A stretch of DNA of 50,174 nucleotides from Acidobacteriota bacterium (lineage in GTDB: Bacteria > Acidobacteriota > Vicinamibacteria > Vicinamibacterales > UBA8438). The notes under the pieces are model-generated. The model did no database searches and was not told the DNA's origin. It saw nothing but the letters and a program-made list of their open reading frames with translations. Location of the stretch: NCBI GenBank assembly GCA_026706755.1, contig JAPOYG010000346.1, positions 1-50,174 of the forward strand. The letters are read 5' to 3'. Shown here piece by piece: positions 1 to 50,174 of the stretch (positions are counted from its first letter, which is position 1; the number at the start of each line of letters is the position of its first letter). A program made the translations under genes and the position numbers.

Positions 1-93
1 GTCCGGGTCGAGCGCGGCGGCTCGCCCGCAGGCCAGGGAGCCGGCGACGACCGCGGCGGCGAGGACTCCGACGAGGGCGTGGCGTGCGTGCAT
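1..93 (-). CDS. 5-prime fragment of a putative exported protein or lipoprotein gene (continues past window start)
   Basis: Minus-strand ATG (cat at 91-93) followed by MHARHALVGVLAAAVVAGSLACGRAAALDPD, a hydrophobic signal-like stretch ending in Cys. Codon third positions are almost all G/C. Too short for the ORF track, so support is weak. Confidence 0.25.
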   Translation of the reverse strand, partial: MHARHALVGVLAAAVVAGSLACGRAAALDPD

Positions 94-206
94 TGCCTCT
101 CCTCCCGGTTCCGGCGGGAACCGCCTTCAAGTCTATCGCGGGACGGGCGGCCGGCGGCACGGCTTCTCCGGGGCGGGACGGTTCGCGGTCGGCGATAATC
201 GGCCGC

Positions 207-1223
207 ATGCCCGACCGCGTGCGCGTCTTCGCCCCCGCCACGGCCTCGAACCTCGGTCCCGGCTTCGACGTGCTGGGCCTCGCCCTCGAGCGTCCCGGCG
301 ACGTGGTCGAGGCGGAGGCGTGCGATCGGCCCGGCGTCGAGATTGTCGAGGTGACCGGCGCGGACTCGCTCAACACCAATCCGCGGGAGAACGTGGTCGG
401 CATCGCCGCCGCCGCCGCGCTGGAACGGCTTCCCGCCGACGGCCGCGGAGTCCGCTTGTGGCTGCACAAGCAGATGCCGCTCGGGAGCGGCCTCGGCAGC
501 TCGGCCGCGAGCAGCGTCGGGGGCGCCGTCGCCGTGAACGCGCTCTTCGGCGGCGCGCTCTCGAGCGACGACCTGGTGGCCTGCGCCCTGCGGGGCGAGG
601 CCGCCGCCTCGGGAACGGCCCACGCCGACAACGTTGCGCCGAGCGTGCTGGGCGGCATCGTCCTGATCCGCTCGTCCGATCCGCTCGACCTGATCCGGCT
701 GCCGGTGCCCGATACCCTCCGCGTCGTCCTGGTCCACCCGCACGCCCGGGTGCTGACTGCCGAGGCCCGGCGGCGCGTGGCCGAGCGGAGCTTCTCCATC
801 GGGCAGGCGGTGGCGAACCTGGGCAACGTCGCCGCGCTCGTCACCGCGCTCCACCGCGGCGACCTCGCCATGCTCGGCCGGAGCATCCAGGACGCGCTGG
901 TCGAGCCGATCCGGGCTCCGCTGGTGCCCGCCTTCGCCGAGGTGAAGCGCGCCGCGCTCGACGCCGGCGCACTCGGCTGCTCGATATCCGGTTCCGGCCC
1001 GAGCGTGCTCGCCTTCGCGGGCTCGGACGCGGCCGCCGACGCCGTGGCCGAGGCCATGCAGGCGGCCTTCACCGCCGCCGGCCTCGGGAGCGACCGCTAC
1101 GTCGGTCCGGTCAACCGCGCGGGGGCCGGCGTGGTGGGCGCGAAACCGATTCCGACGGACCGGCTGGGGGCCCTCGATCGCGCCCTCGAGAGCAACCGTC
1201 CGACGAGCGGCGCGGACTCCTGA
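207..1223 (+). CDS. thrB: homoserine kinase
   Basis: ORF 84-1223 trimmed to ATG 207 (MPDRVRVFAPATASNLGPGFDVLGLAL). It carries the GHMP-kinase phosphate-binding motif PLGSGLGSSAASSVG and the N-terminal FAPAT.SNLGPGFD pattern typical of ThrB. Confidence 0.9.
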   Translation: MPDRVRVFAPATASNLGPGFDVLGLALERPGDVVEAEACDRPGVEIVEVTGADSLNTNPRENVVGIAAAAALERLPADGRGVRLWLHKQMPLGSGLGSSAASSVGGAVAVNALFGGALSSDDLVACALRGEAAASGTAHADNVAPSVLGGIVLIRSSDPLDLIRLPVPDTLRVVLVHPHARVLTAEARRRVAERSFSIGQAVANLGNVAALVTALHRGDLAMLGRSIQDALVEPIRAPLVPAFAEVKRAALDAGALGCSISGSGPSVLAFAGSDAAADAVAEAMQAAFTAAGLGSDRYVGPVNRAGAGVVGAKPIPTDRLGALDRALESNRPTSGADS

Positions 1224-1236
1224 AGGATTCCTCGCC
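1209..1236. terminator. imperfect hairpin between convergent thrB and fetB-like genes, with the thrB stop codon in the loop; related to the REP-like family
   Basis: GGCGCGGACTCC-TGAA-GGATTCCTCGCC, with 10 of 12 stem positions pairing. The left arm plus loop (GGCGCGGACTCCTGAAGGA) is identical to the reverse complement of 2873-2891. No U-tract. Confidence 0.35.
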
Positions 1237-1250
1237 CTGGTGCGCCGTCC

Positions 1251-1982
1251 TCAGACGCGGTCCGACGGAGAGGGCTCGCCGCCCCGCGGGCGCTGCAGGG
1301 CCAGGAAGCACGCCGCCGACATCCCCGCCGCGCCGAACATCATGCACATCACCATGATCTGGTAGCGGACCGCGATCAACGGGGAGACGCCCGAGAGAAT
1401 CTGGCCGGTCATCATTCCGGGGAGCGACACCAGGCCCACCGCGAACAGCGAGTTGACCTGGGGAATCAGCGCCGAGCGCATGGCGATGGGACGCGCGTCG
1501 GGGTAGGTCGCGCCGCGGTTGAGCTCGGCGTCGAGCCGCTCCGCCGACAGGCTGACCGCGTTCATCGACGCCGCGAGCACCATTCCGCCCAGAGGGATGA
1601 GGACGGTCGGGTCGTGCCAGGGGTCGGCGGCCAGGACGCCCTGCGTGACCACGGCCAGGGTCGACAGCCCGCCGGCCGCGATCGCGGCCAGCGCGTGCGG
1701 GTAGACCGCTGCGCGGCGCGCGGCGATCGGCCGCAGCGAGATCCAGCCGGCGGCGGACAGCATGACGGCCAGGGCTCCGAGCACCACCGCCGGGTGCTCC
1801 GTCCCGAAGAGGAAGGTCAGCGTGTAGCCGACCAGCGCGAGTTGCGCCACCATGCGGCCGAGTCCGTAGAGGGCCGTGCCGGCTCCAATCGACCAGCGGT
1901 GGAGGACGGCCAGTACGACGGCGGCCGGCAGCAGCGCGAGACTGAGGTTGGCGATCGGGATCGCGTCGACGGCAGGGCTCAT
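1251..1982 (-). CDS. fetB: FetB/YbbM-family (UPF0014) ABC-type permease
   Basis: ORF 1251-2036 trimmed to the ATG at 1982 (MSPAVDAIPIANLSLALL). It is a multi-TM protein. The C-terminal ALIPQVNSLFAVGLVSLPGMMTGQILSGVSPLIAVRYQIMVM parallels the conserved VGLVSLPGMMSG...KYQIMV block of E. coli FetB. Confidence 0.8.
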   Translation of the reverse strand: MSPAVDAIPIANLSLALLPAAVVLAVLHRWSIGAGTALYGLGRMVAQLALVGYTLTFLFGTEHPAVVLGALAVMLSAAGWISLRPIAARRAAVYPHALAAIAAGGLSTLAVVTQGVLAADPWHDPTVLIPLGGMVLAASMNAVSLSAERLDAELNRGATYPDARPIAMRSALIPQVNSLFAVGLVSLPGMMTGQILSGVSPLIAVRYQIMVMCMMFGAAGMSAACFLALQRPRGGEPSPSDRV

Positions 1983-2156
1983 GGTCGCCGCAGAGCATAC
2001 CCGCCGCGCGGACGTGCGGAGAGCCGGGGCGTGCACGGGCGCCTGGCGCCACGGTCTCGAGCGGCCGCTCGGTCGCGGACCGCGGCTTCGCCCGGCGGCC
2101 CGGTCGCGGCGTTGCGGGGACGCGTGCGGATTGCCGGAGCGCGCCGGGGCGATCGG

Positions 2157-2744
2157 CTACTCCGGGGCCGCGGCGCCCGCCGCGTCGGAGGCCGGCGGCG
2201 GGGGTGGCGGCTCGGCCTGGGCCTGGGCCGGGGCGACGGGCTCCGGTTGGGCCGGCATGATGAGCCAGACCAGCACGTAGACGAGCACCCCGCCGACGAT
2301 CAGGCCCGGGAAGACCGACAGGACCACCCAGAGCAGGCGGACCGCGGTCGCGTCTACCTGAAAGTACTCGGCGATGCCTCCGCAGACGCCGCCGATCGTC
2401 ACGTCCCGCGTGGAGCGCTGCAGGCGCTTCCGGCCGCCGACCCCGCTGGTGATGACCGGCTCCGTGCCGTACGCGGCCTCCGGCACGATGAGCCAGCCCA
2501 CGGCGTAGGCGAGCACGCCGAGCAGGATGGTGCCGGGCACGATCGTCAGCACGACCCACAGCACCCGGACGAACACCGGGTCGACGTCGAGGTAGCGGGC
2601 TATGCCGCCGCACAGGCCGGCTATCTGGCGGTCCACCTGCGACCGCCGCAGCGCGGGCCGGTCCTCGGGTTCGCGGCGCGCGCCGCAGAACTGGCAGAAC
2701 GCCGCCGCGTCGGCCATTTCACGACCACATCGGTGACAGTGCAT
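2157..2744 (-). CDS. zinc-ribbon plus tandem PspC-domain membrane protein
   Basis: N-terminal MHCHRCG...FCQFCG zinc ribbon. There are two PspC-type units (IAGLCGGIARYLDVDPVFVRVLWVVL and IGGVCGGIAEYFQVDATAVRLLWVVL), each followed by a TM helix, then a Pro/Ala-rich tail. Confidence 0.8.
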   Translation of the reverse strand: MHCHRCGREMADAAAFCQFCGARREPEDRPALRRSQVDRQIAGLCGGIARYLDVDPVFVRVLWVVLTIVPGTILLGVLAYAVGWLIVPEAAYGTEPVITSGVGGRKRLQRSTRDVTIGGVCGGIAEYFQVDATAVRLLWVVLSVFPGLIVGGVLVYVLVWLIMPAQPEPVAPAQAQAEPPPPPPASDAAGAAAPE

Positions 2745-2878
2745 CGGTGCGTCCCCTCATTCGAGACATACGGAGCCGCGCCGCGCCGGTTCCATCGGCC
2801 AGACTCCTCGCCCGCCGTTCGTCGCCGCGACCGCCAGGTCGCGCTGCGGCCTCCGCCCGGCGCCCAGCCCAGTCCTTC

Positions 2879-2911
2879 AGGAGTCCGCGCCGTTCTACGG
2901 CGCGGACTCCT
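2879..2911 (-). repeat. REP-like perfect palindrome abutting the stop codon of the TolB-like gene
   Basis: AGGAGTCCGCGCC-GTTCTAC-GGCGCGGACTCCT, a 13-bp perfect stem with a 7-nt loop. The stop codon (cta at 2910-2912) overlaps the arm, so the minus-strand transcript reads UAGGAGUCCGCGCC GUAGAAC GGCGCGGACUCCU. This is the same sequence as at 44865-44898. Confidence 0.7.
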
Positions 2912-4703
2912 ACTCGGCCCCAGGCGGCCCGAAGACGGCCGCCTGCCAGCCGCCCAGAAGTTGCATCGCGTTCGACCGTCCCGCCGGCCGGAGCATCAGG
3001 AGCCGCGACCCTGCGTCGACATCGTACGCCGGCAGATTGTCCAGCGGATCCACGAGAAACGCTCCGTCGAAGAGGTGCTCGGGCACGCCGGCGGCCGGGC
3101 GGCCCGAGCCGTCGCCGGCGATCGCCACGCGGAAGAGCCCGCGCCCCCGCCGGTAGAACAGCGTGGCCTCGGAAGGCGCCCAGACCGGCTCGGTGCCGCC
3201 GGCCGGCGACACGCGGAGCGGCGGCCCGGCGTGGTCGTCGACCGCCCGCACGTACACCTGATCGCCGTCGCCCCGCTCGGCGTCCGACACGTAGGCCAGC
3301 CACCGGCCGTCCGGCGAGAACGCCGGCGCGCGCTCGTTGGCCGCGGTGGCCAGCCACGTCTCCGGCTCCGCGCCCCGCCGCCAGAGCCAGATGTCGCGGG
3401 CCCGGTCGGCGTGCACCTCGTGGAAGGCAAGGCGCTGCCCGTCCGGCGACCAGGAGCCGGGCGCCCGCAGGTCGCCGCCGAACAGCGGACCGGAGACCTC
3501 CGCGTTCCCGGTCCGGAGGCGGAAGACGCGCTGCAGGCCGGTGCGCGACGAGGCGAACGTCAGGGCCGCTCCGTCGCGCGTCCAGAGCGGCGAGTGGTTG
3601 TCGCCGGCGTCGCGCGTGAGCTGCCGCCGCGTGCCCCGGTCGAGGTCGAGCAGCCAGAGGTCGCGGCGCAGGACCGCCGTCGTGGCGCTGAACGCCGCCT
3701 GCCGGCCGTTCGGAGCGGTGCGCGGGGTCTGGTGCCGGGCCGCCACGCCGTCGACCGCCTCGAACCGGCCGTCCGGGTCGACCCGCACGAGGTGCGAATC
3801 GCCCTCCGCCCGGGTGGGCGGAACGAAGACGAGCGTTCCGTCCCGCGCCGCCGCGATCCGCGAGCGGCCCAGGCCGCGGTCGCCCACCGCGCGGCCCGCC
3901 ACGCCCCGGAGCACGGGCCGCGGCGAGGGCACGGGCTGCCGGCCGGCGCTCTCGAGGTCGATGGCGGCCGCGAAGATCTCGCCCCGCCGCGCGAACACGA
4001 CCGCGGACGGCGCGACGAAGTGACCCCCGCCGTCCGCGAGCGGCAGCGTGCGCGAGTCTCCCGTCTCGCGGTCGAGGAGAGCCAGGCGCGGGTCGCGCCC
4101 CCGGCGGCCCACCGTGTAGAGCACGTGGCGCGCGTCGATCGCGTGCGGCCAGCCGTGCGCCGTCTCCTCCGCCTCCTCGTCGACGGCGGTCAGCGCGACC
4201 GGGTCGCCGCCGCCGGCGGGCACTTCCTGGAGGCCGGCGCGCCCGGGGCCGCCGAAGAGGATCGTGCCGCCCGGAGTCCACGCCCCGCCGGCCGGCTCGC
4301 CGGCCAGGCGGCAGACGACGGCCGGCGCCGCCGCGTCGTCCCCCGGCGCCACCGTCTTGAGGAACCCGTCCGCGAAGAACCCCACCGTCTCGCCGTCGGG
4401 CGAGAAGAAGGGCTGGCTCGCACCCTCCGTGCCCGGGACGGACCGGGCGTCGAAGCGGTCCAGCCGCCGGACGTAGAGGCGAGAGCGCCCGTCCCGTATC
4501 GCGGTATAGGCGATCCGGCGGCCGTCGCCCGAGATCGCCACGTCGAGCAGGTCGAGGTCCGAGGACACGCGGATCGACACCGCCTGCCGCGGCGGGGGTG
4601 GGGGCGGGGGCTCCCGCAACAGGAGCCACGCCGCGCCGGCGCCGATCGCGGCCCCGGTCAGGGCCGCGAGGGCCGCGCTCGCGAGCACCGTGCGGCGCAC
4701 CAT
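2910..4703 (-). CDS. membrane-anchored TolB-like (PD40/WD40-like) beta-propeller protein
   Basis: N-terminal TM (VLASAALAALTGAAIGAGAAWLLL) and a poly-Pro linker. It is followed by repeated PD40-like units (FSPDGETVGF, WSPDGQRLAF, FSPDGRWLAYVSD, WTRDGAALTF). Confidence 0.75.
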   Translation of the reverse strand: MVRRTVLASAALAALTGAAIGAGAAWLLLREPPPPPPPRQAVSIRVSSDLDLLDVAISGDGRRIAYTAIRDGRSRLYVRRLDRFDARSVPGTEGASQPFFSPDGETVGFFADGFLKTVAPGDDAAAPAVVCRLAGEPAGGAWTPGGTILFGGPGRAGLQEVPAGGGDPVALTAVDEEAEETAHGWPHAIDARHVLYTVGRRGRDPRLALLDRETGDSRTLPLADGGGHFVAPSAVVFARRGEIFAAAIDLESAGRQPVPSPRPVLRGVAGRAVGDRGLGRSRIAAARDGTLVFVPPTRAEGDSHLVRVDPDGRFEAVDGVAARHQTPRTAPNGRQAAFSATTAVLRRDLWLLDLDRGTRRQLTRDAGDNHSPLWTRDGAALTFASSRTGLQRVFRLRTGNAEVSGPLFGGDLRAPGSWSPDGQRLAFHEVHADRARDIWLWRRGAEPETWLATAANERAPAFSPDGRWLAYVSDAERGDGDQVYVRAVDDHAGPPLRVSPAGGTEPVWAPSEATLFYRRGRGLFRVAIAGDGSGRPAAGVPEHLFDGAFLVDPLDNLPAYDVDAGSRLLMLRPAGRSNAMQLLGGWQAAVFGPPGAE

Positions 4704-4718
4704 GGGCAGGGCCTCGCC

Positions 4719-5702
4719 TCAGTCCCCGTAGCGGGCGCGGGCGGCGTCCAGATCCGCCGCAACCTGCCGCGCCAGACTCTCGGGCGCCCGCACGCGCACG
4801 CCCGGTCCGAAGCTCAGGATCCAGCTCCGCAGCGCCCCGTCGTTGCACACGTCCATCGTGACGACGACCGACCCCCCCGGCCCGGGCGCCAACGCCTGCG
4901 ACGGATGCCAGACCCGTTCCTGGACGTAGGGGGCGAGATCGGCCGCGAACTCGAGCTCGACCCGCTCGGGGGGGCCCTGGTGGATGCCGAGCGAGTGGGG
5001 GAAGGCCGCCTCGCCCAGGTCCTCGACCGGCTCGAAGGTCTCGTCGAGGGGCGTCAGGCGCCGGATCCGTTCGACGGCGAACGTGCGCACCTGGCCGTAG
5101 CGCGGCACGTAGGCGAAGAGATACAGGCCTCCTTCGGCGTAGACGAGGCGGTAGGGATCGATGCGGTACTCCTTCTCCCGCCGGCTGGATCGCGAGTGAT
5201 AGCGCATCTCCAGCCGGCGCTGGTGCAGCAGCGCGTCGAGGAGGCGGCCGATGGCGGCGCGCTGCAGCGCGTCGTCGAGGCGCCGCGCGGGCGGCGCCTT
5301 GGCCTGGATGACGTCCGGCAGGCGGTCGAGGAAGCGGCGCAGCCGCGGGCCGAGGGCCGCCTCGAGCTTGGCGAACGCTCCCCGGAGGTCCTGGCCGAAG
5401 GGCGGGAGGGCGAAGCATTCGACGAGCGTGCGGCTGAAGTAGAGCGCCGACAGCTCGGCGAGGGTGAAGGCCGTGTGATCGAGCCTCCGGAAGGGCCGCG
5501 TGTCGAGCCGCCAGCGCTTCGCGGCCTCGCCCGGCTCGTCGTAGAGCGGGAAGCCCGCCTCCTGCAAGGCCTCGAGGTCGCGGCGGATCGTCCTGGTGGT
5601 GACGCCGGTCGACTCGGCAAGCTGGCGGATCGTCGCGCCCCGCGAGGCCTCCATCTCGCGGAGGATGGTCCACTGGCGGATGACTTCGGCGTTGCGGGGC
5701 AT
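4719..5702 (-). CDS. HTH plus WYL-domain transcriptional regulator
   Basis: N-terminal winged-HTH (RQWTILREMEASRGATIRQLAESTGVTTRTIRRDLEALQEAGFPLY). The central WYL-type block is IDPYRLVYAEGGLYLFAYVPRYGQVRTFAVERI, followed by a C-terminal extension. There is only a 15-nt gap to the downstream TolB-like gene. Confidence 0.85.
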   Translation of the reverse strand: MPRNAEVIRQWTILREMEASRGATIRQLAESTGVTTRTIRRDLEALQEAGFPLYDEPGEAAKRWRLDTRPFRRLDHTAFTLAELSALYFSRTLVECFALPPFGQDLRGAFAKLEAALGPRLRRFLDRLPDVIQAKAPPARRLDDALQRAAIGRLLDALLHQRRLEMRYHSRSSRREKEYRIDPYRLVYAEGGLYLFAYVPRYGQVRTFAVERIRRLTPLDETFEPVEDLGEAAFPHSLGIHQGPPERVELEFAADLAPYVQERVWHPSQALAPGPGGSVVVTMDVCNDGALRSWILSFGPGVRVRAPESLARQVAADLDAARARYGD

Positions 5703-5945
5703 CGCGCGGGGCGGGCGCCGGCGGCGGTTCGCGGCATCGAACCGCGCCGGGGCGCGTCACGTCTCTTTCGATCATACGGGCGATGCGAAGACCCGCCGCC
5801 GGGTATGACCTTCCCTGTCACACCGCCCGCGTACGTTGGGTGGAGGCGGTCGCCTGTCGTCCCGAGCGCCCGCGGCCCCCGGCGTTGGACTCGCGGTGGG
5901 TGGAGGCGCGGCAGACACTCGGTACGCGATGGGGAAAGGGATACG

Positions 5946-6341
5946 ATGATGAGATGGCGCGCGGCGGGATCGACACGGCAGCTCGACCTCGGCTACAGCG
6001 CCGCGCGGCTGCCCGCCGCGCGGCGGGTCGCGGGCCCGCGACCCGGCCCGGCGCGGCTCTGCGCGGTGTGCGGTCGCTGGCCGGCTCGGCTCACTCTCGA
6101 ACGGACGCGCGGCGGCCCGCCCCCGCGCGTCTGCCTGCGCTGCCACGTGACGGCGTTGCGCCAGAGGCGGTCGGCGTACGCGGGGCCGGCGCGGAACGCG
6201 CAGCGTTCGACCGTGTCCGGCCGGAGCGACCTGATCGTCCCGCGGGAGAGCGCCCTGCCCCTCGAGGCGAAGTACCGGCTGCTCTCCCGGTCGCGCCGCG
6301 AGGCGCAGGAGGTTGCGCGGCGGGCTCTGATGTCGGACTGA
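5946..6341 (+). CDS. small Arg-rich putative zinc-ribbon protein (paralog 1)
   Basis: In-frame tail of the artefactual ORF 1614-6341, starting at ATGATG 5946, which is preceded by GAAAGGGA. About 9 in 10 codons end in G/C by my count. The motif is LCAVCG-x20-VCLRC-x3-ALR, and the C-terminal LPLEAKYRLLSRSRREAQEVARRAL looks helical. No family recognised. Confidence 0.4.
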   Translation: MMRWRAAGSTRQLDLGYSAARLPAARRVAGPRPGPARLCAVCGRWPARLTLERTRGGPPPRVCLRCHVTALRQRRSAYAGPARNAQRSTVSGRSDLIVPRESALPLEAKYRLLSRSRREAQEVARRALMSD

Positions 6342-6436
6342 AGGCGGACGGCGCGCCGCTCTTCCTCTACGGAAGGCGCTGCGGCCGCCGATACCTCGTA
6401 CAGGGGCTTGGGGCCCTTTCGCGGGAGGTGTGCGAC

Positions 6437-6664
6437 ATGACCAGTCTCGATGGCCCGGAAGGTGACGAAAGACGGCGCGAGATAGCCCGCCACGCGTCGC
6501 GGCGGGAAGGGAAGCTCTGTCGCCGCTGCGGGAAGCGCGACGCGCTGGCGGCTCGGTACACCTGGAAGCGGCGCGTCAACCGGCGACGCCATCACGACCT
6601 CTGCTTCCGCTGCCGCCGGGCGTTGCGGGATTCGGAACGGGCAACGGCTCCGCCGCGTCGCTGA
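6437..6664 (+). CDS. small Arg-rich putative zinc-ribbon protein (paralog 2)
   Basis: ATG 6437 is preceded by GGGAGG (6423-6428) at SD distance. The motif LCRRCG-x22-LCFRC-x2-ALR has the same pattern as ORF 5946-6341. The stop at 6662-6664 lies 3 nt before the AddB-like start candidate. Confidence 0.45.
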   Translation: MTSLDGPEGDERRREIARHASRREGKLCRRCGKRDALAARYTWKRRVNRRRHHDLCFRCRRALRDSERATAPPRR

Positions 6665-6667
6665 ACC

Positions 6668-9600
6668 TTGCGTCCGCCTGGTCGAGTAACGCTCCTTACC
6701 TCGCCGGCGGCGGCCGCCCGCCTCGCCGCCGCGGGCGATGCCCTGCGGCGCGGCCTCGCTGCCGGCGAGGCGGTGGCCGTGGGCGAGACCCGCGACGCCG
6801 TGGACGAGCTCGCGCACGAGGTCGCCCGGGACGCCGGGGCGACCTTCGGGCTCTACCGCTACAGCCTGCGGCAGCTTGCCGGGCGCATCGCCGCGGCGGA
6901 GCTCGCCCGGCGCGGGCTCGCGCCCGCCACCCGCCTGGCCGCGGAAGCCGTGGCCAAGCACGCTGCGTTCATCGAGCAGCAGCACCGGGCTCTCGACTAC
7001 CTGGGCCCCATCGCCGCGTTCCGCTCCTTCGGACGGGTGCTCGCGGCGACGCTCGGCGATCTCCGCCGGGCGGACTGCGATTCCGCGGCCGCCGGCGAGC
7101 TGGACGGCAGCGGCCCGGACGTCGCCCGCCTCGCGCGGCGCTACGACCGCCTGCTCGAAGAGGATCGCCTGGTCGACGGCGCGGCGCTGTACCGGGCGGC
7201 GGCCCGGCTCGTGCGGACAGGCGGCGCCGGCGCCGGGGCAACCCTCACCGGCGCGCTCGTGCTGCTGGACGTGGCGGTGACCGACGACGCCTCCTACGAG
7301 CTCGTGGCGGCGCTCGCCGGCCGCGCCGCCTCCGTGCTGGCCACCGTGCCTGCCGGCGACGAGCGCACGCTGGCGGCGCTCCGGCGCCTGCCGGGCGCCG
7401 TCGAGGAGGCCGCGCCGGGGAGCAGCGCCGCCCCGCGCGTGGACGAGCCGCTGCCGCGCGTGCAGCACTTCCTCTTCGCGCCCGCCGACCCGCCACCCTT
7501 CCGCGCCGCCGCCGACGAGCCGGCGATTCGCGTGTTCTCCGCGCCCGGGGAGAGCCGGGAGGCGGTCGAGATCGCCCGTGTCCTCGCCGCCGAGGCGGCG
7601 CGCGGCGTGCCGTTCGACCAGATGGCGGTGCTCGTGCGGTCGCCGGGCACCTACCTCCGTCTCGTGGAGACGGCGCTCGGACGCGCGGGCATCCCGGCCT
7701 GGTACGCCAAGGGGACGCGCGTTCCCGATCCGGCCGGCCGCGCGTTCCTGGCGCTGCTGGCCTGCGCCGCCGAGCAACTGTCGGCCCGCCGCTTCTCCGA
7801 GTACCTCTCGCTCGGCCAGGTACCGTCGCCTGCCCCGGACGGAGGCCCGCCCGCGGACCGGGGCCGCTGGGTCCCGCCCGACAGCGCTCCCGAACTCGTT
7901 CCGGCGCCCGCGCAGCTTGCGCTCTTCGACGCTCCATCGTCGGCGCCGGCGGACGCCGGCTCCCCGCCCGACGCGCCCCCGGACGGCGACGAGCGTCCGG
8001 TGCTCGAGGGATCGCTGCGCGCGCCCTTCCGCTGGGAGCGCCTGCTGGTCGAGTCGGCGGTGGTCGGCGGCCGGGACCGCTGGGAGCGGCGGCTGAAGGG
8101 TCTGGCCCGGGAGATGGCCCTCCAGGTCGCCGCCCTGCGCGCCGACGAGCCCGAGTCGCCGCGCGCGGCGCGCCTGGAGCTCGACCTCGCGAACCTGGAG
8201 CATCTGCGGCGCTTCGCGCTTCCGGTCGTCGCCCGACTCGCCGCGTTTCCGGCCGCCGCGCTCTGGGCCGAGTGGCTGGACCGGCTGGAGGCGCTGGCGC
8301 CGATGGTGCTCGCCGCGCCCGATCGGGTGCTGGCGGTGCTGGCCGACCTGCGTCCGATGGCCGCGGTAGGACCGGTGGGGCTCGGGGACGTCCGCGACGT
8401 CCTGCAGGAGCAGCTGACGGAGCTGACGGCCGAGCAGCCGGGGCGCCGCTTCGGGCGGGTGTTCGTCGGCGGCCCGGAGCAGGCGCGCGGCCGGCGCTTC
8501 GCCGTGGTCTGCGTGCCGGGGCTCGCCGAGCACGTCTTCCCGCAGCGGCAACGGCAGGATCCCCTGCTCCTGGACGAGCTTCGGGCCCGGCTCGACGCGC
8601 CGGAGCCGGGCACGCCGCGCCTGGGGCTGGCCGATCGGCACGATCGGAACGCGCGCGAGAAGCTGCTGCTGCGCCTGGCGGTGGGGGCCGCCACCGAGCG
8701 CGTCGTGCTCTCCTACCCGCGCCTGGAGGTCGGCTCGGCGCGTCCGCGCGTGCCGTCCTTCTACGCGCTGGACGTCGAGCGCGCCCGCACCGGGCGCGTG
8801 CCGGACTTCGAGCAGATCGAGCGCGACGCGTTCCGTGTCGTCGAGGCGCACCTGGCGTGGCCGGCCCCCAAGGATCCCGCCCGCGCCATCGACCCCTCCG
8901 AGCACGACCTGGCCGTGCTGCGCGAGCTGCTGCACGCGGCCCCGGAGGCGCCGCTCGCAGGCCGGGCGCGCTACCTGTTCCGGCTCCATCCTGCCCTGCG
9001 CCGCACCCTCGCCGCGCGCTGGGTGCGCTGGAAGCGGCCCTGGTCGAAGTTCGACGGGCTGTACGACCCCGGCGACCCCGACGCGAAGACCATGCTCGCG
9101 GCCCACCGGCTGGATGCCCGGGCGTACTCCGTCTCCGCGCTGCAGCGCTTCGCGGCCTGCCCCTACCAGTTCCTGCTGTCCGCCGTCCACCGCCTGCACC
9201 CGCGCGAGGAGGTCGAGCCGCCCCTGGAGCGGATGGATCCGCTGACGCGCGGCAGCATGTTCCACGAGGTGCAGCAGGAGGTGTTCGACGCGCTCCGCGA
9301 GCGGCGGGCGTTGCCCCTGACGGCCGCGGGCGTCCCGGAGGCCGACGTCGTGACCGACGCGGTGCTCGATCGCGTCGCGGCCGACTACGAGGAACGGCTC
9401 GCCCCCGCCATCCCGCGCGTCTGGCAGGACGAGGTGGAATCGATGCGGGCCGACCTGAAGGGCTGGCTGCGCCACGTCGCCAACGAGGGCGGCGAGTGGA
9501 GGCCGATCGACGCGGAGTTCCCCTTCGGCCTCGGCCCCCGCGCGGAGCCGGACGGACCCGCCGCGGTGGGCGGGCGGCCGCGGCCTCCGGGGGCCGATGC

Positions 9601-10108
9601 GGGGTGGGATCCCGACTGCGCGCCGGATCCCGCGGCGATCGACGGGCGCTGGCGGCTGCGCGGGAGGGTGGATCTCGTCGAGGCGCGGACCGGTCCGACC
9701 GACCGCGGCGAGCTGCGCGTGACGGACCACAAGACCGGCGGGAACCGCACCCGCCCGGGCATGGTGGTCGGCGGGGGCGAGACGCTGCAGCCCGTCCTCT
9801 ACGGTCTCGCCGTCGAGGAGGTCTCGGGGCGTCCCGTCGACGAGGCGCGGCTGTTCTTCTGCACCGCGACCGGGCGCTACGAGCAGCGCGTCGTGTCCCT
9901 CGGCGAGGACGAGCGCCGGCACGGCGTCGAGGTGCTGGAGATCATCGACCGGGCGGTCGAGGCGGGCACCCTGCTTCCGGCGCCGCGGGAGGGTGCCTGC
10001 CGGTGGTGCGACTACCAGGCCGTGTGCGGACCGGGCGCGGAGCAGCGCGCGGCACGCAAGGATGGTGCGCCGCTCCGCGATCTGGCTGGCCTCCGGGACC
10101 TCCGATGA
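6668..10108 (+). CDS. addB: AddB-like PD-(D/E)XK nuclease subunit with Fe-S cluster cysteines (no Walker A seen)
   Basis: 1146-aa ORF. The C-terminal nuclease core is [11 protein letters not shown]. The Cys pattern is FAACPYQF ... [10 protein letters not shown] (C-x2-C-x5-C at 9998-10027), as in AddB/Cas4-type nucleases. It sits 10 nt upstream of the AddA-like gene. The start is uncertain: TTG 6668 has no SD, and an in-frame GTG near 6771 is an alternative. Confidence 0.8.
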
Positions 10109-10118
10109 GGGCGCCGCG

Positions 10119-13100
10119 ATGAGCGTGCCGCCGCTCGCCGACGCGGACGTCCGGCACCGCATCCGGACGGCGCTCGACGAGTCGATCGTCGTGGAGGCGG
10201 CCGCCGGGACGGGGAAGACCAGCGTCCTGGTGGAGCGCATCGTCGAGGTGCTCGCGGCCGGGCGCGCCCCCGTGGACGAGATCCTGGCCGTCACCTTCAC
10301 CGAGAAGGCCGCGGGCGAGCTGAAGCTGCGGCTTCGAGGAGCGCTCGAGGAGGCCCGGCGGCACGCCGCCGCGGCCGGGCCCGACCCCGCCGCCGCCGAG
10401 CGCCACCGGTGCCTCGACGAGGCCATCGCCCACCTGGAGGAGGCGCAGGTCAGCACCATCCACGCATTCTGCGCCGACCTGCTGCGGGAGCGCCCCGTGG
10501 AGGCCCGCGTCGACCCCCGGTTCGAGGTTCTCGACGACCGCGGCGCGCAGCGCCTGTTCCGGCAGGTGTTCGACGGCTGGCTGCAGACGGCCCTGGACGA
10601 CCCGCCGCCGGGCGTGCGGCGCGCGCTCTGGCGCCGGGACCGGCCCGCGTTCGGTGAGCCGGGCGGCGACGGCCCGACGGGGCGCCTGCGGCGCGCGGCC
10701 TGGGAGCTGGCGGAATGGCGGGACTTCGAACGGCCCTGGCGCCGGGAAGCGGACTTCCGGCGCGAGGCGACCATCGACGAAGTGGTCGGGCACCTGGTGC
10801 GCTTCGCCGCCCTGACGGACCGGGCCGCCAACCGCCGCAGCGACGGCCTCTTCCTCGACACCGAGCCTGCGCGCTCGGTCGCGCGGTCGATCCGGGAGTC
10901 CGACGACGTGCGCTCGCAGCGGGACTACGACTTCGTCGAGGCGCAACTGGTCGAGCTGGCCGCGCACCGCCGCTTCGCCCGACCGCGCAAGGGGTTCGGC
11001 GCGGTGTACGGGGAGGATCTTCCCCGCGCGCACGTTCTCGAGCAGCACGAGGGAGTCGTCGCCGTGCTCGAGCGCTTCCGGGCGGTGGCGGACGCCGATC
11101 TCGCCGCGCTGCTCCGGGAGGAGCTCCGGGCGCCGATCGAAGGCTACGGGCAGGCGAAGACGGAGGCGGGGCGCCTCGACTTCGTCGACCTCCTGCTGCG
11201 GGCGCGAGACCTGATCTGCGGCCACGACGACGTCCGTGCCGCGGCGCAGCGGCGATACGCGCGGGTCTTCGTCGACGAGTTCCAGGACACCGATCCGCTC
11301 CAGGCCGAGATTCTGCTCCTGCTGGCGGCGGAGGATCCGTCCGAGCGCGACTGGCGCGCGGTCGTCCCCGCGGCGGGGAAGCTCTTCATCGTCGGCGATC
11401 CGAAGCAGTCGATCTACCGCTTCCGCCGCGCCGACGTCGGGGTCTACCGCCAGGTGACCGTGCAGCTCGCGCGGCACGAAGTGGCGCATGTCGCGCTCAC
11501 CACGAGCTTCCGCGCCGTCCCCGCCATCCAGCGCTTCGTCAACCATGCCTTCGCGCCGCTGATGGGCACGCCGGGGGACGCCGCCCCGGACGGGGACGAC
11601 GGTGGGGTGGTGGGCGGCGCGGCGGTCGGCGGCTCCAGCGGGGAAGACCGCCCGGCGGGCGCGGCGGTCGGGGGCGCGGCGGCCGGCGGCCCCCCCGGGC
11701 TGCCCGGCTACGTGCCGCTGGCGGCGCACCGTGCGGACGACCCGAAGCAGCCGGCGGTCGTGGCGTTGCCGGTCCCTCGCCCCTACGGCCCCTGGGGGCG
11801 TCCCACGGGTCGGGCGATCGAGGCATCGCTCCCGGATGCGGTGGGGGCGTTCGTCGCATGGCTCGTCCGCGAGAGCGGCTGGACCGTCACCGAGCGGCAG
11901 GCGCGGCCGGCGTCGGGCGGCTACGAGACGGTGCCCGTGCCCGTCGAGGCGCGGCACGTCGCGCTGCTGTTCCGCCGCTTCTACGCCTGGGGGAGCGACG
12001 TCACGCGCAGCTACGTCGACGCCCTCGAGGCCCGCGGGCTGCGCCATCTCCTGGTCGGCGGCCGCTCGTTCCACGAGCGCGACGAGGTGGCGGCGATGCG
12101 CGCGGTGCTGACCGCCATCGAGTGGCCGGACGACGAGCTGGCCGTCTTCGCGGCCCTCCGCGGGACGCTGTTCGCAGTGGACGACGAGACGCTCCTGGCG
12201 TACCGCCACCGCTTCGGCCGCTTCCATCCGTTCCGGGTCCCCCGCGCGCTGACGGCGGGCGAGATCGAGGGTGCGGATCGCCTGCTGCCGGTCGCCGACG
12301 CCCTGGAGCTGCTGCGGCGGCTGCACCGCACCCGCAACGAGGTCCCGATCGCGCACACGATCGGACAGTTGCTCGAGGCGACGCGGGCCCATGCCGGCTT
12401 CGTGATGCGCCGGGCGGGCGAGCAGGTGCTCGCCAACGTGCTGCAGCTCGGGGAGATGGCCCGCCGCTACGAGCAGGGCGGCGGCCTCTCCTTCCGTGGA
12501 TTCGTCGAGGAGCTGCGCGACGAGGCGGCCGAAGGTCAGGCCGGGGAGGCGCCCATCCTGGAGCAGGGGAGCGACGGCGTGCGGATCATGACCGTGCACG
12601 GGGCCAAGGGGCTCGAGTTCCCGGTGGTGATCCTCGCGGACCCGACGTCCCGGCTGCACCGGGCCACGGCCGGCCGCTTCATCGACTCCGCGCGGGGCAT
12701 CTGCGCGCTGCGGCTGGGCGGCTGGGCTCCGCTCGATCTGCTCGACCACGAGGCGGAGGAGATCGCGCGGGACCGCGAGGAGGGGATTCGGCTGGCCTAC
12801 GTGGCCGCCACCCGAGCCCGCGACCTCCTGGTGGTGCCGGCCGAGGGAGACGCGGCGCCCGCCGAGGACTGGACCGTCCGCGGGGACGCGGGAGCGACGC
12901 GGGCGCACCCGTTGCGCGGCGGTTGGGCGAGCCCGCTCTATGCGTCGCTCTATCCCCCGCTCGATCGCCGGCGCCATCCGGAGGCGGCGGCCGGATGCCC
13001 CGCGTTCGGGCGCGATTCCGTGCTTGCGCGGCCGCCCGAGGAACCCGGCGGCGAGGACAACGTCGCCCCGGGCCGGCATGTCGTCGGGAGGGGGCCGGGC

Positions 13101-13985
13101 ACCGCCCGCGGGCAGGTGTCGGGACGCATCCTGCCGTTCGCGGGCGGCCGGGCCGCCGCCGGGCCGGGAGCCGATGCGGGGCACTCGGTGGTCTGGTGGG
13201 ATCCCGGACTGCTGCAGCTCGACTCGGACGCGGCGGTCGGCATCCGCCGCGAGGATCTGCTGTCGCGGGACGCGCCCGGCGAGCAGGTGGAGCAGGATCT
13301 CCAGCGCTATCGTGCGTGGTTGCGGCGCCACGGGGAGACCGTGGAGAAGGGGGCCCGGCCGAGCCTTGCCGTGACGACGGCGACCGAGCTCGCGCGCGAA
13401 GCGCCTGCCGAGCCGGTCGACGAGGAGTCGCTTGCCGCGCCCTCCCCGCCGCTCGCCGTGACCCTCGTGGAGCTGCCGCGCGATTCCGGGCGGCCGGAGG
13501 GCCCGCGCTTCGGCTCCCTGGTGCACCAGGTCCTGGCCGACGTGCCGCTGGACGAGGCGGCCGCGGCGGATCCCCGAGCCGCGGGGGCGACGGGTGGGGC
13601 ATCCGCATCGGTATCCGCCGTCGCCCGCCTGAACGGCCGCATCCTGGGCGCGACCGAAGAGGAGATCGCGGCCGCGGCCCGCGTGGCGGCGCGCGTCCTG
13701 GAGCACCCCCTGCTGGCGCGCGCGCGGGCGGCGTCACGCCGCGGGGAATGCCGCCGGGAGGCTCCGGTGAGCATGCGCGCGGACGACGGTCGCGTGATCG
13801 AGGGGACGGTCGACGTCGCGTTCCGCGAGGACGGGGTCTGGACGGTTGTCGATTACAAGACCGACCGCGAGATCGGCGAGGCGGGGGGTGCGGCCGAGGT
13901 GTACCGGCGGCAGGTCACCCTCTATGCGCGCATCATTGCCCGGGCGACCGGCGAGCCGGCCCAAGCCGTGCTGCTGCGCGTGTGA
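10119..13985 (+). CDS. addA: AddA-like UvrD/Rep-family helicase with C-terminal PD-(D/E)XK nuclease
   Basis: ORF 9993-13985 trimmed to ATG 10119 ([11 protein letters not shown]). It has Walker [54 protein letters not shown] and [13 protein letters not shown]. The C-terminal nuclease block is [21 protein letters not shown] ... YRRQVTLYA. Confidence 0.85.
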
Positions 13986-14011
13986 CGCACCGCGAGTTGG
14001 CGCGTCACACG
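13981..14011. terminator. hairpin between convergent addA-like and Gly/Tyr-rich protein genes (candidate bidirectional terminator)
   Basis: GTGTGACGC-13 nt-GCGTCACAC, a perfect 9-bp stem. The left arm contains the addA stop codon TGA (13983-13985). No U-tract. Confidence 0.35.
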
Positions 14012-14033
14012 CGCCGGGACAGAAACCGCGGAC

Positions 14034-15353
14034 TCAGCGTCGGGGCACGGCGCTCCGGCCGCCGCCCGACGACGACGAGCCGCCGGCCCGCTGACCGCCG
14101 CCCGACGACGACGAGCCGCCGGATCGCCCGCTGTAGCCGCCTCGCGTGGCCCCTCCGCCACCCCTCGATCCGACGTTCGGGGTACTGCCCCCGCCCCGCG
14201 GGCGCGCCGTCGACGTCCCGCCGCTGCCGCCCCCCACGGGCACCGCGGCGCCGACGTTGTCGACCGCGGTCCGCTGGCGGACGCGCGTGTAGCCGAGACC
14301 CTTGACGGCGCCGCCGCGCGGCGCGGTGTCGCCGCCGCCGAGCTGGATGAAGGGGTTGCCGCCGCCGCCGTACGGATAGCCGTAGTACGGCGACCAGGGC
14401 CCGCCGTAGAGGCCTCCGTAGCGCATGTAGCCGTAGTAGCCGAACGGCGTCATGTAGTACGGATACGCGGAGCCGTAGGAGAACGGATCGTAGGCGAAGC
14501 CGCCGCCGGTGCTGCTCCAGCCGCCCCCGGATCGACCGCTGCGCCGACGCTCGACGACGAAGCGCTCCGGGTATGCCAGGGCGACCAGCAGGTCGATGAC
14601 GCCGGGGTCGATGCCCGCGTCGTCGAGTTCGACGAGGATGCTGCGATCGATCTGCAGGCGCGGCTCCGTCTCGGTGAGAAGCGCCTCGACGACACGCGCA
14701 TCCGCCTTCGCGGCGGCCTCGCGCACCGCGTCCAGGCCGGGCGGGTAGGCGCTCTCGCGCCGGGCCTGGCGGATGTCGTCGAGCCGGGCCGCCGACTCGG
14801 CCACCCCGGAGGCCGCGCCCGGGGCCGGGTTGTAGCGCCGGATCTCCAGGTGCTGCTCCCCCTCGACCTCGACCACCTGAATGTCGACCCACGTCGACGT
14901 GTCGGAGAGGAGGCTCAATCCGGACCGGGCCACCGGGCCGGCCTCGTCGCCGCAGCGGATCTCCGCACTGGTGAAGATCCGCTGGCCGTCGGCCGACCAC
15001 TCGCGCCGTTCCCAGCCGCGGCACTCGCCGTCGCTCACCTCGCGGCGGACCCCGTCGGCCACGAGGGTCCGCTCCACGAACACCTCGTCGCCGGCCCGGG
15101 CGGTCATCCGCGCGCCTTCCGGGTCGGGTGTCAGGCAGACCACCATCGGGGCGGGAAGCTCGCTGCCGTCGGGGGCCTGCTCGAACTGCTCCTCCCAGAG
15201 CCGCCAGCAACCCATCCACGGCAGCCAGCGCGCATCGGGCTCGACGGCGGCCCCGCTGCCCGCCGGCGCCTGCGCAAGCGCGGGGAGCGCCACGCCCAGG
15301 ATCGCCACCGCCAGGACGGCCGCGATTCCGATCGGACGTCGAATGGTCTGCAT
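14034..15353 (-). CDS. exported hypothetical protein with Gly/Tyr/Ser-rich and RGG-like low-complexity C-terminus
   Basis: ORF 14034-15404 trimmed to the ATG at 15353 (MQTIRRPIGIAAVLAVAILGVALPALAQAP, a signal peptide), which is preceded by GAGGGTAGG. It has a globular Cys-containing N-terminal part. The last ~170 aa are GGGFAYDPFSYGSAYPYYMTPFGYYGYMRYGGLYGGPWSPYYGYPYGGGG ... RGGGGATRGGYSGRSGGSSSSGGG. Confidence 0.7.
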   Translation of the reverse strand: MQTIRRPIGIAAVLAVAILGVALPALAQAPAGSGAAVEPDARWLPWMGCWRLWEEQFEQAPDGSELPAPMVVCLTPDPEGARMTARAGDEVFVERTLVADGVRREVSDGECRGWERREWSADGQRIFTSAEIRCGDEAGPVARSGLSLLSDTSTWVDIQVVEVEGEQHLEIRRYNPAPGAASGVAESAARLDDIRQARRESAYPPGLDAVREAAAKADARVVEALLTETEPRLQIDRSILVELDDAGIDPGVIDLLVALAYPERFVVERRRSGRSGGGWSSTGGGFAYDPFSYGSAYPYYMTPFGYYGYMRYGGLYGGPWSPYYGYPYGGGGNPFIQLGGGDTAPRGGAVKGLGYTRVRQRTAVDNVGAAVPVGGGSGGTSTARPRGGGSTPNVGSRGGGGATRGGYSGRSGGSSSSGGGQRAGGSSSSGGGRSAVPRR

Positions 15354-15481
15354 CGTTCCTACCCTCGCGTTCTGTAACGCACGCTGTCCCGACGCCTGCC
15401 TCACTATGACTCAGAACGGGACCCCGGCGCCAGCGGCGGCGCCCCGCCCGTCGTCGGGCGCGGCGCCGGGCCGGCGCGGTT

Positions 15482-16393
15482 GTGGCAGAATGGCCCCGAG
15501 CCGTGCCCGCCAGGAACAGGACCCGTCGCCACGCCGCGCCACGCGCCCGTTCGGCCCGCCCGGCCGCTGTCCCCCGTGCTCGGCGCGCCCGGCGGCTGTT
15601 GCCGATCGGCGCCATCGCGGCTCTCGCCGCGGCGGCCGCGGCCGGCTGGGCCTTCCGAGCGGCGGAGAGCGGCGCCCCGACGGCTGCGCAGTCCGCGCCC
15701 GTGCTGCGGTCGCTCACCGTGAAGGTGCACCGCGCCTTTCCGCACGACACCAGCGCCTACACGCAGGGCCTGCTGTGGTGGGACGGCAAGCTCTACGAGA
15801 GCACGGGCCAGTACGGGACGTCCGACCTGCGCCGGCTCGACCCGGCGACGGGCGCGGTCGAGCAGCACGTGGACATCGAGGCGGCCTACTTCGGGGAAGG
15901 TCTCGCGCGCGTCGACGACGAGCTCATCATGCTGACGTGGAAAGCGCAGCGGGCGTTCGTCTTCGGGCTCGAGCGCTTCGACCGCCGGCGGACGTTCCGC
16001 TACCGGGGCGACGGCTGGGGCCTGTGCAACGACGGCCGCCGGCTGGTCATGAGCAACGGCTCGAATCGTCTCACGTTCCGCGACCTGCGGACCTTCGAGC
16101 CTATCGGAGACGTCGCGGTCACGCTCCGCGGGCTGCCCCTCATGCAGCTCAACGAGCTCGAGTGCGTGGGCGATGCCGTCTACGCCAACGTCTACCAGAC
16201 CGACTACCTCGTCCGCATCGATCCGTCGAGCGGGCGCGTGACGCACCAGATCGACGCGTCCGGACTCATCACGCCGGCGGAGGCCCGCCGGGCGGACGTG
16301 CTGAACGGCATCGCCTTCGATCCGGGAACGGAACGCTTCTACATCACCGGCAAGCTCTGGCCGACGATGTTCGAAGTGACCTTCGAGGAGTAG
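15482..16393 (+). CDS. glutaminyl-peptide cyclotransferase (beta-propeller type)
   Basis: YTQGLLWWDGKLYESTGQYGTSDLRRLDPATG, FGEGL, WKAQRAFVF, NELECVGDAVYANVYQTDYLVRIDPSSGRV and LNGIAFDP...FYITGKLWP are characteristic of plant/bacterial-type glutamine cyclotransferase. The start given is GTG 15482, and the N-terminal extent is uncertain. Confidence 0.85.
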   Translation: MAEWPRAVPARNRTRRHAAPRARSARPAAVPRARRARRLLPIGAIAALAAAAAAGWAFRAAESGAPTAAQSAPVLRSLTVKVHRAFPHDTSAYTQGLLWWDGKLYESTGQYGTSDLRRLDPATGAVEQHVDIEAAYFGEGLARVDDELIMLTWKAQRAFVFGLERFDRRRTFRYRGDGWGLCNDGRRLVMSNGSNRLTFRDLRTFEPIGDVAVTLRGLPLMQLNELECVGDAVYANVYQTDYLVRIDPSSGRVTHQIDASGLITPAEARRADVLNGIAFDPGTERFYITGKLWPTMFEVTFEE

Positions 16394-16409
16394 CACCGGC
16401 CCTTTCCTT

Positions 16410-16453
16410 CCTGGCCGCGCAGCCCCGCGTGCCTGGCCGCGCAGCCCTGCGTG
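16410..16453. repeat. 2 x 22-bp tandem direct repeat in a convergent intergenic region
   Basis: CCTGGCCGCGCAGCCCCGCGTG (16410-16431) is followed immediately by CCTGGCCGCGCAGCCCTGCGTG (16432-16453), with one mismatch. Confidence 0.6.
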
Positions 16454-16484
16454 CGCCCACGGCGCGTCGGGCGGCGGCCGGTCG

Positions 16485-17372
16485 TCAGAAGACGAAGCGG
16501 ACGCCGGCCTGGATGCGCAGGCCGGTCAGATCGATCGGCTCGAAACCGCAGAAGCCGAGCGGCTCCTGGGGTCCGAAGACGCCTGCCAGGGGCCGCCGGC
16601 AGACCAGGTCGTCGTCCGCCCAGACGTAGCGGCCCTCGATCGTCGCGTAGACCCGGGAGGTCAGGCGGATGTCGGTCCCGACCAGCACGTGGCGGGACAG
16701 GGTCCAGCCGCTCGATGCGAAGATGTCCGCGAAGAGCTCGTACGTGAGCGGATCGACGAACTCGCCGGCCTGCTGCAGGGAATGGTGGAGGAAGCCGCCG
16801 CCCACCCCCACGTAGGGCACCACCGGGGCCGGAAGCCACGCGTACTGGCCGATGGCGCGCCCCCGCGGCGTGATTGCGAACCGCAGGCTCCCGTTCAGGT
16901 CGACCTGGCGCAGGGTGGTCTCCTGCTCGATGGGCAGCCCGTCCGAGCCGACGAACGCGCGCAGCTCCGAGCGGGCGAACGCACGGGTGAGGTCGACGCC
17001 TATTCCGACGTCGAGCCGCGACGTGAGGGCCACGCCCACGTCGAGGCCGAAGCCGGGAGCATCGAAGCTCATCCGCCCGAGACCGAGGTCCCGGGCATCC
17101 TCCTCGGCGGCCCGGCGCACGAACAGTTCCTCGTGGATGAAGTCGTAGATGTCGCTGTCGGCCCGGGCGCGATTCCAGATGCCCCGGATCGAGATCGACG
17201 CGCGCGGGCGCTCGAACAGGAAGTCGGGTTGGCCCCGTACCGTCCCGCGCGCGGTCTGCTGCTCCTCGGCCGCCGCGACGGCCGGCAGGCCGCCGATGGC
17301 GAGGAGCGCGATCAGGCAACGGGCGATGCGCGGCCCGGTTGGGCGCCGGCGCTGGTTGTGACGTGAGTCCAT
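16485..17372 (-). CDS. outer-membrane beta-barrel protein
   Basis: C-terminal part of ORF 16485-18461, starting at the ATG at 17372 (MDSRHNQRRRPTGPRIARCLIALLAIGGLPAVAAA, a signal peptide), which is preceded by AGGGGA. It shows alternating amphipathic strands and a terminal LRIQAGVRFVF ending in Phe. Confidence 0.7.
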   Translation of the reverse strand: MDSRHNQRRRPTGPRIARCLIALLAIGGLPAVAAAEEQQTARGTVRGQPDFLFERPRASISIRGIWNRARADSDIYDFIHEELFVRRAAEEDARDLGLGRMSFDAPGFGLDVGVALTSRLDVGIGVDLTRAFARSELRAFVGSDGLPIEQETTLRQVDLNGSLRFAITPRGRAIGQYAWLPAPVVPYVGVGGGFLHHSLQQAGEFVDPLTYELFADIFASSGWTLSRHVLVGTDIRLTSRVYATIEGRYVWADDDLVCRRPLAGVFGPQEPLGFCGFEPIDLTGLRIQAGVRFVF

Positions 17373-17493
17373 GTCCCCTGTAAGAGCAAGATCCGGGCCA
17401 GCCGTTCTCCCCCCGCACGCGGCCTGCCCGGCGACGTTCCGGCGCCCGGCGGCCTGTAGCGGCGGGCGGACAGGTGTCCGGGCTGGAGTACGC

Positions 17494-17626
17494 GTGCCCT
17501 TCGGGCACGTCGGGAGTTCGCTGCGCGAACTCCTGCGCGCCACGGCGGGCACGTCGGGAGCTTGCGGCGACGAACTCCTGCGCGCCACGGCGTGCGCGCT
17601 GGGAGCAGTCGGCGCGAACTCCTGCT
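17494..17626. repeat. GC hairpin plus three tandem ~44-nt repeats, each carrying a REP-like palindrome
   Basis: The hairpin GTGCCC-TTC-GGGCAC lies at 17494-17508. Copy 1 is 17503-17546 (GGGCACGTCGGGAGTTCGCTGCGCGAACTCCTGCGCGCCACGGC, containing GGAGTTCGC-TGC-GCGAACTCC, a 9-bp stem). Copy 2 is 17547-17591 and the degenerate copy 3 is 17592-17626. The array lies between the lipoprotein stop and the OMP start, both on the minus strand. Confidence 0.7.
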
Positions 17627-18475
17627 CTAGCTGCCGGCGGCGAGCTTGATCTCGATGGAGGCCGCCAGCCACTGGTCGCCGCCGAGGATCTCCCAGTCCG
17701 CGGTGCCGGACCCGCCGGGCGCGCCGTTGCGGTTGTCGGACCCCGCGAGGGCGACGGCGTTGTCGGTGGCGGAGCAGTCCGCCATCGGGGGCCCGCACCC
17801 GTCGTCGCCGTCCGCGGCGGCGGGGAACGAGGCCACGTTGAAGCGCACGGTGTTCGGCGCGTCGGTGAAGACGTCGGAGCCGACGAGGAAGTTGCGGGCG
17901 TCGTCGGTCTCCACGACGGTCAGCCGCAGCACCCGCGAGTTGGCCCGCGTCGTCACGACCACCGGGGCCGTCGGCGCGGCGGACGTGCCGCGCGCGGTGG
18001 CCGTCGCTCCGATGGGCGCGAGGCTGTCGATGTTGGAGTAGCGCAGCACCGCCCCCGCCGCGTGACGCCGCGAGCCCCAACTGAACGTCGCGTCGGTGTC
18101 GGAGCCGTCGGTCACCTTGTAGAAGATGCTCAACTGGCAGGAGACGCCTTCCGAGTCCGCGCCGCAGAGCGCGCCGTTGAAGCCCTCGAAGCCCGCGATG
18201 GGCGTCCAGCCCTCCGGGCCCTGAATGTTCGGGTTGGCCTTGATCCCGAGCACCGCGACGAGCAGCTCGCCGGGCTCGCCGGGCGGAACCGGGATCGCGA
18301 GCGCACCCGCGCCGTCCCGTCCGGTCTGGCCCGTCTCGACGCCCTCGAGCGCGGGCGTTGCGCAACCGGCGAGCACCATCGCGCCCAGCAGGGCGGCCAG
18401 GCCGATGGCTCGTCCGACGGTCGCGGCGCGGCCCGCGCCGAACGGGACGGGCAGGGAGCACGACGACATCCGCAT
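17627..18475 (-). CDS. lipoprotein of unknown function
   Basis: ORF 17627-18502 trimmed to the ATG at 18475, which has GAGGAGG 5 nt upstream. The signal peptide has a lipobox (GLAALLGAMVLAGC). No family recognised. Confidence 0.7.
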   Translation of the reverse strand: MRMSSCSLPVPFGAGRAATVGRAIGLAALLGAMVLAGCATPALEGVETGQTGRDGAGALAIPVPPGEPGELLVAVLGIKANPNIQGPEGWTPIAGFEGFNGALCGADSEGVSCQLSIFYKVTDGSDTDATFSWGSRRHAAGAVLRYSNIDSLAPIGATATARGTSAAPTAPVVVTTRANSRVLRLTVVETDDARNFLVGSDVFTDAPNTVRFNVASFPAAADGDDGCGPPMADCSATDNAVALAGSDNRNGAPGGSGTADWEILGGDQWLAASIEIKLAAGS

Positions 18476-18699
18476 GGCGCCTCCTCGCGATGTACGGCGC
18501 AACGTCTCGCGGCGTTCGGCCGCGGGATCCTGGCTGCGCGTAGCCCCAGAGTATACGGGTAGGCTGTGCTATGCTGCGAGTCTCGGGGCCGGCGCCGCGG
18601 TCCGGAGGATGGCAGTCCCGGTTCCTCCCGGCTCGTTGCGGGTCGGCTCCCGCGCGCCGGCCGCGGCGCGCGCCGGCCCTCTACACACGGGAGCAGCAG

Positions 18700-19566
18700 A
18701 TGCGGCCGTTACGCGGCGGACCGATCGCGGTGCTGGTGGCGTTGTCCATGGCCATGCTGGCCGTTCCCGCCTCCCGGCCGGGAGGCCGCGCGGCGGCTCC
18801 GGAGGCCTCGGCCGGAAGCCGCCTTCCGTCTCTCCACGCCGCCGGCGCGCAGCGCGAGGCGTTCGATCCGCGCGCCCTGCTCGACCGCCGCCGCGGCACG
18901 ATGCGCCGCCCCGCCGGTCCCCACGAGTTCTACTTCACGCGGGCCATCTACTCGAGCGGCTGGGGCTGGAACCGCTGGGCCATCGACTACCCGAAGTCCG
19001 ACCGGCAGTTCATGACGATCGTGAACCGCCTGATCTCGATCGATGCGTCGGAGTACGAGAACGCCATCCGCCTCGACGATCCCGATCTCCGCAAGTACCC
19101 GTTTCTGTATGCCCTCGAGGTGGGCGACATCGCGCTCGGCCCGGCCGAGATCGAAGGGCTCCGCAACTACCTCCTGGCGGGCGGGTTCCTGGTCATCGAC
19201 GACTTCTGGGGCTCGTGGCAGTGGGCGACCTTCGAGCAGCAGATCCGGCGCGTCTTTCCCGAGCATCCGATCGTCGACATCCCGCTGGATCACCCCATCT
19301 TCAATGCCGTCTACCGGATCGACGAGATACTGCAGGTGCCGGCGATCGGCAACTTCTGGGGCGGCCGGACCTGGGAGCAGGACGGATACAAGGCCCACGC
19401 GCGCGGGATCTTCGACGAGCACGGGCGCCTGATGGTCGTCATCAACTGGAACACCGACCTCGGAGACGCCTGGGAGTGGGCCGAGCGCCCCGAGTACCCC
19501 CTCAAGTTCTCCACCTTCGCGGTGGAGATGGGGATCAACTTCATCGTCTACGCGATGAGCCACTAG
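18700..19566 (+). CDS. DUF4159-family protein (paralog 1)
   Basis: ORF 18571-19566 trimmed to ATG 18700 (GGGAG upstream), with a signal peptide. Conserved blocks are shared with 22897-23679 and 37513-38340: DYP..D, LDDP.L.K(Y/F)P, GGFL(V/I)(I/F)DDFWG, NWNTDLGDAWEW, and a terminal NFIVYAMSH. Confidence 0.8.
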   Translation: MRPLRGGPIAVLVALSMAMLAVPASRPGGRAAAPEASAGSRLPSLHAAGAQREAFDPRALLDRRRGTMRRPAGPHEFYFTRAIYSSGWGWNRWAIDYPKSDRQFMTIVNRLISIDASEYENAIRLDDPDLRKYPFLYALEVGDIALGPAEIEGLRNYLLAGGFLVIDDFWGSWQWATFEQQIRRVFPEHPIVDIPLDHPIFNAVYRIDEILQVPAIGNFWGGRTWEQDGYKAHARGIFDEHGRLMVVINWNTDLGDAWEWAERPEYPLKFSTFAVEMGINFIVYAMSH

Positions 19567-19593
19567 GAGCCGGCGCCGCACGGCGCAGGCTCC
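19565..19593 (+). repeat. REP-like palindrome variant abutting the stop codon of DUF4159 paralog 1
   Basis: The sequence is TAG GAGCCGGCGCC-GCAC-GGCGCAGGCTCC, with 11 of 12 stem pairs. It begins inside the TAG stop codon (19564-19566) and ends 16 nt before the next ATG (19610). Confidence 0.5.
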
Positions 19594-19609
19594 AAGACCC
19601 GCGAGACCG

Positions 19610-21874
19610 ATGTTCGAACCGATCTTCGAGTTCCTGTTCAAGTACCGCCCCCTCGTCTTCGAGCAGGGCGACTTCGCCATCCGCGCCCCCTGGACCATCG
19701 CGCTCGGCGCCGCGGCCGTGGCCGCCGCCCTCACGCTGCGGACCTACGCGCAGGTCCGCGGCAACAGCCAGCCGCTCGATCGCGGCGTCCTCGCCGCGAT
19801 TCGGCTGGGGGCGATCGCCGTGGTGGCCTTCTGCCTGCTGCAGCCCGTCGTCGTGCTCTCGTCGGTCGTCCCGCAGCAGAACTTCCTGGGCGTGCTGGTC
19901 GACGACTCGCGCAGCATGCAGATCGCGGACCGCGACGAGACGGAGCGGCTGCGCTTCGTCGAGGACCGGCTCCGGGCCGGCGGCGACCTTCGGACCGCGC
20001 TCGAGGAGCGCTTCGCGCTTCGCTTCTTCGGGTTCTCGACGGAAACGGATCGGCTCGGCGACGTCGACGAGCTGACCTACCGCGGCACGCGCACCCACCT
20101 CGGGCAGGCGCTCGAGCGGGCGCACGAGGAGCTGACGGGCGTGCCGCTCTCCGGGCTGGTCGTGGTGACCGACGGGGCCGACAACGCGGACGGCGGTCTC
20201 GGCGAGTCGCTGCTGCCGATTCAGGCGGCCGGCATCCCCGTGTTCACGGTCGGCCTCGGCCGCGAGACCTTCGACCGCGACATCCAGTTGAGCCGGGTCG
20301 AGACGCCCCGCCGCGTGCTGCGCGGCGCCGCGCTGGTCGTCGACGCGGTCGTCACGCACCGCGGCTACCGGGGCGAGACGGTGACCGTGCAGGTGGAGGA
20401 CGAGGGCCGCATCGTCGGCTCCGAGGAGGTCGAGCTCGGGCGCGACGGGGAGCCGCGGACCGTCCGGCTGCGGTTCACGGCGGCCGAGGAGGGGCCCCGC
20501 CTGTTCACCTTCCGCGTCTCGCCCCGTCCGGGCGAGATGGTCACGCAGAACAACGTGCGCGACGCGCTGATGCTGGTCGAGAACCACAGCGAGAAGGTCC
20601 TGTACTTCGAGGGCGAGCCGCGGTTCGAGGTGAAGTTCCTGCGCCGCGCGGTGGCCGACGACGAGAATCTCCACGTCTCGATCCTGCAGCGGACGGCGGA
20701 GAACAAGTTCATGCGCCTCGACGTCGAGGACGCGGACGATCTGGTGGGCGGCTTCCCGACCACGCGCGCCGATCTGTACCGTTACAGCGGGCTCGTGCTC
20801 GGCAGCATCGAGGCCAACTACTTCACGCCCGACCAGCTCCGGATGATCGCCGACTTCGTCAACAACCGCGGCGGCGGCCTGCTGATGCTCGGCAGCCAGC
20901 GGTCGTTCTCCGAGGGCGGCTACGCCGGGACCCCGGTCGCCGACGTGCTTCCGGTCGTGCTCGGCGAGGCGGAGGGCGAGGAGGACTTCTTCGTCGAGGT
21001 GGCCGTGGAGCCCACGCGGGCCGGCGCCACCCACGCCGCCACCCAGATCGCCGAGACCGAGGAGCTGTCGGTCGACCGCTGGAACGAGCTGCCGCCGATC
21101 ACCATCGTCAACCCGATCACCGAGGTGAAGCCGGGCGCCACGACGCTCCTCACGAGCGCGTCGGACGACCTGGTGGTGCTGGCCTTCCAGCGGTACGGGG
21201 CCGGCAAGTCGCTCGCGTTTCCCGTGCAGGACTCGTGGATGTGGCAGATGCACGCCGACATCGCGGTCGAGGACATGACGCACGAGACGTTCTGGCGGCG
21301 CATGCTCCGGTGGCTGGTCGACGGCGTGCCGGACCAGATCACCGCGGAGCTGCCGGCCGACCGGGTGGAGCCGGGTCAGGCCGTGACGATCCTGGCCACG
21401 GTGGGCGACGCCAACTTCGAGGAGATCAACAACAGCGCCGTGATCGCCTCGGTGACCCATCCGGACGGGGACTTCACCGACCGCCGGATGGAGTGGACGG
21501 CGGAGGCCGACGGGGAGTACCGCGCCACGTTCATCCCGCCCACCGAGGGCTTCTACGAGGTGCGGATCGAGGCGCTGAGCGGCGACGAGCTCATCGGCGA
21601 GGACGTGACCTGGCTGCAGGTGGCGCCGAGCGATGCGGAGTACTACGACTCGACGATGCGCACCGCGCTCCTCGATCGCGTCGCCGAGGAGACCGGCGGG
21701 CGGCGCTACACGCCCGACACGGTGGCCTCGCTGCCGGACGACGTGCAGTTCGTGGGTGGGGGCGTGACCGTCGTCGAGGAGCGCGACCTCTGGGACATGC
21801 CGGTGCTGCTGCTGCTGCTCGGCACGCTGGTCCTCGGCGAGTGGGGCTACCGGCGCTTCCGGGGGCTTGCGTGA
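19610..21874 (+). CDS. membrane-anchored vWA (MIDAS) plus GATase1-like (DUF1355-type) protein
   Basis: Two N-terminal TM segments, then the vWA start LGVLVDDSRSMQI (DxSxS), LVVVTDGADN and VFTVGLG. Later comes the KVLYFEGEPRFEVKFL ... GGGLLMLGSQRSF block typical of putative glutamine-amidotransferase-like domains, and a C-terminal TM (MPVLLLLLGTLVLGEW). Confidence 0.8.
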   Translation: MFEPIFEFLFKYRPLVFEQGDFAIRAPWTIALGAAAVAAALTLRTYAQVRGNSQPLDRGVLAAIRLGAIAVVAFCLLQPVVVLSSVVPQQNFLGVLVDDSRSMQIADRDETERLRFVEDRLRAGGDLRTALEERFALRFFGFSTETDRLGDVDELTYRGTRTHLGQALERAHEELTGVPLSGLVVVTDGADNADGGLGESLLPIQAAGIPVFTVGLGRETFDRDIQLSRVETPRRVLRGAALVVDAVVTHRGYRGETVTVQVEDEGRIVGSEEVELGRDGEPRTVRLRFTAAEEGPRLFTFRVSPRPGEMVTQNNVRDALMLVENHSEKVLYFEGEPRFEVKFLRRAVADDENLHVSILQRTAENKFMRLDVEDADDLVGGFPTTRADLYRYSGLVLGSIEANYFTPDQLRMIADFVNNRGGGLLMLGSQRSFSEGGYAGTPVADVLPVVLGEAEGEEDFFVEVAVEPTRAGATHAATQIAETEELSVDRWNELPPITIVNPITEVKPGATTLLTSASDDLVVLAFQRYGAGKSLAFPVQDSWMWQMHADIAVEDMTHETFWRRMLRWLVDGVPDQITAELPADRVEPGQAVTILATVGDANFEEINNSAVIASVTHPDGDFTDRRMEWTAEADGEYRATFIPPTEGFYEVRIEALSGDELIGEDVTWLQVAPSDAEYYDSTMRTALLDRVAEETGGRRYTPDTVASLPDDVQFVGGGVTVVEERDLWDMPVLLLLLGTLVLGEWGYRRFRGLA

Positions 21875-22893
21875 GGACCGCATTCCTCGCGGCGGGGCTG
21901 CTGCTGGGAGCGGCGGCGAGCGCCGGGGCGCAGCAGGCGCACCTGCTCGTCGTGACGGGCCTCGGCGGGGACCCGACCTACCGGGAGCAGTTCCACGCCT
22001 GGGCCACGACGCTGGTCGAGGCGGCGACGGCGCGCTACGACCTCCCGCCGGAGCGGATCACCTACCTCGGCGAAGACCCGGAGCTCGATCCGGAGCGCAT
22101 CGCCGGCCGCTCGACGCGCGAGAACATCGCCGCGGCCGTCGACGCGCTCGCGGAGGGGTCCGCGAGCGGCGACCACGTGGTGATCGTGCTCTTCGGCCAC
22201 GGCAGCGAGAGCGGCAGGCCGCGCGTGAATCTGCCGGGCCGCGACCTCGCGGCCGACGACTACGCGGCGTTGCTCGATCGCCTGGAAGGCCGGCGCATCA
22301 CCTTCGTGAACACGGCCAGCGCCAGCGGGCCGTTCGTCGAGTCGCTGTCCGGGCCGGACCGCCTCGTGATGACGGCGACCCGCAGCGGCCGCGAGTGGAA
22401 CGCCGCGCTGTTCGGGGGCTACTTCGTCGACGCCTTCGCCGACGGCGAATCCGATGCGGACGTGAACAAGGACAGCCGCGTCTCGATGCTCGAGGCCTTC
22501 ACCTACGCCCGCCTCCGGGTGGCCCAGGCCTACGAGTCGGAGGGCCTGCTCCTGACGGAGCACGCGCTGCTCGACGACAACGGCGACGGGGCGGGCGCGC
22601 TTGAGCCCGACCCGCTCGAAGGCGACGGGAGGATGGCGCGGACGCTCTTCCTCGCCTCGGGCGAGGCGACCGCGTCCGCCATGGCGTTCCCGGACGATCC
22701 GGAGCTCCGGCCGCTCTACGACGAGCGCGCCGCGCTCGAGGCGCGCGTCGAGGATCTCCGCGGGCTGCGCGGCGGGCTCGACGCCGAGCAGTACGAGCGG
22801 CAGCTCCAGACGCTGCTCGTCGAGATCGCCCTCAAGAGCCGCGAGATCCGCCGGCTCGAGGCGGCGCGCGGCGCGCCGGAGGAGGGACGCTAG
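21871..22893 (+). CDS. exported legumain/caspase-fold (peptidase C13-like) homolog with Ser at the catalytic Cys position
   Basis: GTG 21871 overlaps the upstream stop (GTGA), and there is a signal peptide (VRTAFLAAGLLLGAAASAGAQQ). HLLVVTGLGGDPTYREQF ... ITYLGED ... HVVIVLFGHG (His codon 22198-22200) ... ITFVNTASASGPF (Ser codon 22318-22320) follows the bacterial C13 pattern, where DxCxSG is expected. The C-terminus looks like a coiled coil. The competing frame 21867-22604 is Arg-rich junk. Confidence 0.7.
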   Translation: MRTAFLAAGLLLGAAASAGAQQAHLLVVTGLGGDPTYREQFHAWATTLVEAATARYDLPPERITYLGEDPELDPERIAGRSTRENIAAAVDALAEGSASGDHVVIVLFGHGSESGRPRVNLPGRDLAADDYAALLDRLEGRRITFVNTASASGPFVESLSGPDRLVMTATRSGREWNAALFGGYFVDAFADGESDADVNKDSRVSMLEAFTYARLRVAQAYESEGLLLTEHALLDDNGDGAGALEPDPLEGDGRMARTLFLASGEATASAMAFPDDPELRPLYDERAALEARVEDLRGLRGGLDAEQYERQLQTLLVEIALKSREIRRLEAARGAPEEGR

Positions 22894-22896
22894 GCG

Positions 22897-23679
22897 ATGC
22901 CGGTGTCGACGGGGCGGCGCCTCGGCCGGCGCTGGGCGGCCGGCGTCGCCGGCGCGGCGGTACTCGGCGCCCTGGCCGCCACGGCCGGGCTCGCCGTCGC
23001 CGACGTCGCGCCCTGCAACACCGCGTACAGCGGGCAATTGACCTTCGTCCGGCTGCGCTACGATGCCGCGCAGGGCCGCCGCTGCGGCGCGCTGCCGCAG
23101 TTCATCACCTGGGCCCACGACTATCCACGGGCCGAGCGGAACCTCACGAAGATCCTCGACGAGGTCACGTACATCGATCCCTTCCAGGGCCCCTACGGGG
23201 GCAACGTCCTGGCCCTCGACGACCCGGAGCTCCACAAGTTCCCGATCGCGTACATGGCCGAGCCCGGCCACTGGTATCCGTCCGAGGCCGAGGTGCTCGG
23301 CCTCCGGCGCTACGTCGAGAAGGGGGGCTTCCTCATCTTCGACGACTTCTGGGAAGCCCACTGGGAGAACTTCGAGGCGCAGATGCGGCGTGTCCTGCCC
23401 GACGCCCGGCTGCTGCCGGTGGACCTGGCGCACCCCGTGTTCCAGTCGTTCTTCGAGATCGAGAGCCTCGAGATGCCGCCGGTGTACGGCCCGCCGGTCG
23501 AGTTCCACGGCATCTTCGAGGACAACGATCCCACCGGGCGGCTGATCGCGATCGCGAACTACAACAACGACATCGGCGAGTACTGGGAGTACTCCGACAC
23601 CGGCTGGGTCCCGATCGATCTGTCCAACGAGGCGTACAAGTTCGGCGTGAACTACCTGATGTATGCGCTGACCCACTAG
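22897..23679 (+). CDS. DUF4159-family protein (paralog 2)
   Basis: ATG 22897 lies 3 nt after the upstream stop, with GGAGGAGGGA upstream, and there is a signal/TM segment. It has HDYPRAERN, LDDPELHKFP, GGFLIFDDFWE, NYNNDIGEYWEY and a terminal NYLMYALTH. Confidence 0.8.
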   Translation: MPVSTGRRLGRRWAAGVAGAAVLGALAATAGLAVADVAPCNTAYSGQLTFVRLRYDAAQGRRCGALPQFITWAHDYPRAERNLTKILDEVTYIDPFQGPYGGNVLALDDPELHKFPIAYMAEPGHWYPSEAEVLGLRRYVEKGGFLIFDDFWEAHWENFEAQMRRVLPDARLLPVDLAHPVFQSFFEIESLEMPPVYGPPVEFHGIFEDNDPTGRLIAIANYNNDIGEYWEYSDTGWVPIDLSNEAYKFGVNYLMYALTH

Positions 23680-23684
23680 GAGTC

Positions 23685-23724
23685 GGCACCACGCGGAGCC
23701 GTCAGTCGACGACTGGTGGGCTAG
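23685..23724 (+). repeat. ~40-nt conserved leader motif, copy A (upstream of moxR)
   Basis: GGCACCACGCGGAGCCGTCAGTCGACGACTGGTGGGCTAG matches 44912-44952 at about 36 of 41 aligned positions. It lies between the TAG stop of DUF4159-2 and the AAGGAGAG RBS of moxR. Confidence 0.6.
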
Positions 23725-23752
23725 CCGGCGGTTCGTATCGAAGGAGAGACGC

Positions 23753-24799
23753 GTGCAACCTGACATCACCAGCCCCGAGGCACCGGCCGAGCTCGAGGCC
23801 CCCGACGACGTGGCGCTGGCCGATCGGCTCAAGGCCGGCGGCGAGCAGATCCTCACCGAGCTGCACAAGTTGATCATCGGGCAGGACGCGACCATCCACC
23901 AGGCCCTGCTGACCCTCTTCGTCGGCGGCAACAGCCTGATCGTCGGGGTGCCGGGGCTGGCCAAGACGCTCCTCATCCAGACGATGGCGCAGGTTCTGGA
24001 CCTGCGCTTCTCGCGCATTCAGTTCACGCCCGACCTGATGCCGTCGGACATCACGGGCACCGACATCATTCAGGACGACCCGGAGACCGGCGGGCGGAAG
24101 ATGGTGTTCGCGCCCGGACCGGTCTTCACGAACATCCTGCTGGCCGACGAGATCAACCGGACGCCGCCGAAGACGCAGTCGGCGCTGCTCGAGGCGATGC
24201 AGGAGCACCGCGTCACCGTGCAGGGGCGCACCTACCCGCTCGAGGAGCCGTTCTACGTGTTCGCCACGCAGAACCCGATCGAGCTCGAGGGGACCTACCC
24301 GCTGCCCGAGGCGCAGCTCGACCGCTTCATGTTCCACATCGTCATCGACCACCCGCCGCTCGACGAGGAGATGGAGGTGGTCCGGACGACCACCGTGGTC
24401 CAGGACCCCGACTTCCGGCATGCGGTGACCGGCGCCGACCTGGTGCAGTTCCAGAACCTCGTCCGCAAGGTGCCCGTGTCGGAGGCGGTGCTGCGCTACA
24501 CGCTGGACCTGGTGCGCACCACGCGCGTCAAGGAGCCCAACCCCCCCGACTTCGTCAAGAAGTGGGTGGCCTACGGGGCGAGCGTCCGCGCGGCGCAGTA
24601 CCTCATCCTCGGCGGCAAGGCGCGGGCGATCATGGAGGGCCGCTATCACGTCAACTTCGACGATATCCGCGCCCTGTCGCATCCGGTGCTGCGCCACCGG
24701 ATCCTGCTGAACTTCCACGCCGAGTCCGAAGGCGTCACGTCGGACCAGATCGTCGACAAGCTGCTCGACGCGGTGCCGGAGCCGGCCTCGCGGATGTAG
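23753..24799 (+). CDS. moxR: MoxR-family AAA+ ATPase
   Basis: GTG 23753 has AAGGAGAG upstream. It has LIIGQDATIHQALLTLFVGGNSLIVGVPGLAKT (Walker A), ILLADEINRTPPKTQSALLEAMQE (Walker B/sensor) and FYVFATQNPIELEGTYPLPEAQLDRF, the classic MoxR/AAA_3 pattern. Confidence 0.92.
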   Translation: MQPDITSPEAPAELEAPDDVALADRLKAGGEQILTELHKLIIGQDATIHQALLTLFVGGNSLIVGVPGLAKTLLIQTMAQVLDLRFSRIQFTPDLMPSDITGTDIIQDDPETGGRKMVFAPGPVFTNILLADEINRTPPKTQSALLEAMQEHRVTVQGRTYPLEEPFYVFATQNPIELEGTYPLPEAQLDRFMFHIVIDHPPLDEEMEVVRTTTVVQDPDFRHAVTGADLVQFQNLVRKVPVSEAVLRYTLDLVRTTRVKEPNPPDFVKKWVAYGASVRAAQYLILGGKARAIMEGRYHVNFDDIRALSHPVLRHRILLNFHAESEGVTSDQIVDKLLDAVPEPASRM

Positions 24800-24801
24800 C
24801 C

Positions 24802-25713
24802 ATGGACGCCCAGCCCGCCGCCCCCGGAGCCCGTTTCGTCGATCCGAATGCGCTCGCCCGCATCGGCAGCCTCGAGCTGCTGGCGCGCACCGTCGTCGAC
24901 GGCTTCATCAACGGCCTCCACAAGGCGCCGTACCTGGGGGTGTCGATCGACTTCGCCGAGCACCGGATGTACATGCCCGGCGACGACATCCGCTTCATGG
25001 ACTGGCGGGTGTTCGCGCGGACCGACCGGTTCTACGTCAAGACCTTCGAGGCCGACACCAACGCCAACTTCTCGGTCCTCTTCGACGTCTCCCGGTCGAT
25101 GAGCTTCACGAGCGGCGGGGTGTCGAAGCTCGACTACGGTCGCTACCTCGCGGCCTGCCTCACGTATTTCTCGACGAAGCAGCGCGACCGGGTGGGCCTC
25201 GTGACGTTCGACGACGACATCGTCACGCGCGTGCCCCCCTCCGCGAAGCACCTCGAGGTCGTGCTCCACACGCTCGATCGGATCGAGGCGGGGCGTCCCG
25301 GGTCGTTCGAGCGCCCCCTCTTCAAGGCGACCGAGTTCTTCAAGCGCCGGGGCATCCTGCTGTTCATCTCCGACTTCTACGACGAGCCGCAGGCGATCGT
25401 CGACGCCCTGAAGCCGTTCCGCTACGGCGGTAACGACGTGCTCGTGTTCCACGTGCTCGATCCCGCCGAGATCGACTTCCCCTACGACGACGCGACGAGC
25501 TTCCAGGACCTGGAGACCGGCCGCAAGTTGCCGGTCGTGCCCGAGAAGCTGCGCGAACAGTACCGTCAGCTCGTGCAGGAGCACGTCGGCGCGCTCTCGA
25601 AGCTCTGCGGTGAGAACCGTATCGACTACGCCATGTTCAACACGTCGCAGCCGCTCGACCATGCGCTCTTCCAGTACCTGGCGATGCGGCACAAACTGAC
25701 GAGGGTCCGCTGA
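24802..25713 (+). CDS. DUF58-family (vWA-like) protein, MoxR partner
   Basis: ORF 24562-25713 trimmed to ATG 24802, 2 nt after the moxR stop. It has FAEHRMYMPGDDIRFMDWRVFARTDRFYVKTFE and VLFDVSRSM, the DUF58 signature with a MIDAS-like DxSxS. Confidence 0.9.
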   Translation: MDAQPAAPGARFVDPNALARIGSLELLARTVVDGFINGLHKAPYLGVSIDFAEHRMYMPGDDIRFMDWRVFARTDRFYVKTFEADTNANFSVLFDVSRSMSFTSGGVSKLDYGRYLAACLTYFSTKQRDRVGLVTFDDDIVTRVPPSAKHLEVVLHTLDRIEAGRPGSFERPLFKATEFFKRRGILLFISDFYDEPQAIVDALKPFRYGGNDVLVFHVLDPAEIDFPYDDATSFQDLETGRKLPVVPEKLREQYRQLVQEHVGALSKLCGENRIDYAMFNTSQPLDHALFQYLAMRHKLTRVR

Positions 25714-27788
25714 TGGGGCTGCTTGCGCCGCTGTTCCTGCTGGGGCTCGCGGCGATCGCCGTGCCGATCGTCATCCACATGATTCAGCGCGAACGCAAGG
25801 AGGTCATCGAGTTCCCCTCCCTGATGTTCGTCCGCCGCATCCCGTTCCACTCGTTCCGGCGCCAGCGGATCCGCCACTGGTTCCTGCTGCTGCTGCGCTG
25901 CGCCGCACTCGTCCTGCTGGTGCTCGCGTTCGCGCGGCCCTTCGTCCGCTCGCCGGCCCTGGCGGCGGTGACGGACGGGGCGCGCGAGGTGGTCATCCTC
26001 CTCGACCGGTCGTACAGCATGGGCTTCGGCGACCACTGGGAGCGCGCCCGCGACGCGGCCCGCGATGCCGTGAACGGGCTGGCCCCCGACGATCGGGCGA
26101 CGCTCATCTTCTTCGACAGCGGCGCCGCGGCCGGACCGAGGTCGACGACCGAGCGGGCGAGCCTGCGGGGCCTGATCCGCGACGTGGAGCTCGGCGCCGG
26201 GGTCACCCGCTACGGGCCCGCGCTGAAGCTGGCCGAGGGGATCTTCGAGAGCTCGGAGCTGCCGCGTCTCGAGGCGGTGATGATCAGCGACTTCCAGCGG
26301 TCGGGGGTCGACAGCGCCGCCGGCATCCGCTTCCCCGAGGGGGCCGTGCTGACGCCCGTCCCGATCGGAAGCGACGTCGCCGCGGCGAACGTCAGCGTCG
26401 CCGGCGTGCTCTTCCACCGCGAGTACTTCTCCGGGCGCGAGCGCGTCGCGGTCGGGGCGCGGCTGACCAACCGCGGGGCGGTGGCGATCGAGGGCCTCGG
26501 GGTCTCGCTCGAAATGGACGGGCGGCCGGTCGAGACGCTCACCGCGGACCTGCCGGCCAACGGGTCGGTGACGGTCGACTTCGCGGCGGTCACCCTGACC
26601 GACGTGCGCGTGCCCGGTGCGGTCCGCGTGGAGGCGGACACCCTGCCGGCGGACGACGTCTTCCACTTCGTCATCTCGCCGGGGCAGGTCGTGCGCGTTC
26701 TCGTCGTCGGGAACGAGCGGTCGGCGCCGGAAGCCGATCTGTACCTGACGCGCGCCCTCGGGATCGGCTCCGCGCCGGCCTTCGACGTGCGCTCGACGAC
26801 GCTCGCGGCGTTCGAGGCCGCCGACCTCGACGACCGGCAGGTGGTGGTCCTGAACGACGTGGGCGCGCCCCCCGGCGACGCCGGCGGCGCCCTGGCCGAC
26901 TGGGTGGCGGCGGGCGGCGGGCTGCTCGTCGCGGCGGGGGAGCGGAGCGCGTGGCCGGCGGGCGCGCCGGACCTGTTGCCGGGCGGCGTCGGGAGCCCGC
27001 AGGATCGCGCGGGCCGGGGCGGCGCCCTCGGATACGTCGACTACACGCACCCCGTCTTCGAGGTCTTCGCGGCGCCCCGCAGCGGCGACGTGACGACGGC
27101 CCGCTTCTTCCGCTACCGGCCGATCGAGCCGCAGGCGGAAGCCGTCACGCTGGCCCGCTTCGACGACGGGCAGCCCGCCCTCGTCGAGCGGCGGATCGGA
27201 CGTGGCAACGTGCTGCTCTGGGCGTCGGGCCTCGACAGCTTCTGGAACGACCTGGCCAAGAAGCCGGTCTACCTTCCGTTCGTGCACCGCCTCACGGAGT
27301 ACCTGGCCGACTACCGGCCGCCGACGCCGTGGTTCCCGGCCGGGCAGGTGTTGAACCTCTCGGAACAGGAAGTGGCCCTCGGCACGGGCGGGCTCGCCGA
27401 GGCCGAGTTCGTCGTCATGTCCCCGTCCGGCCGCCGAATTCCGGTGAGTGCCGGCGATCGCGCCGGTTTCATCGACCTCGCCGAGCAGGGGCTCTACGAG
27501 GTCCACGACGCGCGCGCCGCCGACCCGCGCCCGCTCACGCTGGCCGTGAACGTCGACCTCGCGGAGTCGGATCTCACCGCGGTCGATCCCGAGGAGCTGG
27601 CGGCCACCCTGACCGGCCGCGTCGGGCAGGGACGCGAGGCGTCCGCCCCGGTGCGGGAGATCAGCGCCGGCGACCTGGAGCGCCGCCAGTCGGTCTGGTG
27701 GTACCTGCTGGTGGCAGCGTTCCTGCTCCTGGTCGGCGAGACCGTCGTGTCGAACCGCCTCTCGCGCACCGTCCTCACCGCCGACTAG
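25713..27788 (+). CDS. BatA-type N-terminal double-TM plus vWA membrane protein
   Basis: The ATG overlaps the DUF58 stop (TGATG). It has MGLLAPLFLLGLAAIAVPIVIHMI..RE....FPSLMF (BatA_N-type), a second TM, ILLDRSYSMG (MIDAS) and a C-terminal TM (WWYLLVAAFLLLVGETVV). Confidence 0.8.
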   Translation: MGLLAPLFLLGLAAIAVPIVIHMIQRERKEVIEFPSLMFVRRIPFHSFRRQRIRHWFLLLLRCAALVLLVLAFARPFVRSPALAAVTDGAREVVILLDRSYSMGFGDHWERARDAARDAVNGLAPDDRATLIFFDSGAAAGPRSTTERASLRGLIRDVELGAGVTRYGPALKLAEGIFESSELPRLEAVMISDFQRSGVDSAAGIRFPEGAVLTPVPIGSDVAAANVSVAGVLFHREYFSGRERVAVGARLTNRGAVAIEGLGVSLEMDGRPVETLTADLPANGSVTVDFAAVTLTDVRVPGAVRVEADTLPADDVFHFVISPGQVVRVLVVGNERSAPEADLYLTRALGIGSAPAFDVRSTTLAAFEAADLDDRQVVVLNDVGAPPGDAGGALADWVAAGGGLLVAAGERSAWPAGAPDLLPGGVGSPQDRAGRGGALGYVDYTHPVFEVFAAPRSGDVTTARFFRYRPIEPQAEAVTLARFDDGQPALVERRIGRGNVLLWASGLDSFWNDLAKKPVYLPFVHRLTEYLADYRPPTPWFPAGQVLNLSEQEVALGTGGLAEAEFVVMSPSGRRIPVSAGDRAGFIDLAEQGLYEVHDARAADPRPLTLAVNVDLAESDLTAVDPEELAATLTGRVGQGREASAPVREISAGDLERRQSVWWYLLVAAFLLLVGETVVSNRLSRTVLTAD

Positions 27789-27851
27789 CGCTGTTGACCT
27801 TCGGTTTCGGCGGTGTAATGATGGCAGCAGAAGGAGTACGTCCTGACATCC

Positions 27852-30800
27852 GTGAGGCCAGAATCGATGCGCAATCAACCGCTGTTGACCGGCGATCGGA
27901 ACGAGGTACTGCGCGCCGTCCGTCACGTCAGGAACCGGTGGCGACTGCGGGTTGCCTTGCGCGGCATCGCCGTGCTGGTGGCCGCCGCCCTCGGCACGCT
28001 GCTGGCCTCGTCCTACGGCCTGGAGCTCTTCCGCTTCGATCCCGGCGCCATCGTGGGCTTCCGGATCGCGACGTACCTGGTGCTGCTCGCGGCCGGCTGG
28101 TGGCTCTTCGTCCGCCCGGTCTCGCGGCGGGTGTCCGACCAGCGCGTGGCGCTCTACATCGAGGAGCACGAGCCTTCGCTCAAGGCCACCGTGCTGAGCG
28201 CCGTCGAAGAGAGCGGCCGCGGCGAGCGCGACGCGGCGGCCGACCACTCGCCGGAGCTGGTGCGGCGGCTGATCGCGTCGGCGGTGGCGCGGATTCGCGA
28301 CATCGACATGGGGCGCGGGGTCGAGCAGCAATCGTTGCGGCGATCGTCCAGCCTGCTGCTGGCGGCCGGCGTGGCGGCCGCGCTGCTGTTCGTCTTCGGG
28401 CCGGCGTATCTCCGGCACGGGATCTCGGCCCTGCTCACGCCGACCGGGAGCGTCGAGGCGGCCAGCCCCTACCGGATCGACGTCTCCCCCGGGGACGCCA
28501 CCGTGGCCCGGGGCGCGGATCAACCGATCACCGCGCAGCTCGTCGGCTTCGAGGCGGAGGAGGTCGACCTCCTGATGCGGTCCGACGAGGACGGCGTCTT
28601 CGACCGGCTGGCGCTGATTCCGCTGGAGACCGAGGACGGCGAAATGCTGCCGGACAGTTACGAGGTGCTCCTCTTCGATCTGGAGGCGCCGACGGAGTAC
28701 TTCGTCGAGGCGGCCGGCGTCGAGTCGCCGACCTTCACCCTCGACGTGGTCGACCTGCCCTATGTCGATCGGCTCGAGCTCGAGTACATCTTCCCGGAGT
28801 ACACGGGACTGGAGCCGCGGCTGGTCGAGAGCGGCGGCGACATCGCGGTGCTGAGCGGGACGGAGGTGCGGCTGCGCGCCGTCCCGACCATGGGCACCGC
28901 CGGCGGGCAGCTCGTGCTCGACGAGGAGCATCGGACGGATCTTGCGCTCGGCGAGGACGGCTCGCTCACGAGCAGCTTCGTCGTCGAGGAAGAGGGCTTC
29001 TACCGCATCGATCTTCGTGCACCCGACGGCCAGTTGGTCACCGCTTCCCCGCAGTACACGATCGACGTCCTGACGGACCAGCCGCCGGCCGTGATGTTCA
29101 TCCGGCCGGGCCGCGACACCACGGCCAGCGCCATCGAGGAGCTGTTCGTGGAGGCGCGCGCCGACGACGACTTCGGCCTGCGCTCGCTCGACCTCGTCTA
29201 CTCGGTCAACGGCGGCCCGGAAGAGGCGGTGCCGCTCTACGACGCTGGTGACGACACGCTGCGCGAGGTGTCGGCCGGGCACACCTTCTTCCTGGAGGAG
29301 CTCGAGCTCGAGCCGGGCGACTTCCTCTCCTACTACGCGCGCGCCGTCGACCGGAACCTCGCCCAGCAGGGTGCGGACGTCAAGAGCGACCTCTACTTCA
29401 TCCAGGTCCGCCGCTTCAGCCGCGACTACCGCAGCGGGCCGTCCGGAGGCGGCGGGGCCGGCGGCGGGGCCGGCGGCGGGGACGCCCGGGCCCTCTCGGA
29501 GGCGCAGCGCCAGGTCATCTCGGCCACCTTCAACGTCATCCGCGACCGGGCCACGTTCACGGACGAGGAGTTCCAGGAGAACGTGGTATTCCTTACTCTG
29601 GCCCAGGGCCGTCTGCGCGAGCAGGTCGAGACGCTGCTGCGGCGGATGAACAGCCGCGTCATGCCGGCCGACCGTGCCTTCCGGAGCATCGCCGAGATGC
29701 TCCCGCTGGCGGCGGACGCCATGCGGGATGCGGAGACCGCCCTGCAGGACCAGGACGTCGACGCGGCGCTCCCCCACGAGCAGCGGTCGCTCCAGCACCT
29801 GCAGCGGGCCGAGGAAGCCTACGAGGAAGTGCTGCTCACGATGGGCGGCGGCGGAGGCGGGGGCGGCGGGAGCCGCGCGAGCCAGGCGGCGGAAGACCTG
29901 GCCGACCTCTTCGAGCTGGAGCTGGACAAGCTCCGCAACCAGTACGAGACGCTGCAGCGCGGCGAGCAGCAGGCGGCCGACAACAGCATCGACGAGCTGA
30001 TGGAGCGGCTGCGGGAGCTGGCGCGGCGGCAGGAGCGCGAGGCCGAGCGCCAGCGGCGGCGGGCGCGCGGGCAACAGTCGACGCAGGGCGGCGGCGCGGG
30101 GCAGCGCGCCCTGGCCGAGGAGGCCGAGGAGGCCGCGCGGCGTCTGGAGCGCCTGGCGCGCGAGATGAACTCCCCGCAGATGATGGACGCGTCGCGGCGC
30201 CTGCAGGAGGCGGCCGACGCAATGCGGCGTGCCGCGGCCGACAACGACAACCTGGGGTTCGCCGAGGCCGGCGCGGCGCTCGACCGCCTGCGCGAGGTGC
30301 AGGAGCGGCTGCAGGGCGAGCAGAGCGGCCGCCTCCAGCGCGACATCGAGGATCAGTTGCGGCGGGCGAACCGCCTGGCGGACGAGCAACGCGAGGTGCG
30401 GGCCGAGGTGGCCGACCTGCCGGGGATGGAGAACGAGCCCCGGATGACGCAGCTTCGCCGTCTCCTGGAGCGGAAGAACGAGATGGAGTCGGAGGTGGCC
30501 GACCTGGAGCGGGAGATCGACTCGACGTCGGCGGAGTTCCGCCGCGACGAGCGCGACGCCGCGCGGCGCCTGCAGGAGGCCGCGTCCAGCATCCGCGACA
30601 ACCGGCTCAAGGAGAAGATCCGCTACTCGCGCGGCCTGATGCGCAGCCGCCCCGGCGACACCGCCAACGCGTTCGAGAACGAGATCGGCAGCGACATCGA
30701 CGAGCTCGCCGAGAAGCTGGCCGAGGCCGCGGCGTCCGTCGGGAAGTCCGAGGGCGACCGGATGGCGCAGGCGCTCGACCGGACGCGCGACCTGATGCGC

Positions 30801-31403
30801 AGCCTGGAGTCGCTGGACCACCGCATGTGGCAGGAAGGTCGCGAGGGAGAGGAAGGCGAGGCCGGATCGGAGTCCGGACAGGAGGGGCAGCCGGGCGAGC
30901 AGGCGGGAGGCGAGCAGGCGGGAGGCCGGCAGGCCGGCGAGCAGGCGGGCAACCAGGCCGGCCCGGCGGATGGCGACGCCGCCACCCTCGGCAGCCGCTG
31001 GGGCGGACCGTTCGGCGGCCGCTACGGGTACGATCGCCGGCCCGGGGACTGGGAGTGGGACCCGCGGGACGTCCGGCAGTGGCAGCGCGAGTACCGCGAG
31101 CGGGCCGGCGAGGTCGAGGAGTTGCGGCGCCTTCTCGATCAGGAGGACTTCGCGGCCGCCGACCTGAGCGAGATCATCGAGCGGATGCGGGAGCTGGACG
31201 ACCTTCGCACCTATCAGGATCCGGAGGAGATTGCCCGGCTGCAGACGTTCGTCCTCGAGGAGCTGAAGCGCTTCGAGTACCGCCTGCGCCGGGAGATCAC
31301 GGAGGAGTCCGAGGACCTCTTCCTGGCCGGCAACGAGGAGATGCCGCCGCAGTTCCGCGAGCTGGTCGAGGAGTACTTCCGCGTCCTGTCCGAAGGCCAG
31401 TAG
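27852..31403 (+). CDS. large membrane-anchored coiled-coil protein, DUF4175-like
   Basis: Start is GTG 27852 or ATG 27867 (GAGG 10 nt upstream). It has two N-terminal TMs and a long beta-rich middle region. The highly charged coiled-coil C-terminal third contains GGGGGGGG and (GEQAG)n tracts and ends PPQFRELVEEYFRVLSEGQ. Family assignment is from memory of DUF4175-type proteins in Bat-like clusters. Confidence 0.65.
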   Translation: MRPESMRNQPLLTGDRNEVLRAVRHVRNRWRLRVALRGIAVLVAAALGTLLASSYGLELFRFDPGAIVGFRIATYLVLLAAGWWLFVRPVSRRVSDQRVALYIEEHEPSLKATVLSAVEESGRGERDAAADHSPELVRRLIASAVARIRDIDMGRGVEQQSLRRSSSLLLAAGVAAALLFVFGPAYLRHGISALLTPTGSVEAASPYRIDVSPGDATVARGADQPITAQLVGFEAEEVDLLMRSDEDGVFDRLALIPLETEDGEMLPDSYEVLLFDLEAPTEYFVEAAGVESPTFTLDVVDLPYVDRLELEYIFPEYTGLEPRLVESGGDIAVLSGTEVRLRAVPTMGTAGGQLVLDEEHRTDLALGEDGSLTSSFVVEEEGFYRIDLRAPDGQLVTASPQYTIDVLTDQPPAVMFIRPGRDTTASAIEELFVEARADDDFGLRSLDLVYSVNGGPEEAVPLYDAGDDTLREVSAGHTFFLEELELEPGDFLSYYARAVDRNLAQQGADVKSDLYFIQVRRFSRDYRSGPSGGGGAGGGAGGGDARALSEAQRQVISATFNVIRDRATFTDEEFQENVVFLTLAQGRLREQVETLLRRMNSRVMPADRAFRSIAEMLPLAADAMRDAETALQDQDVDAALPHEQRSLQHLQRAEEAYEEVLLTMGGGGGGGGGSRASQAAEDLADLFELELDKLRNQYETLQRGEQQAADNSIDELMERLRELARRQEREAERQRRRARGQQSTQGGGAGQRALAEEAEEAARRLERLAREMNSPQMMDASRRLQEAADAMRRAAADNDNLGFAEAGAALDRLREVQERLQGEQSGRLQRDIEDQLRRANRLADEQREVRAEVADLPGMENEPRMTQLRRLLERKNEMESEVADLEREIDSTSAEFRRDERDAARRLQEAASSIRDNRLKEKIRYSRGLMRSRPGDTANAFENEIGSDIDELAEKLAEAAASVGKSEGDRMAQALDRTRDLMRSLESLDHRMWQEGREGEEGEAGSESGQEGQPGEQAGGEQAGGRQAGEQAGNQAGPADGDAATLGSRWGGPFGGRYGYDRRPGDWEWDPRDVRQWQREYRERAGEVEELRRLLDQEDFAAADLSEIIERMRELDDLRTYQDPEEIARLQTFVLEELKRFEYRLRREITEESEDLFLAGNEEMPPQFRELVEEYFRVLSEGQ

Positions 31404-31604
31404 TCTACGGCTCCTGCACTCCGCCCGACTTCGGCCGCGCGGCGCCGCGCCCGCACGCGCCACCGGTGCGGCAGGTGCGTCGCGTCCGTCGATTCCGGAT
31501 GCGGGGCGTTCGTACCCCCGCGACGACGCGGAACGGGTCGGGTCCGTGGGCGGCATGCGGCGCGGGGCACGCCGCCCGCCCCACCGCAGCATCCGGAGGC
31601 GGGC

Positions 31605-32939
31605 GTGATTCAGGCAGGGAACCCCTCTCGTCGCCGCTCGCCGGTTGCCCTCGGACTGCTCGTGGGGTGGCTCGCGGTGCCGCCGGTGGTCGCGCAGGAG
31701 GCCGTTCCCGAGCAGCTCACTCTCGCCGCGGCGCTGCGGATCGCGGAAACGCAGAGCCCCGTGTTCCGCGCCGCCCGGCATGTCGTCGACGTCGCGCGGG
31801 CCGAGGTACGCACGGCCCTGCGCCGGCCGAACCCTGTGGTCGTCATCGAGGGTGAGGAGTACTCGCCCCTCGCGTCCGACCGCCGCTCCTTCTGGACGGA
31901 TCAGGCGCTGATCGTCCGGTTCCAGCAGGAGATCGAAACCGCCGGCCGCCGGCGGCACCGCATCCGGTCGGCGGATGCCGGGGTCGCGGTGGCCCGGGCC
32001 GAGACGGCGGACGCCCGCCGGCGGCTGCAGCTCGCGGTCGGCCGGACGTACTTCGCGCTCGCGCTCGCCCAGGCGGACCGGGCGGTGGCCACGGCGGCGC
32101 TCGAGGAGATCGAGCGCGTGATCGCGCTGACCGAGGCGCGCTTCACCGCGGGCGAGGTGGCGGGGGTGGAGTTGCGGCGGCTGGACGTGGAACGGCTCAG
32201 CTTCGTCGACCAGGCGCTGACGACGGATCTGGCCGTGCGCACCGCCCGCGCAGCGCTGCTCGGCCTGCTCGGAGCCGCGGACCTCGATCAGCCGGTCGAG
32301 GCGGCGGATCCCCTGCAGGCGGCGCCGCTCCGGGGGAGCGACGGACGGCCGATCGCCACCGCGGAAGGCATGGCGGTGGGCGTCGCGAGCCTGCGGGAGG
32401 AGGCGGCCGCCGCCCGGCCGGACCTCCGCGCCGCCCGGCGCGCCCGGGAGCGGGCCGACAGCGAGGTCCTGCGGGAGCGCGCGCTGCGGGCCCCGAGCGT
32501 CACCGCGGGCTGGGGCTATCGCCGCGACTTCGGACGGCACGCGATGGACTTCGCGCTCAGCATCCCCGTGCCGCTGTTCGGCGCGCTGAATCCGGGCGGG
32601 GTGCCGCGGGCGGAGGCGGAGCGGCGGCGCCTCGCCGCGCTCGAGGACGCGGCGGACATCGCGGTTGCCGTCGAGTTGCAGCAGGCGGTCGACGCGGTCG
32701 AGGTCAGCGCCGAGCGGGTCCGCTACGTCGAGGAGGAATACCTCCGCGGCGCCGAGGAGGCGCGCGACCTCGTGCAGGCGTCGTACGAGCTCGGGGAGAC
32801 CGCCCTCATCGACTTCCTCGACGCGCAGCGGGAGTTCCGTGCCACGCAGCGGGTCCGGAACCAGGCGCTGTACGATCTGCGCATCAGCCTGATCGAGCTG
32901 GCCGCGGCGATCGGCGTGCCCTACAGCGGCCAGCCGTGA
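31605..32939 (+). CDS. czcC: TolC/CzcC-family outer-membrane efflux protein
   Basis: GTG 31605 has GGAGG upstream, and there is a signal peptide. LTLAAALRIAETQSPVFRAA and the repeated helical OEP-type halves are present. It lies directly upstream of adaptor and HME-RND genes. Confidence 0.8.
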   Translation: MIQAGNPSRRRSPVALGLLVGWLAVPPVVAQEAVPEQLTLAAALRIAETQSPVFRAARHVVDVARAEVRTALRRPNPVVVIEGEEYSPLASDRRSFWTDQALIVRFQQEIETAGRRRHRIRSADAGVAVARAETADARRRLQLAVGRTYFALALAQADRAVATAALEEIERVIALTEARFTAGEVAGVELRRLDVERLSFVDQALTTDLAVRTARAALLGLLGAADLDQPVEAADPLQAAPLRGSDGRPIATAEGMAVGVASLREEAAAARPDLRAARRARERADSEVLRERALRAPSVTAGWGYRRDFGRHAMDFALSIPVPLFGALNPGGVPRAEAERRRLAALEDAADIAVAVELQQAVDAVEVSAERVRYVEEEYLRGAEEARDLVQASYELGETALIDFLDAQREFRATQRVRNQALYDLRISLIELAAAIGVPYSGQP

Positions 32940-32976
32940 CGGGCGGGAGCTCCGGCCTTCAGGAGAGGCGTCGACG

Positions 32977-34293
32977 ATGCCAGGATTCGCGTGCCGTCCC
33001 GCGGCCACGGGCGCCTGCCTCGCCGCCTGGATCGCCGTCACTGGGGCGGTCGCCTGCGGCGGCGAGCCCGGCACCGCCGAGCACGCCTCCGAGGCTCCGC
33101 GCGCGGACGCGGATCACGCGGGGGACCTCCATGCCGTCGGCGATGCGCACGGTGACGCGCCCCTCGAGATCGGCGAGGAGGCCCAGCGCAGCACGGGAAT
33201 GCGCATCGTCGCCGCGGAGCACCGCGAGTTGCCGGTGCCGATGGAGGTGACCGGGTTCGTGACCCCCGACACCACGCGGCTGATGCGCGTGCGCGCGCTG
33301 GCCGAGGGAGTCATCTCGCGGGTCGACGTGAAGCTCGGCGATCGGGTGCGCGCGGGGCAGCCGCTCATCGAGTACGACAACGTCGCGCTCGGCGACCACA
33401 TCGCCGAGTACCGCGCGGCGGTGGCGGCCCGCCGGCAGGCGGAGGCCGATCTGGAGGTCCGGCGGCGCAGCTTCGAGCGGGCCGAGCAGTTGATCGCGGT
33501 CGAGGCGATAGCCCAGCAGACGGTCGAGCTGCGCCGTTCCGAGCTCGATCAGGCGGAGGCCGGCGTGCTGAGCGCGCAGGCCGAGGTGACCCGCATCGAG
33601 GAGCGAATCCACCGCTTCGGATGGTCGGACGCCGACCTGTCGGAGGTGGCTCCTCGCGACGGCGCCGCCGGAGAGCTGCAGGCGGCCGCGGAGCGGCACC
33701 GCGAGGCCTCCCTGAACGTGCTCCGCGCGCCGTTCGACGGGGTGGTGACGGAGTACAGCGTCGCGGTCGGCGACCTCGTGGGACCCGATCGCGATCTGCT
33801 GACCATCACCGACATCTCGACGGTGTGGGTGCTGGCCGACGTGTACGAATCGGACCTCGGGCGGCTCCCGCCCGCCGCGGAGGTGACGATCCGCACGGAC
33901 GCTTATCCGGACCGGGTGTTCTCCGGGCGCATCACCTACGTGTCCGACACCATCGAGGCGCAGACACGCGCCGCGCACGTTCGCTGCGTGGTCGCCAATC
34001 CGGACGACGCGCTCAAGCTGGGCATGTTCGTCGGCGTGACCATTCCCACCAACGAACGGGTCGCCGCGCTGGCCGCCCCTGTCGCCGCGGTCCAGCAGAT
34101 CGACGGGCAGCCGGTCGTCTTCGTGCAGACCGGTCGGGCCACGTTCGAGCGGCGCGACGTGACGCTCGGATCGACGGCGGGCGGGGTCGTCGAGGTGCTG
34201 AGCGGCCTCGCGGCCGGCGAGTCCATCGTCGCCGAGGGCAGCTTCTACCTGAAGACGGCGCTGCTGAACGACCGGATCGGCCACGCCCACTGA
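32977..34293 (+). CDS. czcB: efflux RND periplasmic adaptor subunit (HlyD/CzcB family)
   Basis: AGGAGAGG RBS. It has GVISRVDVKLGDRVRAGQPLIEYD, a coiled-coil hairpin, LRAPFDGVVTEYSVAVGDLV and a beta-barrel/MP domain. The stop lies 1 nt before the czcA ATG. Confidence 0.85.
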   Translation: MPGFACRPAATGACLAAWIAVTGAVACGGEPGTAEHASEAPRADADHAGDLHAVGDAHGDAPLEIGEEAQRSTGMRIVAAEHRELPVPMEVTGFVTPDTTRLMRVRALAEGVISRVDVKLGDRVRAGQPLIEYDNVALGDHIAEYRAAVAARRQAEADLEVRRRSFERAEQLIAVEAIAQQTVELRRSELDQAEAGVLSAQAEVTRIEERIHRFGWSDADLSEVAPRDGAAGELQAAAERHREASLNVLRAPFDGVVTEYSVAVGDLVGPDRDLLTITDISTVWVLADVYESDLGRLPPAAEVTIRTDAYPDRVFSGRITYVSDTIEAQTRAAHVRCVVANPDDALKLGMFVGVTIPTNERVAALAAPVAAVQQIDGQPVVFVQTGRATFERRDVTLGSTAGGVVEVLSGLAAGESIVAEGSFYLKTALLNDRIGHAH

Positions 34294-34294
34294 C

Positions 34295-37200
34295 ATGCAC
34301 CGCGCCGTAGACTTCGCGCTGCGGAACCGATTCCTGGTGCTCGCGGGCACGGTTCTGGCGGCCGGGCTCGGCGTCTACTCGATGTTCCAGCTCCCCATCG
34401 ACGCCGTGCCCGACGTGACGCCGAACCAGGTGATGGTGCTCACTCAGGCCCCCGGCATCGGTCCGGCCGAGGTGGAGCAGTTCGTCACGGTCCCGGTCGA
34501 GACCGCGATGAGCGGGCTGCCCGGTATCACCGCCATCCGCTCGGTGTCGCGGTTCGGGCTCTCATCGGTCTACGTCTACTTCGAGGAATCGGTCGACCTC
34601 TACTTCGCGCGCCGGCTCGTGATGGAGCGCCTCCCCGAGGCGCGCGAGCTGATCCCGGAGGGCTACGGCGCGCCCACGCTCGGACCGATCAGCACGGGCC
34701 TGGGCGAGATCTACCAGTTCGAAGTGCGGGGCGAGGGCTACTCCCCCATGGATCTCAGGAGCATCCTCGACTGGGAGATCGGGTTCAAGCTGCGCTCGGT
34801 GCCGGGGGTGGTGGAGGTGAACTCGTACGGCGGGGAGCTCAAGACCTACGAGATCCAGCTCGACCCGAACCGCCTCGTCTCCCACAACGTGTCGCTGGCC
34901 ATGGTCATCGACGCCCTGCGCGAGAACAACGCCAACACCGGCGGGGCCTACATCGAGCGCGCGCAGGAGCAGTACGTCGTGCGTGGCGAGGGGTTGGTCA
35001 CCTCGCTCGAGGACATCGGCAGCGTCGTCGTCACCGCGGCCCCCGACGGCACCCCGGTCATGGTGCGCAACCTCGGCGCCGTCGCGCTGGCCCCGATGGT
35101 CCGGCAGGGCGCCGTCACCCGCGACGGCCGAGGCGAAGTGGTGACCGGCGTGGTCATGATGCTGATGGGGGAGAACCCCCGTGTGGTGGCCCGACGCGTG
35201 GACGAGGAGCTGACGCGCATCGCCGCGACCCTGCCGCCGGGCGTCGAGATCGAGACCTACTACGACCGCAACGATCTCGTCGCCCGCACCATCGCCACCG
35301 TGCAGCGCAACCTGGTCGAAGGCGGGCTGCTGGTCGTCGCGGTGCTGCTGCTCTTCCTCGGCAACCTGCGCGGCGGTCTGATCGTCGCCGCGGCGATCCC
35401 CCTCTCGATGCTCTTCGCCTTCACCGGGATGGTGCAGGCGGGGATCTCCGGCAATCTCATGAGCCTGGGCGCGATCGACTTCGGCCTGATCGTCGACGGC
35501 TCGGTCGTCATGGTCGAGAACATCGTCCGCCGGCTCCGGCAAGCGCCGCAGGGGCGGTCGCGTCAGGAAGTGGTCGCCGCGGCAGGACGCGAGGTGGCGC
35601 GGCCCGTCTTCTTCGCGGTGATGATCATCACTGTCGTCTACCTGCCGATCCTCACGCTGCAGGGGGTCGAGGGGAAGATGTTCCGGCCGATGGCGTTGAC
35701 CGTGGTCTTCGCCCTGGTCGCCTCGCTGGTCCTGGCCCTGACGCTGACGCCGGTGCTCGCGTCGCTGGCGTTTCGCCGGCCCGTGGCCCCCGGCGAGCCG
35801 CGGATGGTGTCGTGGCTCCGGCGCCGCTACCGGCCGCTCCTGGCCGGGGCGATGGCGCACCCCGGCGTCACCGCGCTGGCGGCGGCGCTCCTGTTCGCGG
35901 GATCGCTCCTGATGGTGCCGTTCATGGGGGCCGAGTTCCTGCCGCGGCTCAACGAGGGGGCGATCGCCGTCCAGGCGTGGCGCCTGCCGAGCGTGGCGCT
36001 GTCGGAGTCGATCAAGAGCACGACCCTCATCGAGGAGACCCTGCTGGAGTTCCCCGAGGTGGTAACCGTGGTCTCGCGCACGGGGCAGGCCGAGATCCCG
36101 ACCGACCCGATGGGGATAGAGACGAGCGACGTCTACGCCATCCTGACCGACCAGGGCGACTGGACGACGGCCGACACCCGCGAGGGGCTGATCGAGGCGC
36201 TGAACCGCGCCCTCGAGCGGCGCGTGCCGGGCAACATCTTCAGCTACTCGCAGCCGATCGAGCTGCGCATGCAGGAGATGATCGCCGGGGTCCGCTCCGA
36301 CCTGGCGATCACGGCCTACGGGCCCGACCTCGACGAGTTGCGCCGGGTTGGCGAGCAGATCGCAGGCGTGGTGGCCGCGGTGCCCGGTGCCGCCGACGTC
36401 AAGGCGGAGCAGACGGCCGGCCTGCCGTCGGTCCGCGTGCGGGTCGACCGCGGCGCGATCGCCCGCTACGGCATCAACGCCGCCGAGGTGCTGGCGGTGG
36501 TCGAGGCGATGGGCGGCACGGTGGTCGGCGAGGTGCTGGAGGGACAGGCCCGCTTCCCGCTGCAGATCCGCTTCGGCGCGGAGGCGCGCTCCGATCTCGA
36601 GGGCGTGCGCGCCATTCGGGTGGCCACGTCCGGCGGGCGCGTCCTCCCGCTGTCGCAGCTCGCGGAGATCCGCGTCGAGGAGGGCCCGGCCCAGATCAGC
36701 CGCGAGCGGATCCAGCGCCGGCTGACCGTCGAAGCCAACGTCCGCGGCCGGGATCTGGGGAGCTTCGCGGCCGACGTGCAGGCCGCGGTCGCCGCCGGCG
36801 TGCGCCTGTCCCCCGGCTACTCCCTGGAGTACGGCGGGCAGTTCGAGAACCTGGAGCGCGCGAGCCGGCGGCTGGCGCTCGTCGTGCCGCTGGCCCTGTT
36901 CCTGATCTTCCTCCTGCTCTATACCGCCTTCGGCGCCGTCCGCCCCGCGATGCTCATCTACTTCAACATCCCCATCGCGGCGACCGGCGGCATCCTGGCC
37001 CTGTTCGCGCGCGGGATGCCGTTCAGCATCTCGGCGGGCATCGGCTTCATCGCGCTGTCGGGCGTCGCGGTGCTCAACGGGGTGGTGATGCTGTCGCACG
37101 TCCGCGACCTCGAGCAGCAGGGGCTGCCGGTGGAGGAGGCGGTGCGCCAGGGCGCGGAACGGCGGATGCGGCCGGTCCTGATGACGGCGCTCGTGGCCAG

Positions 37201-37414
37201 CCTGGGCTTCGTGCCGATGGCCCTGGCGACCAGTCCGGGAGCCGAGGTCCAGCGTCCGCTGGCGACCGTCGTGATCGGCGGACTGATCACCTCGACCCTC
37301 CTGACGCTGTTCGTCCTGCCGTCGCTCTACCGCCTGAGCGCGTACCTCGATACGGTTCGCGACCTCGATCTGCCGCTGCTCGCCCGCTGGCACGGCTGGC
37401 GCCGATCGTCTTGA
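34295..37414 (+). CDS. czcA: CusA/CzcA-family heavy-metal efflux RND transporter
   Basis: 1039 aa with a 12-TM RND layout. The N-terminal FALRNRFLVLAGTVLAAGLGVYSMFQLPIDAVPDVTPNQVMVLTQAPG is typical of HME-RND pumps. Confidence 0.92.
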   Translation: MHRAVDFALRNRFLVLAGTVLAAGLGVYSMFQLPIDAVPDVTPNQVMVLTQAPGIGPAEVEQFVTVPVETAMSGLPGITAIRSVSRFGLSSVYVYFEESVDLYFARRLVMERLPEARELIPEGYGAPTLGPISTGLGEIYQFEVRGEGYSPMDLRSILDWEIGFKLRSVPGVVEVNSYGGELKTYEIQLDPNRLVSHNVSLAMVIDALRENNANTGGAYIERAQEQYVVRGEGLVTSLEDIGSVVVTAAPDGTPVMVRNLGAVALAPMVRQGAVTRDGRGEVVTGVVMMLMGENPRVVARRVDEELTRIAATLPPGVEIETYYDRNDLVARTIATVQRNLVEGGLLVVAVLLLFLGNLRGGLIVAAAIPLSMLFAFTGMVQAGISGNLMSLGAIDFGLIVDGSVVMVENIVRRLRQAPQGRSRQEVVAAAGREVARPVFFAVMIITVVYLPILTLQGVEGKMFRPMALTVVFALVASLVLALTLTPVLASLAFRRPVAPGEPRMVSWLRRRYRPLLAGAMAHPGVTALAAALLFAGSLLMVPFMGAEFLPRLNEGAIAVQAWRLPSVALSESIKSTTLIEETLLEFPEVVTVVSRTGQAEIPTDPMGIETSDVYAILTDQGDWTTADTREGLIEALNRALERRVPGNIFSYSQPIELRMQEMIAGVRSDLAITAYGPDLDELRRVGEQIAGVVAAVPGAADVKAEQTAGLPSVRVRVDRGAIARYGINAAEVLAVVEAMGGTVVGEVLEGQARFPLQIRFGAEARSDLEGVRAIRVATSGGRVLPLSQLAEIRVEEGPAQISRERIQRRLTVEANVRGRDLGSFAADVQAAVAAGVRLSPGYSLEYGGQFENLERASRRLALVVPLALFLIFLLLYTAFGAVRPAMLIYFNIPIAATGGILALFARGMPFSISAGIGFIALSGVAVLNGVVMLSHVRDLEQQGLPVEEAVRQGAERRMRPVLMTALVASLGFVPMALATSPGAEVQRPLATVVIGGLITSTLLTLFVLPSLYRLSAYLDTVRDLDLPLLARWHGWRRSS

Positions 37415-37454
37415 CGCCCCCACGCCGCCCGGTCGCGTCGCGCCTCGCGGGAGT

Positions 37455-37483
37455 GTGACGGGCATGCGGCGCCACGGTATGAT
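37455..37483 (+). promoter_or_regulatory. candidate sigma70-type promoter for DUF4159 paralog 3, with an inverted repeat flanking the -10
   Basis: GTGACG (37455-37460), a 17-nt spacer, then TATGAT (37478-37483), 30 nt before ATG 37513. The inverted repeat ATGCGGC (37464-37470) / GCCGCAT (37484-37490) brackets the -10. Sequence match only. Confidence 0.3.
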
Positions 37484-37512
37484 GCCGCATCGGGACCCTG
37501 GGGGGACGCGAC

Positions 37513-38340
37513 ATGCGCGGCAGGCTGACGGCGGCGTTGGTCCTCGTCGTGATCGCCGGAGGGACGGCGGCGGTGGCGCAGCGCGGCTGGCGGGGCGGCT
37601 GGTCCCGCATGCCGCCCAAGTTTCCGGTCGAGACGCCCGCACATCGAGCGTTCACCTTCTCGCGCATCCTCTACGACAGCGACCGCCGCGAGCCGGGCGG
37701 GCAGGGCTGGTACACGGACTACCCGACGGCCGACCAGAACCTGATGATCCGACTCTCGGAGCTGACGACGACCCGGGTCGGGTTCGACGAGCACGACGAG
37801 CCGGATCACGTCGTCGTGCGGCTCACCGACGAGGCGCTCTTCAACTATCCGTTCATCTTCATGTCGGACGTCGGCACGCTGTGGCTCGACGACACGGAGG
37901 CCCACCGACTCGGCCAGTACCTCCTGAAGGGCGGCTTTCTCTGGGTCGACGACTTCTGGGGTCCGTGGGCCTGGGAGCAGTGGACGGGCGAGATCGCCAA
38001 GGCGCTGCCGGAGGCCGAGTACCCGATCTTCGACATCACGTCCGACCATCCGCTGCGCCAGGCGATGTACGAGGTGCCCGAGATACCCCAGATCCCGTCG
38101 ATCCAGCACTGGCGCCGGACCGGCGGCGCCACGACGTCGGAGCGGGGGTCGCGCAGCCACGAGGTGCACTTCCGCGGCATCGCCGACAAGGCCGGGCGCC
38201 TGATGGTGCTGATGAGCCACAACACGGACATCGCGGACGGCTGGGAGCGGGAGGGCGAGGACTACGAGTTCTTCTACCGCTTCTCCATCAACGCCTATGC
38301 CGTCGGCATCAACACCGTCGTGCACGCCATGACGCACTGA
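37513..38340 (+). CDS. DUF4159-family protein (paralog 3)
   Basis: It has a signal/TM segment, TDYPTADQN, LTDEALFNYPF, GGFLWVDDFWGPWAWEQW, SHNTDIADGWE and a terminal NTVVHAMTH. It is collinear with paralogs 1 and 2. Confidence 0.8.
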   Translation: MRGRLTAALVLVVIAGGTAAVAQRGWRGGWSRMPPKFPVETPAHRAFTFSRILYDSDRREPGGQGWYTDYPTADQNLMIRLSELTTTRVGFDEHDEPDHVVVRLTDEALFNYPFIFMSDVGTLWLDDTEAHRLGQYLLKGGFLWVDDFWGPWAWEQWTGEIAKALPEAEYPIFDITSDHPLRQAMYEVPEIPQIPSIQHWRRTGGATTSERGSRSHEVHFRGIADKAGRLMVLMSHNTDIADGWEREGEDYEFFYRFSINAYAVGINTVVHAMTH

Positions 38341-38509
38341 CGGCCGGTTGCGGTCCGGGCCGCCAGGCAGCCACCCGCCCGCCGGGCCCGCCACGCGCGA
38401 TCCCTCCGCCCGGTAGAATCCACCTTGCTCGCTACTACTTCGTGCAGTTCGGGGCGAGCTTCACGGCGCGGGGGCGGCAGGGTGGCTCCGACCGGAGCGG
38501 GGACTTCGG

Positions 38510-39658
38510 ATGGCTGACACGGAACACTGGACGCGCTCGACGCTCGCGTTGCTGGAGACGACGCCGGACGCCGTCGTCGTGGTCGACGGCGCGGGTACGA
38601 TCGTCTACGCGAACCGGCTGATCGAGGAGCTCTTCGGCTACAAGCCCCATACGCTCGTGGGGCGGCCGGTCGAAGTCCTGGTCCCCGAAGAGGCGCGCGG
38701 CCGGCATCACGGCCACCGCGCCGACTACGGCAGGACGCCCGCGATGCGTGCGATGGGCTCGGGGTCCGACCTGCTGGGCCTCCACAGCAGCGGACGCGAG
38801 TTTCCGGTCGACATCTCGCTCAGTCCGATCGACTCCGACGAGGGCCGGCTGGTCATCGCGGCGGTCCGCGACATGACCGAGCGCCGCCACATCGAGGGGG
38901 CCCTGCGGCAGGCCAACGAGAAGCTCGGACGCGAGCTCGCCGCGGCCGCCAAGATCCAGAAGTCGTTGCTGCCGGGCCGGCCGGCCGGGATCCGGGGCAT
39001 CGACGTGGAGTGGATCTACGAGCCGTGCGAGAAGCTCGGCGGCGACAGCTTCAACGCCTTCGAGATCACCGACAAGCTGATCGGCTTCTACATGCTCGAC
39101 GTGACCGGGCACGGCATGGTGGCGGCCCTGCAGTCGGTGGCGTTGACGCGCGTCCTGGCCTCGACGTGGACCGCGCAGGGTCGTGCCTCGCCGGCGCAGC
39201 TCACCAAGTGGCTGAACGCGGAGTTCCCCGTCGATCCGGAGGTCTGGCAGTACTTCACCTTCCTCTGCGGCATGCTCGACCTGGCCACGGGCCGCCTGCG
39301 CTACGCCAGCGCCGGGCATCCGGGCCCGATGCACGTACCGGTCGACGGGGCGCCGGTCGCGCTGGAGGCTGCCGGTCTGCCGATCGGCTGGTTCGCCGAC
39401 GTCGAGTACGACGAGTTCACGGTGGACCTCACACCCGGGGATCGCCTCTACCTCTATTCGGACGGCCTGACCGAGGCGATGAACGACGCGGGCGACGACT
39501 TTGGCATCGGCGGGCTCCGGGGGTCGCTGGCAGGAACGCACGGCAGGCCCCTCGGTGAGACGGTGCGGGAGTTGCGCCGCGCCGTCGGCGACTGGCGCGG
39601 ACGCGGGGAGCTGGACGACGACCTGACCCTGCTGGCTCTCGAAATCATCCGACCGTGA
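38510..39658 (+). CDS. PAS-domain PP2C (SpoIIE/RsbU-type) serine phosphatase
   Basis: PAS: LLETTPDAVVVVDGAGTIVYANRLIEELFGYKPHTLVGRPVEVL ... GREFPVDISLSPI. PP2C: AAKIQKSLLP, GGDSFNAF, FYMLDVTGHGMVAAL, YASAGHPGP, LYLYSDGLTEA and DDLTLLALE. Confidence 0.85.
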   Translation: MADTEHWTRSTLALLETTPDAVVVVDGAGTIVYANRLIEELFGYKPHTLVGRPVEVLVPEEARGRHHGHRADYGRTPAMRAMGSGSDLLGLHSSGREFPVDISLSPIDSDEGRLVIAAVRDMTERRHIEGALRQANEKLGRELAAAAKIQKSLLPGRPAGIRGIDVEWIYEPCEKLGGDSFNAFEITDKLIGFYMLDVTGHGMVAALQSVALTRVLASTWTAQGRASPAQLTKWLNAEFPVDPEVWQYFTFLCGMLDLATGRLRYASAGHPGPMHVPVDGAPVALEAAGLPIGWFADVEYDEFTVDLTPGDRLYLYSDGLTEAMNDAGDDFGIGGLRGSLAGTHGRPLGETVRELRRAVGDWRGRGELDDDLTLLALEIIRP

Positions 39659-39710
39659 CGCCCCGTCGAGGGTGCGGCGTTCGTGCGCCCGTCCTCCTCC
39701 CGGGAGCGTG

Positions 39711-39739
39711 TTGACGGGGCGGGGGGCGACTGTCAGACT
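39711..39739 (+). promoter_or_regulatory. candidate promoter positioned for a leaderless transcript of the DUF839 gene
   Basis: TTGACG (39711-39716), a 17-nt spacer, then CAGACT (39734-39739). The ATG at 39746 lies 7 nt after the -10, and no SD is present. Sequence match only, and the -10 is weak. Confidence 0.25.
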
Positions 39740-39745
39740 GTCGCG

Positions 39746-41122
39746 ATGCGTGGGCGCCCGCGTGCGTTGGACCGACGGGCTTTCCTCTCCCTGACCGGCG
39801 CGGCCTTCGGCGCCGCGCCCTTCCACGCACTCGCCTGCCGTGCCGCGCGGAGCGACCTCCGGCCGATCCCCGGCGACCCCGCTCCGACCGGCATCGACTA
39901 CGGACCGCTCGCGCCCGTGCGGGACGAGACCACCCGTCTGCCGCTGCTGCAACTGCCGGCCGGCTTCCGCTATCGGTCCTTCGGCTGGATCGGCGATCCC
40001 CTGGAGCGCGGGTTGGCGACGCCCGGCCTGCACGACGGGATGGCCGCGTTCCCGGCCGGGGGGCGCCGCGTCTACCTCGTGCGCAACCACGAGCTCCGCG
40101 CGGGCCCGGCGATCGCTTCCCGGCCGATCTACGACCGGAACGGCTGCGGCGGCACGACCACCGTCGAGTTCGATACGGCGAGGGGCTCGGTCCGCCGGGC
40201 CTGGGTGAGCCTCGCCGGCACCGCCGTCAACTGCGCGGGTGGGCCGACCCCGTGGGGATCGTGGCTGACCTGTGAGGAGACCGTGCTGGGTCCCGGGGGC
40301 GGGAACGATTTCGAGGAGCCGCACGGGTACATCTTCGACGTCCCCGCCGACGGCAGGGCCACGGCCGAGCCGCTCCGCGCCATGGGGCGCTTCGTGCACG
40401 AGGCGATCGCGGTCGATCCGGACACCGGCATCGTCTACGAGACCGAGGATCAGCAGACCGCAGGCTTCTACCGCTTTCTCCCCGCGGAGCCCGGCAACCT
40501 CGCGGCGGGCGGCCGACTCGAGATGCTGGCCATCGCCGATGCGCCGGAGGCGGACCTGCGGGCGGGACAGAGGACCGGCGACTGGCGAGGGGTGGAGTGG
40601 GTGCCGATCGACGACCCCGACCCGCCCGACGCGGGCCCGAACAGCGTCTTCGCCCAGGGCCGGGCGGGCGGCGGCGCCACGTTCCGCCGGCTGGAGGGTA
40701 TCTGGTACGGCGGCGGCCGGATCTACGTCGTCTCGACCGAGGGCGGCGACGTGCGGATGGGGCAGGTGTGGGAGTACGAACCGGGCCGCGAGCGGCTGCG
40801 CCTCCTCTTCGAGTCGCCGGGTCCGGACGTGCTCGACATGCCCGACAATCTGTGCGTCAGTCCGCGCGGCGGCATCGTGCTGTGCGAGGACGGCCGGGAC
40901 GGCAACTTCCTGCGCGGCCTGCGGACCGACGGCCGCATCTTCCCGTTCGCCCGCAACAACGTCGTCCTCGATGGCCGGCCGAACGGGATCTCGGGGGACT
41001 TCCGCTCCAGCGAGTTCGCGGGCGCCACGTTCAGCCCCGACGGCCGCTGGCTCTTCGTGAACGTGCAGATCCCCGGCGTCACGCTGGCCATCACGGGCCC
41101 CTGGACCGACGGGGCCCTCTGA
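39746..41122 (+). CDS. Tat-exported DUF839 / PhoX-like beta-propeller protein
   Basis: ORF 39683-41122 trimmed to ATG 39746 (MRGRPRALDRRAFLSLTGAAFGAAPF, a twin-arginine signal). It has LPAGFRYRSFGW, HDGMAAFP, YLVRNHE, NCAGGPTPWGSWLTCEE, PHGYIFDV, GRFVHEA and FSPDGRWLFVNVQIPGVTLAITGPW. Confidence 0.8.
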   Translation: MRGRPRALDRRAFLSLTGAAFGAAPFHALACRAARSDLRPIPGDPAPTGIDYGPLAPVRDETTRLPLLQLPAGFRYRSFGWIGDPLERGLATPGLHDGMAAFPAGGRRVYLVRNHELRAGPAIASRPIYDRNGCGGTTTVEFDTARGSVRRAWVSLAGTAVNCAGGPTPWGSWLTCEETVLGPGGGNDFEEPHGYIFDVPADGRATAEPLRAMGRFVHEAIAVDPDTGIVYETEDQQTAGFYRFLPAEPGNLAAGGRLEMLAIADAPEADLRAGQRTGDWRGVEWVPIDDPDPPDAGPNSVFAQGRAGGGATFRRLEGIWYGGGRIYVVSTEGGDVRMGQVWEYEPGRERLRLLFESPGPDVLDMPDNLCVSPRGGIVLCEDGRDGNFLRGLRTDGRIFPFARNNVVLDGRPNGISGDFRSSEFAGATFSPDGRWLFVNVQIPGVTLAITGPWTDGAL

Positions 41123-41138
41123 CCTTCCCACCGACAGG

Positions 41139-44100
41139 ATGCGGACCCTCTTCTCGCGCGTGCTGAACTCCGTCGCGTCCGTCCGGAGCGAGGAAACGAC
41201 ACCGGCCCTGCTGATGTTCGCCTACTCGTTCCTGGCGATGACGTCGTACAACATCGTCAAGCCGATCACCCGCGCGCAGTTCATCGAGGATCTCGGGGCC
41301 GACAACCTGCCCTACGTGCTGTTCGCCGCCGGCGTGTCCATCGGCGTCATCATGCACTTCTACACGAACGCGGTCCGCCGCGTCCCGCGCCAGCACGTGG
41401 TGCCGGTGACGCAGGCCGCCATCGTGGTGATCCTCGTCGCCTTCTGGGCGCTGCTCCGAACCGGCGCGGTCTGGGCGACGATCGGCTTCTACCTCTTCGG
41501 CCTGATCCTCGGCATCCTGTTGATCAGCCAGTTCTGGACGCTGGCGAACGACATCTTCGACGCGCGGCAGGCGAAGCGGCTCTTCGGCTTCATCGGCGGC
41601 GGCGCCAGCCTGGGCGGCGCCGTCGGCGCCACCATCACCGCGACCGTCGTCGAGGCGGTCGGCCTGGAGCAGCTCCTCCTGGTGAGTGCGCTGGTCCTCG
41701 CGGGGTGCGCGGGCATCGTGCTGCTGGTGCTCCGCCGGCACCACGTCGACGACGCCGCGTTCGATGCCTACGAGCGCGGGGTCGGGGGGCAGGAAGCGAT
41801 CCGGCTCGTGACCGAGTCGCGCCCGCTGCGCATCCTGGCCCTCGCGGTCGGATTCGCGGCGGCCGGCGCGGCCGTCGTCGACCAGCAGCTCAGCATGGCG
41901 GCCGACGAGATGGGCGGGGGGAGCGGCGCCGCCATCGCGGCGTTCCTGGCCGAGGTCACCGCCTACCTGTCGATCGCGGGGTTCGTGGTGCAGGTGGCCC
42001 TCATCAGCCGCATCCACCGGACGGTCGGCATCGGCTTCGCTCTGCTCCTCCTGCCGCTCGGCTTCAGCGCCAGCGCCGCCGTCATCCTGGGCACCGGCGC
42101 GCTCTGGGCGGTGGCCGGGGCGCGGGTCCTGGGCACGACCCTGCGCTACACGCTCGACAAGACGACGCGGGAGGTGCTGTTTCTCCCGCTGTCGGCCGAG
42201 TTGCGGCACCGCGTGAAGCCGTTCATCGACGTCACGATGGACCGCTTCGCCAAGGCGGTGACGGCGTTGGTGCTGCTCGTGCTCATTCAACCGTGGGGCC
42301 TCGGGCTGGACTGGCGCCTGCTGAGCTACGCCACGCTCGCCATCACCGGGCTCTGGGTCGTGGTGGCGATCCGGGCCCGGCAGGAGTATCTGCGTTCGTT
42401 CCGGGAGAGCATCGATACCCAGGCCATCACGCCGGAGGCGGTCATGACGCCGGCCGCCGAGGCGGCCACCGTCGAGACGCTGGTGGAGGAGCTGTCGAAC
42501 CCCGACGAGACGTCGGTGCTCTACGCCATCGACATGCTCGAGGCGATGGACAAGCCGCATCTCATCACGCCGCTGCTGCTGCGCCACGAGTCGGGAGCGG
42601 TCCGCGTGCGGGCGCTGCGGGCGCTGGCGTCGGGCCGCTCGCGGGTCGCCGAGCGCTGGAAGGGCACCGTCGAGCGGATGACACGCGACGACGACGTGGA
42701 GGTGCGCGCCGCGGCGCTCATGACGCTGGCCGCCCTCGACCACCGGGACGCCGCGGCGGTGATGCCCGACCACCTGGACGTTCCCGAGCCCCGGGTGGTC
42801 GTGGCGGCGGCGGCGGCCCTGGCGCGCTCCACCGCGGAGGCCGACGTCGAGCGCGCAGAGTCGACGCTCCGGCGTCTCATCGACGACACGCGCGCCACCG
42901 CGGTCGAGGGTCGGAAGGAGACTGCGCGGGCGCTCTCCCGGATCGACAATCCACGGTTTCGCGTCCTGCTGGTGCCCCTGCTGCACGACCACAACGTCGA
43001 GGTCGCGCTCGAGGCGATCGGCAGCGCCCGCGAGCTGGGGGCCTCGGACGGGCTGTTCCTGCCGGCGCTGTTCTCCCGGCTCGGGCACCGCGTCCTGCGG
43101 CACGCGGCGCGCGAGGCGCTGGTCGCCTGCGGGGAGGAGATCGTCCCCGCGCTGCGCTACGCGCTCGAGAACCCGCACGAGAACGTCTGGGTGCGGCGCA
43201 ACATCCCGGGCATCCTCGCCCGCGTGCCGAGCCAGGCCGCGGTGGATGCCCTCGTCGGCAGCTTCGGCACCCCCGACGGTTTCCTGCGCTACAAGATCAT
43301 CGCCGCCCTCGAGCGCCTGCGGCGGGACCACGACGACCTGGTCGTTCCCCGGGCCGAGGTCGAAGAGCTGCTGATGCGCCAGTCCGCCGTCTACTGCAAC
43401 GTGCTGACGCTCCGCCACAACCTGCTCTCGCAGACCGAGGGGCCGCACGACAGCGTGCTGGAGCGTGCCCTCCGGGAGCGTCTCGATCGCATCCTCGACA
43501 GGATCTTCCGCCTGTTGGGGGTGCTCCACGAGGTGGCCGACGTCATCGCGGCCCGCCACGCGATCGAGCGCGGCAATCCCAAGCGCCGCGCCCGGGCCGT
43601 CGAGTACCTCGACAACCTGCTGCGGGCGAACGCGCGGAAGCGCATCCTGCCGCTGATCGACGAGTCGCCGCCGGAGGCGAAGGTCGACCACGCGAACCAC
43701 GTCCTCGGCACGAGGCCCCGCAACCTCGAGGACACGCTGGCGCAGTTGATCCACGACGACAATCCGGTGGTCGCGGCCAGCGCCGTCCACTACGTGGCGG
43801 GCCGCGAGCCCTTGCTGCCGCAACTCATCGACGACATCGAATGGGTGAGCCGGCACCGCGCGGCCACCCACCCGCGGGTCAGCGCCGCGGCGGACTGGGT
43901 GCTCTCGGCGCGCGACCCCGCCCGGGCTCCCGCGGGCTCGGGCCGGGACGGGCTGCCGGTCGTGGAGCTGGCGGACCGCCTGGGGCGCATCCCGATCTTC
44001 GAGTTCGTGTCGGTGGACGAGCTGTTCCGGGTCATCGAGTCCGGGCAGGAGGTGCACTACGCGGCAGGGCAGGCGGTCGGCGTGGAAGGCGCGACCGAGG

Positions 44101-44867
44101 CCGTGGAGCTCCTCATCGCCGGCGCGGTCCGCCAGGCCGTGGGCCTGGACAGCCACCGCGACCTGCCTGCGCCGGGCGTCATCGGCCTGGAGGAGGTGCT
44201 CCAGGGAATCCCCACCCTGCACCCCCCGCTGGCGCGCGAGCCCAGCGTTGCGTTCCGGATCCGCGCGGACGACTTCATGGCGATGGTGGCCGACGACATC
44301 CGCCTGGCCCAGGGGCTGTTCCGGCTGCTGCTCGGCACCGCTGCCGGACGCCGCAACGGCCGCCCCGCGCACCTGCCGGCCGTCGAGTTGCCCAGCTCCG
44401 AGCTGCAGCCCTTCGACAAGGCGATGCTCGTCCGCCAGCACCCGCTGCTGTCGCGCGCCGCGGTGGGCGACCTGCTGGCGCTGATCGGTGCGGGGCGGGA
44501 GCTCTCGCTCTGGGAGGGGGAAACGCTGTTTCGCGACGACGACGCGGCGTCGTTCTGCCTCGTCCTCGACGGCATCGTGCAGCTCGAATCCGACGGCGAC
44601 GGGCCGCTGGTCGTGGGGCCGGGCGGGATGATGCTCGTCGCCGAGACGCTCGCGGGCGCGCTCGCCGGCTGCTGCGGCACGGCGGTGCGGGCGTGCCGCG
44701 TGCTGCGCGCGGAGCGCGACGACCTGTTCGCCGTGCTGTCGGAACGCACGACCCTGTTGCAGGACGTCTTCAGCGGCATCTTCGCCGCCGAGGTCCCGGC
44801 CGCGGCGGGGAAGGCCGGCGGCGCGCCGGGCGATGCCCCGGGGCCCGCGCATGAGGCGCGCACCTAG
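41139..44867 (+). CDS. fusion protein: TLC (ATP/ADP-translocase-like) MFS transporter, HEAT repeats and two cyclic-nucleotide-binding domains
   Basis: The N-terminal ~420 aa are polytopic, with SYNIVKPITRAQF and LISQFWTLANDIFDARQAKRLFGFIGGGASLGGAVG (the TLC-family FW..AN...AKR..G.GA..G pattern). The middle has HEAT-like repeats (AVRVRALRALAS, DVEVRAAALMTLAAL, NVEVALEAIGSA, NVWVRRNIPGILARV). The C-terminus has two cNMP-like modules (about 43960-44300: RIPIFEFVSVDELFRVIESGQEVHYAAGQ; about 44400-44780: HPLLSRAAVGDLLALIGAGRELSLWEGETLFRDDD). Confidence 0.8.
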   Translation: MRTLFSRVLNSVASVRSEETTPALLMFAYSFLAMTSYNIVKPITRAQFIEDLGADNLPYVLFAAGVSIGVIMHFYTNAVRRVPRQHVVPVTQAAIVVILVAFWALLRTGAVWATIGFYLFGLILGILLISQFWTLANDIFDARQAKRLFGFIGGGASLGGAVGATITATVVEAVGLEQLLLVSALVLAGCAGIVLLVLRRHHVDDAAFDAYERGVGGQEAIRLVTESRPLRILALAVGFAAAGAAVVDQQLSMAADEMGGGSGAAIAAFLAEVTAYLSIAGFVVQVALISRIHRTVGIGFALLLLPLGFSASAAVILGTGALWAVAGARVLGTTLRYTLDKTTREVLFLPLSAELRHRVKPFIDVTMDRFAKAVTALVLLVLIQPWGLGLDWRLLSYATLAITGLWVVVAIRARQEYLRSFRESIDTQAITPEAVMTPAAEAATVETLVEELSNPDETSVLYAIDMLEAMDKPHLITPLLLRHESGAVRVRALRALASGRSRVAERWKGTVERMTRDDDVEVRAAALMTLAALDHRDAAAVMPDHLDVPEPRVVVAAAAALARSTAEADVERAESTLRRLIDDTRATAVEGRKETARALSRIDNPRFRVLLVPLLHDHNVEVALEAIGSARELGASDGLFLPALFSRLGHRVLRHAAREALVACGEEIVPALRYALENPHENVWVRRNIPGILARVPSQAAVDALVGSFGTPDGFLRYKIIAALERLRRDHDDLVVPRAEVEELLMRQSAVYCNVLTLRHNLLSQTEGPHDSVLERALRERLDRILDRIFRLLGVLHEVADVIAARHAIERGNPKRRARAVEYLDNLLRANARKRILPLIDESPPEAKVDHANHVLGTRPRNLEDTLAQLIHDDNPVVAASAVHYVAGREPLLPQLIDDIEWVSRHRAATHPRVSAAADWVLSARDPARAPAGSGRDGLPVVELADRLGRIPIFEFVSVDELFRVIESGQEVHYAAGQAVGVEGATEAVELLIAGAVRQAVGLDSHRDLPAPGVIGLEEVLQGIPTLHPPLAREPSVAFRIRADDFMAMVADDIRLAQGLFRLLLGTAAGRRNGRPAHLPAVELPSSELQPFDKAMLVRQHPLLSRAAVGDLLALIGAGRELSLWEGETLFRDDDAASFCLVLDGIVQLESDGDGPLVVGPGGMMLVAETLAGALAGCCGTAVRACRVLRAERDDLFAVLSERTTLLQDVFSGIFAAEVPAAAGKAGGAPGDAPGPAHEART

Positions 44868-44898
44868 GAGTCTGCGCCGTAGAACGGCGCGGACTCCT
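44866..44898 (+). repeat. REP-like palindrome abutting the stop codon of the TLC-HEAT-cNMP gene
   Basis: The sequence is T AGGAGTCTGCGCC-GTAGAAC-GGCGCGGACTCCT, a 13-bp stem with one G-U position. It starts inside the TAG stop codon (44865-44867). The transcript sequence is identical, apart from C/U at one position, to the element at 2879-2911 read on its gene strand. Confidence 0.7.
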
Positions 44899-44911
44899 GG
44901 AGGGTTGGTTG

Positions 44912-44952
44912 GGCACCAGGCGGAGCCGTCAAGGCGACGAATGGTGGGCTAG
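44912..44952 (+). repeat. ~40-nt conserved leader motif, copy B (upstream of the PI4K-like gene)
   Basis: GGCACCAGGCGGAGCCGTCAAGGCGACGAATGGTGGGCTAG matches 23685-23724 at about 36 of 41 positions. It ends 62 nt before ATG 45014. Confidence 0.6.
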
Positions 44953-45013
44953 GGTCTGCGCCGCGGGAACCGGGTCCGGAGTCGTCTCTCGCGTTGGCTC
45001 AGGGAGGCCGTAC

Positions 45014-45838
45014 ATGCGAAAGCCGCGTTACCCCCTCGCAGTTGCTGCCGCCGTCGTGGTGGCCGTCGTCTCCGGCGTCGCGCCGCTCGCCCAGGACGCG
45101 GCTCCTCCTCTCTCGCCGGAGGCGATGGAGGAGTTCCTGCTCCACGCCGATCTGTCGGACCTCGACCGCGTCGACGTCGGCGTGACCGGCTCCCGGCGCG
45201 CGAGCGCCTCCGACGGGCGGATCACGCACGACGTCCACATCCAGACGGTCGATATCCAGCGCGACACGTTCGTCGCGGCCGGGGCGCGGGTGGAGCTCAA
45301 CTTCCGCGATTCCTACCGCTACAACATCGGCGCCTATCGCCTGGCCGTGCTCCTGGGCATGGACAACGTGCCGATGTCCGTCCCGCGGAGGGTCAACGGC
45401 GACCCGGCCGCCGTCACCTGGTGGGTCGACGACGTGGCCATGACCGAGCGGGACCGGATCGAGCAGCGCGCGTTCCCCCCGAATCCGCAGGACGCCTACT
45501 CGCAGTTCTACACGATGTACGCCTTCGACGAGCTGATCCAGAACCGGGACCGCAACCCCGGCAACTCCCTCTGGACGACGGACTGGAAGCTGTGGCTCAT
45601 CGACCACACGCGGGCGTTCCGGCCCGACGTCGAGATCTCGGAGCCGGAGCGCCTGACCCGCATCAGTCGCAGCCTGCTGGAGGGCATGCGCGCGCTGACG
45701 CCGGAGTCGCTCGAGGACGCGATGGACGACATCCTCACGCGCCAGGAGCGGGAACGGGTCCTGGCGCGCCGCGATCTCCTGGTGGAGCACTTCGATGCCC
45801 GGATCTCGCGCATTGGCGACGCCGTCCTCATCGACTGA
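45014..45838 (+). CDS. signal-peptide protein with PI3/PI4-kinase-like (type II PI4K-like) catalytic motifs
   Basis: ORF 44909-45838 trimmed to ATG 45014 (AGGGAGG upstream), with a signal-like N-terminus (YPLAVAAAVVVAVVSGVAPLAQ). FDELIQNRDRNPGNSLW and WLIDHTRAF recall the N.DR...N.L catalytic loop and the ID....F segment of type II PI4K-fold kinases. This assignment is tentative. Confidence 0.6.
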   Translation: MRKPRYPLAVAAAVVVAVVSGVAPLAQDAAPPLSPEAMEEFLLHADLSDLDRVDVGVTGSRRASASDGRITHDVHIQTVDIQRDTFVAAGARVELNFRDSYRYNIGAYRLAVLLGMDNVPMSVPRRVNGDPAAVTWWVDDVAMTERDRIEQRAFPPNPQDAYSQFYTMYAFDELIQNRDRNPGNSLWTTDWKLWLIDHTRAFRPDVEISEPERLTRISRSLLEGMRALTPESLEDAMDDILTRQERERVLARRDLLVEHFDARISRIGDAVLID

Positions 45839-46526
45839 GCCCTTGACCGACGAGCCCCATCTCGAGACGCTCGAGCTCGAGCCGCCCGGTCCCGCGGACG
45901 CGTCCGTCATCTGGATGCACGGGCTGGGTGCGGATGCGAACGACTTCTACGGCCTCGCGCCGCAGCTCGGGCTGCCGGCGGAGCTCCGCGTCCGCTTCGT
46001 CTTCCCCAACGCCCCCCGCATCCCGGTGACGATCAACGGCGGCCTGATCATGCGCGCCTGGTACGACGTGCTCGGGTTCGATGCGCGCGACCAGGACGAG
46101 AAGCGGATCCGGCAATCGGCCGGATGGATCGACGAGCTCGTGGCGCGGGAGGCCGATCGCGGGGTGCCGGCGCGTCGCGTCGTGCTCGCGGGCTTCTCGC
46201 AGGGAGGCGCGATGGCGCTCTTCGGCGGCCTGCGGCACCCCGAGGCGCTGGCCGGCCTGATGTGCCTGTCCGCCTTCCTGCCGCTGCCCGACACGCTGGA
46301 GGCAGAGGCCTCGGCCGCGAATCGAGCCGTCCCCATCTTCCAGGCCCATGGCACCGCGGATCCCATGGTCTCGGCGGACCTGGGCCGCCGCAGTCGGGAC
46401 CTCCTGTCCACGGCCGGATACGCGGTCGACTACCGCGAGTACCCGATGGCGCACGAGGTCTGCTTCGACGAGGTGCGCGACATCGGCGCCTGGCTGAGCG
46501 GCGTGCTGGCCGGTCAGGACCCTTGA
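45795..46526 (+). CDS. alpha/beta-hydrolase carboxylesterase/phospholipase family protein
   Basis: It has VIWMHGLGADANDF, VFPNAPRIPVTINGGLIMRAWYD, the nucleophile elbow GFSQGGAMAL, and HGTADPMV and H in YPMAHEV. ATG 45795 would overlap the upstream gene by 44 nt, and TTG 45843 is an alternative start. Confidence 0.8.
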   Translation: MPGSRALATPSSSTEPLTDEPHLETLELEPPGPADASVIWMHGLGADANDFYGLAPQLGLPAELRVRFVFPNAPRIPVTINGGLIMRAWYDVLGFDARDQDEKRIRQSAGWIDELVAREADRGVPARRVVLAGFSQGGAMALFGGLRHPEALAGLMCLSAFLPLPDTLEAEASAANRAVPIFQAHGTADPMVSADLGRRSRDLLSTAGYAVDYREYPMAHEVCFDEVRDIGAWLSGVLAGQDP

Positions 46527-46604
46527 TCGTCCGAATGGAACAGTCTTCGCAGCCACGAGGCGACAGCACGAGCTTCAGCGACATTGGCTTGAGGGAGCGC
46601 TCCG

Positions 46605-47615
46605 ATGAGGGATCGATGTCTCGCGCCGCTCGCGGCCGCCACGGTCATCGCGCTCGTGGCGCTGACGCCCACGCTCGCTGCAGCACAGTCGACGAGCGCC
46701 GCGGCGCCGCCCCGCACGCCGTGGGGGCATCCCGACCTGCAGGGGGTCTGGGATTTCAGCACCATCACGCCGCTCGAACGGCCGGACGAGCTGGCCGGGA
46801 AGGAGTTCTGGACGGAGGAGGAGGCGGCCGATCTCGAGCAGCAGGCCCTCGACCGCATCGAGCGCGATGCGCAGCCGAGCGTCGTCAGAACGGAGCCCCT
46901 GCCGGTCACCGGGAGCGTGGGGGCCGTCAACCTCTTCTGGTTCGGCCCGAACTCGGACGTCGTCGAGAGCCGGCGAACGTCACTGGTCATCGACCCGCCG
47001 GACGGCAAGATCCCCTGGACGCCGGAGGGGATGGAAAGAAGCCACGCGCGCGCGGCCAGGAACGAACGCCTCGCCCACGGCCCGGAGGACCGCACCATAG
47101 CCGAGCGTTGCATCCTCGGGTTCAACTCCGGACCGCCCATCGTTCCCCTGGGTTACAACCAGAACGTCCAGCTCTTCCAGACTCCCGACCACGTGGTCAT
47201 CCTGACCGAGATGGTCCACGACGCGCGCATCGTCCCGCTCGATGGGCGTCCGCACATCGCGGAGGACGTCCGGCAGTGGAGGGGCGACTCGCGCGCCCGC
47301 TGGGAGGGCGACACGCTGGTCGTCGAGACCGCGAACTTCTACCTCGAGACCTGGATGCGGGGATCGAGCCCGAACATGCGCCTGGTCGAGCGCTTCCGCC
47401 GCGCCGACGCCGACACGCTGCTGTACGAGTTCACGGTCACGGATCCGACCACGTGGACGAGCCCGTGGACGGCGCAGGTCTCCATGCGGAAGATCGAGGA
47501 TCCCATCTTCGAGTACGCGTGCCACGAGGGCAATCTCGGCCTCCTGAACATCCTCGTCGTCGCGCGGGCCGAAGAGCGGGCCGCTGCGGAAGCCGCCGAT
47601 CCTGGAGCCCGATAG
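46605..47615 (+). CDS. secreted hypothetical protein
   Basis: It has a GAGGGAG RBS and a signal peptide (LAAATVIALVALTPTLAAAQS). The composition is protein-like, with WGHPDLQGVWDF, PPDGKIPWTPEG, RCILGFNSGPP and FEYACHEGN. No family name recalled. Confidence 0.7.
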   Translation: MRDRCLAPLAAATVIALVALTPTLAAAQSTSAAAPPRTPWGHPDLQGVWDFSTITPLERPDELAGKEFWTEEEAADLEQQALDRIERDAQPSVVRTEPLPVTGSVGAVNLFWFGPNSDVVESRRTSLVIDPPDGKIPWTPEGMERSHARAARNERLAHGPEDRTIAERCILGFNSGPPIVPLGYNQNVQLFQTPDHVVILTEMVHDARIVPLDGRPHIAEDVRQWRGDSRARWEGDTLVVETANFYLETWMRGSSPNMRLVERFRRADADTLLYEFTVTDPTTWTSPWTAQVSMRKIEDPIFEYACHEGNLGLLNILVVARAEERAAAEAADPGAR

Positions 47616-47770
47616 GTCGGCTCGTGTGACGCTGCCGTCAACGTGAGCTGCGGCGGGAGCCGATCGAGGCCGACCGCTGCATGCCGACTTCTATCTGCCG
47701 AGCCCGGGCCCTGTCGTGCGTGCCCGACCGTACCCGCTCGCCCGTCACCCGGGTGAACGGCGGGCCGACG

Positions 47771-48679
47771 TTACCGGGTCTCTGATTCGTCGTAGATCAG
47801 TTGGACGAAGGCTCCCAGCAGGGGCCCGCCGAGCGAGAAGTCGTCCATGTTCGCCGGAGGCTCGTAGGCGTCGGCGACCTCCTCGGCGGGCGTCCCCGCC
47901 TCCATGCCGGCGAGCGCGTACTCCTTCAGATGCCGGTGGAACTCGGTATAGCGGACGAGATCGTCGAAGGGATAGGCGTCGAAGTGTCCCGAGATCACGG
48001 TGTCGACGTCGAGCTCGGCCGTGGCGGTGGCGAGCGTGTCGCCGAATCCCAGCGCGCTGCCGCCGTTCGCGGTGTCGACGAACGGCACGCCCTTGTGGGA
48101 GAACAGGTCGCCCGTCAATGCGACGCGGAGGGCGGGCAGCACTATCCAGGCATCCCCATCGGTATGGCCGGGTCCGAAGTGGTAGAGGTCGATCCGTTCG
48201 CTGCCGACGGTGAGCGTACGCCGGTCGTCGAAGGTGACGTTGGGGAGGTACTGCGCGTTGTCGCCCTTGAAGGCGTCGCAGTTGGTTACCGGCGCGCAGG
48301 TCGCCTGCATGAGGCTCTCCCGGGCGTTGGCGTGCGTCACGATACGCTCGACGGCGCCGAACTCGGCGTTGCTGCCGGTGTGGTCGAAGTGCGTATGCGT
48401 GTTGATGATCATCGCGAGGGGCTGGTCCGTCACCGACCGGAGCTGGTCGAGGATGGCCTGCCCCTGCCCGGCGACCTTCGTGTCGACCATGACCACGCCG
48501 GCGTCCGTGATGTAGAACGTCGAGTTGCCGCACGCGCACCCGCCGTGCAGGACGTAGAGGTTGTCCTCGATCCTCTCGAGGTCCATGGGAGGCCCGGCGT
48601 CCTGGGCGACAGGGGCCGCGATCAGGATCGACACCGCGCCGCTCACCAGCAACGCCAGCAAGACGCAAGCTCTGCGCAT
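47771..48679 (-). CDS. secreted MBL-fold metallo-hydrolase
   Basis: ORF 47771-48718 trimmed to the ATG at 48679 (GGAGGG upstream), with a signal peptide. It has the INTHTHFDHTGSN (HxHxDH) motif, a later GPGHTDGD and FSHKG. Confidence 0.85.
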   Translation of the reverse strand: MRRACVLLALLVSGAVSILIAAPVAQDAGPPMDLERIEDNLYVLHGGCACGNSTFYITDAGVVMVDTKVAGQGQAILDQLRSVTDQPLAMIINTHTHFDHTGSNAEFGAVERIVTHANARESLMQATCAPVTNCDAFKGDNAQYLPNVTFDDRRTLTVGSERIDLYHFGPGHTDGDAWIVLPALRVALTGDLFSHKGVPFVDTANGGSALGFGDTLATATAELDVDTVISGHFDAYPFDDLVRYTEFHRHLKEYALAGMEAGTPAEEVADAYEPPANMDDFSLGGPLLGAFVQLIYDESETR

Positions 48680-48867
48680 GATTCCCTCCAGGTGCCGCGT
48701 CGAGCGCAACTGCGACACTATACCCTTCCGCCCCAGTTACCCCGACAGAATTCGAACGGCCGCGCGCCACTTACAGTGCGGCATGCCTTTCCACCCTCTA
48801 CTGGTGATTGGCACGTCGACCGACCGATACGGCTCGATGACCGTTGAGCCTTCGAGCGCTCGAAGCG

Positions 48868-50174
48868 TCAGCGGCGGGGCCCGTACAGGGGCGCCGCGAC
48901 ACCGACCTCCAGCGCTCCGAGATCCGGGGCGCCGCCCGTGAAGCCGTCGGTCACCGTCGGCAGCACCATCCCGCGGTCGACCGCCGCGGAGCCGGGACGC
49001 AGCCGGAAGTCGAGATCGTTGGCGTCGTAGACGTTCTGCAGCGCGCTCACGTCCCGCGCGTCGAGGGCGGGCACGTCGACGAACACGTCGTAGCCCACCT
49101 GCACGCTGTTCCGGTCCTGCCCGGTCGCTGCGCTGTAGGCCTCGAGCGTCGCGAACTCGCGCAGCTCGAGGGCCGGGGTATGGCCGGGGGCCCGGAAGTC
49201 GGCCGCCACGTCGAACGGCGGGCTCTCCCAGCGGAACGGAAGCGGCGTGTCCGGCGCGGGGCCGAAGCCGTTGTAGTCGGACGAGGTGTAGTTGGTGAAC
49301 GTCGCGATCCCGAACAGGTTCGGACGCAGTCCGCGAAAGTCGGGCGGCGCGTTCTGCCCGAGGATCAGGTTGTTCCGCCAGTGCGTGTTCGAAAGCGTCC
49401 CCGTGGTCTCCGACAGGATGGTGTTGTTGTAGAAGACGACCCCGGCGGCCCCGAAGAAGCGGCTCGAACCGCCCGGCAGGTTGTAGGCGATGTTCCGGAT
49501 CCAGTAGACGGGCCCGCCGAGCACGGGCTGGCTGCAGAACGCGGCCGACGGGTGGTTGATGAACAGGTTCCGCAGCACCCGCACGTTGTGCAGGCTCCCG
49601 TCGGTCTCGATCGGGTTGTCGTGGGAGTTGGTGATGTAGTTGTTGTAGAAGTCGATCGCCACCGGACGCCGGTCCCGGTACTCGCGGGGCGGGTAGCGGG
49701 GCCCGTCGGGCGCTCCCGGTGCGGACGCCACGCTGCCGTCCGGGTTCCCGTAGGTCTCCACGTTGATGCCGTCGTGGAAGTCGGCAATGTAGTTGTGGGC
49801 CACTACGTGCCCGGGCCCATAAACCTTCACCGCCACGTAGGAAGCCATGACCGGGGGATGGACCTGACCGTCGACGCCGTCGAAGCGTCCCCACAGGGGC
49901 GCGTCGCTCCAGCCGATCAGGCGGTCCGGATCGTGCCGGCCGTGGAACCGGTTGTCGGCGATGTAGAAGTTGCTCGACCCGGAGTAGCTGGTGAAGACCC
50001 CGACCCCGACGTTCTCGAAACGGCTGTGCTTGACGGTGAGCCCCTTCGAGCCCGCAATGGACTGCTCGCCGGCCCAGATGGCGAACTCCGTGTTGCGGAA
50101 CGTGATGCCCTCGAAGTAGGTATGGTCGGCCGCCATGACGTTGAAGAGGGCGAAGTTGCCGTTGCCGTCGAAGA
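48868..50174 (-). CDS. right-handed parallel beta-helix repeat protein (5-prime end outside window)
   Basis: It has repeated N.I....(H)DGI/N..IE units (NYIADFHDGINVE, NYITNSHDNPIETDG, RNLFINH). The reading frame stays open upstream of the listed Met (..FDGNGNFALFNVMAADH) to the window edge. Confidence 0.75.
   Translation of the reverse strand, partial: FDGNGNFALFNVMAADHTYFEGITFRNTEFAIWAGEQSIAGSKGLTVKHSRFENVGVGVFTSYSGSSNFYIADNRFHGRHDPDRLIGWSDAPLWGRFDGVDGQVHPPVMASYVAVKVYGPGHVVAHNYIADFHDGINVETYGNPDGSVASAPGAPDGPRYPPREYRDRRPVAIDFYNNYITNSHDNPIETDGSLHNVRVLRNLFINHPSAAFCSQPVLGGPVYWIRNIAYNLPGGSSRFFGAAGVVFYNNTILSETTGTLSNTHWRNNLILGQNAPPDFRGLRPNLFGIATFTNYTSSDYNGFGPAPDTPLPFRWESPPFDVAADFRAPGHTPALELREFATLEAYSAATGQDRNSVQVGYDVFVDVPALDARDVSALQNVYDANDLDFRLRPGSAAVDRGMVLPTVTDGFTGGAPDLGALEVGVAAPLYGPRR

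Follow-up and report, generated by a model that had tools for sequence, protein, structure and literature searches.

A probable DriD-type WYL regulator and its promoter box at a putative break-repair operon encoding two zinc-ribbon mini-proteins in an acidobacterium

Does the WYL-domain regulator of a soil acidobacterium (order Vicinamibacterales) control the AddAB-like helicase-nuclease genes that lie across an intergenic region from it, and what is the part of the two small reading frames in between? The window, that is the whole stretch of 50,174 nucleotides analysed, had been predicted to carry a WYL-controlled break-processing module in which the small proteins serve as accessories. Every feature of that original prediction was found at its position, and all its coordinates are right. 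The WYL gene faces a 243-bp gap (5703-5945), beyond which lie two small, arginine-rich ORFs with cysteine pairs. The AddB-like gene starts 3 nt past the orf2 stop, with a TTG at 6668, and the AddA-like gene 10 nt past the addB stop, at 10119. On the WYL strand, a TolB-like gene follows after 15 nt, with a PspC-domain gene next. The features are as follows.

2157-2744, minus strand: PspC-domain gene (Pfam, NCBIfam)
2910-4703, minus strand: PD40/TolB-like propeller gene (Pfam, NCBIfam)
4719-5702, minus strand: WYL regulator, 327 aa, HTH-WYL-WCX (Pfam)
5771-5776, minus strand: TATGAT, putative -10 box of the WYL gene's own promoter (aligned intergenic regions)
5802-5824, plus strand: WYL box, 23-bp palindrome (conservation, PWM)
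5832-5837, plus strand: TACGTT, -10 hexamer of the presumed orf1-orf2-addBA promoter (fixed spacing to the box)
5834-5908, plus strand: leader with a direct repeat (two copies)
5946-6341, plus strand: orf1, 131 aa, C4 zinc ribbon
6437-6664, plus strand: orf2, 75 aa, C4 zinc ribbon
6668-10108, plus strand: AddB-like subunit, 1146 aa (Pfam PDDEXK_1)
10119-13985, plus strand: AddA-like subunit, 1288 aa (Pfam UvrD-helicase, UvrD_C, PDDEXK_1)

The arrangement is conserved, as a comparison with relatives suggested at the outset has now revealed: WYL divergent to orf1-(orf2)-addB-addA is kept in 23/23 related species-level loci, across which AddB identity is 56-97%. Within the family, the WYL orthologues share 65-98% identity. 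The genes of the presumed operon are separated by 95 nt (orf1-orf2), 3 nt (orf2-addB) and 10 nt (addB-addA), and no terminator-like site was found within it. The PD40/TolB-like and PspC genes also keep their synteny within the family. In another family, however, the WYL gene comes after htpG, so the two are probably not functional partners of the regulator.

The regulator matches the Pfam families HTH_11 (2e-10), WYL (1.4e-18) and WCX (2.1e-17). Among proteins of known structure it is related by sequence to PafBC (3e-14), PafC (1e-11) and DriD (9e-11); at E<0.01 the solved relatives comprise only PafBC/PafC, DriD and three WYL-domain entries, and no chain labelled CapW or BrxR is among them. 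Of the DriD residues, R37, R41, K62, Y168, S172, Y192 and R204 are kept. In DriD the recognition-helix arginines R37 and R41 read guanines; their target bases, G2 and C4 of each half-site, do not vary in the box described below. DriD E40, which reads C1 of the half-site (PMC10853764), is replaced by R40, and position 1 of the half-site is changed from C to T. Only about 7 of the 12 ssDNA-contact residues of DriD are kept in the HMMER alignment: Y168, S172, Y192 and R204 are present in the pocket, R176 and W206 are changed to K and F, respectively, and R178, R189, R207, Y240 and R288 are not kept. The protein is presumably a homodimeric single chain of the DriD/SiwR type. A PafBC-type pair was considered and rejected, since it requires two paralogous chains and a non-palindromic motif, while this locus has one gene and a palindromic site. 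The single other WYL protein of the genome is encoded on a separate contig and is 27% identical.

The intergenic region contains a palindrome at 5802-5824, GGTATGACC-TTCCC-TGTCACACC, which can be written as GGTATGAC-CTTCCCT-GTCACACC, with 8-bp arms and a 7-bp spacer. Its family form is GGTRTGAC-N7-GTCACACC. This WYL box is present in every related locus examined (9 + 23 loci), and none of 100 shuffles of the window matches it. In this genome, a draft of 713 contigs whose unassembled gaps could hold more boxes, it is found once, with a PWM score of 49.6 bits against 19.2 bits for the second-best site. Downstream of it, TAnnnT lies exactly 10 nt past GTCAC in 27/28 distinct sites; the remaining site has CATGCT. 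A search of the region for a sigma-70 -35/-10 pair found none. Likewise, no usable -35 occurs among the 28 distinct promoters; with a box half as the -35, the spacer would be 21 or 10 bp. The box, which covers the -35 position, is presumed to be the binding site of the WYL dimer. The geometry is that of the DriD site, ATACGAC-N7-GTCGTAT (PMC13004042, PMC10853764). On the minus strand, a block C(G/A/C)AT(C/A)ATA is largely kept in nine aligned intergenic regions, one of which has CAACAGTAG. TATGAT at 5771-5776 within this region is the putative -10 of the WYL gene's promoter.

The locus is best read as a WYL-controlled, LexA-independent break-repair module, given the operator and promoter in the gap, the conserved synteny and the occurrence of the same box before recA, radA, sbcCD, rmuC and addB elsewhere in the order (see below). 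We give a probability of roughly 0.7 to the reading that the WYL protein is a homodimeric, DriD-type, ssDNA-sensing and SOS-independent activator of a break-repair operon orf1-orf2-addB-addA. Upon DNA damage, ssDNA would enter the WYL/WCX pocket and release the two winged-helix domains, which would then bind the palindrome at 5802-5824. The bound box would occupy the place of a -35 element, 10 nt 5' of the -10 box TACGTT, and the WYL dimer would bring the housekeeping RNA polymerase to this promoter, which itself lacks a -35. One transcript would cover orf1, orf2, addB and addA. The outcome would be more of the cell's sole AddAB-type end-resection enzyme, together with two very basic zinc-ribbon proteins, and the operon would be the one target of the box in this genome. 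Binding, activation rather than repression, the ssDNA signal and addBA co-transcription are what we infer here from sequence; the gene content and its conservation, the architecture of box and promoter, the distribution of the box and the gene families downstream of it are direct observations. The genome also encodes two LexA homologues, so the WYL pathway would be a second one, parallel to SOS.

The AddB-like protein has a C-terminal PDDEXK_1 domain (Pfam, 8e-30) and a four-cysteine pattern C...CxxCx5C, suggesting a nuclease stapled by a putative Fe-S cluster. The N-terminal Walker A motif is absent, and a motif FAACPYQF is present. The AddA-like protein matches UvrD-helicase (2e-53), UvrD_C and PDDEXK_1, and carries GTGKT, an intact D...DYK nuclease motif and QxxxY. 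The scores for the curated NCBIfam equivalogs fall far under the cut-offs (addA_alphas: E 2e-70, 238 bits against 861; addB_Gpos: 33 bits against 904), which points to a divergent AddAB lineage. The AddB-like gene is single-copy and the AddAB-type enzyme of this locus is the only one of the genome.

Neither small reading frame is interrupted in any orthologous locus, and dN/dS values of 0.31-0.54 for orf1 and 0.24-0.63 for orf2 further identify them, at the sequence level, as real genes. Orf1 (21% Arg, pI 11.8, cysteines at 39/42/63/66) has a GC3 of 0.91, usual for genes here. Its parts are a disordered N-terminus with QLDLGY, a C4 zinc ribbon followed by a helix and, at the C-terminus, the basic helix KYRLLSRSRREAQEVARRAL; in the AlphaFold2 prediction the ribbon spans 38-63 and the helices 64-78 and 106-130. 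Homologues of orf1 amount to only 43 cluster representatives among 1.84 billion proteins. The Pfam zinc-ribbon domain DUF7685 has no match in the window's orf1, and 6/30 members of the orf1 family score 25-26.5 bits, below the 27-bit gathering threshold. QLDLGY (residues 12-17, in the low-pLDDT N-terminus of the AlphaFold2 model) is similar to the clamp-binding peptide 6-QLSLPL-11 of Hda (PMC5397184); family f19 carries K instead of the Q of QLDLGY (KLDFG), and some members lack the motif. Orf2 (29% Arg, cysteines at 28/31/56/59) occurs in 18/23 loci and has a GC3 of only 0.76; each of its orthologues is preceded by a GGAGG Shine-Dalgarno sequence 6-8 nt upstream. The two ribbons align by hhalign with a probability of 73% (E 3e-5). 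They are probably homologous, which would make orf2 a shortened orf1 paralogue.

Are these proteins accessories of AddAB? Within the family, orf1 is present in 10/10 genomes with the WYL gene and in 0/15 without it, while 8 genomes of the family have AddB without either the WYL gene or orf1. Furthermore, in other families (G035, G029, G034, G037) the box is followed by orf1-type genes but not by addBA. Thus the occurrence of orf1 goes with that of the regulator and box rather than with that of the nuclease. Of the original prediction, the WYL-controlled break-processing module is supported, whereas the accessory role of the small ORFs is not. The small proteins most likely bind nucleic acids, as effectors of the damage response that are tied to the regulator.

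The box followed by its -10 occurs in 135/201 genomes of the order; a reversed control pattern gives 0 matches. Reading of the downstream genes at 60 sampled sites identified recA (2), radA, sbcD-sbcC, rmuC (9), DUF2130 (5) and addB. The commonest cargo, at about 22 of these 60 sites, consists of small proteins of the orf1/orf2 type, with a zinc ribbon or an arginine helix. In family f10 the box is immediately 5' of an AddB/AddA-like pair, and in family f4 it is 5' of an orf1-like gene that is followed by addB; these sites tie the box to addB a second time, independently of the present locus. Elsewhere in the order, other families most likely use the same regulator and box for a broader recombination-repair regulon. 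The box is also found 5' of cas2/cas4 genes in one genome of the order, and of vWA and ARPP-1 genes in others. It is tempting, though on balance improbable, to place orf1 and orf2 in a superfamily of mini-proteins that is induced by damage, extends across the order and is so far undescribed. Its members, possibly effectors of a new kind and the signature first genes of WYL-box promoters, would have a C4 ribbon of type [LV]C[LF]xC, to which a C-terminal Arg-rich helix Y..L..RRRRAQ..AR.AL may be added. If so, such proteins could load or guide recombination nucleases (AddAB, RmuC) onto DNA ends, hold replication by binding the sliding clamp via the N-terminal QLDLxY peptide, or feed back on the WYL regulator, the perfect partner of orf1 in the family.

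An alternative, which we consider doubtful, assumes that the WYL protein controls orf1 (and orf2) only, that addBA is transcribed mainly from its own constitutive promoter and that their neighbourhood is a chance feature of gene order in this family. It would account for the orf1-type cargo without addBA in other families and for the 8 family genomes that have AddB but neither the WYL gene nor orf1. An internal addBA promoter could be housed in the 95-nt orf1-orf2 gap, or in the 190-280 nt that precede addB in genomes without orf2. However, the gene order is invariant in the 23 loci despite the divergence of AddB, only 3 nt separate the orf2 stop from the addB start with no terminator-like site found, and the box stands right before addB-like genes in f10 and before an orf1-like gene followed by addB in f4. 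It is unlikely, in our estimate, that the regulator is instead a CapW/BrxR-type repressor sitting on the palindrome and released by ssDNA, a model that yields the same damage induction with the opposite sign. A repressor operator would also be a palindrome overlapping the promoter core, as seen here, the generic WYL models of PADLOC match the regulator, and ssDNA-sensing WYL repressors exist according to one account (PMC11662680). On the other hand, a usable -35 is found in 0/28 distinct promoters, the rigid 10-nt distance from box to -10 is typical of DriD-type activation (PMC13004042), and the solved relatives at E<0.01 include the damage-response activators PafBC/PafC and DriD but no chain labelled CapW or BrxR.

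WYL regulators often adjoin defence systems. The locus could accordingly be an anti-phage module, made of a WYL-regulated helicase-nuclease pair and small partners, and the cas2/cas4, vWA and ARPP-1 genes behind the box, like the domain-level PADLOC matches to GajB, Cas4 and DruK, would fit. We regard this as very improbable. These matches reflect generic UvrD and PD-(D/E)XK domains and are weaker than those to AddA/RecB models, and PADLOC recognized no defence genes adjoining the locus beyond them. Moreover, housekeeping synteny (thrB ... addA) is stable over many genera without signs of mobile elements, the enzyme is the genome's only AddAB-type one, and the partners of the regulon elsewhere are recA, radA, sbcCD and rmuC.

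The preferred reading, a DriD-type activator, relies on a regulator type that is already known; the novelty lies in its phylum, its promoter box and the small proteins. DriD of Caulobacter crescentus (PDB 8TP8, 9PFV) is a homodimeric wHTH-3HB-WYL-WCX activator that equals the present protein in length (327 aa) and in the order of its domains. As proposed for this locus, it uses a pseudo-palindromic site with a 7-nt spacer, in which R37/R41 read G2/C4, in place of the -35 and at a set distance from the -10, and it works beside LexA. DriD does not activate itself but the divergently oriented neighbouring operon (PMC13004042); in Caulobacter, as here, that operon starts with a small protein (CCNA_03891). 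In contrast, the sequence similarity is remote only (E 9e-11), the half-sites are TGAC-N7-GTCA here and CGAC-N7-GTCG in DriD (R40 versus E40), and the spacer, AT-rich in DriD, is here a conserved C-rich CnnnCCT. The phylum (Acidobacteriota) and the cargo (addBA and zinc-ribbon mini-proteins) differ as well, and no homologue of DidA or CCNA_03891 was detected. Actinobacterial PafBC, with its RecA-NDp promoter, is the best PDB sequence match. Like the present regulator, as inferred, it is a WYL activator that responds to ssDNA and serves a repair regulon independent of LexA, and its element also replaces the -35 upstream of a -10 TAnnnT. PafBC is, however, a heterodimer or a fusion of two paralogues with a non-palindromic motif (PMC6789036), as opposed to one gene, a palindrome and a regulon of one operon in this genome. 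SiwR of Mycobacterium smegmatis is, as far as the cited account goes, a homodimer-type HTH-WYL-WCX activator of adjacent genes under genotoxic stress (PMC10693628); the likeness lies in the architecture and stress response given in that account, and the SiwR targets differ in being DinB/YfiT-like enzymes. With the AddAB enzymes of the Bacillus and alphaproteobacterial types the locus shares the addB-addA order, an AddA with a UvrD-type motor and RecB nuclease, and an AddB nuclease with the four-cysteine Fe-S pattern and a degenerate N-terminal motor, but the two small ORFs and the WYL box upstream are not described for AddAB.

The leader (5834-5908) contains a direct repeat, (C)G(T/G)TGGGTGGAGGCG, in two copies 60 bp apart. 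Copy 1 is common to the genus only and copy 2 is shared with the closest genome only; the repeat is probably outside the conserved mechanism. In other genera the leader is short or absent.

The window (G+C 75%) belongs to a draft genome of 5.8 Mb in 713 contigs; its close relatives carry the label of the order Vicinamibacterales (phylum Acidobacteriota). The features on which the original prediction was built were all recovered at their positions:

4719-5702, minus strand: WYL regulator, with HTH, WYL and WCX domains by Pfam
243-bp intergenic gap between the WYL gene and orf1
5946-6341: orf1, 131 aa, 21% Arg, four Cys
6437-6664: orf2, 75 aa, 29% Arg, four Cys
starting 3 nt past orf2: AddB-like gene, with a C-terminal PD-(D/E)XK nuclease and a C...CxxCx5C pattern
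starting 10 nt past the AddB-like gene: AddA-like gene, with UvrD helicase and RecB-type nuclease domains
on the WYL strand: PD40/TolB-like gene 15 nt after the WYL gene, then a PspC-domain gene

The order (thrB ... PspC, TolB-like) WYL <> orf1, (orf2), addB, addA is constant in all relatives compared. Conservation of this arrangement had been named beforehand as a test that could refute the prediction; it is kept in the eight relatives that a genome search supplied and at 23 species-level loci of a public genome collection, over which AddB identity falls from 97% to 56%. The orf2 gene was found in 18 of these 23 loci. The addB gene of G010 (G010:C1:2069744-2073115) contains one in-frame TAG, and in G003 (L056/L045) the tblastn match to AddA covers residues 528-1288 only, so that some 1.6 kb separate it from addB. 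This could point to a pseudogene, to an insertion or to faulty assembly.

Alignment of the intergenic regions reveals one block in every genome, GGT(A/G)TGAC-C(T/C)nCCCT-GTCACACC, followed 8 nt on by TAnGnT. The elements of the window's own gap are:

5771-5776: ATCATA (TATGAT on the minus strand), in a block largely conserved in nine aligned regions; probably the WYL gene's own -10
5802-5824: WYL box, a palindrome with 8-bp arms and a 7-bp spacer
5832-5837: -10 box, TACGTT

Exactly 10 nt separate GTCAC from the -10 box in 27 of 28 distinct sites, the other having CATGCT at the -10 position. A consensus scan for a sigma-70 -35/-10 pair found none, and the halves of the box cannot stand in for a -35, since this would leave spacers of 21 or 10 bp. 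No match to the box arose in 100 shuffles, which speaks against a chance occurrence. In its own genome the box is unique, with a position-weight score of 49.6 bits versus 19.2 for the next site. That next match (19 bits, contig C235) was considered as a further target and rejected, being chance-like and upstream of an exported protein.

The orf1 leader in the window's genus is about 100 nt long and contains a direct repeat with 60-bp spacing. Since this repeat is confined to the genus, it was discarded as a regulatory site of the conserved mechanism. Leaders in other genera are short, or the starts lie close to leaderless. At L050/L064 (G019, ~9220-9260), and also at L073 and L074, the orf1 ATG is 5 nt past the -10 box (TAGGGTGAGTCATG), so the mRNA would be leaderless in those genera.

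Relatives of the regulator with solved structures at E<0.01 are PafBC (3e-14), PafC (1e-11), DriD (9e-11) and three entries named 'WYL domain-containing protein', with no others; no chain labelled CapW or BrxR occurs among the PDB sequence matches at this threshold. PafBC is a two-chain regulator with a non-palindromic motif (PMC6789036); the present locus has a single gene and a palindromic site, and the regulator does not belong to that group. DriD, like the regulator here, has 327 residues. The DriD site is ATACGAC-N7-GTCGTAT, and DriD promoters have no -35, the site overlapping the -35 position at a constant distance to the -10 (PMC13004042). An operon led by a small uncharacterised protein is transcribed divergently from driD, and DriD activates this operon, not itself (PMC13004042). 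R37 and R41 of DriD recognise, in each half-site, G2 and the guanine opposite C4, and E40 contacts C1 (PMC10853764). An HMMER alignment to DriD indicates that R37, R41 and K62 are kept in the regulator here, and the box half-site TGAC keeps G2 and C4. In contrast, position 40 is Arg rather than Glu and, coinciding with this change, half-site position 1 is T rather than C. Among the ssDNA-contact residues of DriD in the same alignment, Y168, S172, Y192 and R204 are kept, two show conservative changes and several are not kept.

Because the genome encodes two LexA homologues, the WYL route would run alongside SOS as a further pathway, as it does in Caulobacter. The second LexA homologue adjoins an IMS-family (PF00817) polymerase-like gene, which we take to be ImuB-like (C630:929-1498 and 2304-2636 of the same genome, L092 and L094; the contig is partly masked). 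This pair could be an SOS mutagenesis cassette.

The distribution of the box was surveyed in 201 genomes sampled from the order, allowing no more than one mismatch to the 33-nt pattern RTGACCNNNCCTGTCAY-N10-TANNNT. Box and -10 occur together in 135 of them, at 1-9 sites each; a reversed control pattern had no match anywhere in the same survey. Downstream genes were read at 60 fetched sites, and representatives were confirmed by Pfam.

Genes downstream of the box in the order-wide survey
recA: 2 sites
radA: one site type, in about 10 genomes of one family
sbcD-sbcC: 1 site
rmuC: 9 sites
DUF2130: 5 sites
addB: 1 site
WYL gene itself: 3 sites
histone-deacetylase-like genes: 3 sites
ARPP-1: 2 sites
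vWA: 2 sites
small proteins: about 22 sites

The small proteins have one or both of two features, an [LV]C[LF]xC zinc ribbon and an orf1-type C-terminal helix (Y..L..RRRRAQ..AR.AL). In family f4 the box is followed by an orf1-like gene and then addB; in family f10 an AddB/AddA-like pair comes directly after the box, with no small ORFs. Given these downstream genes across the order, the box appears to be a recombination-repair promoter element, and the order-wide regulon is the strongest functional evidence. In the window's family this predicted regulon is reduced to one operon, or two in G024, a related complete genome in which a second box drives an orf2-like gene (L041, G024:C1:3360588-3363752, box 1876-1893, minus strand). 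The second box of G024 stands 12 nt from its -10, not 10, and the zinc-ribbon gene is translationally coupled to a 149-aa protein without a Pfam family, a PIN-like gene coming next. In another family, G039 has a box (L085, G039:C128, 4328-4345, plus strand) just past a WYL gene and before cas2- and cas4/cas1-like genes. A WYL-type regulator may thus also control CRISPR adaptation genes in G039.

CapW and BrxR are defence-associated repressors, and a WYL protein of that kind would lead to the same physiological outcome through regulation of opposite sign. We consider this improbable, as the -35 is missing and the spacing from box to -10 is rigid. The addBA genes, for their part, may be expressed separately and constitutively. 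Finally, the locus could be read as an anti-phage defence system, as it does draw PADLOC matches; these are generic, however, and that reading is unlikely given that the synteny is of a housekeeping kind, that AddAB is single-copy and that the wider regulon includes repair genes. A DriD-type activator of a break-repair operon remains the reading we favour, in which binding, induction and co-transcription at the locus are inferred from sequence.

To our knowledge, experimental evidence for SOS-independent damage responses run by WYL proteins is limited to Actinobacteria (PafBC, SiwR), Caulobacter (DriD) and Acinetobacter/Moraxellaceae. The locus and the box survey would add a DriD-like system in Acidobacteriota, a phylum abundant in soil and very difficult to study in the laboratory. 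Its regulon (recA, radA, sbcCD, rmuC, addAB) is legible from sequence, and the 33-nt pattern offers a simple means of predicting which genes of uncultured genomes are damage-inducible. AddAB would be an example of an end-resection enzyme under a dedicated damage-sensing activator. The tiny zinc-ribbon protein family would be the commonest and least understood output of the response.

Both small ORFs are genuine genes. Their frames are open, with protein-level conservation in related genomes; a GGAGG Shine-Dalgarno sequence lies 6-8 nt 5' of the orf2 ATG in all orthologues, and in pairwise comparisons orf1 has a dN/dS of 0.31-0.54 and orf2 one of 0.24-0.63. Conservation, Shine-Dalgarno sites and dN/dS rule out non-coding sequence or leader peptides. 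Third-position G+C is 0.91 in orf1, as in real genes here, and an atypical 0.76 in orf2. Searches of both proteins against Pfam, NCBIfam and PADLOC found no family, the DUF7685 match in the orf1 family being sub-threshold only. The orf1 family has 43 cluster representatives in 1.84 billion proteins, and the orf2 family 8 annotated clusters. Profile-profile alignment relates the two zinc ribbons (probability 73%, E 3e-5), and in G037, from another family, an orf2-like ribbon is fused to an orf1-like tail; this suggests that orf2 arose as a shortened paralogue of orf1. In two database homologues of orf1 (P0026, P0036) the gene callers' start is too far upstream, giving the N-terminus MTYPVTP, which is the translated WYL box (ATGACCTACCCTGTCACACC). 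This recurrent misannotation indicates that the box is conserved in distant orf1 members too.

The proposal that the small proteins are AddAB accessories did not hold, or not specifically, since orf1 tracks the WYL gene and addB occurs without both. Within the family the co-occurrence of WYL and orf1 is perfect (orf1 in 10 of 10 genomes with WYL and in none of 15 without), and AddB is also present in 8 genomes lacking both. In other families, orf1-type genes lie behind the box beside a WYL gene with no addBA (G035, G029, G034, G037); those of G029 and G034 have no ribbon. The complete family genome G013 has an orf2 homologue (L049, G013:C1:2285824-2286033; 61% identity, good Shine-Dalgarno), and no WYL orthologue at the thresholds used, no orf1 and, genome-wide, no box plus -10 pattern. 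It seems that the zinc-ribbon mini-protein can persist outside the WYL circuit.

The AlphaFold2 model of orf1 runs from a disordered N-terminus through a ribbon (38-63), a helix (64-78) and a disordered linker to a confident helix (106-130); that of orf2 is poor (pLDDT 58). When the PDB was searched by fold with the orf1 model, no match fell below E 3.7, and those obtained were generic zinc ribbons. Within the orf1 family the C-terminal basic helix forms the conserved core, and both the ribbon and the N-terminal motif vary. This motif, QLDLGY, resembles the clamp-binding hexapeptide of Hda, QLSLPL (PMC5397184). Its counterpart in another family is KLDFG; it is absent from some members, and the Q is not invariant order-wide. 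The DinB homologue of the same genome, checked for calibration, has no recognisable C-terminal clamp motif. Because of this and the varying Q, clamp binding by orf1 was downgraded to a minority hypothesis.

The C-terminus of orf1 (6230-6341 of the window), DLIVPRxSxLPxxxKYRLLSxxRRRAQExARRxL, recurs with 55-67% identity at the N-termini of three proteins of the same genome (L002-L004):

C89:2240-2386
C426:1364-1489
C430:12108-12230

The WYL box is absent at all three genes. In the two long proteins a hydrophobic segment comes next, then a similar C-terminal region; the C89 protein, the one tested, has a toastrack DUF4097 domain by Pfam. Differences between the recurrences fall at third codon positions, indicating selection at the protein level.

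Follow-up and report, generated by a model that had tools for sequence, protein, structure and literature searches.

Results

Organisation of the locus

The window, by which we mean the whole stretch of 50,174 nucleotides analysed here, has a G+C content of 72.6% and, as a consequence, contains long artefactual open reading frames in all frames. Two small open reading frames on the plus strand are the subject of this study. ORF1 (positions 5946..6341, from ATG 5946 to TGA 6341) encodes 131 amino acids including LCAVCGRWPARLTLERTRGGPPPRVCLRCHVTALRQRR and represents the long form of the protein family described below. ORF2 (6437..6664, from ATG 6437 to TGA 6664) encodes 75 amino acids including LCRRCGKRDALAARYTWKRRVNRRRHHDLCFRCRRALRDSER and represents the ribbon-only form. 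Both had been singled out in an earlier note on this DNA, and the sequence reads as claimed there. They are embedded in longer artefactual ORFs of the same frames (1614..6341 and 5783..6664, respectively), and purine-rich stretches resembling SD sequences precede both start codons, namely GGGGAAAGGGA at 5931-5941 and GGGAGG at 6423-6428. The G/C-dominated third codon positions that the note had ascribed to both frames hold in full for ORF1 alone, whose GC3 of 0.92 is like that of the real neighbouring genes (0.92-0.94), as ORF2 reaches only 0.77.

Divergent from ORF1, a gene on the minus strand (4719..5702) encodes an HTH-WYL-WCX transcription regulator (Pfam WYL, 1.4e-18; WCX, 2.1e-17; HTH_11, 2.1e-10) that shares its domain class with DriD, CapW, SiwR and PafBC. 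Downstream of ORF2, two genes on the plus strand code for an AddB-like PD-(D/E)XK nuclease subunit (6668..10108; Pfam PDDEXK_1, 8.3e-30), whose frame is opened by TTG 6668, and an AddA-like UvrD-helicase/nuclease subunit (10119..13985; Pfam UvrD-helicase, 2e-53, plus PDDEXK_1). The longest ORF of the latter begins at 9993, but its homologues align from about residue 41 and the likely start is ATG 10119, 10 nt past the AddB stop. Neither gene reached the NCBIfam equivalog cut-offs for AddA or AddB: the AddA-like protein scored 239 bits (1e-70) against a cut-off of 861 and the AddB-like protein, a weak match, 33 bits against 904. We call them AddAB-like because their Pfam domain content fits AddAB although these cut-offs were missed. 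They form the sole AddAB-like pair in the genome, and the LexA and RecA genes are located elsewhere. As had been noted, ORF2 stops 3 nt ahead of the AddB-like start codon; co-orientation with the AddB-like and AddA-like genes and tight spacing (3-35 nt, both for the gaps in general and from the ORF2 stop to the AddB start) recur at every locus of this bacterial family.

Conservation of ORF1 and ORF2

Six-frame searches of related genomes, a check that the earlier note had proposed, found both ORFs free of stop codons in four further species of the genus, at 75-95% amino acid identity, and, at 50-61%, in additional genera of this bacterial family. Stop-free homologues with in-frame indels were recovered from ten genomes of at least six genera. 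Frame-disrupting differences were absent from these relatives: the ORF1 alignments of the ten genomes contain many indels, all of them in frame, and the C-terminal motif always stays in register. The gene order TolB-like(-) WYL(-) | ORF1(+) [ORF2(+)] AddB(+) AddA(+) was found at 23/23 species loci; ORF1 was present at all of them and ORF2 at 18, counts that are not independent of each other since the sampled genomes are phylogenetically related.

The four cysteines of each protein are invariant, i.e. C39, C42, C63 and C66 of ORF1 in 21/21 aligned sequences and C28, C31, C56 and C59 of ORF2 in 9/9. Further invariant elements are H67, QRR, LIVPR and AQ..AR in ORF1 and HHDLC in ORF2. Pairwise dN/dS ratios (Nei-Gojobori) were below 1 for both ORFs, indicative of purifying selection, and ranged from 0.16 to 0.58 for ORF1 and from 0.15 to 0.65 for ORF2. 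At similar synonymous divergence, the neighbouring genes gave 0.06-0.14 (WYL) and 0.18-0.37 (AddB). Within ORF1, the ratio was 0.30 in the ribbon, 0.42 in the tail and 1.28, a neutral value, in the unconstrained linker between them. A search of Rfam over positions 5400-7000 returned no match. Such a pattern lies far outside what chance would produce, and on these comparative grounds we regard ORF1 and ORF2 as genuine conserved genes under purifying selection.

A small Arg-rich protein family built from modules

The earlier note had described ORF1 and ORF2 as paralogues. Compared directly by hhalign, their four cysteines align but the match is weak (P=0.0085, probability 4.7%). Intermediate forms found in the order Vicinamibacterales constitute a bridging family, A3, whose members combine an ORF2-type ribbon (C..C..R.A.F.YRG.VKADR.HTLCF.CYR) with an ORF1-type N-terminal QL.L peptide and an ORF1-type C-terminal helix. 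In hhalign, the A3 profile matched ORF1 over its full length (98.2%, E 6e-14) and ORF2 over the ribbon (97.3%, E 2.4e-11). Since the bridging family matches both, common ancestry follows by transitivity and the weak direct comparison was not taken as a refutation. The claim of paralogy thus holds through A3, not through the pairwise alignment, and the view that ORF1 and ORF2 are two diverged members of one small Arg-rich protein family is supported by their sequences.

Both proteins carry two conserved CxxC knuckles about 20-25 residues apart, the sequence pattern of a C4 zinc ribbon or treble clef. The earlier note had drawn attention to this ribbon; it had missed the recurring modules beyond it, which, as judged from the alignments, are an RQLDL peptide and a C-terminal Arg-rich helix. 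ORF1 would accordingly be modular, with an N-terminal RQLDLGY peptide (5976-5996, plus strand), an inserted C4 ribbon predicted to bind zinc (C39/C42/C63/C66 plus H67; 6060-6146, plus strand) and a C-terminal tail, DLIVPR...KYRLLSRSRREAQEVARRAL, that contains the Arg-rich helix (6222-6335, plus strand). ORF2 would correspond to the ribbon module alone. AF2 models of ORF1 and ORF2, of moderate confidence (pLDDT 66.7 and 65.0), have a disordered N-terminus and a knuckle followed by a helix that begins at the second CxxC. In ORF1, this helix spans residues 64-77 and a further helix residues 106-129, and the QLDL segment has a pLDDT below 50.

None of these forms matched a catalogued family in the libraries searched. 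Pfam, NCBIfam and PADLOC returned nothing above threshold for ORF1, ORF2, the bridging forms or the ribbon-less forms described below. Foldseek searches of the PDB with both AF2 models gave nothing below E=1, the best matches being generic zinc fingers at E 1.6 or worse, and profile searches of the PDB yielded only zinc-knuckle noise (LIM, uS14, eL37) at E>0.1. Some ORF1 homologues scored 25.5-26.5 bits with Pfam DUF7685 (PF24734), which likewise has a short CxxC...CxxC ribbon, under the 27-bit gathering score; ORF1 and ORF2 of the window did not match this model even at E<=10. Protein searches of phage and plasmid collections found no relatives of the family.

Several further families of the order have, beside the WYL regulator and behind the same promoter motif, a gene for a protein of about 64 residues without cysteines in the ribbon positions, for instance MTRFDGTAARQLDLI...RLLKQDVYAELxRRRRRAQIAARHAL. 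This form keeps only the N-terminal RQLDL peptide and the C-terminal Arg-rich helix of the ORF1 type. Its tail aligns with that of ORF1 (82%, E 1.1e-5), and its N-terminus, (G)T.A(R)QLDL, resembles that of ORF1 by eye. Public metagenomes contain the ribbon-less form in at least 1100 sequence clusters, and among the 120 clusters listed all source names read "hypothetical protein". Ribbon-only, ORF2-like genes follow the motif in another family (loci L104 and L105), and at a further locus (L158) a separate ORF with a ribbon comes after a short form. Because long, ribbon-less and ribbon-only forms exist, the family is modular, and because the motif-preceded gene beside the WYL regulator lacks the ribbon in several families, the ribbon appears to be an optional module. 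ORF2-type genes also occur alone in accessory regions, some of them beside toxin-antitoxin and IS elements, and one ORF2-type relative lies in a prophage-like stretch (L095). Two distant matches, P0067 and P0073, lie on contigs so short that they reveal nothing of the gene neighbourhood.

Association with the WYL regulator

The distribution of the family was determined in 301 genomes sampled from the order, which are again related by phylogeny and so do not give independent counts, with E<=1e-50 as the threshold for a WYL orthologue and E<=1e-4 against profile A3 for the small proteins. WYL orthologues were present in 202/301 genomes and the small-protein family in 135/301, covering 77/119 genera; outside the order, one of approximately 360 sampled Acidobacteriota contained it. 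In at least 43 genomes, a family match and the WYL gene are no more than 3 kb apart, and among the matches listed within this distance, 41/47 are divergent from the WYL gene. The majority of the family in this order is encoded apart from AddAB. At L091, a locus from a distant bacterial family, two copies of the WYL motif lie around a single regulator, one belonging to the mini-gene and the other to AddBA.

An adjacent HTH-WYL-WCX gene, found at 23/23 loci, and a conserved regulator-type promoter element are features expected of a WYL target gene, and both are present here. Sister genera and genomes of the same bacterial family without ORF1 and ORF2 at AddB have neither the WYL gene nor the motif upstream of AddB. 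Since all three are absent together, the WYL gene, the motif and the small gene behave as one module. The stronger association is therefore with the WYL regulator and its promoter motif, which appear to be the constant partner of the family, rather than with AddAB. As judged from gene neighbourhoods, the family is best explained as a signature target of the adjacent HTH-WYL-WCX regulator that is almost confined to Vicinamibacterales. In the present lineage, this module heads the predicted operon of the genome's only AddAB-like pair.

A conserved bipartite promoter element ahead of ORF1

The divergent intergenic region contains a candidate WYL operator (5802..5824, plus strand), an imperfect palindrome composed of GGTATGAC-CTTCCCT-GTCACACC with TGAC at 5806-5809 and GTCAC at 5817-5821. 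Its right arm places a GTC approximately 26 nt ahead of the start. Exactly 10 nt past GTCAC follows a -10-like hexamer, TACGTT (5832..5837, plus strand). Across related loci, the region shows a sharply conserved GGTRTGAC-N7-GTCACACC, with N10 between GTCAC and a TAnnnT. Both RTGAC-N7-GTCAC upstream of ORF1 and GTCA[CT]-N10-TAnnnT were found at 23/23 species loci, and RTGAC-N7-GTCAC also lies upstream of distant family members. Reading the sequence revealed no -35 hexamer at 16-18 nt from the -10 element, and a sigma-70 scan of positions 5600-6800 detected no canonical promoter. A scan for terminators gave none either.

The full pattern, TGAC-N7-GTCAY-N10-TAnnnT, occurs once in the 5.8-Mb genome. 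Five other genomes of the order contain one or two copies each, as opposed to none for the reversed control; 7/8 of these sites directly precede a family gene or AddB, and the eighth lies upstream of radA. A wider regulon was considered and rejected, the bipartite motif being single in the genome and a half-match on contig C260 being at chance level.

Discussion

The observation that started this analysis, two adjacent Cys-rich mini-proteins ahead of an AddB-like gene, is confirmed, and its interpretation is partly supported. The best explanation overall, to which we assign a probability of about 0.6, is that ORF1 and ORF2 belong to a WYL-controlled, Arg-rich family of stress-induced effectors that here heads an AddBA operon. 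The WYL protein would bind the RTGAC-N7-GTCAC/TAnnnT element and turn on ORF1-ORF2-AddB-AddA when DNA damage yields ssDNA, a step that analogy with DriD, PafBC and SiwR makes rather probable. It would work as an activator and not as a repressor, as suggested by the missing -35 box. WYL regulators of this class can also repress, as do CapW and BrxR, and such repressors typically have a palindromic site. Because the regulon apparently consists of a single operon here, the term DNA-damage response rests on analogy and on the downstream AddAB genes. The atypical GC3 of ORF2 and the relatives in accessory regions count against this explanation, as do the moderate confidence of the AF2 models (pLDDT 65-67) and the lack of a fold match below E=1.

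The closest precedent for the promoter is PafBC, which contacts a GTC "-26 element" and thereby replaces -35 recognition (PMC8635444; PMC11804915). In mycobacteria, ssDNA is the activating signal of PafBC, and the mechanism has been termed "sigma adaptation" (PMC8635444). PafBC promoters are bipartite, lack a -35 box and carry the GTC approximately 26 nt upstream of the start with the same spacing as found here (PMC8635444): tGTCgg(N10)tA(N3)T compares with TGTCAC(N10)TAnnnT at ORF1, and the regulator is a WYL protein in both cases. However, PafBC is a heterodimer, whereas the GTC arm ahead of ORF1 is one half of a 23-bp palindrome, which would suit a homodimer. Moreover, PafBC governs a regulon of more than 100 genes in Actinobacteria, in contrast to the one or two predicted sites per genome found here in Acidobacteriota. 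SiwR of M. smegmatis is a homodimeric WYL activator that responds to genotoxic stress through the -26 region of one adjacent operon (PMC10693628). It resembles the role proposed for the present regulator in acting locally on its neighbours through this region, but it recognises the triplet GGA instead of GTC and its targets are DinB/YfiT-like metalloenzymes instead of Arg-rich proteins and AddAB (PMC10693628).

DriD-didA of Caulobacter and DdaA-aciT of Acinetobacter provide a precedent for the output. In both, an ssDNA-sensing HTH-WYL regulator acts on a palindromic site of about 20 bp and induces a small lineage-specific effector together with repair genes (PMC9186387, PMC13010146). The locus described here shares the WYL regulator, the palindromic site and the small lineage-specific protein alongside repair genes. 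DidA and AciT are cell-division inhibitors unrelated in sequence to the ORF1/ORF2 family, and DriD promoters keep their -35 and -10 elements, unlike the ORF1 promoter. By analogy with DriD-didA, DdaA-aciT, SiwR and PafBC, ORF1 and ORF2 are probably DNA-damage-induced effectors. They would act as stress-induced effectors or adaptors and not as fixed AddAB subunits, and their most likely mode of action would be to bind DNA or another protein where replication or repair sites have been damaged. Among the conceivable partners, the sliding clamp and AddAB itself are each possible though unlikely, and a sigma factor or RNA polymerase is a slender candidate.

A lead towards the clamp comes from the N-terminal peptide, which occurs in the variants QLDLGY, QLDFTY and QLDLI; Q12 is present in at least 90% of the sequences and L13 is invariant. 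Hda carries a clamp-binding motif at its N-terminus, QLSLF or 6-QLSLPL-11 (PMC5397184), and the peptide looked for was QL[SD]LF or QLxLxL. Like Hda, the family has a short QL-x-L-x near the N-terminus in a segment predicted to be disordered (RQLDLGY in ORF1, ARQLDLI in the ribbon-less form). The final hydrophobic position, however, is Y or I in the family as opposed to F or L, and the family also conserves the surrounding RFDGTAAR, which a plain clamp motif does not need. The peptide QLDL(I/xY) thus resembles a clamp-binding motif at the level of a short-peptide match. The DinB protein of this genome, considered as a local reference for the motif, has no recognisable C-terminal version of it and so does not inform the comparison. 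Combined into one reading, the family might constitute a new class of damage-induced sliding-clamp ligands, a doubtful proposition taken as a whole. These would be small, mostly disordered proteins with a QLDL clamp peptide, an Arg-rich DNA-binding helix and an optional ribbon. An ssDNA-sensing WYL activator would induce them from a PafBC-like "sigma adaptation" promoter outside Actinobacteria, and the proteins might hold or mark clamps at broken forks and so pause replication or pass the DNA end to AddAB.

The earlier note took ORF1 and ORF2 for nucleic-acid-binding zinc-ribbon proteins co-expressed with the helicase-nuclease. In line with this view, they would be dedicated accessory subunits of AddAB, basic zinc ribbons with DNA ends or AddB/AddA as their binding partners, kept at a fixed ratio by translational coupling. 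The gene order, invariant in 23 species, the 3-35 nt between the ORF2 stop and the AddB start, the WYL motifs ahead of both the mini-gene and AddBA around the one regulator of L091, and the status of the genome's sole AddAB-like pair all fit such a role. Most family members of the order, however, lie away from AddAB, the AddB genes of sister genera lack the mini-genes, and ORF2 is absent from 5/23 loci. The AddAB-partner reading loses weight because the family is so often found apart from AddAB and includes ribbon-less forms, and because some ORF2-type genes stand alone in accessory regions; we consider it unlikely.

Somewhat harder to sustain is a role at the level of transcription, in which the proteins would relay or damp the response, either by feedback on the WYL regulator or through an anti-sigma-like C-terminal helix that binds sigma or RNA polymerase. 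The gene is nearly always found beside the regulator, even where no repair gene is nearby. In addition, single-pass DUF4097 proteins share 55-67% identity in their cytoplasmic N-terminus with the ORF1 tail (amino acids 93-130). Their genes immediately follow those for ECF sigma factors, where anti-sigma genes are classically located, and the likeness hints at a sigma-binding helix. Yet DUF4097 proteins bearing this tail occur only in this genus and seem to have captured the domain recently, the searches revealed no resemblance to known anti-sigma domains, and no sigma gene adjoins ORF1; the adjacent ECF sigma gene characteristic of anti-sigma factors was likewise missing from the other family members.

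A phage-defence or abortive-infection module, in which a WYL repressor of the CapW/BrxR kind would free a toxic small effector and a nuclease upon infection, is improbable. Such a module would agree with the palindromic operator, with the ORF2-type genes beside toxin-antitoxin or IS elements and the one in a prophage-like stretch, and with the guarding of defence systems by ssDNA-sensing HTH-WYL-WCX repressors (PMC11662680). It is at odds with the vertical, order-wide synteny, with the status of the AddAB-like pair as the only one in the genome, with the absence of relatives from phage and plasmid collections and with a promoter whose missing -35 box points to activation. PADLOC assigned nothing to ORF1 or ORF2, and their neighbours gave only generic WYL, Cas4 and GajB superfamily matches. 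Finally, the notion that the mini-ORFs are chance frames in GC-rich non-coding DNA, or an addB leader region, draws on the low GC3 of ORF2 and the very long artefactual ORFs that cover the region, but is effectively refuted by the comparative data, i.e. a frame kept through many indels, invariant cysteines, a dN/dS that is below 1 in the motifs and close to 1.3 in the linker, the occurrence of homologues elsewhere, both at other loci and in further bacterial families, and no Rfam match.

In summary, a WYL regulator paired with a small damage-response effector is a known kind of system, of which this locus is probably a variant. What appears to be new, as judged from comparative sequence data, is that the protein family, which is spread across an order, has not been described before and that a promoter of PafBC-like layout occurs outside Actinobacteria. 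Independently of LexA, WYL regulators are becoming recognised as a second route of DNA-damage sensing in bacteria, with outputs known in few lineages. With the module described here, in which a regulator and a conserved promoter element accompany a small putative effector, such a system may be present throughout an order of abundant, rarely cultured soil Acidobacteria, and the PafBC-type promoter layout may extend beyond Actinobacteria. With a single regulator, operator and operon, it is a compact system that bears on how cells activate AddAB-type end processing and on the role that a small protein with a clamp-like motif and an Arg-rich helix may play in repair.

Intergenic region and start of the AddA-like gene

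Just 3′ of the predicted −10 upstream of ORF1, the first of the two small Arg-rich protein genes, lies a direct repeat of GGGTGGAGGCG (window 5838-5848 and 5898-5908) with a spacing of 60 bp, a position that places it within the predicted 5′ UTR of ORF1. In the alignment of the divergent intergenic region, only the two closest species retain an intact repeat; two further species of the genus have it in degraded form, and other genera lack it. A conserved block (window 5768-5777), with the WYL start on one side and the palindrome of the WYL motif on the other, reads TCGATCATAC in the window and TCAATAATAA/G in other genera of the same alignment. Its minus-strand reading contains TATGAT, a −10-like hexamer that could be part of the promoter of the WYL gene itself.

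In its longest form the AddA-like ORF begins at GTG 9993 and overlaps the AddB-like gene by 116 nt (window 9993-10121). Because homologues align only from residue ~41, translation more likely begins at ATG 10119, located 10 nt past the AddB stop.

Family members and tail sequences at other loci

A third family member in the window's own genome is of the ribbon-only form and lies in a 91-aa frame (C446:7218-7403). It lacks the WYL motif, is preceded by an unusually AT-rich stretch and may have been acquired. Solitary ORF2-type genes (L163-L165; L040:8828-9034) in a different genus of this bacterial family are distant from both AddAB and WYL; their neighbours are either a PemK toxin pair, an AAA_14/DUF4143 ATPase and an IS66 transposase, or a macro-domain gene. 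Some family matches of other genomes carry one in-frame stop, for example L019 (G036:C153:1522-1890), which could mean that a small number of copies are in decay or wrongly assembled.

The C-terminal tail of ORF1, DLIVPRxSxLPxxxKYRLLSxxRRRAQExARRVL, recurs in single-pass DUF4097 'toastrack' proteins, where it forms the cytoplasmic N-terminus; examples are on contigs of the window's own genome (C89:2240-2386, C426:1364-1489 and C430:12108-12230) and at L083:2882-4567. Directly 5′ of these tail-bearing DUF4097 genes are ECF sigma genes of a subfamily that carries a Cys-rich N-terminal extension (CPLLDRD..AWLRCC) and is expanded to about five copies in the window's genus.

WYL motif and regulator in other genomes

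The sole motif copy followed by neither a family gene nor AddB (L144, G106:C46:5127-5158) falls inside an alanine racemase gene, at its 3′ end, with radA approx. 430 nt downstream. L041:8051-11654 (G035), from a different family of the order, has the motif between a small gene and a divergently oriented htpG-WYL pair. Here, the htpG stop is overlapped by the WYL start, an arrangement that links the WYL regulator to an Hsp90 chaperone gene.
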